Of a DNA stretch of 64,000 nt, positions 1-64,000 are shown in pieces (the stretch's first letter is position 1; each line of letters opens with the position of its first letter). The stretch covers positions 928,001-992,000 of the forward strand of contig CBDFGR010000003.1 of the NCBI GenBank assembly GCA_965247115.1, given 5' to 3'. This stretch comes from Myxococcota bacterium. Its GTDB lineage: Bacteria; Myxococcota_A; UBA9160; SZUA-336. Made by a program: the position numbers and the translations under genes. Below the pieces are notes generated by a model that was given only the letters and a program-made list of their open reading frames with translations, was not told the origin of the DNA and made no database searches.

Positions 1-995
1 TCCTGGCGCATCTTCGCGCTCACGAGCTTGCCGATAGAGTTCTCGGGACCCGGCGTCTGGCCGCGCGAGAGCGCCGTCAAGGCGCGGTAGCCTGTGTACT
101 GCAGACCCTTGGTCTTGACGTAGAAGTCGGCCAGCTTGTGTCGCACCGATGTGTCGTCGAGCGCGCGCCGCTCACCGATCTTGCTGGTTCGGGCGAGTCC
201 GATCAGCTCTTCGAAGCCGACGCCACCGCCGAACCCACCGATCGAGGCCCGCTCGTTCATGAGCGTGGTGATGGAGACGCCCCAGCCGTTTCCGACCTCC
301 GAGAGGCGGTTTGCATCGGGTATGCGAGCATCCGTGAAGAACACCTGGTTGAAGCCGGAGGCTCCGTTGATCTGCTTGATCGGACGGATCTCCAAGCCCG
401 GAGTCTCCATGTCGATGATGAAGTACGTGAGCCCGGCATGCTTCGAGACGTGCGGATCCGTGCGGACCACGAGCATCCCCCACCTGGAGTAGTGCGCTCC
501 CGACGTCCAGATCTTCTGTCCGTTCACGATCCACTCGTCGCCGTCGCGCTCCGCGCGGGTGATCAGGCCTGCCAGGTCTGAGCCAGCGGTGGGCTCGCTA
601 AAGAGCTGGCACCAGATCTCCTCGCCCCGCAGTAGCTTCGGGAGCCAGCGCTTCTGCTGCTCCGGCGTGCCGTGCGCCATGACGGTGGGTCCACCCATCC
701 CGTGCCCGATCCCGAAGATGTTCGGGGGGACATCGAACTTCGACTCCTCCTGATTCCAGATCACGGCCTGGATGGTGCTCGCGCCCCGGCCTCCGAACTC
801 CTCGGGCCAGGTGATGCACGCCCAGCCCGCGTCGGCCTTCCTGGCCTGCCACGCCTGGGACTCCTTCACGGCCTCCGAGCGTTCCGGGAAGGGGTCCGAG
901 ATTTCGCCAGGCGTGAGCAGCCCCGCATTCGCCTCCAGCCATGCTCGAGCTTCCGCCCGGAAGGCCGCTTGTTCAGGAGTGTCGCTGAAATCCAT
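1..995 (-). CDS. Acyl-CoA dehydrogenase (3' end runs off the window)
   Basis: Manual translation from ATG 995 (RBS AAGGAG): MDFSDTPEQAAFRAEARAWL...WCQLFSEPTAGSDLAGL...VNGQKIWTS; ACAD motifs; absent from ORF track because it has no stop in the window. Confidence 0.9.
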   Translation of the reverse strand, partial: MDFSDTPEQAAFRAEARAWLEANAGLLTPGEISDPFPERSEAVKESQAWQARKADAGWACITWPEEFGGRGASTIQAVIWNQEESKFDVPPNIFGIGHGMGGPTVMAHGTPEQQKRWLPKLLRGEEIWCQLFSEPTAGSDLAGLITRAERDGDEWIVNGQKIWTSGAHYSRWGMLVVRTDPHVSKHAGLTYFIIDMETPGLEIRPIKQINGASGFNQVFFTDARIPDANRLSEVGNGWGVSITTLMNERASIGGFGGGVGFEELIGLARTSKIGERRALDDTSVRHKLADFYVKTKGLQYTGYRALTALSRGQTPGPENSIGKLVSAKMRQ

Positions 996-1021
996 TTCGA
1001 ATCTCCTTGTGAGCGCCGGCG

Positions 1022-2137
1022 CTAGCTGGCCTGGCGCGCTTCGAGTCGATCGATGAGCTGGTCCTTCCACAGGCCCACAGGCCCGAGGGAGAGCGCCAGG
1101 AGCTTGGCTCGACGCAGGTACAGGTGACAGTCGTACTCCCAGGTGAAGCCCACCCCCCCGTGGAGCTGCAGGTTCTCCTCAGCACAGAAGCCAAAGGCCT
1201 CCGTTGCGCTGATCCGGGCATTGCACGCGGCGATCGACAGCTCCTCACTGTCCGAAGACAGCGCCCAAGCTCCGTAGTAGCAGTTCGAACGCGCGAGCTC
1301 GACAGTCGTAAACATATCCGCCAGGCGGTGCTTGAGCGCCTGGAAGGAGCCGATCGGGCGTCCGAACGCGTAGCGCTCCATGGCGTAGTCGCGTGCCATC
1401 TCGAGGCAGGCTTCAGCACCCCCGAGCTGCTCGAAGGCGATCAGCACCGCCGCCCGGTCGAGGAGCTGCGAGACCAGCGCTTCGCCCTCCCCGGATCCGC
1501 CCAGGAGCTCGGCCGGCGTGCCGTTGAACTCGACGGTCGCCTGCGAGCGCGAGGGATCGATCGACCGCAGCGTACGCCGGGTGACCCCCTCCCCCGTCAG
1601 GTCCGCAAGTGCCAGGCAGATGTCCCCGTTCTCGGAACGCGCCACCACGACGGCCAGATCTGCGATGTTGCCCTCTGGCACCGGAAGTTTGGTCCCGGTC
1701 AAGCGCCCGTCCCGAAAGCTCGTCTTGACTGAGGCCAGACCCTGCCGGCCGGCCTGCTCGGTGAGCGCAAAGGTTCCGATACGCTGGCCCGAGATCAGGC
1801 CCGGGAGGTGACGCTCTTGCTGCTCGGGCTTGCCGGCCCGCAGGATCGCCTCGCTGGCGAGGTACACGGACGAAGACACCGGTATGGCCGCCAGACCCCG
1901 GCCAAGCTCTTCAGCTACCACCGCGAGCTCGAGATGCCCGAAGCCCGCGCCGCCGAACTTTTCGGGCATTGCGGTACCCAGCCAACCCAGCTCGGCGGCC
2001 GACTTCCAGAGCGTTCGATCCGTTGGCTCGTCGCTTTCGAAGATCTCGCGCACCCGCTCGAGCGGAGCATGCTCCGCAAGAAAGTCCCGGGCTGTCTTCT
2101 TCAGCAGTTTTTGATCTTCTGAGAAGTCCAGGTTCAT
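1022..2137 (-). CDS. Acyl-CoA dehydrogenase family protein (likely partner subunit of the neighbour)
   Basis: MNLDFSEDQKLL...ERYAFGRPIGSFQALKHRLAD...QLHGGVGFTWEYDCHLYLRR. Confidence 0.92.
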   Translation of the reverse strand: MNLDFSEDQKLLKKTARDFLAEHAPLERVREIFESDEPTDRTLWKSAAELGWLGTAMPEKFGGAGFGHLELAVVAEELGRGLAAIPVSSSVYLASEAILRAGKPEQQERHLPGLISGQRIGTFALTEQAGRQGLASVKTSFRDGRLTGTKLPVPEGNIADLAVVVARSENGDICLALADLTGEGVTRRTLRSIDPSRSQATVEFNGTPAELLGGSGEGEALVSQLLDRAAVLIAFEQLGGAEACLEMARDYAMERYAFGRPIGSFQALKHRLADMFTTVELARSNCYYGAWALSSDSEELSIAACNARISATEAFGFCAEENLQLHGGVGFTWEYDCHLYLRRAKLLALSLGPVGLWKDQLIDRLEARQAS

Positions 2138-2239
2138 GGTCGAACACTCCATCAAGCCGGCCCGAAGCAGCCGGGCGGCGGCATTCTATCACCCGACCCA
2201 GGTCGCTTTCGACTCGACCCTTGAAGCGACGCGGATTTC

Positions 2240-2414
2240 GACGGCGTTGCCGACAGACCTTGCGGACGTCTCGCAGTATCCGAACCTCATTCGAGTCTTG
2301 CTTGCGCGCGGCTACACAGACGAGGAGATCGGAACGATCGCTTCGGGCAACGTGCTGCGCGTGTGGCAGACGGTGGAGGACTTCGCCGGAGCTGTCCGAG
2401 AGGGCGCATCGTGA
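2240..2414 (+). pseudogene. C-terminal remnant of membrane dipeptidase (M19)
   Basis: PTDLADVSQYPNLIRVLLARGYTDEEIGTIASGNVLRVW resembles the M19 C-terminus; no room for the N-terminal ~300 aa. Confidence 0.7.
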
Positions 2415-2923
2415 GCGAGCAGGACTACGGCAGAATCCTGGACTTCGAGGAGCTCGATGCAATCCACAGCGAGCTCGGCACCATCGTCTGCACGTCGGGA
2501 GGCTTCGACCCGCTGCATCCCGGTCATGCGAGCTGCCTCATCGAGTCCAGGAAGTTCGGCGACACCCTCGTCGTCGTGGTGAACGGCGATTCCTTTCTCG
2601 TCGAGAAGAAGGGACGCCCGTTCCAGGATCTCGCCACACGCTGCCGCATCGTGGCCTGCATTCGAGGCGTCGACTACGTCGTCCCGTTCGAGATCGAGAA
2701 CGATCCCACCGTGCGCGAAGCACTGAGGCGGATCCGTCCTCACGTCTTCACGAAGGGTGGAGATCGCATCGACGTGGCCAGCATCCCCGAGTGGGAGCTG
2801 TGCCAGGCGCTCGGTATCCGCATCGAGTCCGGCGTCGGGCTCGCCAAGGAATGGTCCAGCTCGAACTTTCTCGAGGAGTGGGGCGAGTTCTGGGCGAACA
2901 CGCACCCTCGACGCGACAGCTGA
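2411..2923 (+). CDS. Cytidylyl/adenylyltransferase family (RfaE domain II / TagD-like)
   Basis: GGFDPLHPGH (HxGH), KGGD and SSS motifs; GTG start overlaps upstream stop. Confidence 0.85.
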   Translation: MSEQDYGRILDFEELDAIHSELGTIVCTSGGFDPLHPGHASCLIESRKFGDTLVVVVNGDSFLVEKKGRPFQDLATRCRIVACIRGVDYVVPFEIENDPTVREALRRIRPHVFTKGGDRIDVASIPEWELCQALGIRIESGVGLAKEWSSSNFLEEWGEFWANTHPRRDS

Positions 2924-2989
2924 CTCGCGCTGAAGTCGATCCCACACCTCCCGTCCTCTATTCTGTGACTCCGGAGAAGGAGGATTCCA

Positions 2990-3781
2990 ATGCCTCACGA
3001 GCTGATCAACGGCGCCAAGCTGTACTACGAAGAGGACGGCTCCGGCCCACCGATTCTTTTTCACCACGGCTACGCCGGGTCCCACGATTCCTGGGAACGG
3101 GTGATCCCGCGGCTCCGAGACCGCTATCGCTGCATCGCCATGGACTGTCGCGGCGCCGGCGACAGCGAGCATGTGGACGACGGCTACACGATCCCGCAAT
3201 TCGCCAGCGACGTGCTCGCGCTCGCGGATCGGATCGGGCTGGACCGTTTTATCTACGTCGGCCTCAGCATGGGCGGCGCGATCGGTATGCAACTGGGTCT
3301 GGACGCGCAAGACCGGCTAGAGCGATTGGTCCTGGTCGCTCCGGCCCCCGCCGATGGTATTCAGAACGAGGCGCTCGGTGAGCTGATCGAACTGGTCGAC
3401 GGCGGCGATCTGGAGAAGATTGCGCAGGCGATCGGTGCGAGCTTTGCGCGCGAGGCCGATGCAGACTTCTTGCAGCGTCGTGCCCGCCGCTTTGCCGGCA
3501 CCGCGCGGGCACACCTGACCGGGGCCAGCGATGCCTTGGTCAAGTTCCGTGTGGGAGAGCGGCTGGGCAGCATCGAAACCCCGACCCTGATGGCCGCTGG
3601 CGCTGCCGACGGCCTTCTCGCGGACAATCTGCGCGACTTTCAGCGTCTGGGAAACGCCACCCTTCACGTCTTCAGCCGCGCCGGCCACCAGGTCCCGCTC
3701 GACGTCCCTGAGGCCCTGGCCAACGCGATCGACGACTTCATCCGGTACGGAGTCGTCACGGCCGAGACCTTGCGCGCCTAG
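2990..3781 (+). CDS. Alpha/beta hydrolase
   Basis: HHGY oxyanion region, GLSMGG nucleophile elbow, AGH; RBS GGAGGA. Confidence 0.9.
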   Translation: MPHELINGAKLYYEEDGSGPPILFHHGYAGSHDSWERVIPRLRDRYRCIAMDCRGAGDSEHVDDGYTIPQFASDVLALADRIGLDRFIYVGLSMGGAIGMQLGLDAQDRLERLVLVAPAPADGIQNEALGELIELVDGGDLEKIAQAIGASFAREADADFLQRRARRFAGTARAHLTGASDALVKFRVGERLGSIETPTLMAAGAADGLLADNLRDFQRLGNATLHVFSRAGHQVPLDVPEALANAIDDFIRYGVVTAETLRA

Positions 3782-3813
3782 ACCGAGCGCGTACTGCGGA
3801 GCGTCTTCTTCGA

Positions 3814-4581
3814 CTACGGAGCGTCTTTCTCCGTCCGCGGAGCGTTTTCCGTCCAGCTCCTGCACGGCTCGGCCGTCGGCTCTTCCATCGGGGCACCGCG
3901 CTCGACCCAGGCCTGACAGATCGAGCGCTCGAGATCCAGGCGGCGAAGCACGTTCTGAGCGACGTCTCGATACCGGGCCCTGGCAGCCTCCTCCGCCATC
4001 GCCAGGCACTCGTCGCCCGTCTCGCCGTTCGCGAGGCAAGCCTCGAAGCTCCGAGTGCACTCGACCCCTAGCTGGCGGTCGAGGAAGTCGAGTGCCTCGC
4101 AGCTGGCAGCGCGCCTCCGCTCGCATGGCTCCCAGCTCGAGCACAGCGGGGCGAGGTCTCCTGTCTGGGAGACGTCGGAGATCTCCTCGCCAGCCGTGCA
4201 GACGATGTAGCCCTCGACGAGCAGCCGGCCCGAGATGGCATCCGGCTCCTGCCCCTCCGCCGCCATCGCGATCTCCTCCTGGCTGGCTCGCCGAATCTGG
4301 CTCTCCGTCTCCGCGAGGAGCGCGTCAGCCCGGTCGAAGGTCCAGAGCCGCATATAGCTGTCAGGGCCGCCGCACACCTCGGCCGCGCGCCGGTGCCAGT
4401 ACTGCCTGACCACCGGATAGCCCGTGCCCGGGGTAGCCTCGAACGCCACGTAGTGGATCCCCGGCTGGGCTTCGAAGTCCGTGTATCCCCCGCTCGGTCC
4501 CCGCGGTCGATATGACGTCTCGCAGGCCAGGAGGAAGAGCACGGCCAGTGTTGTCAGCAATCGCAAGGGGGGATTCTGCAT
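3814..4581 (-). CDS. Putative lipoprotein (CC0125/CC1285-like N-terminus) with Cys-rich C-terminus
   Basis: Signal peptide plus LLAC lipobox followed by ETSYRPRGPSGGYTD. Confidence 0.55.
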   Translation of the reverse strand: MQNPPLRLLTTLAVLFLLACETSYRPRGPSGGYTDFEAQPGIHYVAFEATPGTGYPVVRQYWHRRAAEVCGGPDSYMRLWTFDRADALLAETESQIRRASQEEIAMAAEGQEPDAISGRLLVEGYIVCTAGEEISDVSQTGDLAPLCSSWEPCERRRAASCEALDFLDRQLGVECTRSFEACLANGETGDECLAMAEEAARARYRDVAQNVLRRLDLERSICQAWVERGAPMEEPTAEPCRSWTENAPRTEKDAP

Positions 4582-4769
4582 CCTGGGTACTCGTCGCCGA
4601 TCTCGTAGGTCCACCTCAGCCCCCGTCTCCACCGCACGCCGAGGACCGCGCGGTCCGCTGGCGGCAGAGCGCTCCCTGCAGGAGTTCTGGATTGAACTCT
4701 ACCAGCTCGGCTACGCAGGGATCACGCAGTGGCGGGGACCGTGCGGAACACGGCGGTGCGAGCGCCTTC

Positions 4770-4845
4770 CTCGACGAACTGGAGCACGGTCGCCCGATGC
4801 CCGTATCCCCGCCGTTGACGATTGCCGTCCTGCCGTCCAGGCGCC
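4770..4845 (-). pseudogene. Remnant of an SDR N-terminus
   Basis: LRRLDGRTAIVNGGDTGIGR resembles a TGGxxGIG Rossmann start, then degenerates. Confidence 0.45.
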
Positions 4846-5754
4846 TCAGCTGCCCAGGTACGAGACGCCGGTCAGCTCCGAACTCAGGTCCCACAGGCGG
4901 CGTGCGACGGCCTCGTCGCGGACGTGATCGGCGATCTTCGCAGGGCCTGCACCCCTGGCGGTCTCCCCGCGCTTCGTGGGGCCGTAGTAGTCGGTCGGCT
5001 GGACGTCGTGGGACGTCGCGGCGAGCAAAGTGGGTAGCGCGCCTTCCGCGGGCGTGTTGAAGAACGGACGAATGAACGGTGCGATGATCCAGAACCAAGC
5101 GGGGAAGGTACGCGACAGCTCCGTGTCGGCGATGCCCGGGTGGCAGGCCAGACTCGTGACGTCCACTCCGTGCGCCTCCAGGCGGCGGGCGAGCTCGAAG
5201 GTGAAGTACATGTTGGCCGCCTTGCTCATCCGGTAGCGACGCATGGGGCTGTAGGACTGCTTCGCGTGGGGGTCGTCGAAGTCGATCCTGCCGTCCCGGT
5301 GCGCCCCGCTGCTGACGTTGACGATGCGGGATCCCCGCGTCGCAGCCAGCAGATCCAGCAAGTGGCCCGTCAGAGCGAAGTGCCCCAGGTGATTGACGCC
5401 GATCTGCAGCTCGAAGCCATCCTCCGTCAGCGTCTTTGGCGGAATCATCACGCCGGCGTTGTTGACGAGCACGTCCAGGCGCGGCTCGTTCTTCACGGCC
5501 TGAGCCGCTGTCCCTACGGACTTGAGGCTGATCAGGTCGAGCGGAATCCAGCCCACATCCGCATTCGGGTGAAGTCCGCGGATCTTCTCGATCGCCTTCT
5601 TCGCCTTCTCCCCTGAGCGACAGCCCAGAAGCACGCGGGCTCCCTTGCCGGCCAGGACGCGCGCAGCTTCGTATCCGATTCCGGTGTTGGCGCCGGTGAT
5701 GAAGATCGTCTTCCCGTGCTGCTCGGGTACGGAGGACTCGTCGTAGTTACTCAT
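4846..5754 (-). CDS. SDR oxidoreductase (retinol dehydrogenase-like)
   Basis: TGANTGIG, NNAG, YRMSK (YxxxK). Confidence 0.92.
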   Translation of the reverse strand: MSNYDESSVPEQHGKTIFITGANTGIGYEAARVLAGKGARVLLGCRSGEKAKKAIEKIRGLHPNADVGWIPLDLISLKSVGTAAQAVKNEPRLDVLVNNAGVMIPPKTLTEDGFELQIGVNHLGHFALTGHLLDLLAATRGSRIVNVSSGAHRDGRIDFDDPHAKQSYSPMRRYRMSKAANMYFTFELARRLEAHGVDVTSLACHPGIADTELSRTFPAWFWIIAPFIRPFFNTPAEGALPTLLAATSHDVQPTDYYGPTKRGETARGAGPAKIADHVRDEAVARRLWDLSSELTGVSYLGS

Positions 5755-5811
5755 TTCGGCCTCCTCAGACCACGCTTCGGTCCCACGGAGGCCCAGACCG
5801 GCGAAAGGGCG

Positions 5812-6306
5812 TCACGCGACCGCCCCCGATCGTCTTCCGGGGCGCGTATCAGGTGCGAGGCGGAAAATGGACTCGAAGTCCTCGACGGTGTACTCGAACG
5901 AGCTCCCGCCGGCGTACTTCGCCTGGAAGGCGGTGAAGACTCTTTGCTTGAGCTCCCGATCGTTCACCGTGGTGGCGTTGAGCTCGTAGGCGTTGTCGCC
6001 GACTCGGACCCGAACCTCCTTTGGGCGCGCTTCGACTCGTTGTACCCAGCCGAGATCCGGCGTTCCCACCACGTAGATCGCGCCGTCGAAGGCGACGCCC
6101 CAGAGATTCACCACGCGAGGCAGCAGCGCTCCCTGGCACTCGAGCTGGATCACCGGGTGGTCCTGCATGAACGCGAAGCTCTCGGGCGCCGCGGTCGCGA
6201 CCCCTCCGAGCCGGAAGCCCGGCGTTTGCTCCCAGGGCCCACAGCCGATGAGGACGAGCACCGCCATCAGGATTCGTCGAGTCAGCCTGACCACCTTAGA
6301 GTCCAT
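5812..6306 (-). CDS. Exported split-barrel (DUF2255/nitroreductase-like) protein
   Basis: Hydrophobic N-terminus; VNLWGVAFDGAIYV...WVQRVEARPKEVRVRVGD...AFQAKY pattern. Confidence 0.55.
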   Translation of the reverse strand: MDSKVVRLTRRILMAVLVLIGCGPWEQTPGFRLGGVATAAPESFAFMQDHPVIQLECQGALLPRVVNLWGVAFDGAIYVVGTPDLGWVQRVEARPKEVRVRVGDNAYELNATTVNDRELKQRVFTAFQAKYAGGSSFEYTVEDFESIFRLAPDTRPGRRSGAVA

Positions 6307-6576
6307 CGCCTGCCTCCAGCGGAGTTTATGAGCGTTCGTTGCTCTCTGACAAGCAATCCGGGCGGAGGCATCACTCGTTGTGTCCATGGCTCTCTGTGCC
6401 GGGGCTGCCCCCGAGTTCGAGCGGCTAAGGGCATTCGGCGCACCCCGCTCCCGGGGCTTCGGGCGTGACTCTATACGAGCCGCGGCCGAACCCATCAAAG
6501 GCTGTCACCTTCTATCGGCGCCGAACGCGCGTTCGAAGTCCACATCGAAGAGCTGAAACGCCTGATTGGCTCTTAG

Positions 6577-7155
6577 CTAGCTCGAGGTGGACTGGGTCTG
6601 CTCGTCCGGCGAGGCAGTAGTGACGTAGAGCAGGCAGCCGTTCCGTGTCGAGATGGTGTGTTCGGTCCCGCCGTCGTGACGGACGTAGTCGCCGGGACCG
6701 AGCTCGAGGTCTCCATCGCGCAGATCGCCGCTGACGACGAAGCACTCCTCCGGGCCGGGGTGACGGTGCATCGGGAGCTCGGCGCCCGCCTCCAGGCGAA
6801 GCAGGATCGTGTGTCGGCCGCTCGCTTCGTTGGACCAGAGCGCAGTGACCTCCACCCCTGCGACGCCGGTCGCATACCAGCTCCGCTGAGCGGCCGGCAA
6901 CAGCTCGAAGCGCAGCTGCTGCACGCGCTCCAGCACGCGCTCCTTGAGACCTGGGGGAGGATCGGTCTCCGGACCGACGAGAACGAGATCCGCTGCCGCT
7001 GGCTTCAGCCGGGTCACCTCCTCGCGGCATGCCTGGCAGCTCTCGAGGTGCTCCTCGAAGCGCTCCGTCTCCGGTGTCCGCATGCCGTCCAACACGTAGA
7101 GCGCAATGCGGTCGCGCGTGTCCTCGTCGAGCTGGCGGTGTACGTTCGTTTCCAT
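6577..7155 (-). CDS. chrR: ChrR-type anti-sigma factor (zf-HC2 + cupin)
   Basis: HLESCQAC zinc finger; HRHPGPEECFVVSG cupin; directly downstream of ECF sigma. Confidence 0.85.
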   Translation of the reverse strand: METNVHRQLDEDTRDRIALYVLDGMRTPETERFEEHLESCQACREEVTRLKPAAADLVLVGPETDPPPGLKERVLERVQQLRFELLPAAQRSWYATGVAGVEVTALWSNEASGRHTILLRLEAGAELPMHRHPGPEECFVVSGDLRDGDLELGPGDYVRHDGGTEHTISTRNGCLLYVTTASPDEQTQSTSS

Positions 7156-7158
7156 AGC

Positions 7159-7725
7159 TCAGTCGACCTCCGCCAGTGCGCGACGCAGCGACGACAGCCC
7201 CAGACGGATCCGCGACTTCACGGTTCCTAGAGGCTCTCCGAGCTCCGCGGCCACCTCGGAGTGGCTGAGTCCGGCGAAGTAGGCTGTCCGAATGGCAACC
7301 GCCTGCTCGCGGGGCAGCAAGGCCAGCGCAGCTCGAACCTGCGCACAGCGTTCCCCCTGCAAAGCCAGCGCCTCCGGGTTCGGCTCCGGCTCTGGCTCGG
7401 CCAGGCTACCCATCGACTCCAGCGCGCGGTGCTTCTCGCTTCTCCGCGCCCGCGAGCGCAGCAGATCGATTGCCTTCGAGCGGGCGATGGTCAGGATCCA
7501 CGCCATGGGACTAGCTCGTTTCGGCTCGTACGTCGCCGCCCGCGACCACACGCTCGCGTACGTATCGAGGGTTGCCTCTTCTGCGGTATCGGGGTCGCGC
7601 AGTATGCGGAGCGCCAGGCCGAACACGCGAGCGCTCGTCTCGTCGTAGAGCTCCGCCAGGGCAGATTCGTCCCCCCGCGCGGCCCTGTCGACCAGCGTGA
7701 CGTATGGGGTCTGCGAGGAACGCAT
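7159..7725 (-). CDS. ECF RNA polymerase sigma factor
   Basis: Region 2 (AEEATLDTY...WILTIARSKAID) and region 4 (GTVKSRIRLGL); start placed downstream of its putative promoter. Confidence 0.9.
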   Translation of the reverse strand: MRSSQTPYVTLVDRAARGDESALAELYDETSARVFGLALRILRDPDTAEEATLDTYASVWSRAATYEPKRASPMAWILTIARSKAIDLLRSRARRSEKHRALESMGSLAEPEPEPNPEALALQGERCAQVRAALALLPREQAVAIRTAYFAGLSHSEVAAELGEPLGTVKSRIRLGLSSLRRALAEVD

Positions 7726-7767
7726 TGGGGGCCGACGGGTCTCCTGACAGGAACCTATCAGAGACAA

Positions 7768-7793
7768 TACGGAAGGCGCCGCCGATTGGATCA
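7768..7793 (-). promoter_or_regulatory. Putative ECF (RpoE-ChrR type) autoregulatory promoter TGATCC-N16-CGTA
   Basis: Minus strand reads TGATCC aatcggcggcgccttc CGTA upstream of the sigma gene. Confidence 0.65.
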
Positions 7794-7896
7794 CAGGGGG
7801 GCCCGCGGGAGAAGCCATGGGGGTCCAAACGCATCCCTCGCGGGCCCCTGGAGCGCGTCCTTCGGCCCCAGCGTCCCTCCCGTCGGACTCGCTCCT

Positions 7897-8388
7897 CTAA
7901 TGGATCTGCCCCCGAATCTCTCCTGGGAAGTTCTGCAAGGTGTGAACGTTCACGTAGGTGTCCCCACTCCGGAGCGCGGCCAGCACGTCGTCCAGGTCCA
8001 GCCAGCCGCAGAAATTCTCTCCAAACTCAGGACGGTCCGGCGCCATGATGGGTCCATGAGCGATGGTCCCGTTCAAGGTAATAGCCGCATCGGGTTCCAT
8101 CATGAAGAGAGTGACTCCAGGTGGCCCGTCCATTCCCATCGGGGCGCAGTGGATGTGCGCGGCAAAGGCATTCGGCAGGTTGGATACGTCCAGGCTGTAG
8201 CGGAGCTTTCCGCGGAAGCTCCTGTGGATTACGAGCAGCCCCTCAGCCATGGTAGGAGAGACGAACTCATCGACATTCTCGGCGTCCGAGAGATCCGCGC
8301 GGAAGAACAGGCGACTGCGAGCCTCGGCGGAACTCGCGAAGGCGACACAACACGCCAGGGCGAGGAGAAATCGGAATGTGGTCTGCAA
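7897..8388 (-). CDS. Secreted CHRD domain protein
   Basis: AAHIHCAP...G.DGP and YVNVHTLQNFPGEIRGQI motifs; TTG start with AAGGAG RBS; signal peptide. Confidence 0.85.
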   Translation of the reverse strand: MQTTFRFLLALACCVAFASSAEARSRLFFRADLSDAENVDEFVSPTMAEGLLVIHRSFRGKLRYSLDVSNLPNAFAAHIHCAPMGMDGPPGVTLFMMEPDAAITLNGTIAHGPIMAPDRPEFGENFCGWLDLDDVLAALRSGDTYVNVHTLQNFPGEIRGQIH

Positions 8389-8440
8389 GAGGAATCTCCT
8401 TCTGTCTTTGGGCCCGCGCCAGGTGCGGGTTACCTTCATC

Positions 8441-8467
8441 TACGCGGCGAGATGGAAGAGCGGATCA
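8441..8467 (-). promoter_or_regulatory. Putative ECF promoter TGATCC-N17-CGTA upstream of CHRD gene
   Basis: Minus strand reads TGATCC gctcttccatctcgccg CGTA. Confidence 0.65.
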
Positions 8468-8619
8468 CTGGGTAGCGTTGGAACCAATCCAGAGTCGCTC
8501 CAGCCACTTGCCAGGTCGAGAAAGTGGATGGCTGCCATCCAGATGAAGGGCCTGGGTCGGTTCGGACCGGCATGAGAACCTCGCCTACCAAGAAGGCCGC
8601 TGGAAAAGCGGTGTGCCCG

Positions 8620-9126
8620 TTAGGCCAAATAACCACCGCGGAAATAGACCAAGGGTGCGCCTTCGGGATCGGCGGTGAAGTCGACCACCCGGCCCAAGAC
8701 GATCGAGACGCCGTGGCGCTCGATGACCTCTTCGAGCGCGCAGTCCATGACACCGATGGCGCCGTTGTAGGTTGGCGCGCCGGTGGCCAGCGTGCTCCAG
8801 CGGCCAGCCTCGAACCGGTCGGCGCCTTTAAGCGGGCTTTTGCCGGAGAACAGGTCGACGATGTCTGCGGCGCCCTGCGGCAGGTAGTTGATGGCGAAAT
8901 GTCCGGCTTCGAGCACGCTGGCGAGCGCCGAGGTCTTGTTGTCGATCGAGACCAGCATGGTCGGCGGATCGGCGGTGACATGGGTCGCCGACAGCGCCAG
9001 CAGGCCGGCCGGCCCGCCGCTACCGTGCGCAGTGACAATGGTTGCGCCGGTGGCGCGCTGACCGACCGCCTGCCAGAATGTTTTGACGTCTATGGTTTTG
9101 GCGTCCGAGTCGCGTTCGTTCGCCAT
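8620..9126 (-). CDS. Flavin reductase family protein
   Basis: FWQAVGQRATGATIVT...SATHVTADPPTMLVSI...PLVYFRGGY. Confidence 0.88.
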   Translation of the reverse strand: MANERDSDAKTIDVKTFWQAVGQRATGATIVTAHGSGGPAGLLALSATHVTADPPTMLVSIDNKTSALASVLEAGHFAINYLPQGAADIVDLFSGKSPLKGADRFEAGRWSTLATGAPTYNGAIGVMDCALEEVIERHGVSIVLGRVVDFTADPEGAPLVYFRGGYLA

Positions 9127-9271
9127 ACCGATATCCTTCACCTTGTAAAGGACGCAAACTAGGCTAGGCGATCGGGCGGAGGCAAGGTTGCCCGCAATAC
9201 GGCGCTTGAGAAGCCGCCGCACGCGACCTATGTGATCGCAACGCGCAGCGACAAAGAAGAACTTGAGCCTC

Positions 9272-10597
9272 ATGAGCGAAAAACGGCAGTTGCACCTCGG
9301 TGCCTTCATGCGCCCGGCGACCATCCATACCGGCGGCTGGCGCTATCCCGGCGCCGCCGCCGACGCCAATTTCAATTTCCCGCAGATGAAAAAATTCATC
9401 CAAAAATTGGAGGCCGCGCGGTTCGATGCGTTTTTCATGGCCGACCACCTGGCGGTGCTCAACATGCCGATGGAGGCGCTCAAGCGCAGCGCCACGCCGA
9501 CCTCGTTCGAGCCGTTCACGCTGCTGCCGGCGTTGGCCGAGGCCACCGAACATATCGGTCTGGTCGCCACCGGCTCGACCACCTACGACGAGCCCTATCA
9601 CCTGGCCCGCCGGTTCGCCTCGCTCGACCATATCAGCGGCGGCCGCGCCGGCTGGAACATTGTCACCACCTCGAACCCGGATGCGTCGTTGAATTTCGGC
9701 CTCGAAGAGGCGCTCGAACACAGCGACCGTTATGCCCGCGCCCGCGAGTTTTATGACGTGGTCACCGGCCTGTGGGACAGTTGGGCCGACGACGCGTTTC
9801 TGCAAGACCAGGAGAGCGGCATCTATTTCGATCCGGAAAAACTGCATGTGCTCGACCACAAGGGAAAGTATTTCTCGGTGCGCGGGCCGCTCAATATCGC
9901 CCGGCCGATCCAGGGCTGGCCGCTCATCGTGCAGGCTGGCTCGTCAGACGCCGGCCGCCAGCTCGCAGCGGAAACGGCCGAGGCGGTCTTCACCTCGCAC
10001 TCGGACCTGGCGGCCGGGCAACAATTTTACACCGATGTGAAGGCGAGCGCCGCGAGGGTCGGACGCGATGGCGATCATATAAAAATCCTGCCGGCATGCT
10101 TCGTGGTGATCGGCGATACGGTCGAAGAAGCGCGCGCGAAACGGGCGAAAATCGACAGCCTGGTCCATTTCGACAGCGCGATCGCGTCGCTGTCGATTGC
10201 CCTCGGCCACGACGCCTCGAAGTTCGATCCCGACGGGCCGCTGCCCGACATTCCCGAAAGCAACGCCAGCAAGAGCTGGCGCGAGCGCGCCATCAAGATG
10301 GCCGCGCGGGAGGACCTGACGGTGCGCCAGCTCGCGCAGCGGCTCGGCGGCTATTCCGGCGCGGCCATGGTGGGGACGCCCGAGACCATCGCCGACGAAA
10401 TGGCAGAATGGCTCGAGACTCGCGGCAGCGACGGCTTTACCGTGATGTTCTCCCACTTGCCCGGCGGGCTCGACGAATTCTGCGACCGGGTGGTGCCGGA
10501 ATTACAGCGGCGCGGACTGTTCCGGCGCGAATATGCGGGCGCCACCTTGCGCGAGAATCTCGGCCTGCCGCGGCCGGCCAACCGATACTTCGAATAG
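9272..10597 (+). CDS. NtaA/DmoA family FMN-dependent monooxygenase (LLM class)
   Basis: FDAFFMADHL, ARRFASLDHISGGRAGWNIVT, VPELQRRGLFRREY...TLRENLGL. Confidence 0.92.
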   Translation: MSEKRQLHLGAFMRPATIHTGGWRYPGAAADANFNFPQMKKFIQKLEAARFDAFFMADHLAVLNMPMEALKRSATPTSFEPFTLLPALAEATEHIGLVATGSTTYDEPYHLARRFASLDHISGGRAGWNIVTTSNPDASLNFGLEEALEHSDRYARAREFYDVVTGLWDSWADDAFLQDQESGIYFDPEKLHVLDHKGKYFSVRGPLNIARPIQGWPLIVQAGSSDAGRQLAAETAEAVFTSHSDLAAGQQFYTDVKASAARVGRDGDHIKILPACFVVIGDTVEEARAKRAKIDSLVHFDSAIASLSIALGHDASKFDPDGPLPDIPESNASKSWRERAIKMAAREDLTVRQLAQRLGGYSGAAMVGTPETIADEMAEWLETRGSDGFTVMFSHLPGGLDEFCDRVVPELQRRGLFRREYAGATLRENLGLPRPANRYFE

Positions 10598-10993
10598 GCG
10601 CGCCGCAGCCCACTCTACGCCCCTCGCTCCGGGCTATGGGCGTCTCCGCGAAGCTACCGAGCATCCTCGTGCGCGAGCGACGCCAGTCGGAGTCGTCGAG
10701 GCGGGAAAGCCACCTGCGGTGCGGTCCGCCTGGCTCTGCTTCTCAACAGCCTCGGCTGGCCTCTCTTGAGGCCGCCAGATTCGCCGTGCTCTTGGATCGC
10801 TTCGACGAGACGCCTGATGCGATCGGCAGACCGACGTGTACCCAGCAGATCCGGGACGAGCGGGGGGCGGCGCTGACCTTGACTAAGCAGGCGTCCCGGG
10901 CTTCGGCTCCGGGCGTCTCTCCTGTGTCGACTGTCCAGTGAGAAGCTTCCACCGTGGCTACATTTCGCCGATCCAGAGAGTCCTCGAAGATCG

Positions 10994-11014
10994 TGGTGGT
11001 TCGGTAAACCACCA
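10994..11014 (-). terminator. Hairpin just beyond the displaced tRNA 3' end (possible original tRNA terminator)
   Basis: TGGTGGTT-cggta-AACCACCA inverted repeat. Confidence 0.35.
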
Positions 11015-11032
11015 TAGCTGCAAGCGAAATGC

Positions 11033-11077
11033 TGGTGACCCAGGCAGGATTCGAACCTGCGACTTCTTGCTCCGGAG
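11033..11077. repeat. att site (45-bp copy of the tRNA-Arg 3' half)
   Basis: TGGTGACCCAGGCAGGATTCGAACCTGCGACTTCTTGCTCCGGAG, identical to 26056-26100. Confidence 0.95.
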
Positions 11078-11183
11078 AGAAGCCAGGGCGTAATGGCGAG
11101 TAGTCGCCAGTATCAGTCCGTCAATGATATCAGTAACATACGCGCCATTGGTGTCGGCGAGTATTGGCCCGTATCAGCCGGTC

Positions 11184-11208
11184 GGCACCTATTTGGCACT
11201 GATTTTGA
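11184..11208 (+). repeat. Putative integrase arm-type site GGCACC-N5-GGCAC
   Basis: GGCACCTATTTGGCACtgATTTTGA; 23/25 identical to 25990-26014. Confidence 0.7.
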
Positions 11209-11214
11209 CGCTGA

Positions 11215-11505
11215 TCAGTGTACCTCGCTGCCCGGCGGGGGTTCCTGTGCGACAGCCCTCACAGCCTTCAGAGGAACGTTGTGCCCCACCTCCGCGGCGA
11301 AGGCCTTGTGCAGCCACCACCAGGCCAGGCTCAGGATCACGCCGTCCCGGACGTCCTCGGGCACGGCCTCGCGGATGCGCTCGGGCTGCCGCTCCATGGC
11401 CGCGTGCACGGCCTCGAGGATATGCCGGGTGTCCGTCTCCGCTCGGTGTTTCCTGTACGTGTCCCCGATCGCGCGGAGTGCCACCTTCGCCCATGCTTCA
11501 TACAT
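11215..11505 (-). CDS. Hypothetical protein downstream of capsid gene
   Basis: 96-aa ORF with GAGGAG RBS, same strand as capsid. Confidence 0.55.
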   Translation of the reverse strand: MYEAWAKVALRAIGDTYRKHRAETDTRHILEAVHAAMERQPERIREAVPEDVRDGVILSLAWWWLHKAFAAEVGHNVPLKAVRAVAQEPPPGSEVH

Positions 11506-11591
11506 TCCGACTCCTCGCAGTGATAAGAAGTGGGGACTGGCGGCTCAGCAACGAAACCACCCGTCCCCAGCGCAGGCCGCAGCAACGAAGC

Positions 11592-12899
11592 CTACGCTTG
11601 AACTGTCCCAACGCGCAGCGCAGACGGGCGCACGGTCTGGCCACCGAGCCGCGCAAACGGCAAGATGCCGATGTTCGGCGCGTAGCGCTCCACGAGGCGC
11701 TGCAGGCGCAGCTCCATCCTCTCCGCGATGACAAAGGCCGTGTTGAAGTCGCCCAGAATCACCGGCTTGTTCGCGATGTTGTCCGCGTTGGAGAGGAACT
11801 CGGTCATCACCATGGGCCGCGAGAACAGCTGACCTGGCAGCTGGTTGACTGGGAAGATCGGTCGTGAATCGTTGTCTTCCAACTTGAGGATCAGGCCGAA
11901 CGTGTCCGAGTTCATGAGCCATGTGGAGTTTCGGCGGTACTGCGCGGCCAAGTCGGTCCAGATGTTCACCATGCGCGGGTACGAGATCCCGTTGTCCCCC
12001 GCAACGGGGGTCGCGTAGGTGGACGCGTCGCCCACCACCACCGTGGAAACGCGATCGTCCGACGCGATCCCCTCCGGCTTCCCTACGCCGTCACCGAGCA
12101 GGAACGCGAGGTCCTGATCGAGCGAGAAGACCTCGCTGATCAGCGACGACAGCGCGCTCTCAAGGTTCCCGACGCTGTCCTGAAGCAGCTCCTGCGGGAT
12201 CTCGATGACGTCGGGGGACCAGGCGTGCACGGGCACCCGCTCCATGCCGAAGGTCGGGTTGTTCTGCACCGTCGGTGCGGTCCCGCCCGTCACGTACGCC
12301 TCGCCCTTCCAGTTGCCGTCGCCCTGGAGGAGCGTAGAGGTGTACATCTTCGGATTGACCGAGGCCTCGTTGATGGTGGGCCACACAGCGGCCGGTCCCG
12401 ACGTCTGCACGACGCGGGCGCCGGCGAGGCGCACCGCAGCGTTCCCTGCGACGGCCCGCAGGATCTCCTGCCGGAAGTCCTCCGGTACGGTGAAGCCTCC
12501 CAGGGAGTCGTCGCCCGAAAGTAACGCGTGAACCTCGTCCGGTCCTGCGCCGTGCTTCTCCGCCGCCTCGATCATCCGAGTGTGGGAGTTCTCTTGACTC
12601 CCGCAGTGAATGAATGCCTCGAAGATCGCGCGGTGCGCCTCGTCTGGCACACCGTGGTCCTGCTCGGGCGAGGTGACGACGATCGGCCTGTCGACCGGTG
12701 TGGCCATTTCGACTTCGAGCTCGAGTCTCTGCATGTCCGTCTTGTAGGCCCGAACGTCCACCATGGATTTATCGAACTTGATCTGTAATTCCGACCGTCG
12801 AGCGGGGAACTTGCGCAAGTCGTCGCCGATCTTGCGCGCCGCGTCGATCGCGCGGCTGAGCTTCTCCTGTGCGTGCTTGAGTTCAGCTTGTACACTCAT
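11592..12899 (-). CDS. Phage major capsid protein, HK97 family, with N-terminal coiled-coil extension
   Basis: GGFTVPEDF, ELLQDS, AFLLGDGVGKPEGI, WLMN, ILGDF, RLGG motifs; ATG 12899 with GGAG RBS overlapping terL end. Confidence 0.9.
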   Translation of the reverse strand: MSVQAELKHAQEKLSRAIDAARKIGDDLRKFPARRSELQIKFDKSMVDVRAYKTDMQRLELEVEMATPVDRPIVVTSPEQDHGVPDEAHRAIFEAFIHCGSQENSHTRMIEAAEKHGAGPDEVHALLSGDDSLGGFTVPEDFRQEILRAVAGNAAVRLAGARVVQTSGPAAVWPTINEASVNPKMYTSTLLQGDGNWKGEAYVTGGTAPTVQNNPTFGMERVPVHAWSPDVIEIPQELLQDSVGNLESALSSLISEVFSLDQDLAFLLGDGVGKPEGIASDDRVSTVVVGDASTYATPVAGDNGISYPRMVNIWTDLAAQYRRNSTWLMNSDTFGLILKLEDNDSRPIFPVNQLPGQLFSRPMVMTEFLSNADNIANKPVILGDFNTAFVIAERMELRLQRLVERYAPNIGILPFARLGGQTVRPSALRVGTVQA

Positions 12900-14403
12900 G
12901 TTTACTCCTGCTTGTGTTCCACTCGGCCACATGGCGCGGTGGGGGATCTTCAATGGGTGGTGTAACGTGGACGCGTTCAGCGTCGCGGGAGAAATCCCAC
13001 GTGCCGTTGGCCAGTGTGATCCCGAGGTCTCCGCTCGCGCGACCCTGCGAGGCGAGCCAGGCTGCGCCTGCGACGCAATTCGCCAAGTCGTCATGAGCCT
13101 TTCTCGGATGGTCTATCGAGTCCCTGCCACTCCGGGCGGTTCTCCGCTCCAAGGAACACAATTGTGTTAGGAGCTTCGGGTGGTCGGGAAGCTCGACGCC
13201 GCCGGAGTTGATCAAAGCGAGCAGCTCGATGTAGAGTGCTGACTTCGTAAGCTCGCTAGCGACGTACACGACGTCGTGCTTGGCGAACGCGTCGACCACG
13301 AACCCCGCCGCGTAGCGATCGCCGGAGACCTCACGGCAGTCGTACATGCGCAGCAATGGAACCAGCTCGGCGACGACGGTTTCAGGACTGAACGGTGGTC
13401 GGACCTCCCGGACCACGTCGATGACGACGGGGTGCTCCTCGGACTCGCGGTGCGCGATGGCCAGCGTGAACGAATCCCCGCGACCACCGCTCGGATCGGC
13501 GAAGGCACAATACGAAAATTCTTCGAGTGGCGGCAGCGAGTGGCGAGCCTCGACGACGCAGCTCTCGGCGGATTCGCGTGAGACAAAGGCCGCGATGCCG
13601 TCGCGGAACGTCGCCAGGTACTCAGAGGTGTTTCGCTCCGGGTCCGTTTTAATTTCCTTGGCGATCCACGCTTGATCCAACGTCGGGTTCATTGAAACGC
13701 TACTGGCCTGCCAGACGAGGACCTCCGAGTCATCTACACCGTAGTGAGTCGCGTGCGCGTCGTACAAGACGCCGCTCTTCCCGTACGGGGAGCTGAAGCC
13801 GATCAGCCGACCGCGGGTGGTGATCAACGTGGGACGGACCGCACCGACGATCTCGGTGTCTGGATTTGCCGTCGTGTCGTCCATCCAAAAACCAATTTCG
13901 TCGCATATGGCAGCGACGATCGTGCGGCCACGAATCGAGCGAAAGCTCGAAGTCGCCACCTCGATGGTGACTCCGGTGGTCAATTCAATCGACTGCGCCG
14001 TCTCCCGCACGATGAGCTTTTTCAGCGCGGGACACGAATGCAGCAAGCCTCTCGTGTACTTGAAAACGACGAGCGCTTGCGGTCGATCGGCGCCGAGGAC
14101 CGCGACGATCGGGACTTCGCCTGGGCTTAGGTGTTCGGCGTAGTTCTGAAGCGCCAAAAAAATCGCGATCAGCGCGACAATCTGTGATTTGCCAGCTCGT
14201 CTTCCGCAGATCAACCACGCCTCTCTGTATCCAGCGTTGCGGGGGGCGTTGCGTCCCGTGAACATCCGGAACAGCACGAGTTCCCTACCAGCTAGGGGCA
14301 GGCCGAAGATCACGGCGAGCAGCACTCGCCACGCCGCCCAGCTCTCACCAACGAAGGTCCGGCCGAGCAACCGCGGATGCGTCATGAGGTCGACAACGTT
14401 CAT
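12883..14403 (-). CDS. terL: Terminase large subunit
   Basis: Walker A GRRAGKS, Walker B AICDE, coupling motif FSSP, RNase H-like FADPSGG...HDDLAN. Confidence 0.85.
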   Translation of the reverse strand: MNVVDLMTHPRLLGRTFVGESWAAWRVLLAVIFGLPLAGRELVLFRMFTGRNAPRNAGYREAWLICGRRAGKSQIVALIAIFLALQNYAEHLSPGEVPIVAVLGADRPQALVVFKYTRGLLHSCPALKKLIVRETAQSIELTTGVTIEVATSSFRSIRGRTIVAAICDEIGFWMDDTTANPDTEIVGAVRPTLITTRGRLIGFSSPYGKSGVLYDAHATHYGVDDSEVLVWQASSVSMNPTLDQAWIAKEIKTDPERNTSEYLATFRDGIAAFVSRESAESCVVEARHSLPPLEEFSYCAFADPSGGRGDSFTLAIAHRESEEHPVVIDVVREVRPPFSPETVVAELVPLLRMYDCREVSGDRYAAGFVVDAFAKHDVVYVASELTKSALYIELLALINSGGVELPDHPKLLTQLCSLERRTARSGRDSIDHPRKAHDDLANCVAGAAWLASQGRASGDLGITLANGTWDFSRDAERVHVTPPIEDPPPRHVAEWNTSRSKHECTS

Positions 14404-15041
14404 TTCGAAGACTTGGCCTCGTCGATCTCTGTCGCGATGGTGTGCAAGCTCTCAGCCTCGGCGACCTTCAACGGCGTGACGCCGATGACAGCCAGGTGTC
14501 GCAACGTGAGCGCCTGCAGGGTCGAGAACTTCTCCGCGTCCTTTGTCGGTCCGGGGTTCTGGAGGAAACGGCTCATCAGCGCGTCCGCCGCGACCTGCGA
14601 CCGGAGCCACCCGTCGATGGCGCAGATCTGTGTAGTCGAGACGTTCTCCGTTCCACCAAGGTCCTCCACGATCGCGGTCGCCTGCTTGCTACGCATTTCG
14701 AGGAGGGGCTTCAGACTCTCGTGCACCTCTGCGGTTTCGAGGAAAGCGTCCACATCCCTTCGGCGGACGGCATGCTTTTTCTTCATCGCGGCGCTGACTA
14801 GCTTGCCGTGTGCGGCGCGTCGCTCCGGCGGCCAAAATCCCGGGATGCCGGCGTAGGGCGGCTTGCCCAGGCGGACGTTTTGGGCCCTCTGCGCTTCGAC
14901 CCTCTCCTTACTCCAGCCAGCCTCCCTCGCGTCCACCAGGCGGCCTCGCTTGAAAAAATGGACGCCGTTGCCGTCGTAGAGGCCGTCGCGGCTCGGGCGG
15001 CCGTGTTTGTCGAAATGGGTTGGGCGTTTCTGTTTCGACAC
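14400..15041 (-). CDS. Putative terminase small subunit-like protein
   Basis: Stop overlaps terL start (ATGA); basic N-terminus and helical C-terminus; assignment is positional. Confidence 0.5.
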   Translation of the reverse strand: MSKQKRPTHFDKHGRPSRDGLYDGNGVHFFKRGRLVDAREAGWSKERVEAQRAQNVRLGKPPYAGIPGFWPPERRAAHGKLVSAAMKKKHAVRRRDVDAFLETAEVHESLKPLLEMRSKQATAIVEDLGGTENVSTTQICAIDGWLRSQVAADALMSRFLQNPGPTKDAEKFSTLQALTLRHLAVIGVTPLKVAEAESLHTIATEIDEAKSSK

Positions 15042-15375
15042 TTTTCTGCGTCGCTCCAAGGAGATTTGGATTTTTCGCACGCACTCCCACGCACCGGAGA
15101 GGGCCACCGGCCGAGATCCCGGGGGCCCACTTCGTCGGGATTGCGTCAGGGAAGTGGGCTCCGGCGTCTGAACACATAGGCCGCGGCGCGCCGAAACTTG
15201 AGCGGGACCGAGGGGGGCTCACGGTGTGGACCGAGCAGAGGCCAGCTCGGCGCCCCGGGGGTCGGGGCTGGGGACTCGCGCCCGCCCGCGCTTGCTGCAC
15301 AAGCAAGCGGTCGTGGGCTGAACGCACCAAATCCCTAATGAAATAGAGGTGTTAGAGGTTCCTACCCTCGACGCA

Positions 15376-15431
15376 GGTGCCAGATTGGTGCCTCCGCGAG
15401 GACCAGAATCACCAGTATAATCAGTTACTTA
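15376..15431. promoter_or_regulatory. Inverted copy of arm-type motif plus IHF consensus site
   Basis: 15376-15392 reverse complement is GGCACCaatctGGCACC; 15419-15431 AATCAGTTACTTA fits WATCARNNNNTTR; AT-rich patch. Confidence 0.5.
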
Positions 15432-15634
15432 CGGCCTTGGCTCTATTTTGACACCGATAAGTAGATGGTAAAAACACACTACACAAAAATGTGAGCCGAG
15501 CGCGCTTCACGATGACGCCACGGCGTTGGCGCAGCTAGGCCGAGCGGAGAGGGTCGGCGCAGGGAGGAGAAGGGGCTGAGGGGCTCATGTAGACGCGCCC
15601 GTTGTCATGCCGGCCCTCCCATCCGACGTGCGGG

Positions 15635-16459
15635 CTAGGCCCGGATCCCCCAGTTGATCCCGTTGCGGAGGAGGGTCTGGAAGCCCTCGGTATCCCAGGA
15701 GCCGCGAAACGTCCCCGGACTCTTCTCGTCGGGGGAGACGCTGGCGTCCACGAAGGGCTGGCCGTCTGTGGACGGCGAGTGGCAGTGACCCAGGGCGAAG
15801 TACGTCACGCCTCCCTGGCCGACGTCCTTGGTGTAGCCCAGGACCCGCGTCTTCCCGTCTGGGAGCAGCGCGGCGGTGTGGTCGTACTCCAGCCAGGAGA
15901 ACGTCGACGGAGTCGGGTCCTTGGGAAGCTCGGTGGTGAGCAGGAAGTGATGCTTCGACTCGGGGTCGAGCTCCAGGAAGTAGAGCTCATCCATGACCTC
16001 GAAAGACTCGGGGAGGCCGCGGGTGAGCGGGTGCGACCGATCCGCGACGTCGACGCGGAACTTGCACAGTGGCGGGTGGTGGATGACGAGGGCGCCAAGG
16101 GTCTCGTGGTGGCTCCCCTTCTCCATCTTCCGGCCCCCACCGGGGAGTCGCGCGGCCTTTCCGGCGGAGCTGCCGTGCAAGGCGAGCCAGCGACCGCCGC
16201 CCTCGAGCCAGCTCTGGACGAACTCGTTCTGCGCGTCGTTCAGATAGGGTCCGGCCACGTAGGTGACGAGGAACTGTCGATCGGTCAGCCACTGCTCGAT
16301 CGCGCTGAAGTCGTTCGCGACGGTCGCGTGGACCTCTTGCCTTTCCTGCAGGAGCTGGAGCAAACGCAGGCGCGCGTAGTCCATGTCGTGTCCGGCGGTC
16401 TGGCCCGCCGGGAAACCCCCGGTGACCACGTGGACTCGGACGGGTTCGGAATGGCTCAT
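15635..16459 (-). CDS. ThuA domain (trehalose-utilisation-like) protein
   Basis: GGRWLALHGS, HPLTRGLPESFEVMDELY, GQGGVTYFALGH, W...F..LLRNGINW. Confidence 0.85.
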   Translation of the reverse strand: MSHSEPVRVHVVTGGFPAGQTAGHDMDYARLRLLQLLQERQEVHATVANDFSAIEQWLTDRQFLVTYVAGPYLNDAQNEFVQSWLEGGGRWLALHGSSAGKAARLPGGGRKMEKGSHHETLGALVIHHPPLCKFRVDVADRSHPLTRGLPESFEVMDELYFLELDPESKHHFLLTTELPKDPTPSTFSWLEYDHTAALLPDGKTRVLGYTKDVGQGGVTYFALGHCHSPSTDGQPFVDASVSPDEKSPGTFRGSWDTEGFQTLLRNGINWGIRA

Positions 16460-16579
16460 CGGACGCTCCTTCTCGCAAGTCGTCGTGCGAGCATCCCACG
16501 ATCGCGCCGCGTCGTCTAGGGAAGGCGACAGGCGCCGCGGGACTCAGCAGGTCGGGTTGGGCAGCTCGGTTCCCCTCCT

Positions 16580-16710
16580 CTCCACACGCCCTGTGTGGAG
16601 TCTCTCCGGGCGAGCCAGCGAGCTGGGCTTATAGCCCCAGCTCGCGGCTCGCATCGATCGAGGAGAGCCTAGAAATCCGTGCTGGTGCGGCAGCTCGCGA
16701 GCTAGCTCGC
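16580..16710. other. Hairpins and GCGAGC/GCTCGC short repeats at 3' end of primase gene (candidate origin or terminator)
   Basis: CTCCACAC-gccct-GTGTGGAG; long imperfect palindrome 16610-16652; repeated GCGAGC hexamers. Confidence 0.45.
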
Positions 16711-18759
16711 ATCGGCAGCCCCCGTGGAGGTGAGCTGGACCAGTTTCTTTTTCCGCCCCGTGCCTTCGACCATCTCAGCCCGGCCGTCCTCCACGGCCTC
16801 CTCGATCATCTTCTTGGCCTTCGTGCTCGCTGTGCTGTTGGGGCGGGACTTTGAGCCCGCGGGCTTGGCGTCCATGATTCGCCATGCGATGTCCGATTGC
16901 GTGAGCTGCTCCCCGGGCTTGAGGTAGTCCTCCAGCAGCTTCTCCGGCCGTTTCTTCTCGGGACGCCAGTACCGGATCAGCCCTGGTTCATCTTCCGAGT
17001 CGGCGACGCGGAAGGTGTGCTCCCGCTGGGGCACGGCGTTGCCGTCCACGGTGAGTCGGCGGTGGTGGTGATCACCACCGCGGTCAAGCCGCCACTGAGC
17101 TACGGTCACTGCCCCGATGGCGCTGGCCCCGCGGGCGGAGACGCGGGCGTCGGAGCGGTCCGCGTGTCCCATGTGGTGTACCAGGACGAGGTAGGTCCCG
17201 AACTCGATCGAGATCTCGGCCAGGGCGTCGAGCCAGCCGCTCATCGCGGTGTTGTCGTTCTCGTCGATTTCCAGGGGCTTGAGCCGTGACAGGGAGTCCA
17301 GGAGGACGAGGCCGAAGGGCTCGCCGTGATCGCGGGCGTACTCGAGCAGCTCGCGGAGCAGCTTGAGGCCCTCCTGGTCGAGCGTGCGGATCTTCCGCGA
17401 TTGGCGCAGGTCCTTCCCGATCATCAGGACCCCGTCTTCCCAGTCGGGGTAGCGGGGTCGGAACATTCCAGCGTCCGATCTCTTCTCTGCCATGCGGCGT
17501 GCGACCTTGTCGATACGCCGGACGTCCTGCTCATTCGAGAGGATCAGCACGCGCGTGCCGGACAGCTTCGGTGCCCCTGCCCACGGCGACTCGCCCGTAG
17601 CCCAGGCGAGCCCGAGGTTGATACCGAAGGTGGTCTTCCCCGACTGGTTGTGACCGAGCAGGGCGTGGATTCCGGGCTCGGGATCTAGAAAACCGGGTAG
17701 CGGGCTCTCGGGATCAGGCTGCTTTCGGAGATTGCGCAGCTCGCGGCCGGTGAGGCCAACGTCGTACGGTGAGTTCCGGGGCTCTGCAGCTTCAGTCCGC
17801 ACCTCGCCCTGCTCGGCCGCGATCGCCTTGCGCGCCGTGTGCTCGTAGTACCTGAGAGGTTTCTGCTCCAGCTCCGCCGTCTCGTGCGAGGCCACCATGA
17901 GGGCCAGGAGCTGCGCAGGCGCGACACCCAAGCGCAGGGCCTGCTGGCACATGGCGTAGTCGATGTTGGACTGGTCTGGCAACCCGTTTGGCTTGCGCTT
18001 GGTCTCGCCGACGTCGCGGTCGTTGAAGTACGCGTGGAGCATCTGGAAGCGCTGTTCCAGGATCTCCAGCGTCTCGTCGGTGAGCTTGTCGTCGAACTCG
18101 CCGACGTCCGCCAGCTCGAGTGTTTCGACATCTAGGCGGAAGGGCTCGAAGTCTCCGAAGTCGTATTCGAGAGCTGGATGCCGTTGGACGATGCGGCACG
18201 GGCGGGGCGGGTCGTACTTATAGTTCAGGGAGCCGGGGATGCGCATGCACCTGCTGGCATCCGTCGCCGCCATGTCCCCATCGATGGCCTTCGCGATGCC
18301 CTTCAGGACACCTTCGAACGCGCGCACGTTCGACTCATCGAAGGCGTACGCTTCTCGGAGCCGCCAGTACAGGTGGACGCCCCCACCGGACGCGACGATC
18401 ATGGTAGGCGGTGGCAGGCCCGCGTCCTGGCGGCGCTGCTCGGCCTGCTCGAAGGTGGTGCCGTCAACGTCGCACCATAGGGCGCCGGCCCCGTGGAGGT
18501 TGTCCTTGCCACCTCCACCTGCAGGATCGCGCCACGTCGCGACCCGGATGAAGGGCGCCTCCCCGGGCTCCTGATCACCGAGGTCCCCCACGTCCAGCGA
18601 GAGAGCCTCTTCGGTGCTGAGCAGCCATGGAGGCTTCACGCGTCCGTCCGCGTAAAGCGTGCGCGGCTCGACCCAGCCCTGGGTGCCGCTGAAAAGCGTC
18701 TGGATGAAGACGGGAACGTCGTCCAGATTGACGACATACGGAATTTCGATAGAATCCAC
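16702..18759 (-). CDS. Primase-helicase (RepB-like AEP primase + AAA_25/RepA-type helicase)
   Basis: LWCDVD, SGGGVHLYW, RCMRIPGSLN primase motifs; Walker A GHNQSGKT, Walker B VLLDSL; GTG start with GAGGG RBS. Confidence 0.85.
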   Translation of the reverse strand: MDSIEIPYVVNLDDVPVFIQTLFSGTQGWVEPRTLYADGRVKPPWLLSTEEALSLDVGDLGDQEPGEAPFIRVATWRDPAGGGGKDNLHGAGALWCDVDGTTFEQAEQRRQDAGLPPPTMIVASGGGVHLYWRLREAYAFDESNVRAFEGVLKGIAKAIDGDMAATDASRCMRIPGSLNYKYDPPRPCRIVQRHPALEYDFGDFEPFRLDVETLELADVGEFDDKLTDETLEILEQRFQMLHAYFNDRDVGETKRKPNGLPDQSNIDYAMCQQALRLGVAPAQLLALMVASHETAELEQKPLRYYEHTARKAIAAEQGEVRTEAAEPRNSPYDVGLTGRELRNLRKQPDPESPLPGFLDPEPGIHALLGHNQSGKTTFGINLGLAWATGESPWAGAPKLSGTRVLILSNEQDVRRIDKVARRMAEKRSDAGMFRPRYPDWEDGVLMIGKDLRQSRKIRTLDQEGLKLLRELLEYARDHGEPFGLVLLDSLSRLKPLEIDENDNTAMSGWLDALAEISIEFGTYLVLVHHMGHADRSDARVSARGASAIGAVTVAQWRLDRGGDHHHRRLTVDGNAVPQREHTFRVADSEDEPGLIRYWRPEKKRPEKLLEDYLKPGEQLTQSDIAWRIMDAKPAGSKSRPNSTASTKAKKMIEEAVEDGRAEMVEGTGRKKKLVQLTSTGAADAS

Positions 18760-18851
18760 TTTAGTAACCCTCTGCTCGTGGGTGGCTGATCTGGAGCCCC
18801 GCTGACCGTCGCGTCGGCGGGGCTTTATCGTGGGAGCCCGGAACGTCCCAA

Positions 18852-19067
18852 CTACTTCCGGCGACGCGCCGAGGCGCGCTCTGTGGCCGTCACGCCTCCC
18901 CTCTCCACGAACTCGCGGAGCGCTGACGGCGAGAAACGCAACCACCGCCCCAATCTGACCGCGGGAAGTACTCCCTGGTCGACAAGGCCGTATACCATCT
19001 GGCGATCTGCGGAGAGCAACCGGGCGACTTGGCGCGCAGTCAGCAGTTCTGAGTCGGGCTTTTGCAT
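18852..19067 (-). CDS. Excisionase-like HTH (HTH_17) protein
   Basis: LLTARQVARLL...VYGLV..G.LPAVRLGRWLRF. Confidence 0.85.
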   Translation of the reverse strand: MQKPDSELLTARQVARLLSADRQMVYGLVDQGVLPAVRLGRWLRFSPSALREFVERGGVTATERASARRRK

Positions 19068-19289
19068 CTGGCGATTCCTTGAGGGGGCATGGCCCGTGCT
19101 CGCGAGCCATCGGGAAGTCTAGCGAGCCTTCCCCCCTTGGCAAGGTTTACTGACTCTATAAAGATCCATGATGACACGGATCGCCGATTCGTAATAAACC
19201 CACCTATAAGCGCTCTAAATGGATGATTAGGTGTAATCCCTTACACTGCGTGCTTGACCACTGCGATGAATTGAGATACTGGAAACCTA

Positions 19290-19502
19290 ATGAACGACCC
19301 AGAAAATATTGACCTCGGAGGTCGACCACCGTTCCCCCCGGACAAGCTCCGGGATCGGGCGGTGAAGTTCATGGTCACCCGGCGCGAGCTGGAGGCCTTG
19401 CAAGCAGGTGCGCGAGCGGCGGAGCGCAACCTTGCGGAGTACGTCAGGTCGATCGTGCTCACCCGGCTCGGCATTGCCAGAGAGGAGGAAGAGAACCGAT
19501 GA
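19290..19502 (+). CDS. Small ribbon-helix-helix-like DNA-binding protein
   Basis: GRPP...RAVKFMVTRRELEALQAGARAAERNLAEYVRS resembles MobC/CopG-like RHH; ATGA overlap with integrase. Confidence 0.6.
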   Translation: MNDPENIDLGGRPPFPPDKLRDRAVKFMVTRRELEALQAGARAAERNLAEYVRSIVLTRLGIAREEEENR

Positions 19503-20674
19503 CTCAACAGCGCGGTCAGATGATAAAGGATCCAACACACGACGGTGTGTGGAGGCTCCGCTGGTTCGAAGGTCGAAACTCGAAAGGCAAGAGGATCTAC
19601 CGCTCGAAAACGGTGCATGGCAAGCGTAAGGCTGCCGAGAAGGAGCTGCGTCGTATTCTCCACTCGAAGGACGTCGGCAAGTACGGCTCACCCAGTCGGG
19701 TGACCGTTGACGAGCTGCTCGACAAGTGGCTGGACGAGGCCCATGGCCAGCGTGTCTCCGGCCGCACGCTCGCCACGCACCGCACCTTGCTCGATACCCA
19801 CGTCCGCGAGGTGATCGGACACCGCCGAATTGACCAGCTGAACACCCTGCAGGTGCAAGAGCTGCTGAACGGAATGAGTAGGCGTCGTGGGAGGAAGCTC
19901 TCGCCGCGGACGCACCAAATCGTGTTGCAGCTCCTCCGCTCTGCGCTCAGAAAGGCCCGCACCTGGAACTTCATTGCGCACGACCCCACCGACGACGTCG
20001 AGGTGCCCCGCGACGCCAGCCAGCGCGGTAAGCGACGAGTCTTGAGCATCGAAGAGCTGCGCCGCTTCCTGGCTGAAGCGGGTAAGCGCGATGACCGAGG
20101 GAACTCTACGCGGTGGCTGACGCTCTGGTCGCTGGCGGCTACGACGGGTGCGAGACCAGGTGAGCTGCTGGCGTTGACGTGGGCGGACATAGATTTGGAC
20201 AGGGGTGAGATCCTGATCTGCCGAGCGCTTACCAAGGACGTGGAGGGAAAGCTCCTGGTCGGTCCCACAAAGACCCAGCAGACCCGCCGCGTGTCGATCG
20301 ACACTCCCGTCATCGACACCCTGGCGGCGCACAGGCTCGCTCAGCGTGAATACGCATTGGGGTTGGGACCCGCATACGACCGAAGCGGAGATCTCGTCTT
20401 CCCCACCCATCGAGGCGCCCTGCTCCACACCGCGAATGTGCGCCGCGAGTACCTGGCTGTAGCTAAAGCAGCGGGGATCACGGGTGCGCGCGGACCCTAC
20501 GACTTGCGCCACACCGCGGCGAGCCAGCTCTTGGAGGCGGGTGTCCCGGTCACTGACGTCGCTCAGCGGCTTGGGCACTCCGTCGACACCCTGACCACCA
20601 CCTACGCGCATGCGTTGCCGGATAACCAGCGCCGCGTCGCCGACATCGCCGGCAAGCTTGTCTTCGGGCGGTAA
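19499..20674 (+). CDS. int: Tyrosine integrase
   Basis: TGARPGE (R), PTKT (K), YDLRH, LGH, TTYAH catalytic residues; N-terminal arm-binding-like region. Confidence 0.95.
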   Translation: MTQQRGQMIKDPTHDGVWRLRWFEGRNSKGKRIYRSKTVHGKRKAAEKELRRILHSKDVGKYGSPSRVTVDELLDKWLDEAHGQRVSGRTLATHRTLLDTHVREVIGHRRIDQLNTLQVQELLNGMSRRRGRKLSPRTHQIVLQLLRSALRKARTWNFIAHDPTDDVEVPRDASQRGKRRVLSIEELRRFLAEAGKRDDRGNSTRWLTLWSLAATTGARPGELLALTWADIDLDRGEILICRALTKDVEGKLLVGPTKTQQTRRVSIDTPVIDTLAAHRLAQREYALGLGPAYDRSGDLVFPTHRGALLHTANVRREYLAVAKAAGITGARGPYDLRHTAASQLLEAGVPVTDVAQRLGHSVDTLTTTYAHALPDNQRRVADIAGKLVFGR

Positions 20675-21697
20675 TCCGATGGTGCTGAACCGAGAGTTTG
20701 CTTTTCCGAGCTAACGCTCGGATCTGTCGTAAGCTGGCAGACGTCGGTTGATATGATCGAGTTGTGCGGATAGGGGTTCCTTTGTGGCTTACTTCCTCCA
20801 AGGCTTCGCGGTCTTCCTCGGTGTAGTGGCAGGCACAGCCGTAACGATCCTCGTCGGGCTCTACTTCCGCCGAAGAGAGGAAGACGCAGCAGACGCGAAA
20901 TCTGCGCTTTGAACTCGAACTCAATATTGGGAAGATCGAGAAGTGGCTTGAGGAACTCCAGCGCTATCGGGATGCCGTAAACGGGGACTCTCTCCAGACC
21001 TACTTTGGTTACTTCGATCTCCACAGATTCGTGTCCGTAACTATGAACGCAATGTTTCTGTCTGGCCTTCTTTACAGGAAGCTAGACCGTGGAGAGATCG
21101 GCAAACTCCAGATGATAGTCTCCGAATTCTCAGCCAACGGAGAGCAATTCATCACGAGTCAGCTAAACGAGAACAAAGAGGCACTCGAGCGCTGCACGAT
21201 GGAAGGTCATTTGGACCTATGGACCTCCGACTTCAAACAGCGTGCGGTTGCCCACATCCACTTCTGGGAAAAGAAATCGGAATTACCTAGTTTAGGGTCT
21301 TGGCATTCTTCTAGCGAATCCCTTGCTCTTTGAGCTTCGCGATTAGCTCCGCTTGTGTACCCGCGCCTTTCGTGCTGTTACACGCGCCACAGAGCAGTTG
21401 CAGGTTGTCGAAGTGATCGGTCCCGCCTTTGCTCTGCGGAACTACGTGGTCAATTGTGAAGTTGCGGAATGGGAACGCTTCGCGGCATCCCCCGCAACGC
21501 CCCTCCTGCTTCCCGAATAGCTGGTGCTTGTGCGTGCGGTAGCTCGGGAGCTTGCCTAGGTCCGTGCGCTTCGGAATGTCGGAGCGTCGGATCGGCTCGA
21601 AGTTGTGGAACAGGTCAAGGTCGATTTGACGTACGCGGAGCTGTACGAGGTCCACGGCCTTATCGGATATATCGATCCCGACCCATTGACGGTCTAG

Positions 21698-22972
21698 CAG
21701 GCTGCGGAGAAAGTGACTGGTTGAGGGGTGGTCCTTCCGACGAGGGGGTTCACCGGCCGAGGGGCGGGGCGCGATTCCCGGTTCGAACCGGTCTTGGGCT
21801 CCGCTGATCGCGGGGCGGTTTCGCACATGACCTACGTGGCCTCCAGCAGCTTGCGGATCCGGATCAGGTTGTAGGCTGCGGCCGTGAAGGTGAAGACCCA
21901 GCCGACCCGATCCGTGCCGCGGTGTCGGGTCTTGCGCATCAGCCCCACGGTCTTCATCCAGCCGAAGACCTCTTCCACCCGTTTGCGAAAACGCTGACTC
22001 AGTTCGTAGCCCCGGTGGCGCGTCGTCCGCCCGTCGATCGCGCTGCGTCGATTCGTCGTGTTCTGCGCCACGTGTGGGGTCACGCCCAACTCTCGAAGCT
22101 CTTCCACGAACCCCTTCGTGTCGAAGCCCTTGTCTCCGCCCAATGTCCTCCGACGCCCGCCTCCCAGACCTTCCACCATCTCGAGCGCCGCTTCGCGCTC
22201 CGCATATCCCGACGCCTGCGTGAGCTTCGCCGCGACCACCAAGCCGTTCCGGTTCTCCGTCACCACGTGTCCCTGGTACGCGAGTCGGGCGCCTTGGCCT
22301 CTCATACCGGCGAGTCGTGCGTCGGGATCCGTCGTCGACGCATGCGTCTGGTTGCTCCGCTTCTCGCCTCGGAAGTTCACCGTCGGGTTGCCCGGGTCAT
22401 CGTCGTCTCTCCGTTCCTCGTCCTTCCGTACGAAGCTCTTCTGGCTCGCCCACGCCTCGATCAGCGTCCCGTCTACCGTGAAGTGCTCCAACGACACCCA
22501 TCCCTCGGTCTCGGCCTGCTCCAGCACTGCGTCGAAGAAGTGCTCGGCAATCTCGCCCTTGAGCAGCCGGTCTCGGTTCTTCGTGAACACCGTGGCGCTG
22601 AACACCACCTCGTCAAGCTCCAGACCCACGAACCAGCGATACAGCAGGTTGTACTCCAGCTGCTCCACCAGCTGCCGCTCGCTCCGGATGGTGTAGAGCA
22701 CCTGCAGCAGCAGGGCGCGCAGCAGCTGCTCCGGGGGCACGGACGGGCGCCCTACGCCTCTGGCGTAGATCGCGTCGAAGCGCGGCGATAGCCGCTGCAG
22801 CGCCGTGTCGACCATGCGCCGCATCGCTCGAAGCGGATGATCATCCGGAATCCGCGACTCCAGCGACACGTAGCTGAACATCCCGCCCTGAAGCGTCCCC
22901 TGTCCTCTCACGCCTCCCCCTTTGGGGCTCGCTCCCAAGGTACCCTTCGATGAGGAGTTTTTCAGCAGCCTG
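21698..22972 (-). mobile_element. IS5-family insertion sequence (1275 bp)
   Basis: Imperfect TIRs CAGGCTGCGGAGAAAGT / CAGGCTGCTGAAAAACT; CTAG TSD at 21694-21697 and 22973-22976. Confidence 0.92.
21832..22911 (-). CDS. tnp: IS5-family DDE transposase
   Basis: GRPSVPPEQLLRALLLQ (DUF772-like), VDGT, GDKGFD, RKRVEEVFGW. Confidence 0.92.
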   Translation of the reverse strand: MRGQGTLQGGMFSYVSLESRIPDDHPLRAMRRMVDTALQRLSPRFDAIYARGVGRPSVPPEQLLRALLLQVLYTIRSERQLVEQLEYNLLYRWFVGLELDEVVFSATVFTKNRDRLLKGEIAEHFFDAVLEQAETEGWVSLEHFTVDGTLIEAWASQKSFVRKDEERRDDDDPGNPTVNFRGEKRSNQTHASTTDPDARLAGMRGQGARLAYQGHVVTENRNGLVVAAKLTQASGYAEREAALEMVEGLGGGRRRTLGGDKGFDTKGFVEELRELGVTPHVAQNTTNRRSAIDGRTTRHRGYELSQRFRKRVEEVFGWMKTVGLMRKTRHRGTDRVGWVFTFTAAAYNLIRIRKLLEAT

Positions 22973-23946
22973 CTAGGCGTTCTGCGGCCACGCAAGCCGT
23001 GGCGCAACCGGAGAATGGATCTAGAACTACATCGCCTTTGTCGGAGCTGGCCTTGATAATGCGGTCAAGTAGCGCCAGTGGTTTCTGTGTAGGATAGCCG
23101 ACACGCTCTTTGGCTCGTGAGTTAATTGGGGAAATGTCAGGCCACAAATCGGCGACCGCCTGGCCAGGCATTTCATCTAGATAGCGCTTCAACTGAGGGA
23201 TCTTACTCTCGGTATAGATCCGACCCTCGTCATCGAGTTGGTTCATCTTGTCTTCCGTCATACGCCAAGCCTTCATGATGCCGTGGAACTCGTAGACGGG
23301 TCCACGTCCCCCTGGAGCGTTCAGATTGTCTAGCCGATACGATCTCCCGTCATTGTCCTTGTGTGTGAACTTTCCCTTGATGTAGTCCGCCGAATAGGGG
23401 ATACGAACCCGGTTGAAGGTGTAGCGATCGCTGTGCGAGTAAAAGAGGATCCTGTCGCTAATCGATCCGAAACGCTTGGCGTCCGCATGGAAATTGAACC
23501 GCTTCCATGTGATTTCGTTGCGGAAGTTGCTTTGCCCGAGAATTGCATCCATGAGGGTTTTCAGATAATGGGACGCAGTAGGGTCACAGTGAAGGTATAG
23601 GCTTCCTGTAGGTTTCAGAACGCGCTTCATCTCGAACATTCGAACAGCCATCATGATGGAGTACGACTTCATGCTGGAACCGTGCGCCAACCCCGCCGCG
23701 TCGATAATCGAGTACACGGCGGGGTTCTGCTCTGCGATCTCTCCGTGCCATGCAAGATCCACGTCGTCTAGCGTCCACGTATCTTTGAACGCTGCACCCG
23801 CTGCCTGCGATCCGATAGGAGCGCTGTAGTTCTTATTCGAGTTGAACGGTGGGTCGAGGTAGATTAGGTCGACACTCTCGGAGTTCATACCGCGCATGAT
23901 GTCGAGATTGTCCCCGGTCCACATGGTCCGGTTCTTCCAGTTGGGA

Positions 23947-24825
23947 TCACTCAATATCAAGCTCAAGATTCGTGTTTGTCTTCGGGTAGGCACGTTGCAG
24001 CATGCGCCTGAAATGGTTCCATTCTATAGATCCACGCATGATCGCCATCACACCGGTTAGATGTCTTTGTAGCGCTGGATGTCCAATATCGGTGGTTAGC
24101 CACTGATGGTGCATTGCTCGGCGACGTCCCGTTTCAGTTTTAGGGTTTAGTCTCTCCAGTTCTTTCCTGACGCCGGGTGCTAGTCGATCCCAGACGAAGT
24201 CGTTTGTGTAGTGACCAACGACACTCGGACGATTCACCTTCATCCCCTTCCATTCCCAGCTACGGAGTCTGAAAATCTCCTTGTAGAACTCATCCGGGAA
24301 CCGCTTCGCCCATTTTGCATGTTCAGCGACGAGGTATTTGTCGAGTATCCGGTTAAGTGCATTCCGGTCCCGAATTTCTTGGTAACTGGTCGCTTCATCG
24401 ACCAAGGCAATGATGCCTACGATTGCTAGTCCCCGCAGAAGAACTTCACAGGCCGCCGCAGTACGCGCCTGTGCTGGCATGAGCACACCATCTTTTCTGG
24501 CGCGGAGGTACACTTCACATACTTTAGGGAGCAGTTCTGCCTTATAGCCATAAGCTTGTCCACGCCCAGGAATTGCAAACTTTATACGCCTGCTCGAAAC
24601 GGCTAAGTCTTTGTCTACATAGGGTTTTAGCGTCTCTGACGCGAGAAATGGGGCGATCTCCTCGAAACGGGAACCTCGGCCGTGAGGCCGAACTGATCGG
24701 TCAAGTGCTCGTAGAAAAGACGATTGTGTGAGTATGCGGGTGCCGTCATTGAGCACCGCACACTCGACGATAATGGGGCCAATATGCAGCTCGCCAGTAT
24801 GTGTTGCCTTGGGAAGGATGCTCAT
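23947..24825 (-). CDS. P63C domain protein
   Basis: LAIVGIIALVDEATSYQ, WAKRFPDEFY, HHQWLT.DIGHP.L motifs; ATGA overlap with transposase. Confidence 0.85.
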   Translation of the reverse strand: MSILPKATHTGELHIGPIIVECAVLNDGTRILTQSSFLRALDRSVRPHGRGSRFEEIAPFLASETLKPYVDKDLAVSSRRIKFAIPGRGQAYGYKAELLPKVCEVYLRARKDGVLMPAQARTAAACEVLLRGLAIVGIIALVDEATSYQEIRDRNALNRILDKYLVAEHAKWAKRFPDEFYKEIFRLRSWEWKGMKVNRPSVVGHYTNDFVWDRLAPGVRKELERLNPKTETGRRRAMHHQWLTTDIGHPALQRHLTGVMAIMRGSIEWNHFRRMLQRAYPKTNTNLELDIE

Positions 24826-25718
24826 TGCGTTACTCCCAGTCCGCGAGTGACGGTAAGGTCGAAGGCTTCGAAGGGATCAGCCTTCCGTAGGTTGTAGCGG
24901 TAGCAGAACTCGTCCACGTAGCGCTGCAAGTGCTTCCGGCTTACGCTGTGGAACTGTCCGAACATGCCGCGCTTTAGGAGAGCCCAAAACCCCTCAATCG
25001 TGTTGGTGTGAATGTCGCCGTCTACGTACCAGTCTTGGTGCTTGATTACAGCGTGCGGCAGAATCCTGGCCATTCCGAGATAGGCTTTGTACTCGTCTGT
25101 AATCAAGCTGGACCGCGTGGTATCGATGCGCTCGCGAACGAAGGCGCGCATGTGGCGGCCTTTCATCTTGTCCTTAGCCACGGCCTTCGCCGTTACCTTG
25201 CCCTCACGCTCTACAGCTCCAATCACGGGCGCTTTCTCGGTGCCTCGGCCTCTCTTATGCGTACCGCCCGGCCCTGTGCCCTTGGTGCCTCTTCTGGGCT
25301 TCCCGCCGACGTAGGTTTCGTCCATCTCGATGATGCCTGTAAGCAGGTTGCGCTGTTCTGCTTGGGTCATGGCCTTGCGGATTTGCATCGAGATCCGCCA
25401 AGCAGTGTTCTTATTCACGCGGAGGTCACGAGAGAGCTGAAGTGCCGACAGGCCCTTTCTAGCGTTCAGCATGAGCATGATCGCCAAGAACCACTTTTGC
25501 ATCGGCATGTGCGTATGGTGAAAGATCGTGCCGACCGTCACGCTGAAAGAGGTCTTGCAGTCGTAGCACCGATGCCGTCGGCGCTTGTCGTTACTGCGAG
25601 CCGTATTGACCGATCCGCAATAAGGACACGCTACCTCGTCGCCCCAGCGAGTCGCCTCCAGGTGAGCGATGCAATCCGCTTGTGTTGGAAAGCGCTCGAA
25701 AATCCCTATGATGTCCAC
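24822..25718 (-). CDS. tnp: IS1595-family transposase
   Basis: Zn ribbon CPYC...CYDC, EMDETYVGG, TDE, HTNTIEGFW, YVDEFCYRYN. Confidence 0.95.
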   Translation of the reverse strand: MDIIGIFERFPTQADCIAHLEATRWGDEVACPYCGSVNTARSNDKRRRHRCYDCKTSFSVTVGTIFHHTHMPMQKWFLAIMLMLNARKGLSALQLSRDLRVNKNTAWRISMQIRKAMTQAEQRNLLTGIIEMDETYVGGKPRRGTKGTGPGGTHKRGRGTEKAPVIGAVEREGKVTAKAVAKDKMKGRHMRAFVRERIDTTRSSLITDEYKAYLGMARILPHAVIKHQDWYVDGDIHTNTIEGFWALLKRGMFGQFHSVSRKHLQRYVDEFCYRYNLRKADPFEAFDLTVTRGLGVTQ

Positions 25719-25766
25719 GACGTATTCCCCTTGCCTGTGCCGATTTGGTTTCCTTTGTCAGAATCC

Positions 25767-25795
25767 AATATGGCGCAGGAAAGGGGGTATGTCAA
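25767..25795 (-). promoter_or_regulatory. Sigma70-like promoter with -35 inside the IS1595 TIR
   Basis: TTGACA-N17-CATATT pointing at the transposase; the other TIR has TTGGCA. Confidence 0.6.
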
Positions 25796-25989
25796 GACCC
25801 TAAACTAGGCAATTCCGAAAGAAATTCCAAGAGCACAAACTCACCCTCGCGGAGATCGCTGGGAACCTCAGCTGAGAGGACTCTTACAACGCGAACTCTT
25901 CGACCCGGGGTCGCATATGGCCTGGCGCTCTAGGATTGCTCCTGACGGCCGCGCAGGTTCGGCTCCGGCTGGCACAGGCTTCGACAATA

Positions 25990-26014
25990 GGCACCTATTT
26001 GGCACCCATTTTGA
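25990..26014 (+). repeat. Putative integrase arm-type site
   Basis: GGCACCTATTTGGCACccATTTTGA. Confidence 0.7.
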
Positions 26015-26055
26015 ACCGGGTGGCAGGGGCGCCTCTCGTAAGTCCCTATCGCCAT

Positions 26056-26133
26056 TGGTGACCCAGGCAGGATTCGAACCTGCGACTTCTTGCTCCGGAG
26101 GCAAGCGCTCTATCCAGACTGAGCTACTGGGCC
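26056..26133 (-). tRNA. tRNA-Arg(CCG)
   Basis: Cloverleaf: acceptor GGCCCAG/CTGGGTC, anticodon arm CTTGC-CTCCGGA-GCAAG, GGTTCGAATCC T-arm, encoded CCA. Confidence 0.95.
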
Positions 26134-26540
26134 ACTAAGGATTCCGCGCACTTAGCGCGCCGGCGCCGGACACCAAGCGTCGAAGTGTTGCCACAGTGTT
26201 GCCACGCGGTCAAACCGAGTGATCTCTGTCGTGGGGCCCTCCCAGATTGGATCGAGGGATGAGCGACGAACTGAACCTAGATCGCGATTTCGAGCAGGAC
26301 TGAGCCGAGTCCGAGCAGACCCTCAGGACGTTCGAGCTGCAGCTCGGAACGCACTCCATCTTGCACTCGGCCGAGCTAGCCAGCCGTAAGTGCGCGAATC
26401 GTGGAGTTTCGGTGGCGCTAGCGCATGCGACTGCCCATCGCACGCGCGAGATCAAGTCGCCGGCGTTTCGAGGGGTGGCCTGCGAGATTCTGGTTCAGTG
26501 GATGAGTTGCGCCAGCGGCGAGTCCACGATGGATCGGTTC

Positions 26541-28106
26541 TCATGGTTTCGAAAGGGCCTCCTCCAGACTATCGTCGGCGAGCTGTGTCAGGTCCGCCGC
26601 GGCCCTCTTCATTTCCTCGTGCTCCATGGCTCGAGAGATACCCTCTGTCTTCGTCGCTGCCCCCCACTTGCCCAGAAAAGGCTTGAAGACCAGGCGAAGG
26701 ACCTCGCGTATGGGCATGTGCCTGATGAAGCGTCGCAAGACCTTGAGGCTCTGGAGGGGGTAGCGGGTGAACTTGTACAGGATCAGGCGTCGCATCTCGA
26801 TAGAGCGGACGCGATCGATCTCCTGGTCGGGGAGCACCGTGGGATCGACGAGCGAGGCCCTGAAGTACTTGTTCCAATCTTTTTCGTCATCGACAAGGCC
26901 TCGTTGCACGTACTCGTTCCAGAGCGGAGTTCCGCGGTAGACACAGAGGCGCCCAAAGCCGAAAGTGTCGATGCGGATCCGGGAGGCGAACTCGTACGTC
27001 TTCCGGACGTCGTCCGCGGTCTCGTCCGGGTTGCCGAGGAGGAAGAAGCCGTGAACGATCTCAATTCCCGCCCTCTTGGCGGCCGTGACGGCGGTCTCGA
27101 TCTGCTCTAGGGTTTGCTCCTTCTTCAAGCGGTCCAGGATCTTCTGGCTCCCGCTCTCGATACCGAACATCAGCGTCCGGATGTTGGCCTTCGCCATGGC
27201 GGGGAAGAGATCCATGCACTTGGAGTCTACGCGGCCCTCGGCACCCCACTTGATCTCGAGCCGATTGTCTGTGATCCCATCGCACATCGCCTGGATGCGC
27301 TTGGGTTGCAGCAGAAAGTGGTCATCCACGAAAAAGACCGACCGGTATCCCTCACGGTCGAGCTGTTTGAGCTCCTCGACGACGTGACTGGCGCTGCGGG
27401 ATCGCCACTTCCCTTCGCTGAATATCGGGATGTCACAGAAGACGCAAGGCCACGGGCAGCCGCGTGAGGTCTGCATGATGGTGTAGCGATCGAACGAGAA
27501 CACCGCAGGCACGTCGAGAGGCATCGACTCGATATAGTCTACCGCCAACCCCTCGCGGTCCGGGAAAGGCCAGCGGTCCAGATTCCTCTCCAGGGAACGA
27601 TCGGGATTGTCGCGCACCCTGCCATCACGATCCGCCCACGTCACGCCGGCGACCGTGTCCGGATCGTCCAGGCGATCCAGAAGCTCGAGGATCAAGTCCT
27701 CACCGTCGCTCCGGCAGACAAAGTCGACCTCTGGGCATTGCTGCTTGACGCGGTTCGCATTGAGCGTGGCGAAGACGCCGCCGAAGGCGATCTTCACGCC
27801 GGAGCCCGCGCGGATCTGCCGCGCGAGTATCTTCGCATAGGGGTAGCTTGTCCCGGACAGGAAGCTCAGTCCCACCAGGTCCGGCCTCTGGCGGTGGATC
27901 TCATCAAGGATGGTCTCGTTGGGTGTCTCCGGGTTGGCTTGATCGAACATCACGCACTCATGGCCGGCCCGCTTGAGGACAGCGGAGAGTGACATGATCC
28001 CGATTGGCGGGAACCCAATGATCCGGACCCGCCCCGCTTTGGAACGTCTTGCCTCCGGGATTCCGTAGAATTGAGGGTCTCGTACATGAATCAAGAAGGT
28101 CCGCAC
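26541..28106 (-). CDS. B12-binding domain radical SAM protein
   Basis: PPIGIMSL..., RGCPWPCVFC (CxxxCxxC), FGIESGS. Confidence 0.92.
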   Translation of the reverse strand: MRTFLIHVRDPQFYGIPEARRSKAGRVRIIGFPPIGIMSLSAVLKRAGHECVMFDQANPETPNETILDEIHRQRPDLVGLSFLSGTSYPYAKILARQIRAGSGVKIAFGGVFATLNANRVKQQCPEVDFVCRSDGEDLILELLDRLDDPDTVAGVTWADRDGRVRDNPDRSLERNLDRWPFPDREGLAVDYIESMPLDVPAVFSFDRYTIMQTSRGCPWPCVFCDIPIFSEGKWRSRSASHVVEELKQLDREGYRSVFFVDDHFLLQPKRIQAMCDGITDNRLEIKWGAEGRVDSKCMDLFPAMAKANIRTLMFGIESGSQKILDRLKKEQTLEQIETAVTAAKRAGIEIVHGFFLLGNPDETADDVRKTYEFASRIRIDTFGFGRLCVYRGTPLWNEYVQRGLVDDEKDWNKYFRASLVDPTVLPDQEIDRVRSIEMRRLILYKFTRYPLQSLKVLRRFIRHMPIREVLRLVFKPFLGKWGAATKTEGISRAMEHEEMKRAAADLTQLADDSLEEALSKP

Positions 28107-28445
28107 TCTGCCTCCGATCTTCGGTCTCGATCGGCGGCTAGACTAGCTCAGGTCGCGTCCAACTCCATCCGTCCGAGTCGTTTCCACTTCCACCGAGCGC
28201 AAGTCATCCACGGAAGCAGAATCTCGCAAGCCTCCCCCGAACTGAGCGAGTGCAAGAAGTTCCAGAAGCACGGCTGGCAGAGGACCTTCGTCTGGCCGTC
28301 GTCAACGTGCGAGTCGCTGAACTTCATCACAGCGGTTTGCTGTAACTGGGCCTAATTGGCAACTTCCTGGCGCGCATCGGGTGCGCGAACGGGAATGGGA
28401 GGCGATTCTAGCGGTGGCTGCGGCGGAGCCCAGCCGGAGGAATGA

Positions 28446-29741
28446 ATGGCCGATCCGAACGTGTTTCACGATGCAGTGGCCCGACTCGCACGCCTCGGAG
28501 AGGCCGCGGGGATCAACCGCGAGGTCATCGCCGCGCTCGAGAGGCCGCAGACCTGTCTGGAGGCATCCCTCCCGGTCCGGCTCGACGATGGGAGCACGCG
28601 GTACTTCACAGCCTACCGCTGCCGCTACAACACGGCCCTCGGCCCCACCAAGGGCGGGATCCGCTTCCACCCCGGCGTGACGGCCGAGGAAGTGAAGGCG
28701 CTCGCTCTCTGGATGACAATCAAGTGCGCCGTCGTCGGGATCCCCTACGGGGGTGGGAAGGGGGGAGTCACCGTCGACCCCAAGTCCTTGTCTCTTCTCG
28801 AGCTGGAGCGACTCTCGCGGGCCTTCGTACGCGGCATGATCTCGATACTGGGTCCAGATCGCGACATTCCTGCCCCTGACGTCTACACGAACGCCAGGAT
28901 CATGGGCTGGATGATGGATGAGTTCGAGGCAATCAACCAGGAGAAGTCACCCGCGGTGATCACCGGGAAGCCGATCCGAATGGGTGGGAGTCGGGGTCGC
29001 AACGAAGCGACAGGGCTCGGCGCCTTCATGTGCATAGAGGAGCTTGCCAAGCGTCGCAGTATCGAGCCCTCGAAGACGCGGGTGGCCGTTCAGGGCTTCG
29101 GGAACGCCGGCTACCACGTTGCAAAGCCGCTACAGGACGCCGGCTACAAGATCGTCGCGGTCAGCGACTCGAAGGGCGGCATCTATTCCAGCGACGGCTT
29201 CGATGTGGCCAGCCTGTTCCAGGGCAAGCTCCAGACGCGAAAGCTGCGTGGGGTGTACTGCGAAGGCTCCGTCTGCGAGCTCATCGATCACGACGAGATC
29301 AGCAACGAGGAGCTACTCGAGCTCGACGTCGACATCCTGATCCCGGCCGCGCTCGAGGGCGTGATCGGACCCTGGAACGTCGACCGGATCCAGGCGCCGA
29401 TCATCGTGGAGGTCGCGAACGGTCCGATCCTCGGGCAGGTGGACGAGCAGCTCGGCGAGGCGGGAAAGCTCGTGATCCCGGACGTTCTCGCCAACGCGGG
29501 TGGCGTGACGGTCAGCTACTTCGAGTGGGTCCAGAATCGAGCGGGCTACTACTGGACGCTCGATGAGGTCCGCTCTCGCCTCGGCGAGATACTGAGGCGC
29601 GCCTTCGGCGAAATGTGGGACCTCTACGAAGCCGAGAAGTCCTCCCTTCGGAGCGCCGCCTACACGCTCGCCCTGCGACGCATCGCCGAGGCCGTAGAGG
29701 CTCACGGCACACGCGAGTTCTTCCAGGGCGAGAGCCACTAG
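28446..29741 (+). CDS. gdhA: Glu/Leu/Phe/Val dehydrogenase (glutamate dehydrogenase)
   Basis: GPTKGGIRFHP, GGGKGG, QGFGNAG, NAGGVTVSYFEWVQN. Confidence 0.92.
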   Translation: MADPNVFHDAVARLARLGEAAGINREVIAALERPQTCLEASLPVRLDDGSTRYFTAYRCRYNTALGPTKGGIRFHPGVTAEEVKALALWMTIKCAVVGIPYGGGKGGVTVDPKSLSLLELERLSRAFVRGMISILGPDRDIPAPDVYTNARIMGWMMDEFEAINQEKSPAVITGKPIRMGGSRGRNEATGLGAFMCIEELAKRRSIEPSKTRVAVQGFGNAGYHVAKPLQDAGYKIVAVSDSKGGIYSSDGFDVASLFQGKLQTRKLRGVYCEGSVCELIDHDEISNEELLELDVDILIPAALEGVIGPWNVDRIQAPIIVEVANGPILGQVDEQLGEAGKLVIPDVLANAGGVTVSYFEWVQNRAGYYWTLDEVRSRLGEILRRAFGEMWDLYEAEKSSLRSAAYTLALRRIAEAVEAHGTREFFQGESH

Positions 29742-29851
29742 GCCGCGAAACGGCCGGCTTCTAGCACCGCCTCCGCGGGCTGCGCGCCCGGCCGGCAGAC
29801 GCCGGGCTCCCTGAGCGGGTATCATGTGCCCATCACCGCAGCCCGGGGTCC

Positions 29852-30739
29852 ATGGAGGTCAGATTGGAGCAGATCCGCTACGAGGCTCCCCGCTCGATCG
29901 GGGAGGCTGTTGAGCTACTGAAGAGCGGCAACGGAGCCGACGCCCGCGTCCTTGCCGGCGGAACCGACCTGCTGGTGCAGATGCGGCTCGGGTTGCGCTC
30001 GCCAGGGCTCGTGGTCGACGTGAAGAGAGTCCCGGAGCTGATCAGCACGGCGCTGGATGACCAGGGGGTGCGGTTAGGGGCCAGCGTGTGCGCAGCAGAG
30101 ATCGTGGAGAACAAGCAGATCGGAGAGCTGTATCCGGGTCTGGTCGAGGCCACGGACCTGATCGGCTCCACCCAGATCCAGGGGCGCGCGTCACTCGGCG
30201 GGAACCTCTGCAACGGCTCTCCAGCCGCGGACACGGTACCCGCACTGATCGTGCTCGGCGCAGAAGCCGTCGTGGCCGGCCCGGCGGGACAGCGTGCGGT
30301 TCCAGTCGAGTCCTTCATCACGGGTCCGGGAGAGACGGTGTTGCAGGACGGCGAGCTCGTCGTCGAGCTCCGGATCGCGAGGCCCGCGCCGCGCTCCGGG
30401 GATGCCTATCTGCGCTTCATCCCCCGGACTGAGATGGACATTGCGGTCGTGGGCGCGGGTGTGAGCCTGACGCTGGACGGGGATGGCACGTGTACCGCGG
30501 CCCACGTGGCTCTGGGAGCCGTGGCGCCCACTCCCATTGTCGTGCCAGAGGCGGCTCGGGCACTGATCGGAACGCGCATCGATGAGCAGGCCTTGCAACG
30601 GGCAGCCGACGCATCGAGTGCTGCAGCGAATCCGATTGACGACAAGCGCGGTACGGTCGCGTACAGGCGCAAGCTGGCTGGGGTGCTGACCAGACGGTCG
30701 GCCGCGATTGCTGCAGAGCGTGCGAGGGGGAGAAGTTAG
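29852..30739 (+). CDS. Xanthine dehydrogenase family FAD-binding subunit (CoxM-like)
   Basis: LAGGTDL, ASLGGNLCNGSPAAD. Confidence 0.9.
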   Translation: MEVRLEQIRYEAPRSIGEAVELLKSGNGADARVLAGGTDLLVQMRLGLRSPGLVVDVKRVPELISTALDDQGVRLGASVCAAEIVENKQIGELYPGLVEATDLIGSTQIQGRASLGGNLCNGSPAADTVPALIVLGAEAVVAGPAGQRAVPVESFITGPGETVLQDGELVVELRIARPAPRSGDAYLRFIPRTEMDIAVVGAGVSLTLDGDGTCTAAHVALGAVAPTPIVVPEAARALIGTRIDEQALQRAADASSAAANPIDDKRGTVAYRRKLAGVLTRRSAAIAAERARGRS

Positions 30740-31222
30740 GTGGCGAAGACACACGTCAAGACGACGATCAACGGCGAGCCGACAGAGTTCCTGTGCGAGC
30801 CGCATCGGACCCTGCTCGATGCGCTCCGCGACGACCTCACCCTGACCGGTACGAAAGAGGGCTGCTCCACCGGAGACTGCGGAGCGTGCTCGGTCGTGCT
30901 CGACGGGCGGCTGGTGTGCTCCTGTCTCGTGCTCGCCTTGGAAGCCGACGGGCGCAGCGTGGAGACTGTCGAAGGTGTGGCGCGAGGCGAAGAGCTCCAT
31001 CCCATACAGCAGAAATTCCTCGAGCACGCTGCGCTGCAATGCGGCGTGTGCACACCGGGCCTGATGGTGGCAGCGAAACACCTGCTCGACAGGAATCCAG
31101 ACCCGACGGAAGAAGAGACCCGCTACTACCTGGCCGGCAACCTCTGTCGGTGCACCGGTTACGACAAGATCATCCGCGCCGTCTTGGACGCGGCTGACGA
31201 GATGAGGGGGGAAGCTCGATGA
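30740..31222 (+). CDS. 2Fe-2S subunit (CoxS-like)
   Basis: GCSTGDCGAC, QCGVC, CRCTGY. Confidence 0.93.
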   Translation: MAKTHVKTTINGEPTEFLCEPHRTLLDALRDDLTLTGTKEGCSTGDCGACSVVLDGRLVCSCLVLALEADGRSVETVEGVARGEELHPIQQKFLEHAALQCGVCTPGLMVAAKHLLDRNPDPTEEETRYYLAGNLCRCTGYDKIIRAVLDAADEMRGEAR

Positions 31223-33462
31223 GCGAAGAGCCAAAGTACAAGTGGATCGGCACGCGTCCCATCCGCCCGGACGGCCTCGACAAAGTGACGGGCCGCGCCA
31301 ACTTCGGCGCCGACATGACGTTTCCTGGGATGCTCCACGGCAAGGTGCTGCGCAGCCCGCATGCTCACGCGAGGATCCGCTCGATCAACGTGAAGCCGGC
31401 GCTAGCCCTCGAGGGCGTCAAGGCGGTCATCACCGGCGCGGACCTTCCGACCTTCGATCCGAGCGAAATGATCGGGCCAACCGCGGTGTGGGATCTCGCT
31501 CGCAACATCATGGCCCGCGACAAGGCGCTCTACGACGGTCACGCCGTCGCCGCTATCGCGGCGACGACCGCGCGGCAGGCGGAGGCGGCACTCGGAGCGA
31601 TTGAGGTGGACTACGAAGTCCTCGAGCCGGTCATGGACCTCGACACCGCAATTGCCCCAGACGCCCCGATCCTCGACGAGGCGATGAGAGCCCAGGGCCA
31701 AGACCCGAAGCCCGAAGGCCCCACGAACGTGGCCAGCCACACCCAGATCGGACGTGGTGATGTCGAGGCGGGTTTCAAGGCAGCCGACGTCATCGTCGAG
31801 CGGGAGTTCACGACCAAGACCGTGCACCAGGGCTACATCGAGCCGCACGCAGTAGTCGCGCGCACCGGACAGGACGATCAGTCCGTGGTGTGGTGCTGCA
31901 CCCAAGGAGCGTTCATGGTCCGGGCTTTCTCGGCCAAGGTCCTGGGTCTGTCTTTGAACCAGATCAAAGTGATCCCGAGCGAGATCGGCGGCGGGTTCGG
32001 CGGCAAGACCACGGTCTATGAAGAGCCTCTCGCGGTTCTGCTCTCGCGCAAGACCGGGCGCCCGGTCAAGATGGTGATGAGCCGCGAAGAAGTGTTTCGT
32101 GCGACGGGGCCGACCTCCGCCACCCGAATCCGCGTAAAGGCCGGCGCCACCAAGGACGGCAAGCTCACGGCGGCCGAAGCGACGCTCATGTACGAGGCGG
32201 GGGCGTTCAAGGGGTCGCCGGTGACCCCGGGGATGATGACGATCCTCACGCCCTACGACCTGCCGGCGGTGAAGATCGACGGGTATGACGTGGTCGTGAA
32301 CAAGCCCAAGGTGGCGGCCTACAGGGCGCCGGGCGCCCCGATGGCCGCGTTCGGGGCGGAGTCGGTAATAGACGAAGTGGCCGAGAAGCTCGGCATGGAT
32401 CCCGTCGACTTCCGTCTGAAGAACGCAGCCAAGGAGGGCGTGACCGCGCCCTACGGTCCAAAGTTCGGAGCCATCGGTCTTGTCGATACGCTCGAGGAAG
32501 CGAAGAGCCATCCGCACTACAAGGCACCGCTCGGCCCGAACCAGGGCCGGGGGGTCGCGACCGGCTTCTGGTTCAACGCGGGCATGCAGTCGAGCGCGAA
32601 CGTCAGCCTGAACGAGGATGGCACCGCTGTCGTTGTATCCGGGAACCCCGACATTGGCGGCTCGCGTGCATCGCTCTCGATGATGGCGGCCGAGGAGCTC
32701 GGGATCCCTGTGGAGCGCGTCCGTCCGGTCGTGGCAGACACCGAGACGGTTCCGTACAGCGACCTGACAGGCGGGAGCCGAGTGACCTTTGCCACAGGCA
32801 TGGCTGTGGTGGAGGCAGCCCGCGATGTCATCACCCAGCTGCGTCAGCGCGCGGCTGCGATCTGGGACGTCGACGTGGATTCGGTGATCTGGGAGGACGG
32901 CCGGGCTCGGACGGACGATGACGAGCAGGTGCTGACGATCGAGGAGCTCGCGAAGGGGGCGGCCCGAACCGGAGGTCCGATCGCGGGCAGAGCCTCACTC
33001 AACGCGCGTGGTGCCGGTCCCTCCTTTGCTACACACATCTGTGATGTCGAGGTCGACAAGGACACGGGAAGTGTCAGCGTGATTCGCTACACGACCATCC
33101 AGGACGCGGGCAGGGCCATCCACCCGAGCTACGTCGAGGGACAGATGCAGGGCGGCGCGGCTCAGGGCATCGGCTGGGCCCTCAACGAGGAGTACATCTA
33201 CGACGCAGAGGGGCATCTCGAGAATCCGGGCTTCCTGGACTACCGGATCCCGGTCGCGTCAGACCTGCCGATGATCGACACCGTCATTGTGGAGGTTCCG
33301 AACCCCACCCACCCCTACGGCGTGCGCGGATGTGGTGAGACCCCGATCGTCCCGCCTCTCGCCGCGGTGGCCCTGGCCGTCAAGAACGCAACGAATGTGC
33401 CCATGCGCAACCTGCCGATGTCACCGCCCCGCGTGCTGGAGGCTCTCGAACAGGCGGGCTGA
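31219..33462 (+). CDS. Xanthine dehydrogenase family molybdopterin-binding subunit
   Basis: GGGFGGK, AYRAPG, GQMQGGAAQGIG, RGCGE. Confidence 0.92.
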   Translation: MSEEPKYKWIGTRPIRPDGLDKVTGRANFGADMTFPGMLHGKVLRSPHAHARIRSINVKPALALEGVKAVITGADLPTFDPSEMIGPTAVWDLARNIMARDKALYDGHAVAAIAATTARQAEAALGAIEVDYEVLEPVMDLDTAIAPDAPILDEAMRAQGQDPKPEGPTNVASHTQIGRGDVEAGFKAADVIVEREFTTKTVHQGYIEPHAVVARTGQDDQSVVWCCTQGAFMVRAFSAKVLGLSLNQIKVIPSEIGGGFGGKTTVYEEPLAVLLSRKTGRPVKMVMSREEVFRATGPTSATRIRVKAGATKDGKLTAAEATLMYEAGAFKGSPVTPGMMTILTPYDLPAVKIDGYDVVVNKPKVAAYRAPGAPMAAFGAESVIDEVAEKLGMDPVDFRLKNAAKEGVTAPYGPKFGAIGLVDTLEEAKSHPHYKAPLGPNQGRGVATGFWFNAGMQSSANVSLNEDGTAVVVSGNPDIGGSRASLSMMAAEELGIPVERVRPVVADTETVPYSDLTGGSRVTFATGMAVVEAARDVITQLRQRAAAIWDVDVDSVIWEDGRARTDDDEQVLTIEELAKGAARTGGPIAGRASLNARGAGPSFATHICDVEVDKDTGSVSVIRYTTIQDAGRAIHPSYVEGQMQGGAAQGIGWALNEEYIYDAEGHLENPGFLDYRIPVASDLPMIDTVIVEVPNPTHPYGVRGCGETPIVPPLAAVALAVKNATNVPMRNLPMSPPRVLEALEQAG

Positions 33463-33468
33463 ACCCAG

Positions 33469-33714
33469 ATGGCGGACGTAACATTCTCGAGTGGCCTGCG
33501 CCGCTACACGGGCGGTGACGAGAAGATCCACATCGACGCGGCGACCGTGCGGGAGCTGATCAAGGCACTCGGTGCGCGGTACCCCGAGATCCGCGAGCCC
33601 ATCGCATCGATGGCCGTCGCCATCGACGGGGAGATCGTAAACGAGCCGTTGTTGGAGCCCCTGTCGCCGAGCTCAGAGGTACACTTCTTGCCTCCGATCG
33701 GCGGGGGTAGCTAG
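33469..33714 (+). CDS. MoaD/ThiS sulfur carrier family
   Basis: Ubiquitin-like size, C-terminal PPIGGGS. Confidence 0.8.
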   Translation: MADVTFSSGLRRYTGGDEKIHIDAATVRELIKALGARYPEIREPIASMAVAIDGEIVNEPLLEPLSPSSEVHFLPPIGGGS

Positions 33715-33729
33715 GTCAAGAGTCGCCTG

Positions 33730-34131
33730 TCAGAGCCGTGCGATCTCCTTCAGGATTAGCCTGCGGACCGAGGCATCCACATCGAGAAAGCGCAGTGCGA
33801 TCCCGCCCTCGGTCTCGCGCACGACCTGGGCCCACAGCGGTCCGAGCTTCACGTCTGTCGAGACGATCCCCACCTTGATCTTCGAGCCTACACCCAGCTG
33901 CGGCTGCGGGTCGGCGATCTCGACACCGCCGGCAGAGATGTTCCGCACGTGGCCGTAGCCGAGCGTGCGGGGCCGGGACGGAAGCCGAGGGCGACGCAGA
34001 CCAAGGGGGAGTGAGTCCTTTGTGAGGGTATAGACGGCGCCGGCCTCGACCTCGATGCGGATCTCGGCTCGGGTGTGTCTGTGGGGTCCTGGATCGGGCG
34101 TAGGGACTTCTCGGGCGACGCGTGTGGGCAT
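33730..34131 (-). CDS. PilZ domain protein
   Basis: HRHTR, NISAGG, AQVVR...GIALRF. Confidence 0.65.
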   Translation of the reverse strand: MPTRVAREVPTPDPGPHRHTRAEIRIEVEAGAVYTLTKDSLPLGLRRPRLPSRPRTLGYGHVRNISAGGVEIADPQPQLGVGSKIKVGIVSTDVKLGPLWAQVVRETEGGIALRFLDVDASVRRLILKEIARL

Positions 34132-34351
34132 GGGAGACGGTTCCAGCAAGGCCCGTGCCCTTGGCAGAGCATGCCGGACTGCGACGAACGACCCCGAGTT
34201 GCCGGCTCCTGCTCGGAAAGTTGTGCACAGGTCCGCAATTTGTGCGCCCTCACGGCCAGCAGCGCCACCCGGGGTCGGCACTGCCGGATGCTGCTCGCAT
34301 GACCGCCGGAAACTGCTCGTATAATGGTCCGGCAGAGCCAGAGAGAGCGAG

Positions 34352-35173
34352 ATGCCTGGATCGACACTGAAGCGGCTCTCCTTGTGGGTCAGTGGAGCGA
34401 TCTGCGTCCCCTGCCTGCTGCTGGCCCTCGGCTGGGCGTCGCCAGCTGGCGGCGACGACAGCGCGGAGTCCCTAGTCCCGCAGGAAGACCAGGAGCTCTT
34501 CGAGCGGATCCGGCAGGGGGCGGAAGACGGCGACGCCGAGGCCCAGGCCTACATGGGAAACATCTATTCCCAGGGGGAGGGGGTACCGGAGGATCCGGCT
34601 GCAGCGCTGACCTGGTACACCTTGGCCGCGGAGCAAGGTCACGCGGTCGCGCAGTTCAACGTCGCCGCGTTTCACGCGATGGGCCGCGGAGCACCGGTGG
34701 ACCATGTCCTGGCGAGCGCGTGGTTCCGCAAAGCGGCGCAGCAGGGCTTGCCCCAGGCCCAGATGCAGCTCGCTGCCAACTACTACATCGGCAGGGGGGT
34801 GCCCTGGGATCCGACCGAAGCGGAGATCTGGTTCAGCCGGGCAGCAGAGAGTCTCGCTTCGGACCAGAAGCCCGAGGCGCTTCGGTACCGAGACCTGGCC
34901 CTGAAACTGGTCCGTTTGCTCGAGGCCGCGAACGACGGACAGGGCGATGCCCAGCTGGTCCTCGGCGAGCTGCACACGAGGGGGGGCAGCGTCCCCCTCG
35001 ATCCCGTCGAGGCCTACAAGTGGCTGAGTCTCGCTGCCACGTCCGAGGACGAGTCGAGCCGACTCAACGCAACCCAGGCTCTAACCGCGCTTGCTGAGGA
35101 GATGAAGCAAGACCAGATTCGGGAGGCTCGGCAACGGTCCGCCGAGTGGTCCCGAGCACACCCGAGCGAATGA
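34352..35173 (+). CDS. Secreted Sel1-repeat protein
   Basis: Signal peptide; repeated AAEQG..AQ..LA..Y..G.GV. Confidence 0.88.
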   Translation: MPGSTLKRLSLWVSGAICVPCLLLALGWASPAGGDDSAESLVPQEDQELFERIRQGAEDGDAEAQAYMGNIYSQGEGVPEDPAAALTWYTLAAEQGHAVAQFNVAAFHAMGRGAPVDHVLASAWFRKAAQQGLPQAQMQLAANYYIGRGVPWDPTEAEIWFSRAAESLASDQKPEALRYRDLALKLVRLLEAANDGQGDAQLVLGELHTRGGSVPLDPVEAYKWLSLAATSEDESSRLNATQALTALAEEMKQDQIREARQRSAEWSRAHPSE

Positions 35174-35204
35174 ACAGCCCCGCGCAGGCCTGCGCCGACC
35201 GGAA

Positions 35205-35981
35205 TCAGCGGATGCGGCGCCAGCGTGAGCTGGGCAGTCCCTGGCGCGCCCAGCCGTGATAGGGGTGTTTCGCGAGCAGACGGGGGTTTCGGAACGGGAA
35301 GATCAGTGCGGCCCCTGCTGCGAAGCCGCCCACGTGCGCCCAGAACGCCACGCCACCCCCCTGGGTCCCTGATGAAACCCATCCTCCGATCAGCTGGGCC
35401 AGCAGCCAGTAGCCGAGCATGAGCGCGGCCGGAACGGCAATGGTCGTGATGTAGAAGCCAAAGATCACGAGGAGGTGAACATTCACACGGGGGTACAGGA
35501 TGATGTAGGCCCCCATCACCCCACCGATCGCACCGGACGCACCGACCATCGGGAGCGCGGAGTCCGGGTCCGAGGCGACCTGAAGCGCCGCCGCCGCCAG
35601 ACCGCACAGAGGATAGAAGACGAGGAACCGAAGGTGGCCCATCGAGTCCTCCACGTTGTTTCCGAAGATCCACATGAACCACATGTTGAAGAGGATGTGG
35701 AACCAGCCGCCGTGCAAGAACATCGACGTGAAGGGCGTGTGCCACGAAGGCGACCCCTCGATGACGCAGGCCGTTCCCTGAGAGATCGGCAGGGCCGTAC
35801 CCGGCGGGATCGTCTGCAGTAGCTCGCCAGGGATCAGTCCCAGCGTGCACACGGAGCCCGACAGTGCAGGCTCCAGGCCGAGCCCCTGCACGAAGACCCA
35901 CATGACGACGTTCAGCCCGATCAGCCCGACGGTCACAACGGGAGTCAGAACGCTCGGATTGTCGTCTCGGATCGGGAACAT
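35205..35981 (-). CDS. Rhomboid family intramembrane serine protease
   Basis: MFPIRDDNP, HGGWFHILFNM, GASG, AHVGGF. Confidence 0.92.
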   Translation of the reverse strand: MFPIRDDNPSVLTPVVTVGLIGLNVVMWVFVQGLGLEPALSGSVCTLGLIPGELLQTIPPGTALPISQGTACVIEGSPSWHTPFTSMFLHGGWFHILFNMWFMWIFGNNVEDSMGHLRFLVFYPLCGLAAAALQVASDPDSALPMVGASGAIGGVMGAYIILYPRVNVHLLVIFGFYITTIAVPAALMLGYWLLAQLIGGWVSSGTQGGGVAFWAHVGGFAAGAALIFPFRNPRLLAKHPYHGWARQGLPSSRWRRIR

Positions 35982-36089
35982 GCCTGGAAAACCGCCGGAG
36001 GGCGCAGAGTCTACCTGACGCAGAGCCGTCCGCCTCCGCGTTTGTTGGCAGCTGTGGGCTCGGGTAGCCTGTGTCAGGGAGGACCTCGC

Positions 36090-37334
36090 ATGGCGGCGCA
36101 CGCTCAGAGCCTCGACACGATCGACATCATCAGTCCCGACCTCTATCAGCAGGAGGGCTACCCCCACGAGGCGTGGGCCCTGCTGCGCCGCGAAGCGCCG
36201 ATCTACTGGTACGACCGTACGCCGGGAGAGCCCTTCTGGGCGGTCACGAAGCACGCCGACATCATCACGCTGTCCAAGCAGCCTCGGAGGCTTCTGAACG
36301 AGCCACGCCTTGCAGTCTTCCCCGAAGAAACTGGCCCGCGGCCCGAGGAGGAGGGACAGCACCTCCTGATCATGGATCCGCCCATGCACTCGCAGTACCG
36401 GCGCCTGGTCTCGAGCCACTTCACGCCGCGGGCGCTCCAAGCGCTCCACGGCGACATCGACGAGATCGCGACGGGGCTGCTTGACGAAATCGCGACGGAC
36501 GGAGAGTGGGGCGAGGTCGACTTCGTCGAGAAGGTCTCCTCCGTGCTCCCGCTTGCCGTGATCGCGGACATGCTGGGCGTCCCGCGCTCTGACTGGAAGA
36601 TGATGTTCCAGTGGACCAACGAGATGATCGGCTCGGGAGATCCGGAGTACCGGCGAGAGGGAGAGACTCCCGACGACACCTCAGCGCGAGCCCGACTCGC
36701 AGCGTTCGAGTACTTCTCCCTCATGGTCGAGGAGCGACGCCGAAGCCCGCGTGAGGACCTGGTGAGTATCCTGGCGAACGCCGAGCTCGACGGGGCGCCT
36801 CTCCCCATCGAGAACCTGATGTCGTTTTACAACCTGATCGTGATCGCGGGTAACGAGACCACGCGCAACGCGACAAGCGGTGGCTTGCTCACCCTGATCG
36901 AGAACCCTGGAGAGCTCGAGAAGCTGCGTCGCGATCCTTCCCTGGTTCCCAAGGCGGTCGAGGAGATCCTGCGCTGGACTACACCCGTGATCCAGTTCTG
37001 CCGCACAGCCACAGAGGATGTCGAGATCCGCGGTCAGAAGGTCCTCCCCGGCCAGTCCTTCTGCCTGTTCTATCCCTCCGCAAATCGAGACGAGGAGGTC
37101 TTCGACGAGCCCTTCCGCTTCAAGATCGATCGCGATCCCAATCCGCATCTCGCCTTCGGCATCGGCGAGCACTTTTGCCTCGGGGCAAACGTGGCGCGCC
37201 TCGAGCTCAACGTGATGTTCCGCCACCTGGCCACGCGCCTCGACAAGGTCGAGCTGGCGGGACCGGTGGAGAGGCTGCGCTCGAGCTTCCTTGGCGGCGT
37301 CAAGCACATGCCGATCCGCTACCAGCTGCGCTGA
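36090..37334 (+). CDS. Cytochrome P450
   Basis: AGNETT, EILR, FGIGEHFCLG heme motif. Confidence 0.95.
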   Translation: MAAHAQSLDTIDIISPDLYQQEGYPHEAWALLRREAPIYWYDRTPGEPFWAVTKHADIITLSKQPRRLLNEPRLAVFPEETGPRPEEEGQHLLIMDPPMHSQYRRLVSSHFTPRALQALHGDIDEIATGLLDEIATDGEWGEVDFVEKVSSVLPLAVIADMLGVPRSDWKMMFQWTNEMIGSGDPEYRREGETPDDTSARARLAAFEYFSLMVEERRRSPREDLVSILANAELDGAPLPIENLMSFYNLIVIAGNETTRNATSGGLLTLIENPGELEKLRRDPSLVPKAVEEILRWTTPVIQFCRTATEDVEIRGQKVLPGQSFCLFYPSANRDEEVFDEPFRFKIDRDPNPHLAFGIGEHFCLGANVARLELNVMFRHLATRLDKVELAGPVERLRSSFLGGVKHMPIRYQLR

Positions 37335-37421
37335 GCGAGCTAGAGCCAAAGCAGGTGCTCATGGTGCAGCTGCCGCGGACCGATGAAGACGGGGAGGGAC
37401 TGTACCCGACCCGGGGGAGCC

Positions 37422-37823
37422 ATGAATCGCTCGCATCTCATATGGGCGATCGTACTGCTCGTCCTTGGTGCCCTGATCATCGTCCAACGCTCGGCCAGCA
37501 AGGACATCGGTGTTCTGTACACCAAGGACGTCGACTACCACGATCGCTACACAACCGTGTGGGTGGTCTCCGAGCCGGGCCGGTTCTGGATCCGAGCTGC
37601 GAAGCCCGACCGGAGGTGGCTTGCAGATATTCGTTCTGACAGGAACGTCCGGTTCGAACAGAATGGATCCAGGGAGTATTACCGACCGGTCGTCAACCGG
37701 GACGTGCGTACGCGCGAGCGAGTGGATCGCTTGATGCGGCAGAAGTACGGAATCGCGGACCGCGTTCGCGAGTACCTGCTGGGCCAGGATACGGTCGCCA
37801 TCCAGCTCACCCCCGTGCGGTAG
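37422..37823 (+). CDS. Membrane-anchored split-barrel (DUF2255-like) protein
   Basis: N-terminal TM; TTVWVV...W..D...LMRQKYG. Confidence 0.55.
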   Translation: MNRSHLIWAIVLLVLGALIIVQRSASKDIGVLYTKDVDYHDRYTTVWVVSEPGRFWIRAAKPDRRWLADIRSDRNVRFEQNGSREYYRPVVNRDVRTRERVDRLMRQKYGIADRVREYLLGQDTVAIQLTPVR

Positions 37824-37978
37824 AGCCGAGCTCGCGCTCTACGATCTGCCCAATCGCCCTGGGCATCCGCTTCTCCACGACGAAGAGTTTGTGAGAGAAT
37901 GAGCGCACGCGTCGTTCCCGACCCCAGGGTGCGTCTCGAGATCGGCGAGTCCACCTCCTTCACGAAGACGGAATCGCG

Positions 37979-39226
37979 ATGAAGTTCGGCATCTTCTACG
38001 AGCATCAGCTGCCCAGGCCGTGGGGCGAGGACTCGGAGTACGAGCTGCTGGAGAACTCGCTGGCTCAGATCGAGCTGGCGGACCAGCTCGGCTACGACTA
38101 CGCGTGGGAGGTCGAGCACCACTTCCTGGAGGAGTACTCGCACTCGCCGGCGCCAGAGGTCTTCCTCGGTGCCGCGAGCCAGCGCACCAAGAACATTCGC
38201 CTGGGACATGGAATCGTCCAGCTGACGACGAATCAACCCCACCGGGTCGCGGAGAGGATCTCCACTCTGGATCTTCTCTCGCGCGGCCGTGTCGAGTTCG
38301 GCATGGGAGAAGGCGCTGGACCTGCAGAGCTGCACCCGTTCAGCGTTCGGGTCAGGGACAAGCGCGACCGCTGGGAGGAAGCCGTGCAGGCCATCATCCC
38401 GATGTTCACGAAGCAGTCGTGGGAGTTTCATGGCAAGTACCACGACTTCCCCGCCCGCAACGTGATTCCGAAGCCCTATCAGAAGCCCCATCCGCCGCTC
38501 TGGGTGGCCTGCTCGAACATCCAGACCATCGCGCGGGCCGGCGAGTGGGGAATGGGGGCGCTCGGATTCTCGTTCGTGTCGCCGAATGCCGCGACGGCGT
38601 GGGTGAACAAGTACTACAACAACCTGCTGCACCGACCGAACCCCCTCGCGGACTATCCCCTGAACCCGAACGTCGCGATCGTAAACGGGTTCATGTGTGC
38701 CGAGACGGACGAAGAAGCACTGGAGAAGGCCGCTGGCTGGACGTTCTTCATCTTCGCGCTCTCGTACTACGGTCGGAAGGGAGTAGATGCGCCCGGCACG
38801 GGGAATCTCTGGCGCGAGTACCAGACCTGGCGGGGCAGCGAGAAAGCGAAGCAAGCGCTTCGAAACGGTTTGATCGGTTCACCCGACACGATTCGCAAGC
38901 GCCTCCGCGAGTTCGAAGCGGCCCACGTCGACCAGGTGATCCTTCTCAATCAGGCCGGCAGGACCACCCATCAGGACATCTGCGAGAGCCTGGAGCTGTT
39001 CGCAAGAGAGGTGATGCCCGAGTTCCACGCGAACCAGCCGCAGCAAGAGAGCTGGAAGGCCGCCGTCCTCGAGGGCCGGATCGTTCTCGAGGAGCTCGAC
39101 ACCACCCCCTTCCATATCTACAGCCACCAGAACGAGGACATCGTCCGAGAGACGCCCGAGCAGCTCAAGGCGCGCATGGCCGCGAAGGACGCAGCGCGGC
39201 GGACCGAGTCGCGAGACGAGGTGTAG
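37979..39226 (+). CDS. LLM class flavin-dependent oxidoreductase
   Basis: MKFGIFYEHQ, EHHFLEEYSH, PKPYQKPHPP. Confidence 0.92.
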   Translation: MKFGIFYEHQLPRPWGEDSEYELLENSLAQIELADQLGYDYAWEVEHHFLEEYSHSPAPEVFLGAASQRTKNIRLGHGIVQLTTNQPHRVAERISTLDLLSRGRVEFGMGEGAGPAELHPFSVRVRDKRDRWEEAVQAIIPMFTKQSWEFHGKYHDFPARNVIPKPYQKPHPPLWVACSNIQTIARAGEWGMGALGFSFVSPNAATAWVNKYYNNLLHRPNPLADYPLNPNVAIVNGFMCAETDEEALEKAAGWTFFIFALSYYGRKGVDAPGTGNLWREYQTWRGSEKAKQALRNGLIGSPDTIRKRLREFEAAHVDQVILLNQAGRTTHQDICESLELFAREVMPEFHANQPQQESWKAAVLEGRIVLEELDTTPFHIYSHQNEDIVRETPEQLKARMAAKDAARRTESRDEV

Positions 39227-39229
39227 CGC

Positions 39230-39913
39230 ATGGACCCGCTGACTTCGGACGCACCGCTGATCGTCTACATCGATTACAAGAGCCCCTACGCCTTCCTCGC
39301 CACCGAGCCCACCTACGCATTGGAGGATGACTTCGGGATCGAGATCGATTGGCGTCCCCTGACCCTGGACATCCCGAGCTTCTTGGGAGCTGCGAAAGTC
39401 GACGGACACGGCAAGCTGCTGGAGAACAACCGCTCGCCTCGCCAGTGGGTCAGTGTCAAGTACGCGTATCGAGACTGCCGGCGCTACGCGAACCTGCGCG
39501 GACTGACGATCAGGGGCCCCACGAAGATTTGGAACTCGTCGCTGGCCGCCATCGGCCTGCTGTGGGCGAAGCAAGAGGACCGGGCGGTGCTGCGGACGTA
39601 CACGGGTCTTGTCTTCGAGCGCTTCTGGCGGCGGGAGCTCGATATCGAGGATCCGGACGTCATCCAGGGGCTGCTGAAAGAGTCGGGCAGCGACGTGGGC
39701 GGGTTCGCGAACTTCTTGAAAGGGGACGGACGCGCAGCGCACAACGAGCTTCAGGAGAGCCTCCACCCGGCCGGGCTCTTCGGTGTGCCCTCTTACATCA
39801 TCCAAGGTGAGGTGTTCTTCGGTCGGGAACACCTACCGACGGTGCGCTGGTACCTGTCGGGTCAACCGGGTCCGCGTCCGAATATCGCCTACCAGCACTT
39901 CCCGGTCTCATGA
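39230..39913 (+). CDS. DsbA family / HCCA isomerase-like (kappa GST)
   Basis: DYKSPYAF, FGVPSY...FFGREHL. Confidence 0.85.
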   Translation: MDPLTSDAPLIVYIDYKSPYAFLATEPTYALEDDFGIEIDWRPLTLDIPSFLGAAKVDGHGKLLENNRSPRQWVSVKYAYRDCRRYANLRGLTIRGPTKIWNSSLAAIGLLWAKQEDRAVLRTYTGLVFERFWRRELDIEDPDVIQGLLKESGSDVGGFANFLKGDGRAAHNELQESLHPAGLFGVPSYIIQGEVFFGREHLPTVRWYLSGQPGPRPNIAYQHFPVS

Positions 39914-40554
39914 GCGAAGTAGACGAGTCGGGACCGCGCTTGGCGGTGTACATCGACTACAAGAGCCCGGCTGCGTTCCTCGCGAAGGATCCCACCTACG
40001 CGCTCGAGGACGAGTTCGAGCTCGAGATCGACTGGAGGCCCCTGACCCTGGACCGCTCGGGTCGGCAAGAAGGCAAGCCAGCCCCAAAGGAGACCAAGGG
40101 TGAGCGTCATGCGCGGGTACGCGCCGAGTACGCCCAGATGGACCAGCAGCGCTACGCGCGGGCGCAGGACTTGACCCTGAAACATCCGTCCCGAGACTGG
40201 GACTCGACTCTCGCCGGAATCGGGTTGATCTGGGCGAAGGAGCAGGGTCGGATCGTCCTTCGAGGTTATACCGACCGTGTGTTCGAACGCTTCTGGAAGC
40301 AGGAGCTCGACATCGAGAGCCCGGCGGCGCTCGAGGGAATCCTGTCCGAGGCGGGTGCCAACGTGGAGGGCTTCGGTGAATACGCGCAGGGGGATGGAAG
40401 GATCATCCACGGCGATGTCCAGAGCGCCGCGCAGGAGCTGGGAATCTTTGACGTCCCCTCGTACTCCATGGACGGAGAGATTTTCCTCGGCCACCAGCAC
40501 CTTCCGATGATCCGCTGGCTGCTGTCAGACCGACGAGGGCAGCCGCCAGTCTAG
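39910..40554 (+). CDS. DsbA family / HCCA isomerase-like paralogue
   Basis: DYKSPAAF, FDVPSY...FLGHQHL. Confidence 0.82.
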   Translation: MSEVDESGPRLAVYIDYKSPAAFLAKDPTYALEDEFELEIDWRPLTLDRSGRQEGKPAPKETKGERHARVRAEYAQMDQQRYARAQDLTLKHPSRDWDSTLAGIGLIWAKEQGRIVLRGYTDRVFERFWKQELDIESPAALEGILSEAGANVEGFGEYAQGDGRIIHGDVQSAAQELGIFDVPSYSMDGEIFLGHQHLPMIRWLLSDRRGQPPV

Positions 40555-40585
40555 AATGAACCACAATCACGAGAGGGCCTGATCC

Positions 40586-41452
40586 ATGAAATTTGGAGTT
40601 GTTTTTCCACAGACGGAGCTCGGCGCGGATCCCGACATTGTCGCCAAGTTTGCCACCACGGCCGAAGAGCTCGGATTCGATCACCTGATCGCGTACGACC
40701 ACGTGCTGGGGGCGAATACTGCGAGCCGACCGGACTGGCAGGGGCCCTACACGTCAGAGAGCATGTTTCACGAGCCGTTCGTGTTGTTCAGCTATCTTGC
40801 CGGCCTCACGACCAGGCTAGAGCTCGTGACCGCCGTCATCATCCTGCCCCAAAGACAGACGTCGCTCGTTGCCAAGCAGGCCGCCTGTCTCGACGTGCTG
40901 TCCAAGGGCCGCCTACGCCTAGGGATCGGCACCGGCTGGAACGCCGTCGAGTACGAGGCCCTTGGCGAGAACTTCCACGATCGGGGCAAACGATCGGAAG
41001 AGCAGATCGACCTGCTGCGCAAGCTCTGGGCCGAGGAGACCATCACCTACGATGGGCGCTGGCACAAAGTGACCGACGCGGGGCTAAAGCCGCTTCCCAC
41101 CGAGCGTAGTATCCCGGTCTGGCTAGGCGGCATGGCGCCGCAGGTGATCGAGCGTGCGGGGCGCATCGCCGACGGCTGGTTCCCGTTCCTGAATCCCAAG
41201 CTGGAGGATCAGCTGGCGCAGATGCGCGAGCACGCACGAGCCGCGGGTCGTGACCCCGCCGAGATCGGGGTCGAGTGCATGATCCCGGCCGGCGAGGATG
41301 CCGGCAAGACGCGCGAGCACGTCGAACGCCTGCAAGCGGCGGGCGCTACGCATGCGGCGGGGGTCACCATGAACGTGAACCTGCCGAGCCCGCAGGCACA
41401 CATCGATACCATCCGCCGGTTCCGCGACAACGTGGCGGACTTCATGCGTTGA
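40586..41452 (+). CDS. LLM class F420-dependent-like oxidoreductase
   Basis: YDHVLG, HEPFV, GRLRLGIGTGWN. Confidence 0.88.
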   Translation: MKFGVVFPQTELGADPDIVAKFATTAEELGFDHLIAYDHVLGANTASRPDWQGPYTSESMFHEPFVLFSYLAGLTTRLELVTAVIILPQRQTSLVAKQAACLDVLSKGRLRLGIGTGWNAVEYEALGENFHDRGKRSEEQIDLLRKLWAEETITYDGRWHKVTDAGLKPLPTERSIPVWLGGMAPQVIERAGRIADGWFPFLNPKLEDQLAQMREHARAAGRDPAEIGVECMIPAGEDAGKTREHVERLQAAGATHAAGVTMNVNLPSPQAHIDTIRRFRDNVADFMR

Positions 41453-41480
41453 GCCACCGGCCGCTGTTGGAGGAAGAACC

Positions 41481-41615
41481 ATGGGTACGATCGGGCTTCT
41501 GGGTTTCGTGTTTGGCATCTTCGGGCTGATCGCGTTCGGTCAGGTCCGGGGTCTCAGGCGTGAGGTCGAGGACCTCCGCCGGCTGATCGACGATGCACCT
41601 GAGCACGAGGATTGA
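41481..41615 (+). CDS. Small membrane protein (44 aa)
   Basis: GGAGGA RBS; MGTIGLLGFVFGIFGLIAFGQVRGLRREVEDLRRLIDDAPEHED; not in ORF track. Confidence 0.6.
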   Translation: MGTIGLLGFVFGIFGLIAFGQVRGLRREVEDLRRLIDDAPEHED

Positions 41616-41638
41616 TCACACCGAGAGGAAGTTCGTCA

Positions 41639-41974
41639 ATGATCTATGAAATCCGCAACTATCACTACCAGCCCACTCTCATGAAGGAGTACACGGAGTG
41701 GGCGACCAAGCTAGCAGTGCCGTACTTGCGTCAGAATCTCGACGTGGTCGGCTTCTGGACAAACATCGACGAAGCCCCTCTGATCGCAGGCAAGCCGCTG
41801 GACGAGCTCGGTTCGGCGACGGTGACCTGGATCATTCGCTGGGAAGACATGGCGAAGCGAAACGAGGTCATGAGCGAGGTACTCGCGACCAGCGAGTGGC
41901 AGGAGATCATGAAGGAGAACCCAGGCCGGGAGAACTACCTCCGAACGGAGGCGAAGTTCGCCGAGGCCCTCTAA
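41639..41974 (+). CDS. NIPSNAP family protein
   Basis: MIYEIRNY...VGFW...WIIRWED. Confidence 0.75.
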   Translation: MIYEIRNYHYQPTLMKEYTEWATKLAVPYLRQNLDVVGFWTNIDEAPLIAGKPLDELGSATVTWIIRWEDMAKRNEVMSEVLATSEWQEIMKENPGRENYLRTEAKFAEAL

Positions 41975-42089
41975 GCATACATTTCAAGTCTCAATCGATA
42001 CTGTAATCGATGAACGGGCCAACCAGACCCGAAACCCGCAGAACTGCTATGATCTTCAGGTAGCCCGACACTACGGAGGTCACGGATCG

Positions 42090-42914
42090 ATGCTGCAGAA
42101 CGTCAGCGCCAGGGTCCGCTATCTGAATCCGGACTGGAGAGGTCGAACCGAGCTGGCCCGTATCTCCTCACGAGATACGCGGCGAGCCAACACCCGTTTC
42201 TATGATGTCCGCATCGAGGATGCCCGACCCTTGCAGGAAAAGGGCGAGCTCGACCTGGACACCCACGGGTTCACTCTCGTAAAGCACGCCTCAGGCATCG
42301 ACGATTTCGGCGACTCGGTCGAGGGCAGCCGGACGTACTACCCGCCGATCCAGGCCTTGATCCAGCGGCTCACGGGAGCGAGTCAGGTCGTCGTCTACCA
42401 CCACACGATCCGCACCGAGGACTCGAGCGCGTTCAACCAGGCCTACGCGCGCTTCGTTCACTGCGACTTCAGCCAGGCCCGTGCGCGGGAGACGTCGCGC
42501 AAGCTGATGGTCGAGCGCGGCCTCTGTACCGAGGCAGAGACGGAGCAGTTCGACTTTGCATGGTACAACACCTGGCAGCCGATCCATCGCGAGGTCCAGC
42601 AGAACTCGCTTACGGTGATCGACGCCAGCAGCATCAAGAGCGAAGACATAGCCGAGTACACGTTCGGAGAGTCCGACTTCCCGGACGCAACTGGCTCCAT
42701 GCCCTTCTACAGCTCGGGGCACCGCCACTACTACTTTCCGCGCATGCAGACAGATGAGGTGATCGTCCTCAAGCAGCTGGACACCCGGCCCCGGATGGCG
42801 AGCCTCTGCCCTCACACGTCCTTCGACGACCCGACGGCGCGGGCCGACGCCCTGCGGCGGCGCTCCATCGAAGCCCGGATGATGTGCGTGTTTCCCCGGA
42901 ACTCGCGCCACTGA
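42090..42914 (+). CDS. CmcJ/NvfI (AsaB-like) family oxidoreductase
   Basis: LDTHGFTL, VHCD, NTWQPI, PHTSF, RRSIEAR. Confidence 0.8.
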   Translation: MLQNVSARVRYLNPDWRGRTELARISSRDTRRANTRFYDVRIEDARPLQEKGELDLDTHGFTLVKHASGIDDFGDSVEGSRTYYPPIQALIQRLTGASQVVVYHHTIRTEDSSAFNQAYARFVHCDFSQARARETSRKLMVERGLCTEAETEQFDFAWYNTWQPIHREVQQNSLTVIDASSIKSEDIAEYTFGESDFPDATGSMPFYSSGHRHYYFPRMQTDEVIVLKQLDTRPRMASLCPHTSFDDPTARADALRRRSIEARMMCVFPRNSRH

Positions 42915-42956
42915 GAGCGCTCGCGGCATCGAGTCGCTGACATCTGCGTTAGCTTC

Positions 42957-43781
42957 GTGCGTGGGCTTCGTGGGGTATCGCTAGCAGTCGTCGCGTTCCT
43001 GGGAGTTGCCGCGGTGTGGGCCAACCTCGTCGACAAAATGGTCTTCCAACCCACCCCCGGGATCGATCTCCATCCCCATGAAATCGGCCTCAGCGGCGAG
43101 GAGGTCTCGCTCCGAACCGAGGACGGCGTGGCACTGCATGCGTTCTTCCTCCCCTCTCCAAACGCATCTCGTGCGCTTCTATTCCTGCACGGAAATGCCG
43201 GAAACGCATCGCACCGCCTGCCCAACGCCGCAGAGCTCGTCCGCCTGGGAGTGCACGTTCTGCTGCTGGACTACCGGGGATACGGCCTGAGTGAGGGGAC
43301 GCCGACCGAAGACGGCCTCTATGCAGACGCTCGCGCAGGTCTCGCCCACCTGGTCGACGTCCGCGGGATCCCGGAGGAGCGGATCGTTCTGTTCGGTCGG
43401 TCTCTCGGAGGTGCAGTCGCGGTTGACCTGGCCAGGGACCGTCCCCTGGCGGGGGTCATCCTCGAGAGCACCTTCTCCTCCGGGGCGGACGTCGCGCGCC
43501 AGCTGCTAGGTCCGCTCGGGCCCGTCGTGGCTCGGGGCCGCTTCGAGTCGAGCGAGAAGATCGGGCAGGTTCGCAGTCCGCTGCTCTTCTTCCATGGAGA
43601 CCGCGACGAGGTGATCCGCTTCGAGCTCGGGCGTCGGCTGTTCGACCGAGCACCAGAGCCCAAGACCTTCGAGGTCATTCCCGGCGCCGGCCACAACGAC
43701 ACCACCCAGGTTGGGGGCCACCGCTACTTCGCGAGGATCGCGCGCTTCCTCGACGTTGTCGCCGCTGACGGGGGTTCGTAG
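42957..43781 (+). CDS. Alpha/beta hydrolase (Bem46/ABHD13-like)
   Basis: HGNAGN, DYRGYG, GRSLGG, HGDRD, GHND. Confidence 0.9.
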   Translation: MRGLRGVSLAVVAFLGVAAVWANLVDKMVFQPTPGIDLHPHEIGLSGEEVSLRTEDGVALHAFFLPSPNASRALLFLHGNAGNASHRLPNAAELVRLGVHVLLLDYRGYGLSEGTPTEDGLYADARAGLAHLVDVRGIPEERIVLFGRSLGGAVAVDLARDRPLAGVILESTFSSGADVARQLLGPLGPVVARGRFESSEKIGQVRSPLLFFHGDRDEVIRFELGRRLFDRAPEPKTFEVIPGAGHNDTTQVGGHRYFARIARFLDVVAADGGS

Positions 43782-43790
43782 ACACAGCTC

Positions 43791-45002
43791 CTATCGTTCA
43801 CCGAATGCTTCAGAAGCGGTCCTATGCAATGGCTTCAACAGAAAGTTCATCACAGTTCGATCTCCCGTACGGATGTCCACTTGCGCGGTCATGCCCGGGA
43901 GAATTTCCAACACCTTTCCGGTGGTAGTAGTGACCGGGTTGCTCTTCGACGCGACATGGACACGATAGTAGACTTCTTCACCCTGAGGCGTCTCTTCCTT
44001 GAGGGTATCCGCGCTCACGTACAGCACTTCACCGACGATGCCACCGTAAATGGTGTAGTCATAGGGATCAAAGCGGATTGTCGCCTCTAGACCTGGGTGC
44101 ACGAGGGCAATATCGAGCGGGCTCACCTTGGCCTCTACGATGAGATCGTCACCGACGGGGATGATCTGCATCAGCTCTTCCCCCGCGCGCATGACGCCGC
44201 CAACGGTGGTGACGCGAACGTTCTTTACGATGCCGGGGACTGCCGCCTCGAACACGCTCGCTTCGAGCTGCTGCCGTCGTTGCGTTAGCACCTGTACGTT
44301 CTGCGCAATGTGATCCTCTGCTTTCGTCAATTCAATACGTGCCTCTTCGAGGAACTTGTTCCGGCGATTAATCAACTTTGCTTCGGTATCGTTGAGCGCT
44401 CGCTCAGCGCGAATGACCTCAGAGCGATTCACGTCCCCGGATTGGGATAGCCCTCTCACCAATTCCGCTTCTTCCTGCGCCAGCCCAACCGCTTTCTGCA
44501 GCGTCCTCAGCTCTTCCTTCAGACCGATGCGTCTTTGCAGGAAAAGGGCCTGCTCCACTCGCACCAGCTCCGGGAAGCGCAGCACATCGTCCGGGAAGAG
44601 CAGACTCCCCGCTTCCGTTACTTCGGCGCGCAAGCGCGTCGCCTTGGCTCGCAGCGCAGATACCCGTGCGTCAATCTCATTCACGGCGGCGCCCACGCGA
44701 GTATTGTCCAAGAGTGCGAGCACCTGGCCTCTTTCGACCCGATCGCCCTCTTTTACGTTCAATGTTGCCAAGACGCCGCCATCCACAGCCTGGATAATCT
44801 GGACGCGGCTACTCGCGATCACCTCTCCCGCTGCGCGTGCCACCTGATCGACACGAAAAATCGACGCCCAGACGACGAACGCCACCATTCCCAGAAGCAG
44901 TAGCGAGAGAACTGGGGAATAGTTGCGCCGATGGAAGTTCTCCAGGCGGGAAACCGTATCCTCGTCCTCTTCCCCGTGCGCAACGAAGCTGAGGTCAAAC
45001 AA
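43791..45002 (-). CDS. Type I secretion membrane fusion protein (HlyD)
   Basis: IQAVDGG, coiled coil, ILPGMTAQVDIRTGDRTV..FLLKP; TTG start overlaps ABC stop. Confidence 0.92.
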   Translation of the reverse strand: MFDLSFVAHGEEDEDTVSRLENFHRRNYSPVLSLLLLGMVAFVVWASIFRVDQVARAAGEVIASSRVQIIQAVDGGVLATLNVKEGDRVERGQVLALLDNTRVGAAVNEIDARVSALRAKATRLRAEVTEAGSLLFPDDVLRFPELVRVEQALFLQRRIGLKEELRTLQKAVGLAQEEAELVRGLSQSGDVNRSEVIRAERALNDTEAKLINRRNKFLEEARIELTKAEDHIAQNVQVLTQRRQQLEASVFEAAVPGIVKNVRVTTVGGVMRAGEELMQIIPVGDDLIVEAKVSPLDIALVHPGLEATIRFDPYDYTIYGGIVGEVLYVSADTLKEETPQGEEVYYRVHVASKSNPVTTTTGKVLEILPGMTAQVDIRTGDRTVMNFLLKPLHRTASEAFGER

Positions 45003-47196
45003 GATGGTTGGCTCCTCCGGGCTGAAAACCAGCAGGAATTCGCGATCGCGCCGCTCTCCCCTTGCCACCTGCCCGTCTGCCTCGACCGCGCATCACCTTG
45101 GGAATCAGCTTTTCGGGCGATCCCTCCGCCGCCACCTCACCCTGACGAATCACAACAACGCGGTTGGCCAGCTCTGCGGCCAAGGCGGGACGATGAGTCG
45201 CGACCACCAGAATGTCGTCGGCTTTGACGCGGGTCTGAATTGCCTGAACGACCTGTCTCTCGCTATCTGCGTCGAGTGAAGCGGTCGGTTCATCCAAGAG
45301 CCAGATTTTCGGCCGCGCCACAAGAACCCGCCCCAGCCCCACGAGCTGGCGCTGCCCACCCGATAGACCCTCCCCGCCTTCGCTGATCTCCAGCTCCATC
45401 CCGAGCGGGCTCTCAGCTGCGATTCGATCAAGTCCGAGCTCCCGTGATACCTCGAGCAACGTCGAATCACTGACAGCCCCCGACAACGTCAGATTGCTCC
45501 GCAAGGTGCCCTTAAACAGATGCACGCTCTGCGGTAGATAACCAATATGCTCAGCCACAAGATCCGGATCCATCTCCCACAGGTCCGCAATTCCGAGACG
45601 GATGCGGCCCTCGCTCGGGCGATAGAGACCGGCGAGCACCTTCAGGAGTGTCGATTTACCGGAACCCACCGGCCCAAGGAGCGCAACGCGATCGCCTGCC
45701 TGAAAACTCAGCAAAGAGATGTTTATCTGCCGGATAGGCGAGCCTGGATACGAGAAGCGAACCGCCTCCACCTCGACGCAATCGGGCGTCTGATCTGGCA
45801 TCAGGAGGGTTTGCTCGGGGCTTCGCTCGGTCTCCAACATCAGCAGCTCGTTGACCATTTGGAGGGCTTGGGAGACGTTCTGCCACTGGGAAAGGTACTG
45901 GATGCTGTGCGATACAGGCGCGATCACGCGCCCGCCCAGAATGCTACAAGCAATCAGGGCACCCATTGTGAGGTTGCCCGCTTCAATCTGCCCGACACCC
46001 ACGACGAGGGCACTCACATAAGCCATCGTAGCGAGGCTGCTTGTCGTCACAGCAGTCCGGCTGCTGATGGCTTTCTGTTGGATGTGATAGCCACCGATCG
46101 CTGCCGTGATTTCCTTCCACTGCTCAGAAAAGCGCCAAGTGGCGTTGTTGGCACGAACAGATTCGGCACCCTGTATGGCATCTACCAGGAGCCCTTGACG
46201 CTCGTTGGCACGCATCATTTGTTGCCTCATCAAACGACGCAAACGCTTCTGAGTGATCCACCCCAAGGTCACCGCAACGGGTAACAAGAGCAGATAAACC
46301 CACGCGATGTGTCCACCGACAATGGCGATAAAGCCAATGAACATGAGCGCGAAGGGCAGATCGACCAGCGCGAAGATGACAGCAGAAGTAAAGAACTGCC
46401 TGACGGAATCCAGGCCTCCCACTTGCGCGGCGAGAGTTCCCAGGCTGCGCGGTCGCGTATCTAGCTGCAAGTGCATCACGTGGTCGAACACCTGTTGGGA
46501 TACCGCCTTGTCTACCTCACAAGAGACACTGTCCAACGTTCTCGCTCGCACGGTCTTCAACAACCAGTCAATAGAGAGAACGATTCCCAAGCCTGCCACG
46601 AGGGTCCACAGCGTAGCGTAGGCGAGCGTCGGGACGACCCGATCATAGACCTGCATGGCAAACACAGAGGTCGAGACGGCAAGCACGTTCACGATCACAG
46701 TGGCAATGAGAACTTCTCGCAGCCAGCGGCGAGTCTTGAACACTTCGCCAAGTACCAGGCGCGCTGCCCTATTACCCTTGAATGAAGAAGCTGGAGTTCG
46801 CTGGCAATTCGGTTCCGTACGGAGCCACAACACAGTCCCCTCGCTCAGGCTCTCCTCGGTGCAGTCGCAGGCACCGCCTAGCTCATCGGTCAGTTTGAGC
46901 GTGGTACCCTCACCTCGTTCAACCAAGTGCCACCGCTGGTCGCGAAATAGCATCGCGGGCAATCTGCGCTGGTCGAATCGAGTCCAGCTCAGCTGTGCAC
47001 TTCGAACGCCCTTCAGCGCCAGGGCACGGAAGATCAACCGAATGCGCTCCGCCGGCTGCGCTTCCGCAATGTTCGTCTGCGCTTTCTCGCAAGCATGTAC
47101 CACAGCCCCCGCTTGTACGGGCACCTCGAGACGATCCAACAACCACTTCACAACATTCCCAGGCAAGGGCTCGTGCAAAAGAGCGTTGGGGGTCAT
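44995..47196 (-). CDS. Type I secretion ABC transporter (HlyB/LapB-like)
   Basis: MQVYDRVVP, GPVGSGKST, LSGGQRQ, LLDEPT. Confidence 0.93.
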   Translation of the reverse strand: MTPNALLHEPLPGNVVKWLLDRLEVPVQAGAVVHACEKAQTNIAEAQPAERIRLIFRALALKGVRSAQLSWTRFDQRRLPAMLFRDQRWHLVERGEGTTLKLTDELGGACDCTEESLSEGTVLWLRTEPNCQRTPASSFKGNRAARLVLGEVFKTRRWLREVLIATVIVNVLAVSTSVFAMQVYDRVVPTLAYATLWTLVAGLGIVLSIDWLLKTVRARTLDSVSCEVDKAVSQQVFDHVMHLQLDTRPRSLGTLAAQVGGLDSVRQFFTSAVIFALVDLPFALMFIGFIAIVGGHIAWVYLLLLPVAVTLGWITQKRLRRLMRQQMMRANERQGLLVDAIQGAESVRANNATWRFSEQWKEITAAIGGYHIQQKAISSRTAVTTSSLATMAYVSALVVGVGQIEAGNLTMGALIACSILGGRVIAPVSHSIQYLSQWQNVSQALQMVNELLMLETERSPEQTLLMPDQTPDCVEVEAVRFSYPGSPIRQINISLLSFQAGDRVALLGPVGSGKSTLLKVLAGLYRPSEGRIRLGIADLWEMDPDLVAEHIGYLPQSVHLFKGTLRSNLTLSGAVSDSTLLEVSRELGLDRIAAESPLGMELEISEGGEGLSGGQRQLVGLGRVLVARPKIWLLDEPTASLDADSERQVVQAIQTRVKADDILVVATHRPALAAELANRVVVIRQGEVAAEGSPEKLIPKVMRGRGRRAGGKGRAARSRIPAGFQPGGANHLV

Positions 47197-48500
47197 AGAG
47201 ATTCGATCCCCGCCAATTCATCCAGACCGCCGGTCACCGCCGCGACACGCAAGGATAGAACCAGCCAATCGCTTCGTATCTGTGCCAACTGGAGGCCAAG
47301 ATCCGCGAGTTCGCGCTGGATGTTCAGCACCTCAAGCCATGACTTGCGACCGGTTTCGTACTGGCGTAGGAACGATGCCATAGTCGCTTCGACAGACTCC
47401 AATGCCTCGCCCTGAAACTGCTCCAACTGAATCTGCACCTGCCGATTGAGCATGAGCGTACTGACTCGTCGCCGTACATCATTTCGCGCCGAGTCGATCT
47501 CATGCTCAGCGGCATACAGACGCGCGATTGCGCCCTTTACCCGGCCACGCGAGACCAGACCAAGGCCCTGCACACTGCCTTCAATCACCAAGCCGACGCG
47601 GGCATCGTCGATACCATTTCGGTTGACCCGAAAGTCCCGCTCCGCGCGGATCGAGAGGGTGGGCAGGGAAGCGATCTCCTCCTTCTTGATGTCAAGCCGA
47701 ACAACTTCCAGCGCCATGCGTTTGTTTCGCACGGCTGCACTGCTGACTAGTGCGAGTGCCTCGACCTCCGGCGCAGACGGCAGTTCCGCGTGAACTGGGT
47801 CGATCGCACGATCCGTGTCGACTCGGATCTGCGTCAATGCTTGCAACTCTGCAAGCGTGATCTGCAATTCGCCCTCGATTCTCTCCTCACGTACACGCGC
47901 CTGAATCAGACGCGAGTGGGCCAGCCGAACATCGGCCTCAGATGCCAACTTCCCTTGATGACGACGTTTGATCCGTTGATAGAGCCGGGCATGCTGGGCG
48001 GTGTTGGCATCAGCCACCTCCGCGCGCTGCCGGATGCCGGCAACCTTGGAATAGGCAGCTGCGGTATCCTCGATGAGCGTGCGCTCTACTTGCCTCAACG
48101 CCCATACTTCAGCGTCAAAGTCCGCCTGCGCCTGCTTGATGGCAGTGTTGATCTTTCCGAAGGTCCATAGAGGCTGACTCAGCAGGATGGTGCCCTGGTC
48201 AACGTCATCATCTTGCCTGTTCGCGCGTCCGGACAGCGTTGGGAACCGTCCCGCTCTGGCGGTCCCGATGGCGTGCCCCTTTGCATCCACCTCGGCACGC
48301 TTGGCCTTCACCGCCGGGTGGTGGGTCACAGCGGCCTGCAAGGCGGCTGCCAACCCCGCCGGAGCCTCTCCTCCGGGGTTGGCGATCGCGATGCCACCCG
48401 CGGATAGCGCGGCGGAGAAGAAGCCCAGGAACAGGGGCGCCATTGCCATAAGGTTGCGCACTCTGCTCACTGTCCCCTCGGGGTTAGGTTGGAGAGGCAT
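47193..48500 (-). CDS. TolC family outer membrane protein
   Basis: AVTHHPAV, QPLWTFG, QYETGRKSWLEVLN. Confidence 0.9.
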   Translation of the reverse strand: MPLQPNPEGTVSRVRNLMAMAPLFLGFFSAALSAGGIAIANPGGEAPAGLAAALQAAVTHHPAVKAKRAEVDAKGHAIGTARAGRFPTLSGRANRQDDDVDQGTILLSQPLWTFGKINTAIKQAQADFDAEVWALRQVERTLIEDTAAAYSKVAGIRQRAEVADANTAQHARLYQRIKRRHQGKLASEADVRLAHSRLIQARVREERIEGELQITLAELQALTQIRVDTDRAIDPVHAELPSAPEVEALALVSSAAVRNKRMALEVVRLDIKKEEIASLPTLSIRAERDFRVNRNGIDDARVGLVIEGSVQGLGLVSRGRVKGAIARLYAAEHEIDSARNDVRRRVSTLMLNRQVQIQLEQFQGEALESVEATMASFLRQYETGRKSWLEVLNIQRELADLGLQLAQIRSDWLVLSLRVAAVTGGLDELAGIESL

Positions 48501-51147
48501 GTTCTTGCCCTAACAAAGGACCCTCGTCCGCCGCCCGAGCCTGACCGCGCCTTCGATGGCGGGGCTCGAGCTTTGCTGCCGTGTCGTGATCTCCAACCAC
48601 TCGATAGGCCTCCGCCAGACTCCGCCTCCACTCTTTGCGAAACGGCGCTTTGTTTACGGCTCTTTCAATCTTTTCAATCCCATCCAGCGCGTGACCTTTG
48701 CGCAGGTACACCAACCCCACGAGATAGTTGCATGCGGCATGATCCGGATTGTGGTGAAGCATCTTCTTCAGACTGAGTTCCGCTCCATCAAGATCATCTT
48801 GCCGATAGAGTTCGACACCCTTGCTCAATAGGCCGGGCTCACGGAGAGTCAGCATCTCGCATTCATCCGGACAGATTTTTGCGTTGGTGCCCTCAATCAA
48901 GGGCCGTAGCTGTTCCTTGTAGTGCACCCATCTGGCCTTGGAGCTTCGATAGATCGGTTGACGCACTTGCCAGACACTGGCGGTCTTCACGGTTCGGTCC
49001 AGCTCGTTGAACTTGAGCACCTGGGGCTCCCAACCCACGCCGATGTAGTCAAGCATTCGGCGCGCGCTGCCTTCGAGGTCGTCCACGACATCCTCGTAGT
49101 TCACCTCGAGAATTTCTCCCGGAAACACTTGGTGCCAGTGGTGCATGAGGAGGTTGTGATCTGCGAGTTGCTCACCAATGGCGGTGAGATCGTACGCAAA
49201 CCCCATCCCCGAGTGCTTCGCCTGATAGTCCATGAAGTAGTTCGAGATCGCGACATCCCTCGGATCGCGGCGTACCGAAATGATCTTGGCATTGGGAAAG
49301 AGAAACTTGATCAGACCGATGTTCTCGAAGTTGTGCGGCAGCTTGTCGATAACGTGCTTCGCATCGGGCGCGTACTCCCGTAGCTCCTTCAGGACGTTCT
49401 CCGCGATGCCGGCAGAGACATAGGGCGTCACGTCATCGACGCAGTCGGGATAGCCTCGCCCAGAGCCCACATGGCGCTCCCAGCGATTCAAACCCTGCAC
49501 AACCTGGGGAATCAACCCAAGCTCCCCGGCTCCGAAGATATGACTATGCCCCGAGATGATTTGCTCGACCAGGGTTGTGCCCGAACGGGGCATCCCCAGC
49601 ACGTACACGGGCAAGATGGAACTTACGCCGCAATCTCGACGATGTTCATATAGGGCGCTGCAGAAGCCCATCCGAATGCGAGCACAGCGATTCCGGTGCG
49701 CTTCGCGATCGTACGTCAACCGCTTCCTGCTGGCCTCGTTCGCCTGAGTGGCGAACTCAAATGCCTTGTCGTAGACCCTGCGCTTCTCCCACGCGGCCGC
49801 TAGCTGAAAGAGGATCCCTGTTCGCACAGGGCCTTCCAGACTCGGCACCTGGGCCGCCTGCTCCATCCGCTCCAGCGTCTCAATGTCTTCTGGAAAGCGA
49901 CGCGCATTGATCAGTGCACTATGCCCTCGAACCGGGTCGATCCGTTTGATTCGGTCGAATATCTCGAGGGCTGCGTCGATGTTGCCCCGCTGCATATGGA
50001 GCTGCCCCAAGCCCTGCAGGGCGGGAAGAAACTGGCCACGCTCAGACAGAATGTCGCGAAATCGCTGTTCCGCCTCGGCAAACTTCTGCTCGTGACACTC
50101 AACGCGCGCCAGCGCATTGCGGGCTTGGGCTCGCTTCAGTCCGATCGCCGAGATGGGCTGATCTTCATCTGCTTCCAACGCCTCGGCAAGCTCAACTGCT
50201 CTCTCTGCCGCGCGCCGGGCTTTCTTGTCAAACCGGTGCAAGCAGGCCGTAGAGAGCCGAACCCAAAGACCGATGTTGCCTTCATCCTGCCTCAGGGCCC
50301 TTCGAAGAAGACTGGCGGCCTGCATGAAACGTCCCTGCACCTGCGCAAGTTCGGCTAGTTGCATATGCAAGGAGACGTTCTGGGGAAACTGTCTCAGATA
50401 CTCTCTCAAGATGTCTTCGGCTTGGTGCTGCAAGTTTCGTTCTGCAAGGAGTCGGCTGTAGCGCTCCAAGCACATGACAAAATCCCGTTCCTCGAGGTGG
50501 CCCTCTTTGTGCTCTAGCGCTAGATCTTCCAGTCGCTGCTCAGCGCTAGCGAAGTCGTCTACAGCGACCCAGAGCTGAAACTGCATACCATTGAGCTGAT
50601 GCCAGTACTGCTGGTAAAGCTCCGTGGGCAACTCGTCGAGACTCTGCGACAGCGCCTCCCGTCCCTTCTCTAGCGCCACTTGCGCGAGAGGAAGCTGGGT
50701 CTGCAGCAGATGAACCTGAGCCAGGACGACGAGAACGGGGAGCCTCTCGGGCTCGATATCGGCAGCCTGTTGAAGCAGTACTTGCGCGGAAGCAAGGTCC
50801 ATTTGCAGCATTCGACAATAGCCCAGGCGCGCCAGGCCCAGGGCATAGTTCGGCTCCTCGACCAGCGCTTGCTCGAGCAGCGGAATCGCCTCGTTGACTC
50901 GCTGCAAGACGACCAACGCGGCAGCCGCATCCACCCGCGCGTACCCGTCAAGTTCGCGTGAACTGCCAAACGCCCGCACGAGGATCTCGTTGGCGCGCTG
51001 TCTTTCACCCAGATGCGCATGGGCTTGGGCGAGGAGCGGAAGTATGGCGAGGTCTTGACTCTGAGCCCAGCAGCTCGTGCCGGCCTCGATTAGGTCGAGA
51101 TACTGCTGCCGTTCAGCAAGTTTTCTCAACACGCTCAGGGTACTCAT
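48484..51147 (-). CDS. TPR-containing sulfotransferase (Sulfotransfer_3 / TPST-like)
   Basis: Many TPR-like helices; PAPS motifs GMPRSGTT and RRDPRDVAIS; DKLPHNF; TASVWQVRQPIY. Confidence 0.9.
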   Translation of the reverse strand: MSTLSVLRKLAERQQYLDLIEAGTSCWAQSQDLAILPLLAQAHAHLGERQRANEILVRAFGSSRELDGYARVDAAAALVVLQRVNEAIPLLEQALVEEPNYALGLARLGYCRMLQMDLASAQVLLQQAADIEPERLPVLVVLAQVHLLQTQLPLAQVALEKGREALSQSLDELPTELYQQYWHQLNGMQFQLWVAVDDFASAEQRLEDLALEHKEGHLEERDFVMCLERYSRLLAERNLQHQAEDILREYLRQFPQNVSLHMQLAELAQVQGRFMQAASLLRRALRQDEGNIGLWVRLSTACLHRFDKKARRAAERAVELAEALEADEDQPISAIGLKRAQARNALARVECHEQKFAEAEQRFRDILSERGQFLPALQGLGQLHMQRGNIDAALEIFDRIKRIDPVRGHSALINARRFPEDIETLERMEQAAQVPSLEGPVRTGILFQLAAAWEKRRVYDKAFEFATQANEASRKRLTYDREAHRNRCARIRMGFCSALYEHRRDCGVSSILPVYVLGMPRSGTTLVEQIISGHSHIFGAGELGLIPQVVQGLNRWERHVGSGRGYPDCVDDVTPYVSAGIAENVLKELREYAPDAKHVIDKLPHNFENIGLIKFLFPNAKIISVRRDPRDVAISNYFMDYQAKHSGMGFAYDLTAIGEQLADHNLLMHHWHQVFPGEILEVNYEDVVDDLEGSARRMLDYIGVGWEPQVLKFNELDRTVKTASVWQVRQPIYRSSKARWVHYKEQLRPLIEGTNAKICPDECEMLTLREPGLLSKGVELYRQDDLDGAELSLKKMLHHNPDHAACNYLVGLVYLRKGHALDGIEKIERAVNKAPFRKEWRRSLAEAYRVVGDHDTAAKLEPRHRRRGQARAADEGPLLGQEHASPT

Positions 51148-51201
51148 GCTGCTCTTTCTCGCGGGGGCTTAGGCGACCTCTGAGAGATCGAACGGCAAGC
51201 T

Positions 51202-54200
51202 CTATACGATACCCTGACTAGTGAGAATCCCGGCGGGCATCGCGGTCAAGTAGACCGAAGCGAGGGTCGCACCAGCGTTCGGGTTCGAGCCCCAGGAGGA
51301 AGAAGACGAGGAGGAGGAAGACGAGGAGGAGGACCCCGCGCGCCAAAGACTAACCCCGCTCGAGCTAGGGCTAGTCGTGGTGGAAGTGGTAGTCGTAGTG
51401 CCACTGGGAGTGGTATTGGTATTGGTACTTGTCGAGGTAGAAACGGCGAAGCGAGTGAAAGAGCCCGTGCTCCACACGACCGCCGCCGTCGAAGATGAGC
51501 TCAGCCAATAGATAGAAGACGAGGAGGACGCCGATGCGCTCGTGACGGAAAGTCCTCCCGGGCCAATCACAGGTGATCCAGTGCCTACGAGCACAATCTC
51601 GTCGTCGGCACCGAGGTTTCCCGCGGACGTCCAGGTATTTGGTTGGGATAGCATTGCCGAGTCGCTGGGCACGCGAATGTAGATTGTGTAGGAGACGCCT
51701 GCGTCGAAGATGCGATTCGAATGGCTGCTCGACACGCCGGTCACCAGGTCGAAGATCACAATCGAGGTATCTACCTCCGTGGTGAAGTTCAAAGTCGTAG
51801 TATCGGCTATGCCCGGATAGCTGTTGCCCGCTATATCGGTGATCGCCCCGCCATCCACCTGAACCGCGTAGTTACTGCCGTAGTTCGCGAGATCGCTGCT
51901 CGGATTGACGGTTACCGTGTTGGTGGAGACCGACAGTTGCCCCCCGGGGCTGCTCACATCGATGGTCTGGGTATCGGATCCATCCGATACCACGATATCG
52001 CCCGAGCTACCCAGCACCACACTTTCACTAAACGAGAGGACTACATCGGAATCGACCGCTACCACGGTTGCGTCGTCGGTAGGCGTAGATGAGGACAGGG
52101 TCGGGGCGGTCATGTCTGTGACAATCCCCGCTACGTTGCTGGCGGCGCTGCTCGCGTTGCCCGCCACATCGGTCTGTCGCACCTGGACATCACCGATCGC
52201 GTAGGTAGTATCGTCCGCCAGCTCGAAGCTCGTGCCACTACCGGTGGTCCAGGTACTGCCACCATCGAGGCTGTATTCCCAGGTCGCCCCGAACTCGAGG
52301 CCGTTCACGTTGACCGTGGCATCGCTCGTGATCCCATCACTGCTGGAGCTGCCCGTGTCTGTCGCCAGGGAGAAGCTGGGCGCCGACGGGCCGGCCATGT
52401 CCGTGGTCCACGTCGCTGCGTTGCTAGCCGGGTTGCTGGCGTTGCCCGCCCCATCGGTCTGACGCACGCGGACATCACCCGTCGCGTAAGCGGTATCGTT
52501 CGCCAGCTCGAAGCTCGTGCCACCACCGGTGGTCCACGTGCTGCCACCATCGAGGCTGTATTCCCAAGTCGCTCCAGGCTCGAGGCCATTCACGTTGACC
52601 GTGGCATCGCTCGTGATGCCATCGCTGCCGGAGCTCCCGGTGTCCGCGGCCAAGGAAAGGCTCGGTGTCATCGCGGTCATGTCTGTGGTGATCACCGCCG
52701 CATTACCAGCCGCGCTGCTCGTGTTGCCCGCCACGTCCGTCTGGCGCACCCCAACGTCACCGATCGCGTAGGCGGTATTGTCCGCCAGCTCGAAGCTCGT
52801 GCCGCTACCGGCGTTCCAGCTGCTGCCACCATCGAGACTGTATTCCCAGGTCGCGCCTGTCTCGAGGCCGCTCACGTTTATCGTGGCATCGCTCGTGATG
52901 CCATCACTGCTGGAGCTCCCCGTATCCGTGGCCAAGGATAAGGTCGGGGACGCAGGGACCACGCCATCCACGGTAATCACGACCGCGGAGCTGGTCTCTC
53001 CTTCACCGACTTTGGATCTCACCGCCACTTCTCCATCACCCGCGGCTGCGATCACGCTGCCCGGAACAGTGATTCCCGCGATGCCCCCACTACCAATGTC
53101 CCCCACGTCCAGCGTTACGGTGTGCGCTTGATCCCCCCAGAAGATCGTCACGCTGTCACCCGCTTGAGCGTTCGACACGTTGACGAGCACCCCGGCCGCG
53201 GCTTCCGCGGCATCGATGCCGTCCGCAGCGGCGGGTATTCCAACCCATTGCAACGGGACATCGCCCAAATTCGCTTCGCCGGAGTTCGCACCCGCCTCGA
53301 AGGCAGCTACTCCGTCGGCCAGGAGCTGAACCGCATCCTGGGCCAGGGCCAATTCCCCACCCCCTTCGTCACTGAGGGCGGCTTCCAGTTGGTCCAGCGT
53401 TGCATCGATGCTGCCCGTGATGCTGTCGGCGCCCGAGAGGGTGGCGAGCACGCCGCCGTACTGCTCTCCGGGGCTCACACCATCCGTGCTGTCGTAGTTG
53501 TCGGCAACGACAGTAACCACTGGGGCAAGGATGTCGTCGACACCGAACAGATCCCCTATCTGGTCGTTCACCGCGACATCGGCTTCCGTTACCACGTTGC
53601 CTGTAATCCCCGCTTGGCGCGCGGCCAGCTCCGTCAGTGGGGTAATGCTAATCGCGAGATCCGTGGTCCCATCGGCGATCGCCATCGCGCGCAGGGCTCC
53701 CCGAGACTCACCAGGGTATTTGTCGCTTCATCCAAGTAGTCGCCGGTGGGACCATTGACGTCGATCACTCGGGCCAGAAGCGGTCCCTGATAGCCGCTAC
53801 TAACGGTCAACACATAGGGGCCTGTCGAGAAGTCATGCTCAGCGCTGGCTAGCAGGTTCCCATCGCTGTCAAACACTTCGACCCTTGCCGTGCCCAGGAA
53901 GGAGCCCGATACAGCCGCGAGGGCCACGCTGTAGCCAAACGCTCCACTCCCGCCACCCACGCCCTGGGCGACGCCAACAGCCGCTCCACCCCCACCGATC
54001 GCCAGCGCGTCCTGCCAATCCCAGCTCCCGCTCCCGACATCGGAAGCTTCAGCCCCAACGGGCTCGCTGTCGGCGCTGGCTCCCGCCGCACCGGGGTCAG
54101 CGCTGCGAATCGCCATCCCTTCGGCGGGAGCCAACGAGCCATCCATGCTAAACGTGACATCTTCTTCGCCGTAGAAGTCGTCGATGTGGACGACGGCCTC

Positions 54201-54389
54201 CTGATCCACCGCAACTTCGAGGTCATCGTCCTTGCGCTCGAGACCCAGGCCTTCCGGGGGCTCCTGAGTGCCTTCATCGATCAGCGTATAGGTCGCCCCA
54301 CCCTCCGCTCGGATCGTGTGCAGCTCGGACAGCGGGACATCACTCACATTGCCATCGCGAAACGTGACGCGAAAAATCAGCTCCGACAT
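51202..54389 (-). pseudogene. T1SS-secreted Ig-repeat adhesin (BapA/LapA-like), single frameshift at ~53700
   Basis: ORFs 53634-54398 and 51202-53685 join (LGGALRAMAIADG) if one G is added to the 4-nt run at 53699-53702, giving ~1062 aa; acidic, Gly/Ser/Thr-rich. Confidence 0.8.
52105..52955 (-). repeat. Three tandem ~94-aa Ig-like repeats (282-285 bp period)
   Basis: LATDTGSSSSDGITSDAT.NV.GLE.GATWEYSLDGG..W..G.GTSFELA...VRQTD.AGN x3. Confidence 0.9.
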
Positions 54390-54800
54390 GTCTCGCACTC
54401 CTACCTGAATCTCGAGCGGTCGCCGTCGATCGGGAGGGAGATCGGATTCATCACTGCCCTACGCTTCGCGCTCTGCCCCAATTGCCTCGCGTTGGACCCA
54501 GTGAACGACCAGGGACCGAGTCCTTCGTACACCCCGCTATCGTCCACGCCCTCGGCTGCGCCATCCCCCAGACGGATACACAAAGGTGAGTAGCGTCCAG
54601 CGATCAAGTCCAACGAGTTCGCGCATGGCATCACGATCGGATCGACTCAATCGAAACTGAATGAAACTCCGATCGGGGTGTTTCTCCCTCATAAAATCGA
54701 GGGGAAATAACACCTAATTTTGGGGCGTTTCGACGGAGTGGCGGGCTAGAGTGGGCGAATGAGTTGTACTCGCCGGAGGGCGCAGAAGTGCTTGCTGTAG

Positions 54801-55598
54801 GCAGCGGCTGGCATGAGGTTTCCCCTGCGCAGCCTGGTCATGTTGCCTCTGTATGACCGACGGCATGTGGTTGGCGAACCAATGCGCAACCAGCTCTTCC
54901 CTGGACGTCGTGGGCCTGCGCTTGATGAGATACATCATCTTGGCCCCGGCGATGACTTTTGGAGGTTCAGGAGAGGACGTTTCGGGCTCTACCATCGACA
55001 TAGACCTCAGAAGCTGTGGATCGAGAGGACAAGCATCGCGACACTCTTCGACGCGAACCAGAAGGGCGAACATCTCTGGGACGGCATCGCACCGTTGTGG
55101 TGGGACAAACCGCTGCCCAAGCCCAGGGCGCCAATCGGCGCGAAGCCGTCGGACAGCTTCCAGGAGAAAGCCGAGCCGTACGTTCCCTGGGCGTCGAGTG
55201 AATACATCGTGATGAACGGCTCAGAGAATCTCAGGGTGGAACCTCTGACCCTGAATGCTCCCTTCCCCTGCACGCGGTCAGGCTTCTACAAAGTGACCTA
55301 CCTGGTGAAGGCCGTGGACGGCGCCGACTTCGCTCAGTTCTACACGCATTGGTTGAACACACACGTGCCCAACGTAAGGTCGACGATGGAGGAGGTAGGA
55401 GGGTTCAGGTACGTAGTGAGCCACAGCATCGATCCAAAGGCCGAGCCCTATGCAGGGCTCGCAGAGCTGTACTTCCATGACGAGACCGGCTGGGCTCGGT
55501 ACCGCCAAGCCATCAAGCCAGACGGTATGGAGAAATGGGTAGATCGAGAGGGCACCCTTGCACTGGGCGGGAGAACGGAAATGATTGGGCTCCCCTGA
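54801..55598 (+). pseudogene. EthD-domain protein with 5' part inverted
   Basis: N-terminus (MSMVEP...KMMYLIKRRPTTSREELVAHWFANHMP...HASRC) is on minus 55001-54801; remainder (IATLFD...FYTHWLNTHVPNV...YAGLAELYF) is on plus 55035-55598. Confidence 0.8.
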
Positions 55599-55631
55599 AC
55601 CCCAGCATCGACGCGATTCGGATCTCCGAGA

Positions 55632-56039
55632 TCATCCCCGCTGCATAAACCGCTGCTGTACGTCCTCCGGGAGAGGGACACGATGCCCGGTTTCCACGTC
55701 GAGCCAGACCCAGCTGTGCGTGATCGTCGCTATGGTCCGACCATCAGAGGCCGACCTCACCGCAAACGCCTGCTCGAATCCACTGGCGGCTGCTTTCGTA
55801 GTGCGGACCCCGATCGTGGCGCCCTCCTCCCACCGGAGCGGCGATCGGTACCGGGCCTCGGTGGAGACCTGAACCGCGACAACATGACCGGGCTTGGAGA
55901 CAGCGCAATGCTCCTCGAAAGCCGCGTAGGCCAGCTCGGTTAGGGCAAGCAGAGTGCCGGCGTGGACGTAGCCTGTCGCCGAAAACGTATCCGTGTGGCG
56001 GGTCGGGAATGAGATTTCGAAAAGCTTCGCTGCGCCCAC
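55632..56039 (-). CDS. Acyl-CoA thioesterase (4HBT-like hotdog fold)
   Basis: Size and pattern: YVHAGTLLALTELA, RYRSPLR, WVWLD.ETG..VPLPE. Confidence 0.75.
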   Translation of the reverse strand: MGAAKLFEISFPTRHTDTFSATGYVHAGTLLALTELAYAAFEEHCAVSKPGHVVAVQVSTEARYRSPLRWEEGATIGVRTTKAAASGFEQAFAVRSASDGRTIATITHSWVWLDVETGHRVPLPEDVQQRFMQRG

Positions 56040-56100
56040 TCCTTGCTCCTCCCGGCAGTGCGGAGTGTACCATCATGGATATTGACAGGGAGCCGATGAA

Positions 56101-56943
56101 ATGAACTCACCTCGCCAGCAGGTCGCGGTAGTGATTGGGGCGACATCCAAATGGCAAGCAGATGGTCGCAACACCAAGCTTGCCCACGGTAAGGAGCTTG
56201 ACGACAGCGACATGGCAGTGGGCGCGCGCTGGGGTATCGGCGGCGCCGTGGCGCAGAAATTTGCAAAGGAGGGCTTCCTCGTTGTGCTTACGACCCGGAG
56301 CGCCTCCAACGCGGCTCCTTTGGAGAGTGCAATTCAAGAGCAAGGCGGAGATTGCATGATCGTTGAGCTGGACCTGGTGTCGGAGGAATCGATATCAGGG
56401 GCGTTCGCCACCATCCGAAGCGAAGTTGGTGACGCGGATGTGTTGGTTTACAACGCTGGCTACCTGGAGGGACGTGAACTTCCGCCCGAGAAGGAGCTGC
56501 TTGAACACATCCCCGTCGAGATGTTCGAGACGGCGCAGCATATCGCAAGTCGTGGACCGTTCCTGGTCGCGAAAGAGGTGTTGCCGGCAATGCGTGCGAG
56601 GGGCGAGGGCTCGTTCCTGATCTCCAACAATTCGGCTTCGCTGCGTGGGCGCAAGAGAATGACCGGACAGTCGCTGTACTATCCCAGGGTCATGATGCGC
56701 ACGCTAGCGCAGGTGCTCACAGAGGAGTATTCCGAGCATGGTGTGCACGTGGCCAACGTCGTGATAGACGGCCTCATCGACTCTCCAGGCACGAGAGCGC
56801 TGCCGTTGGCACAGCAGAGGCCTGAAGTGGTGATGAATCCCGTCAAGATCGCGGAAGCGTTCTTCTATCTACACACACAGGACAAGTCCTGTTGGACGCA
56901 CGAGCTGCAACTGACCCCATTCCCGACCAAGCCGACCTACTGA
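56101..56943 (+). CDS. SDR family oxidoreductase
   Basis: GIGGAVAQKF, VYNAG, GVHVANVVIDG, WTHEL. Confidence 0.88.
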   Translation: MNSPRQQVAVVIGATSKWQADGRNTKLAHGKELDDSDMAVGARWGIGGAVAQKFAKEGFLVVLTTRSASNAAPLESAIQEQGGDCMIVELDLVSEESISGAFATIRSEVGDADVLVYNAGYLEGRELPPEKELLEHIPVEMFETAQHIASRGPFLVAKEVLPAMRARGEGSFLISNNSASLRGRKRMTGQSLYYPRVMMRTLAQVLTEEYSEHGVHVANVVIDGLIDSPGTRALPLAQQRPEVVMNPVKIAEAFFYLHTQDKSCWTHELQLTPFPTKPTY

Positions 56944-57112
56944 GGCGTCCGCGGCAAGCTGTAGGGCAAGGGTAGTGCGTCGGGACTGCTAGAAGGCGAA
57001 GAAGGGCCATCGATAGGGTTGGCCCATGGTCAGCGCGCCGACATCCTCGTATCGGTCGGAGGAGACGTTGCCGCGGCGAGGGCGTTGGCCAGGGAGTAGC
57101 CCGGGAGCAAAC

Positions 57113-57346
57113 ATGTTGACTGAAGTCTTTGGTACCGTTGCCGTCGCTGCGATGGCGCTCTTCTACTCGCTGGAGCACCGCTCCCATGGCTACGTCCTCG
57201 GCTTCTCCGCGTCCTGTGGGGCAGCTGCCGCGTATGCGGTGCTGATCGCGGCCTGGCCGTTTGCAGTGATCGAGTCGATCTGGTCGGTCATAGCGCTGCG
57301 CCGCTGGCTGAAACGCAGGGCAGCCCCAACGCGGGTTGTTGATTGA
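57113..57346 (+). CDS. Small membrane protein (CBU_0592-like)
   Basis: Three hydrophobic segments ending AWPFAVIESIWSVIALRRW. Confidence 0.6.
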   Translation: MLTEVFGTVAVAAMALFYSLEHRSHGYVLGFSASCGAAAAYAVLIAAWPFAVIESIWSVIALRRWLKRRAAPTRVVD

Positions 57347-57385
57347 GCTAGGAGAGCGACCAGGCACCCCTTCGAAAGGCTACTC

Positions 57386-58240
57386 ATGTCCTCCCAGTCG
57401 ACGCTCAACACCGGCTCTGTCGGATCCCTCTGGCGGTACGCTGTCAAATCCATGAGGGGCGAGGAGTTGGATGAAGCCCTCGTGAATGACGGCGGCATCT
57501 TCGGAGATCGGGCTTACGCCGTGATCGATCCGTCCAACGGGAGGGTCGCCAGCGCGAAGCTTCCGCGTAAGTGGAGCAAGCTCGTCGATCTGAGTGCCAG
57601 CCTGGAGAAGCCACGAAGATCCGGTGACCAGGTACCCCCGGTGCGCATCACCTGGCCGGACGGCGCCAGCATTACTAGCAACGACGAAGATGCCGGTACT
57701 CTGCTCTCCGAGCATCTGGGCCGCCCGGTCGTTCTAGCTTCATCACCTCCAGAGTCCGCCAGCGTCGAGCGTCTGGATCCGTTTGAGACAGATGAAACGA
57801 TCTCGGATATCGGCCCGCTCATGATGAGGGGTAGATTTTCTGATTACGCCGCCGTTCACCTGCTAACCACGGCTACGCTCGAGCGACTTGGCGAACTCTA
57901 TCCGCAGGGAAGATTTGACGTACGGCGCTTTCGCCCCAACGTGGTCGTTGAGACGACTCTGACGGAGAAGGGCTTCGTCGAGAATGCCTGGGTGGGACGG
58001 ACAGTCGCTGTCGGTGACGAAGTTCGCCTGCGGATCACCGATCCGACCCCGCGTTGTGCGATCCCGACGCTGGCACAGGGAGACCTTCCTAGAGATCCGG
58101 GAATCCTGCGGGCAATCGCCGAGCACAATCGGGTTGGTATTCCCGTGCTTGAGGGGGAAGTCTTGCCCAGTGCGGGCGTCTACGCTTTTGTCGTCCAGGG
58201 CGGAACAATACGCAGAGGTGATCCAGTTCGCGTTGAGTAA
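57386..58240 (+). CDS. MOSC domain protein
   Basis: LWRYAVKSMRGE, GDR, RRFRPN, RC. Confidence 0.9.
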   Translation: MSSQSTLNTGSVGSLWRYAVKSMRGEELDEALVNDGGIFGDRAYAVIDPSNGRVASAKLPRKWSKLVDLSASLEKPRRSGDQVPPVRITWPDGASITSNDEDAGTLLSEHLGRPVVLASSPPESASVERLDPFETDETISDIGPLMMRGRFSDYAAVHLLTTATLERLGELYPQGRFDVRRFRPNVVVETTLTEKGFVENAWVGRTVAVGDEVRLRITDPTPRCAIPTLAQGDLPRDPGILRAIAEHNRVGIPVLEGEVLPSAGVYAFVVQGGTIRRGDPVRVE

Positions 58241-58293
58241 ACAGTCGTTCAGCTCTCGCGCTTCGCCTCACTTCCTGAACGAGGATCGATGCT

Positions 58294-58692
58294 ATGAACC
58301 GAATCGAACGCGTCGTCATTCACCACTCCGCTTCGGGTCGTTCGACTACGTTCGCGCAGATCCGTCGCTGGCACGTCGAGCGCGGCTTCTCGGACATCGG
58401 CTACCACTTTGTGGTCCTGGCTAGCGGACGAATACGCCAGGGCAGGCCGCTACCGGTCACTGGGGCTCACGCGCGAGGCAAGAACTCGACATCGATCGGG
58501 ATATGCGCTGTGGGAGACAATACTCGGGCCGATCGGCGCTGGACGCCGGCACAGGAAGAGGCGCTAGCCGAACTCGTCGCAGCCTGTCAGCTCCTTTGGC
58601 CGGGCATAGAGGTCTGCGGGCACCGCGACGTGATGGCGCCGGGTCACACCGAGTGTCCGGGGTTGGATGCCCAGGAGCTGCTCTCCGCCTAG
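58294..58692 (+). CDS. N-acetylmuramoyl-L-alanine amidase (Amidase_2, T7-lysozyme-like)
   Basis: VIHHSA, DIGYHF, GAHA, SIGIC, GHRD...CPG zinc ligands. Confidence 0.9.
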   Translation: MNRIERVVIHHSASGRSTTFAQIRRWHVERGFSDIGYHFVVLASGRIRQGRPLPVTGAHARGKNSTSIGICAVGDNTRADRRWTPAQEEALAELVAACQLLWPGIEVCGHRDVMAPGHTECPGLDAQELLSA

Positions 58693-58776
58693 AGACGCGT
58701 AATCACAAGTCCTCGCGGTCCGCATCCCTCCGCTATGCTTACAGAACACAGATGCCCTGGTCTTAGGAGTCCTACA

Positions 58777-59178
58777 GTGAAGATCGTCAAGCTCATCGCA
58801 ATCCTGTTCGTCGTTTACGCAGGAGTCGTCGTTGTCTTTGAGTCCTTGCTCGGTTACTTCCAGCCAGCCGATTCGAGCTCGATTGTCATCACCACCACAG
58901 ATCAGGATGGCAATACAAACGATAGAGTCCTGACTCGTCTTGAAAGTAATGGCCAGCTCTACGTCGCAGCAAACCACTGGCCACGGGACTGGTACAACCG
59001 AGCGTTAGAGAATTCGGAAGTGCAAGTCACAATGGACGGTGAGGAGGGCGCGTATCTTGCCGTACCTGTCACCGATGAAGAACACGATCACGTCAATTCC
59101 GAAAGACCCTTGGGCATCGTGATTCGACTCTTGACGGGGTTTCCGCCGAGATACTTCGTTCGGCTCGACCCTCGTTAA
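58777..59178 (+). CDS. Membrane-anchored nitroreductase/DUF385-like protein
   Basis: N-terminal TM; WYNRALENSEVQV; FVRLDPR. Confidence 0.65.
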   Translation: MKIVKLIAILFVVYAGVVVVFESLLGYFQPADSSSIVITTTDQDGNTNDRVLTRLESNGQLYVAANHWPRDWYNRALENSEVQVTMDGEEGAYLAVPVTDEEHDHVNSERPLGIVIRLLTGFPPRYFVRLDPR

Positions 59179-59182
59179 ACAC

Positions 59183-59830
59183 GTGAAGCGAAGCTGGATT
59201 CCTGTGATTGTCGCGGGGATGTTCTTTGGGCTGGCGCTCCGAAGTACTGCATCCGATGGTCAGTCGTGGTTCGAAGACGCGCTCACAATCAACGTTGGGA
59301 ATACGTGGCAGCTCAAAGCCACGCACGAACTGCGTTTTGGTAAGACCAGCTACGATGAGACGCTACTCCAGAACATCTCGGTAGGCCTGGTGCGGAAGCT
59401 CCCCTGGGACTTTTCGATCGGGATTCTCTACAAACGAGAGAAAGAACGAACACCGCAGGGGTCCCGTATTGAGGACCGCTACATCGCTGACGTCAGCTGG
59501 GCGACAGATGTTGCCAGGAGAGCGAGCTTCGATACACGGTTCCTGACGGAGGTGCGCACCTTCCGGCGCGGCGCCGCCAACGATGTAGTACGGTTCCGTC
59601 TACGAATGCGCATTCGCGCCCGCGCTCCAGTGGGCGTGCTGCGAATGAGGCCCTTTGTGTGGACCGAATTGTTCACCGGGCAAGACCAGCCGCTTCGGAA
59701 TCGCTTCTCTGCAGGTATCGTGTTCCATGTCACCCCTCACGTCGGCGTCGTGCTGAGCTACATCCGGCAGGACACGCGGGGGCGCGAGGCCCTCAACATC
59801 GCTAACACCGGAATTGAGCTGACGTTCTGA
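59183..59830 (+). CDS. Outer membrane beta-barrel (DUF2490-like)
   Basis: Signal peptide; RFRLRMRI, ELF, RNRF; C-terminal F. Confidence 0.65.
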   Translation: MKRSWIPVIVAGMFFGLALRSTASDGQSWFEDALTINVGNTWQLKATHELRFGKTSYDETLLQNISVGLVRKLPWDFSIGILYKREKERTPQGSRIEDRYIADVSWATDVARRASFDTRFLTEVRTFRRGAANDVVRFRLRMRIRARAPVGVLRMRPFVWTELFTGQDQPLRNRFSAGIVFHVTPHVGVVLSYIRQDTRGREALNIANTGIELTF

Positions 59831-59929
59831 GCGCCGGAACATAATTCTGGGTAGAGCGGGAGCGGTTAACCGGGCGCGCGGGCAAACCACGTTCCTTCGG
59901 AGCAGCGAGCTCGGGGCGGCGTTTGTCTC

Positions 59930-60100
59930 CTACACCGAAGCGGCGTGTAATTTCGGCCGCCGGTCCGCCCACGGCCGTACCTCTTCCAACTGAGCCGCCA
60001 CCCGGAGCAGAGTCGATTCATCGCCAAAGCGTCCCGCGAATTGTACCCCCACCGGCAGGCCATCCGCGGTCCAGTGCAGCGGTAGCGAAGTCACGGACCG
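59930..60100 (-). pseudogene. C-terminal remnant of amidase-signature amidase
   Basis: [40 protein letters not shown]. Confidence 0.75.
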
Positions 60101-60119
60101 CCTCCTCTCGGGATCCTGA

Positions 60120-61202
60120 TCATGCGCGGCCTCTCGACCCTTCCCCGAACTTCGCTTGCTCTGGAGCGGCTTCTTCGGCCAGCAGACGCACGGGAAGCGG
60201 GGAGCGCACATCCAGATGAACGTCCCGCTGCGGGAACGCTATCTCGATCTTGGCTTCGCGAAACAGATGATCGATGCGAAACCGGACATCACTTTCGACC
60301 AGTCTGCGATCCATCATATCGCGCATCTGCAGCCAGAAGTAGGCGCGGAAGTGGAGCGCGTTGTCGCCGAAGTCGGTGAACAGAACTTGCGACGGCGGCT
60401 TATCGAGGATGCGCCCGTGTTCCTGCAACACGCGCCGTACCAGCCGATCGACCTCGCGTGTCGGGGACCCATAGGCCACACCAACGTCGACCGATGTACG
60501 TATCATGTTGTCGGACAGGGTCCAGTTGATCACGTTCTTCTCTAGGAACGACGAGTTCGGCACCACGATGTGGATATTGTCGAAGGTCTTGATGCGCGTG
60601 CTGCGCGCCCCGATGCGCTCGATGCGGCCATAGGTCCCGTCGACGTCGACGATGTCTCCAACCTTGATCGGTCGCTCCGCCATGAGGATCAGGCCGCTGA
60701 TGAAGTTGTTCACCGCGTTCTGGCTACCAAATCCTACGCCGATCGCGATGGCTCCGCCGGCCACGGTAAAGGCCGTCAGCGGGACATTCGCGGTGCGCAG
60801 TGCGAAAAGCCCGAATAGCACCACGAGAAAGTAAAACGACAGAGTCTCGACCGCGCGAACCGCACCGGATTCGGCAGCGACGTGACGCGCTAGCAGGCGG
60901 CCTATCAGCGCGCTGAGTCGTTTGGCAGCCCACACACCGAGAGCGAAGATGATCAGCGCAGTGACCAGCACGCCCAGCGTCACGGGCTGTCCGCCGAGGG
61001 CGAGGAGCTGCGCGTTCCAGATCTCTCGCAGTTGGTCCCACACACCCGAGAGCGCTTTGCTGGCAGACGCACCGGCTGTCTGCGCCGAGACTGGCAGCGC
61101 GTGGGCTAACGCGCAGAGAAAGGCCGCGCTGGCCGCCACGGAAGACGCTCGATCGCGGGCAGGGGCTCGAAGGCAAACAAGGCGAGCAGCACGTCGCAGC
61201 AT
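60120..61202 (-). CDS. MscS family mechanosensitive channel
   Basis: [35 protein letters not shown]. Confidence 0.92.
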
Positions 61203-61457
61203 GAGGGGGGCTCCAAAAACTCGCATCCCCCCAAGTCTACGTCACTATATACGAACGGCAGCCGCCAATGTGATCGTCTCGGGCCGGATCGACAAGTTGC
61301 GTCAGGCGCCGAAGCTGATCCATCTGAAGTCTATCTGTGATGAAGCCGGCAATTGCGATGCCCCGGCTTCTGGGAGATAGGGTCAGGCCCGCGGCGATTC
61401 ACTTCTTCCTCACTCCTCGCACTTGCGGAGACTGGAAACAGCTCTCGCGGCTGCAAA

Positions 61458-62676
61458 CTAGCCCGGCGGGATGATGGGAAGGAGGACGTGGGCCGGTTGC
61501 TCAGGGCCAAAATGTAACACTAACTTGCCGGAGAAAATCTCGGGCGGACGGTTCCGGACATCGTCATGAAGAAAGGAACCACACCCCCGGAATACATTCT
61601 TAGTGGTCCCGAGGGTTCCACCGGTCTCGCCAGCGTACTCGTAATCCCGCCCCAGCACGCTCAGGGCAATCCGGTATTCAGCAGGTACGACAATACACGT
61701 CGGCCAAATCTCTACATCCAGATCGACGACTTCACCGCGCGTCAATGGTTGTCTCTCACCGTGGATGTGGTGGGGGCGGTATTCTTCCGTCAGCTTGGGA
61801 TCGAGCTTTCGGTGCGATGCTCGCAGCCAGCCTTGGCCGATCGGCGTGTGAGGATCGAGCTGGCCCTGAAAGACGACTTCTTCCCCGTCGGGGGCGAACA
61901 CTCGAAGCACGAGGAAGACGTCGGCGTCTTCTGTGGAGGAGGACAAAAACAGCTTGGCCGCACTGGGGCCGGTAATTTCCGTCTCTTCCTCAAGCGGCGA
62001 TGAAAGAAACGTCAACCCTTCGCCCATGGGGTCGTACTCAACGGATCCCTCGGCATTGACGGGATCTTGGCTCAAGTCTGAATCCGTTCGGATCAAGGTA
62101 GAACCGGGTCCATTGAGTCCGCGCAAGGGGCCACTCGTTTTCGAGGCGCTCAACGAAGGTATCGATCTTTCTGATCTGGAGCTGGACGCGCGGGTGGTCC
62201 GGCCATCCATTATCGAGACCTTTCAAGAAGTGGTCGAAGAAGCGTTTTTGGAGATTGCGGCCGTAGTCGGTGTAGAAGTGCGTCCAATGTTCGAGTCCAT
62301 GCATCTCGAGCCACTTTTGCTTGGAGGCGGCCCGGACGAAACACTCCACGTTCCCTCGCAGGTGCAGACCCTGCCCCCCCCCAGTTTCCTGCGGTGAGCA
62401 AAGGGGCGGTAACTTTCTCCCAAACAGGAGAACGGGCCTTGTGGTAGTCGTCATCGAAGGGGTGGGAGACGATGTCGCCTTCGATATTGCACCGGTTCTT
62501 GGCCAGTTCCTCTTCGGGGAGAGTCTCAGAGCCGGCCGCCCATTCACCGGTGACGGGACTTTTGCGTCCACGTTCGCCGACCCCGTGCTGGACCGTCTTG
62601 ACCTGCGTATCGGACCAATTGTCCCAGAAAGTCTGTCGAATCCCGCCGTGGTGCGTACTGTCACGGTACCAGTCCG
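61458..62676 (-). pseudogene. CocE/NonD family hydrolase, N-terminally truncated with two frameshifts
   Basis: DWYRDSTHHGGI...GNWGG / QGLHLRGN...WPLARTQW / ITGP...GWLRASHR spread over three ORFs; shifts at C9 run 62374-62382 and ~62075. Confidence 0.8.
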
Positions 62677-62691
62677 TCCGGCTGTGCAGCG

Positions 62692-62758
62692 CCACGATCA
62701 GCGCCGCATTGCCACCGCGCGAAGCCTGGGCATCACGCGCGAGGGCCTCTACAAGTAG
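62692..62758 (+). pseudogene. Fis-type HTH remnant
   Basis: HDQRRIATARSLGITREGLYK*. Confidence 0.5.
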
Positions 62759-62840
62759 AGACACACATTGTTACGTGATGGCGCAGACGGCGCTGGGAGC
62801 GGGGGCTCAGTGGTGCCGAAGCTGATAGCCTCCTAAGGCG

Positions 62841-63827
62841 ATGCGAGTCCTCGTCACAGGAAGCTCGGGGCACCTTGGCGAGGGCCTCGTGCGCACGCTT
62901 CGTAGCCTCGGCCGCGAGGTAGTAGGCGTTGACGTCCGAGATGGACCCTTCACGTCTCGAATCGGCTCCATTGCGGACCCGACGTTCGCAAGTGAGACGC
63001 TGCGGGGTGTCGATGCGGTGCTCCATGCGGCTACGCTCCACAAACCGCACGTGGTAACCCACTCCCGGCACGAGTTCGTGGAGACGAACGTAGTGGGCAC
63101 CTTGAACCTCCTAGAGGAAGCCGTCGCGGCTCAGGTGGGGTGCTTTGTCTACACCAGCACGACGAGTACCTTCGGCCGCGCGCTCATGCTGGATGCGGGA
63201 GCGCCAGCTGCCTGGATCACGGAGGACGTTTCGCCGCGACCGAAGAATATCTACGGAGCGACCAAGCTGGCTGCGGAGCACCTCTGCGAGATCGTCCACC
63301 GCGATCACGGGCTCTCCTGCATCGTGCTTCGCACCTCCCGTTTCTTCCCCGAGGAGGATGACCGCAAGGCAACCCGTGAGGCATACACAAACGACAATGT
63401 GAAGCCGAACGAGTACCTCTACCGTCGGGTCGATCTCCAAGACGCGGTCGCAGCGCATCTCGCGGCGCTGGAGCGAGCAGCCGAGATTGGCTTCGGTCGT
63501 TACATCATCAGCGCAACCACGCCGTTCACGAACGCGCATCTGCGGGACATTCGCACGGACGCTGCTGAAGTCGTCGCCCAGCTCTTTCCGGACTTCGAAG
63601 ACACCTACAGGCAGCTCGGTTGGCAGATGTTCCCGAGCATCGACCGGGTTTACGTGAATGCAAAGGCCCGCGAAGAGCTGGGGTGGCGGCCCAAGTTCGA
63701 CTTCGGAGAGGTTCTGCGGAGGCTGAGCCGAGACGAAGAGCTCCGCAGCAGCCTCGCCCGTGACGTCGGAACGAAGGGTTACCACGACCGGACCTTCCGC
63801 GATGGCCCCTACCCGGTGCGGGAGTAA
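62841..63827 (+). CDS. NAD-dependent epimerase/dehydratase
   Basis: VTGSSGHLG, YGATK. Confidence 0.9.
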   Translation: MRVLVTGSSGHLGEGLVRTLRSLGREVVGVDVRDGPFTSRIGSIADPTFASETLRGVDAVLHAATLHKPHVVTHSRHEFVETNVVGTLNLLEEAVAAQVGCFVYTSTTSTFGRALMLDAGAPAAWITEDVSPRPKNIYGATKLAAEHLCEIVHRDHGLSCIVLRTSRFFPEEDDRKATREAYTNDNVKPNEYLYRRVDLQDAVAAHLAALERAAEIGFGRYIISATTPFTNAHLRDIRTDAAEVVAQLFPDFEDTYRQLGWQMFPSIDRVYVNAKAREELGWRPKFDFGEVLRRLSRDEELRSSLARDVGTKGYHDRTFRDGPYPVRE

Positions 63828-64000
63828 TGCCTGTACAAGAAGCTCAAGCGCGCCCGGTCCACGCCCACGGAATCGAGCCCGTTGACCATCTCGATGACTC
63901 TGCGATCGAAGTCTCGCCCGACTACGGACGCGACGCTGATGGCCGGGGTCTCATACCACTTGACCGGACCTAGATCCGAGGTCGACGTGGTTCTAGCGGC

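Follow-up and report, generated by a model that had tools for sequence, protein, structure and literature searches.

A tRNA-integrated element of a Myxococcota bacterium with its own large terminase and capsid protein and no portal gene found: a probable PICI-like satellite

Relation to described satellites

Descriptions of the PICI satellites list only the small terminase TerS, which redirects the large terminase (TerL) of the helper phage, and name TerL as a core gene specific to the capsid-forming cf-PICIs (PMC10085698, PMC6092414). As far as the available accounts go, a portal-less capsid gene is already known in satellites, namely in SaPIbov5 (Ccm), PmCI172, EcCICFT073 and PICI-like tycheposons. 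In this work, we present a computational analysis of an integrated element found in a window of 64,000 nucleotides (contig CBDFGR010000003.1, positions 928,001 to 992,000) of a Myxococcota bacterium.

In the excerpts describing them, the Gram-negative PICIs EcCICFT073 and PmCI172 resemble the window element in having an integrase, a small HTH regulator, a primase-replicase, a portal-less capsid gene and a small terminase, a predicted one in the window element (PMC10085698, PMC6092414), as well as in a size near 10 kb (the PICI median is 9.5 kb) and the lack of tail and holin genes (PMC10085698). The window element differs from PICIs by its intact TerL and by its regulators, which are of the HTH_17 and RHH types and not curated AlpA, MerR or Stl matches; Pfam gave no AlpA domain match in the window, where the HTH_17 xis and the RHH gene were the only regulators found, and one relative (L080) carries PF05930 AlpA. 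Neither is the element a cf-PICI. Those islands (EcCIEDL933) are described as likewise att-bounded, of 10-15 kb, free of tail genes and encoding their own major capsid protein (MCP), TerS and TerL (10.1101/2022.09.08.507074), whereas no portal, protease, head-tail connector, adaptor or packaging HNH nuclease was found in the window element, its sole HNH gene being an IS1595 passenger. Moreover, the TerL and MCP trees of cf-PICIs agree according to the same description (10.1101/2022.09.08.507074), while the window TerL and MCP are of different origins.

SaPIbov5 offers a further parallel, as Ccm is presented as a satellite-encoded capsid-fold protein working with the portal and capsid of the helper. 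According to the same account (PMC6893505), however, Ccm shares 23% identity with the helper capsid and SaPIbov5 depends on the helper terminase, whereas the window MCP shares 59% with that of a phage, and its gene adjoins its own terL. PICI-like tycheposons, VEIMEs, EPIPs and phiAH14b are, in the summaries available, also small integrative satellites, often integrated at tRNA genes and carrying MCP and/or TerS; EPIPs in addition have a tape measure protein, as do many members of the window TerL family. All of them differ from the window element with its TerS-TerL pair: tycheposons are listed with MCP or TerS, EPIPs with TerS only, VEIMEs are described without MCP and presumed to use helper TerL, and phiAH14b without a terminase.

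Structure and gene content of the window element

The two att sites at tRNA-Arg recognized in an earlier note on this DNA were confirmed as a 51-nt direct repeat (11033-11083 and 26056-26106, 96% identical), which matches the 3' part of tRNA-Arg(CCG). The net size without the IS1595 element is 10,475 bp, in agreement with the earlier estimate of about 10.5 kb. Pfam and PHROG searches bore out the RHH-integrase, divergent xis, primase-helicase and terS-terL-MCP content read previously, with the RHH match below the cut-off and TerS predicted; missing from that list were a ThuA-like gene, the IS5-like copy nested in IS1595 and a broken cargo gene (Table 1).

Table 1. Features of the window element (window coordinates)
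Feature	Position	Strand	Basis or remark
attR, duplicated tRNA-Arg 3' end	11033-11083	.	51-nt direct repeat
att-arm tandem repeat	11184-11208	+	period 11; putative integrase arm-type site
96-aa all-helical protein	11215-11505	-	3 real homologues, 38-63% identical
HK97-fold MCP, 435 aa	11592-12899	-	PF05065 E 1e-41; full length with N-terminal delta-like region
TerL, 506 aa	12883-14403	-	PHROG 2 E 4e-18; Walker A/B and nuclease aspartates
TerS (predicted), 213 aa	14400-15041	-	diverged form of the protein coupled to terL in the family
Third att-arm repeat copy	15377-15392		inverted, upstream of terS
Captured host segment with ThuA-like gene	15603-16555	-	ORF 15635-16459; PF06283
Primase-helicase, 685 aa	16702-18759	-	RepB_primase and AAA_25
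Winged HTH of Xis/AlpA type, predicted to be excisionase and regulator	18852-19067	-	HTH_17 E 3e-11; PHROG 66
Ribbon-helix-helix regulator (predicted)	19290-19502	+	PF21983 E 5e-5, under cut-off
Tyrosine integrase	19499-20674	+	PF00589 E 2e-24; PHROG 1 E 4e-69
Cargo gene remnant	20781-21277	+	frameshifted, interrupted by IS1595
IS1595-family element	21278-25817	-	transposase with P63C, N6-methylase and HNH passengers
Nested IS5-like copy	about 21694-22977		between methylase and HNH of IS1595
att-arm tandem repeat, tRNA end	25990-26014	+	
tRNA-Arg(CCG), attL	26056-26133	-	

The IS1595 element has 30-nt inverted ends and an 8-bp target duplication, and the short-read contig spanning the cargo remnant showed no indel in it. 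The ThuA segment, located between the primase and terS genes, is a 963-bp copy, 96% identical, of a host locus (G000:C2:57900-58862), and its capture from the host is evidently recent. The 96-aa protein was considered as a gp6-like head-tail connector because of a motif resemblance; BFVD and wide PDB fold searches gave this idea no support. Its AF2 model (pLDDT 78) had no significant fold match (best Z 6.8, to unrelated bundles) and no connector among the top ones, and neither an Atlas match nor relatives among viral contigs were found.

In TerL, residues D168/E169, D303, D362 and D438/D439 are invariant among 40 homologues, and the catalytic motifs are intact at the level of sequence. PDB sequence searches gave no match for TerL alone and nothing meaningful for TerS, while a TerL profile retrieved weak terminase matches (E 0.04-0.65). 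For the gene upstream of terL, GTG 15041 is the most probable start codon, with a product of 213 aa. This gene is predicted to encode TerS by the agreement of its position, the family HMM (which picked it out of about 16,600 ORFs with E 5.7e-4), an Atlas lead, PF05119, for a family member, and the top three BFVD fold matches, all TerS (probability 0.97-1.0, E 0.09-0.14); it had no Pfam or PHROG match, and the fold-search scores were weak, none with E <0.001.

The overlap of terL with the MCP gene had been taken as a sign that no scar was left where portal and protease normally sit. The 17-bp overlap is real, but it is weak evidence: the conserved part of TerL (506 aa) ends at about residue 446, and in four other terL-MCP elements a spacer of 135-165 bp separates the two genes. 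In 3/3 runs of one sample, a single short-read contig spans the junction with zero differences, so that a long-read or assembly artefact is ruled out at this place. An attP or empty-site joint was not seen in the contigs of three runs of one sample.

The lack of portal, protease, adaptor and tail genes, also claimed earlier, held in all searches. None was present among the element ORFs by PHROG and Pfam, no unassigned ORF is of portal size, and when 70 portals, 53 proteases, 27 adaptors and 81 further head or neck proteins were used as tblastn queries, there was a single weak match (E 0.008, about 19660-19800) within int. Neither a connector nor a holin was found in the element, and tblastn revealed no prophage operon (terL-portal-protease-capsid, tail, lysis) or remnants of it. 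With regard to a resident helper, PF04860 (HK97-type), phrog_2662 and phrog_145 portals were not found in the host genome, and PF04860 was not found in 5/5 other hosts.

The att-arm repeat has three matches in the 64 kb and none in 100 shuffles. In the family, 12 of 26 elements have a copy of their own arm repeat no farther than 500 nt upstream of terS, against a background of 9/608 in other windows and 4/130 in cross-element tests; by this strict tandem test, which left aside 6 of 32 elements without a usable repeat, no such copy was found in the remaining 14. The test was designed after the results of an ungapped 16-nt test were known, the latter being weaker (15/32 versus 8/32 terL windows and 11/96 cross tests). 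Positions 15419-15431, upstream of terS, hold what we take to be an IHF-consensus site, the sole exact match in the window. Family-wide, the exact consensus was not enriched upstream of terS (4/59, shuffle maximum 5), and with one mismatch allowed enrichment was modest (35/59, shuffle maximum 29). Binding of Int (or Xis) to the third repeat might couple excision either with terS-terL-MCP operon expression or with the initiation of packaging.

The terminase family and the origin of the capsid gene

This TerL family comprises 570+ loci in GTDB, with the gene order int - small HTH - primase - terS - terL - variable, and locus counts were taken from the 80 closest. A terS-family gene accompanies 75/80 of these and an integrase at least 52/80, while 51 have none of the searched virion genes, 11 a tape measure gene, 7 an MCP without a portal, and only one a portal (1/64 among those with at least 4 kb downstream). 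In close homologues, terL and MCP are thus not separated by portal and protease genes, which supports the proposal of a distinct type of satellite that lacks a portal but has a motor of its own. In addition, local portal profiles were used to screen 133 more large genes near the genome loci. Of the 96 loci examined, 25 (24 distinct) have tRNA-overlapping repeats at their borders, with sizes of 9.3-17.7 kb. Independent portal-less terS-terL-MCP elements include L003 (9.3 kb, Thiomicrospira sp. ALE5), L080 (9.6 kb), L079 (10.2 kb), L061 (Aliidiomarina iranensis), L011, L184, L189 and L089. The MCPs of portal-less relatives are 17-28% identical to the window MCP or do not match it, that of L031 falls in another PHROG family, and accessory genes vary among members (MCP, protease, scaffold, tape measure, hub, neck). 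Judging from this gene content, the capsid is an accessory captured several times, and the unusual trait by which the family is defined is the complete TerS-TerL pair without a portal.

Among viral loci of the TerL family a portal is present in 46/80, and four of them, as well as L048, have both the terS-family gene and a portal, which suggests a gradient towards phages. Portal-bearing phage TerLs are interspersed with portal-less ones in a FastTree tree with weak backbone support, which gave no direction of transfer. INPHARED phages contained distant TerLs only (8 records, at most 27%).

The closest relatives of the window MCP are tailed-phage MCPs (59% identity over residues 6-435), and a 62%-identical fragment is present in a same-genus genome. 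The window MCP has no fused protease domain and is collinear with MCPs needing protease and portal: among 62 distinct relatives a protease precedes 47 of the 50 with upstream context, and a PHROG 2662/12 portal is found in 15 of 22 with at least 4 kb of context. This TerL family accompanies none of the 62 (those with context), and the donor-type phages use PHROG 2/979-type TerLs, none matching the family HMM. Since these phages carry other TerL families, simple deletion from the donor phage was rejected and is an unlikely origin of the terL-MCP pair, whose genes would have been joined rather than left over, the MCP probably captured from a phage. In a few loci (L048, L088, L142, L196), the PHROG 2662/12 portal family does occur together with this TerL family, which makes docking on that portal plausible.

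Proposed mode of life and its meaning

The reading we consider rather probable is that of a PICI-like satellite, whose own terminase packages element DNA via a helper portal and whose captured MCP builds or resizes the head. The element would excise upon infection by a helper phage and replicate by its own primase-helicase, and its predicted TerS together with TerL would package its DNA through the helper portal. On that portal the element MCP may assemble, to be matured by the helper protease, while the helper would supply tail and lysis.

We regard it as unlikely that the family is a decay series of shrinking prophages, or of cf-PICI-like elements minus portal and protease, with the window copy a non-functional remnant. 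The intermingling of phage and element TerLs in the tree, the seemingly arbitrary subsets of virion genes, the damage to the window copy (two IS insertions, a broken cargo gene, captured host DNA) and the mostly fragmented same-genus copies fit such a course, yet all core genes of the window element are open reading frames, att sites are intact, sizes are PICI-like, the terS-side arm repeat matches each element's own att arms, and the phage relatives of the MCP have other TerL families. Furthermore, TerL and MCP are under purifying selection (dN/dS in 12 pairs of portal-less loci is 0.05-0.24 for TerL and, in 3 pairs, 0.12-0.15 for MCP), and in the syntenic portal-less pairs L003/L011 and L102/L122 the ratio is far below 1 at dS >1, which argues against decay.

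It is quite improbable that TerL and MCP serve chiefly as decoys or poisons against the packaging and assembly of the helper in a population-level defence, the element DNA moving via the helper terminase or hardly at all. Such interference would agree with the strong lowering of helper titres by Ccm-type capsid homologues, as stated in a review, with the lack of an encoded portal partner and with accessory genes as variable as in interference cassettes; a poison, however, need not retain both ATPase and nuclease sites, whereas three strict motifs are present in 69 of the 79 full-length TerLs from genome loci, and TerL is coupled to its own TerS as a rule. Very improbable are MCP shells without a portal, or exit of DNA in vesicles or tailless particles with TerS-TerL merely cutting concatemers to unit length, for which speak the failure to find helper portals in the hosts searched and an 8.2-kb terS-terL-MCP contig (L110, circular by its 114-nt terminal repeat) without integrase or portal, and against which stand the statement of a review that all Caudovirales package through a portal, the scarcity of capsid genes in the family and the collinearity of the MCP with portal-requiring ones.

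Beyond the PICI-like satellite proposed for the window, we put forward tentatively that the family may be a large undescribed class of satellites, in which a private TerS-TerL motor docks on foreign portals, a swappable set of captured genes for virion parts (capsid, protease, scaffold, tape measure, hub) resizes heads or tails, and an integrase arm site upstream of terS wires recombination to packaging. The family is widespread, and we found no description of phage parasitism by a packaging motor without a portal. In the current view, satellites either use a small terminase to redirect the helper motor, as PICIs do, or construct an entire head, as cf-PICIs do. An intermediate that is widespread and brings the whole motor but lacks a portal implies a less strict pairing of TerL and portal than has been assumed, which can be tested in the cultivable hosts Thiomicrospira, Aliidiomarina, Nitrobacter and Bradyrhizobium. 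The att-arm repeat upstream of terS gives a handle on how a satellite times excision and packaging. Such an intermediate would also turn into satellites hundreds of loci now labelled "defective prophages" or called viral on the basis of TerL.

Structure and integrity of the tRNA-Arg element

The element integrated at tRNA-Arg(CCG) is real. Both of its ends carry a 51-nt repeat representing the 3' part of the tRNA gene, its 11033-15656 part was matched without any difference by short-read contigs in two runs, and the terL-MCP junction was spanned in a third run of the same single sample. Subtraction of the IS1595 element leaves 10,475 bp, in agreement with the approximately 10.5 kb of the earlier note. 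Using Pfam and PHROG, RHH, integrase, xis, primase-helicase, TerL and HK97 MCP were assigned, while no match to a portal, protease, adaptor or tail gene was obtained anywhere on the element, just as had been claimed. A tblastn search with 231 head and neck proteins detected no gene remnants beyond one match (E 0.008) within int. Two components had been overlooked: a 963-bp copy of a host ThuA locus (96% identity), which separates terS from primase, and an IS5-like element of which numerous 99-100% identical copies exist across the genome. The overlap of terL with MCP, previously taken as the absence of a scar, does exist, but about 60 last residues of TerL are unconserved, which weakens this argument; in four comparable elements the junction is occupied by a spacer of 135-165 bp. 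The window copy may be inactive, its core genes being nonetheless open.

Positions of the features in the window and in related loci
Feature	Position	Remarks
End repeat, 51 nt	11033-11083; 26056-26106	
Arm repeat, 16 nt, tandem	at 11184; at 25990	within both att arms
Arm repeat, third copy	15377-15392	inverted; 340 nt upstream of terS
Predicted terS	14400-15041	
Host segment with ThuA-like gene	15603-16555	recently taken from host CoA-transferase/carboxylase region, G000 C2:57900-58862 (96% identical)
IS1595-family transporter IS	21278-25817	8-bp target duplication; contributes 4,548 bp; passengers P63C, N6-methylase, HNH; IS5-like element nested inside
Different period-11 tandem repeat	~26160-26205	outside element, directly upstream of tRNA gene; resembles the att arm of some other or former element
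Att-bounded portal-less terS-terL-MCP units	L003, L080, L079	9.3-10.2 kb
Further portal-less terS-terL-MCP units	L061, L011, L089; L184, L189	L184, L189: two same-class genomes
Circular IMG/VR contig	L110:1-8231	8.2 kb, terminal repeat; terS-terL-MCP, xis-like and ParB-like genes
Sigma70_r4 HTH gene, directly 3' of MCP	L003:12940-13140; L011:7449-7649	gammaproteobacterial terL-MCP elements; candidate late regulator
Second satellite-like element of host genome	L249, G000:C3:654292-666646	integrase (41% identical to that of the window), xis, primase-like, P27-type TerS (phrog_83), HK97-type TerL (phrog_9), tape-measure-like

The terminase family and its genomic neighbours

Of 8,000 candidates scored, no fewer than 4,264 proved to be related to TerL at E 1e-20 or better, the closest being about 50% identical. 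In 40 relatives, Walker A, Walker B and the nuclease aspartates do not vary, and three strict catalytic patterns are all present in 69 of the 79 full-length TerLs from genomes. According to ad hoc gene calling, integrase and small HTH genes in the 80 closest GTDB loci (see below) are usually followed by primase, a 110-150-aa gene, terL and variable genes, the 110-150-aa genes forming a single family. The window ORF preceding terL aligns as its divergent member (HMM E 5.7e-4) and is predicted to be TerS: small terminases take the first three BFVD ranks for its model (prob 0.97-1.0, E 0.09-0.14), the Atlas lead for another family member is PF05119 (0.87), and among PDB folds HK97 TerS ranks no higher than 45.

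Virion genes were surveyed by comparing 135 downstream genes (one per cluster, at least 100 aa, within 4 kb of terL) with PHROGs, followed by a second pass with local profiles from detected portals on all six-frame ORFs. A GTDB scan gave at least 570 loci, of which the closest 80 were kept; in this similarity-selected subset a portal was present in one locus (L048), also when only the 64 loci with at least 4 kb downstream were counted, TerS in 75 of the 80 and integrase in at least 52. MCP without portal occurred in 7, tape measure in 11, baseplate hub in 8 and protease in 6 of the 80, and 51 had none of the virion genes counted (portal, MCP, tape measure, baseplate hub, protease). Among 80 viral loci, 46 had a portal, 42 of them without the TerS family, and 27 had the TerS family without portal. 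Therefore, the TerL family is common to true phages and small elements. When 153 TerLs (10 near-duplicates/fragments and every ORF below 400 aa excluded) were placed in a FastTree tree, both kinds intermingled with weak backbone support, which counts against one clean origin; the window TerL grouped with portal-less loci (support 0.73). Of the 96 loci examined, 25 (24 distinct), 9.3-17.7 kb in size, had att repeats overlapping tRNA.

Many loci of the family carry a tape measure, baseplate hub or neck gene in place of capsid (L006, L034, L037, L039, L045, L047, L073, L074, L098, L099 and others), which suggests tail hijacking; of these, L098 and L099 represent contigs that bear terminal repeats. 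The second element of the host genome, in which no portal or capsid was found, is of the same design with another terminase lineage. The same-genus genome G014 has six mostly fragmented TerL-family matches (L186, L190-L193, L247); close to one of these, the 3' end of tRNA-Arg occurs twice.

Origin of the capsid gene

The window MCP subfamily comprises 47 proteins and was followed through 45 loci from viral contigs and 57 from metagenomes; its nearest relative is 59% identical, and a 62% identical MCP fragment is present in a same-genus genome. Among 62 distinct related proteins, a protease precedes MCP in 47 of 50 with upstream context, a PHROG 2662/12 portal occurs in 15 of 22 loci with at least 4 kb of context, the donor lineage's next head gene or adaptor follows in 39 of 46, and the window's TerL family was not found beside any. 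Since MCP relatives mostly sit with protease and portal and never with this TerL family, the operon reads as a mosaic of family terminase and phage capsid gene, MCP being apparently a captured accessory. Loss of the central genes from a phage operon was rejected as unlikely, as the phage relatives of MCP are without this TerL family.

MCPs of other portal-less units show 17-28% identity to that of the window or no match. Three of four att-bounded MCP carriers measure 9.3-10.2 kb, the median of the 19 elements without MCP or portal being 14.7 kb (hand count), a weak hint that carriers are smaller. In circular L110 neither integrase nor portal was detected, and it is possibly a plasmid-type satellite. 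The portal-less terL-MCP loci L102 and L122 have protease and tape measure in addition.

Proposed packaging strategy and the arm repeat upstream of terS

We consider the following satellite mechanism fairly probable. Helper infection would set off the element's excision and replication, TerS-TerL would cut its DNA and pump it through the helper portal, and MCP would join the head nucleated by that portal, as whole shell or as a size factor resembling Ccm of SaPIbov5, with maturation by helper protease and with tail and lysis taken from the helper. TerL-portal compatibility seems plausible from gene neighbourhoods: the portal family of the donor lineage stands beside this TerL family too (L048, L088, L142, L196) and pairs with several TerL types.

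That the operon is decaying is unlikely; Nei-Gojobori dN/dS, calculated for 12 manually chosen pairs of closely related portal-less loci, several with dS >1, was 0.05-0.24 for TerL, with 0.09-0.44 for TerS and 0.12-0.15 for MCP (3 pairs). An element only interfering with phages appears improbable, and portal-free particles are very hard to credit. Searches of the host genome (98% complete) for HK97-type and two other portal families detected no helper portal, and excision was not seen in short-read contigs of one sample.

The satellite would work in a manner like PICIs, for which portal-less capsid genes are known from the available text of PMC6893505, PMC6092414 and 10.1101/2020.12.28.424599. 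It differs from capsid-forming cf-PICIs, which have portal, protease and connectors and for which alone TerL is described in the available text of PMC10085698 and 10.1101/2022.09.08.507074; no counterpart of their portal or protease was detected here. In satellite literature including PMC9618062, PMC12822802 and PMC4936722, mainly open full texts, no description of TerL-bearing portal-less satellites was found; SatelliteFinder lists may contain members filed as PICIs. We regard the element as a member, with a capsid gene of its own, of a large family of satellites that carry a terminase, possibly a new class.

The 16-nt arm repeat has three matches across 64 kb versus none in 100 shuffles, and its third copy adjoins the window's sole exact match to the IHF consensus. 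Among 32 repeat-bounded elements, 26 carry in their arms a perfect hexamer pair of period 10/11. In the 500 nt upstream of terS, 12 of these 26, including the element of the window, have a further copy of their own pair; the corresponding figures are 9 of 608 for other windows taken from these elements and 4 of 130 for tests across elements. This test was devised after a weaker first version, on elements that are not independent. L011 and L080 also show the pair there under relaxed spacing or window. Repeats present in each of the two arms typify the arm-type sites of integrases, which makes Int the most probable binder, ahead of Xis or TerS. The recurrence shows that the packaging genes evolve together with each element's integration system.
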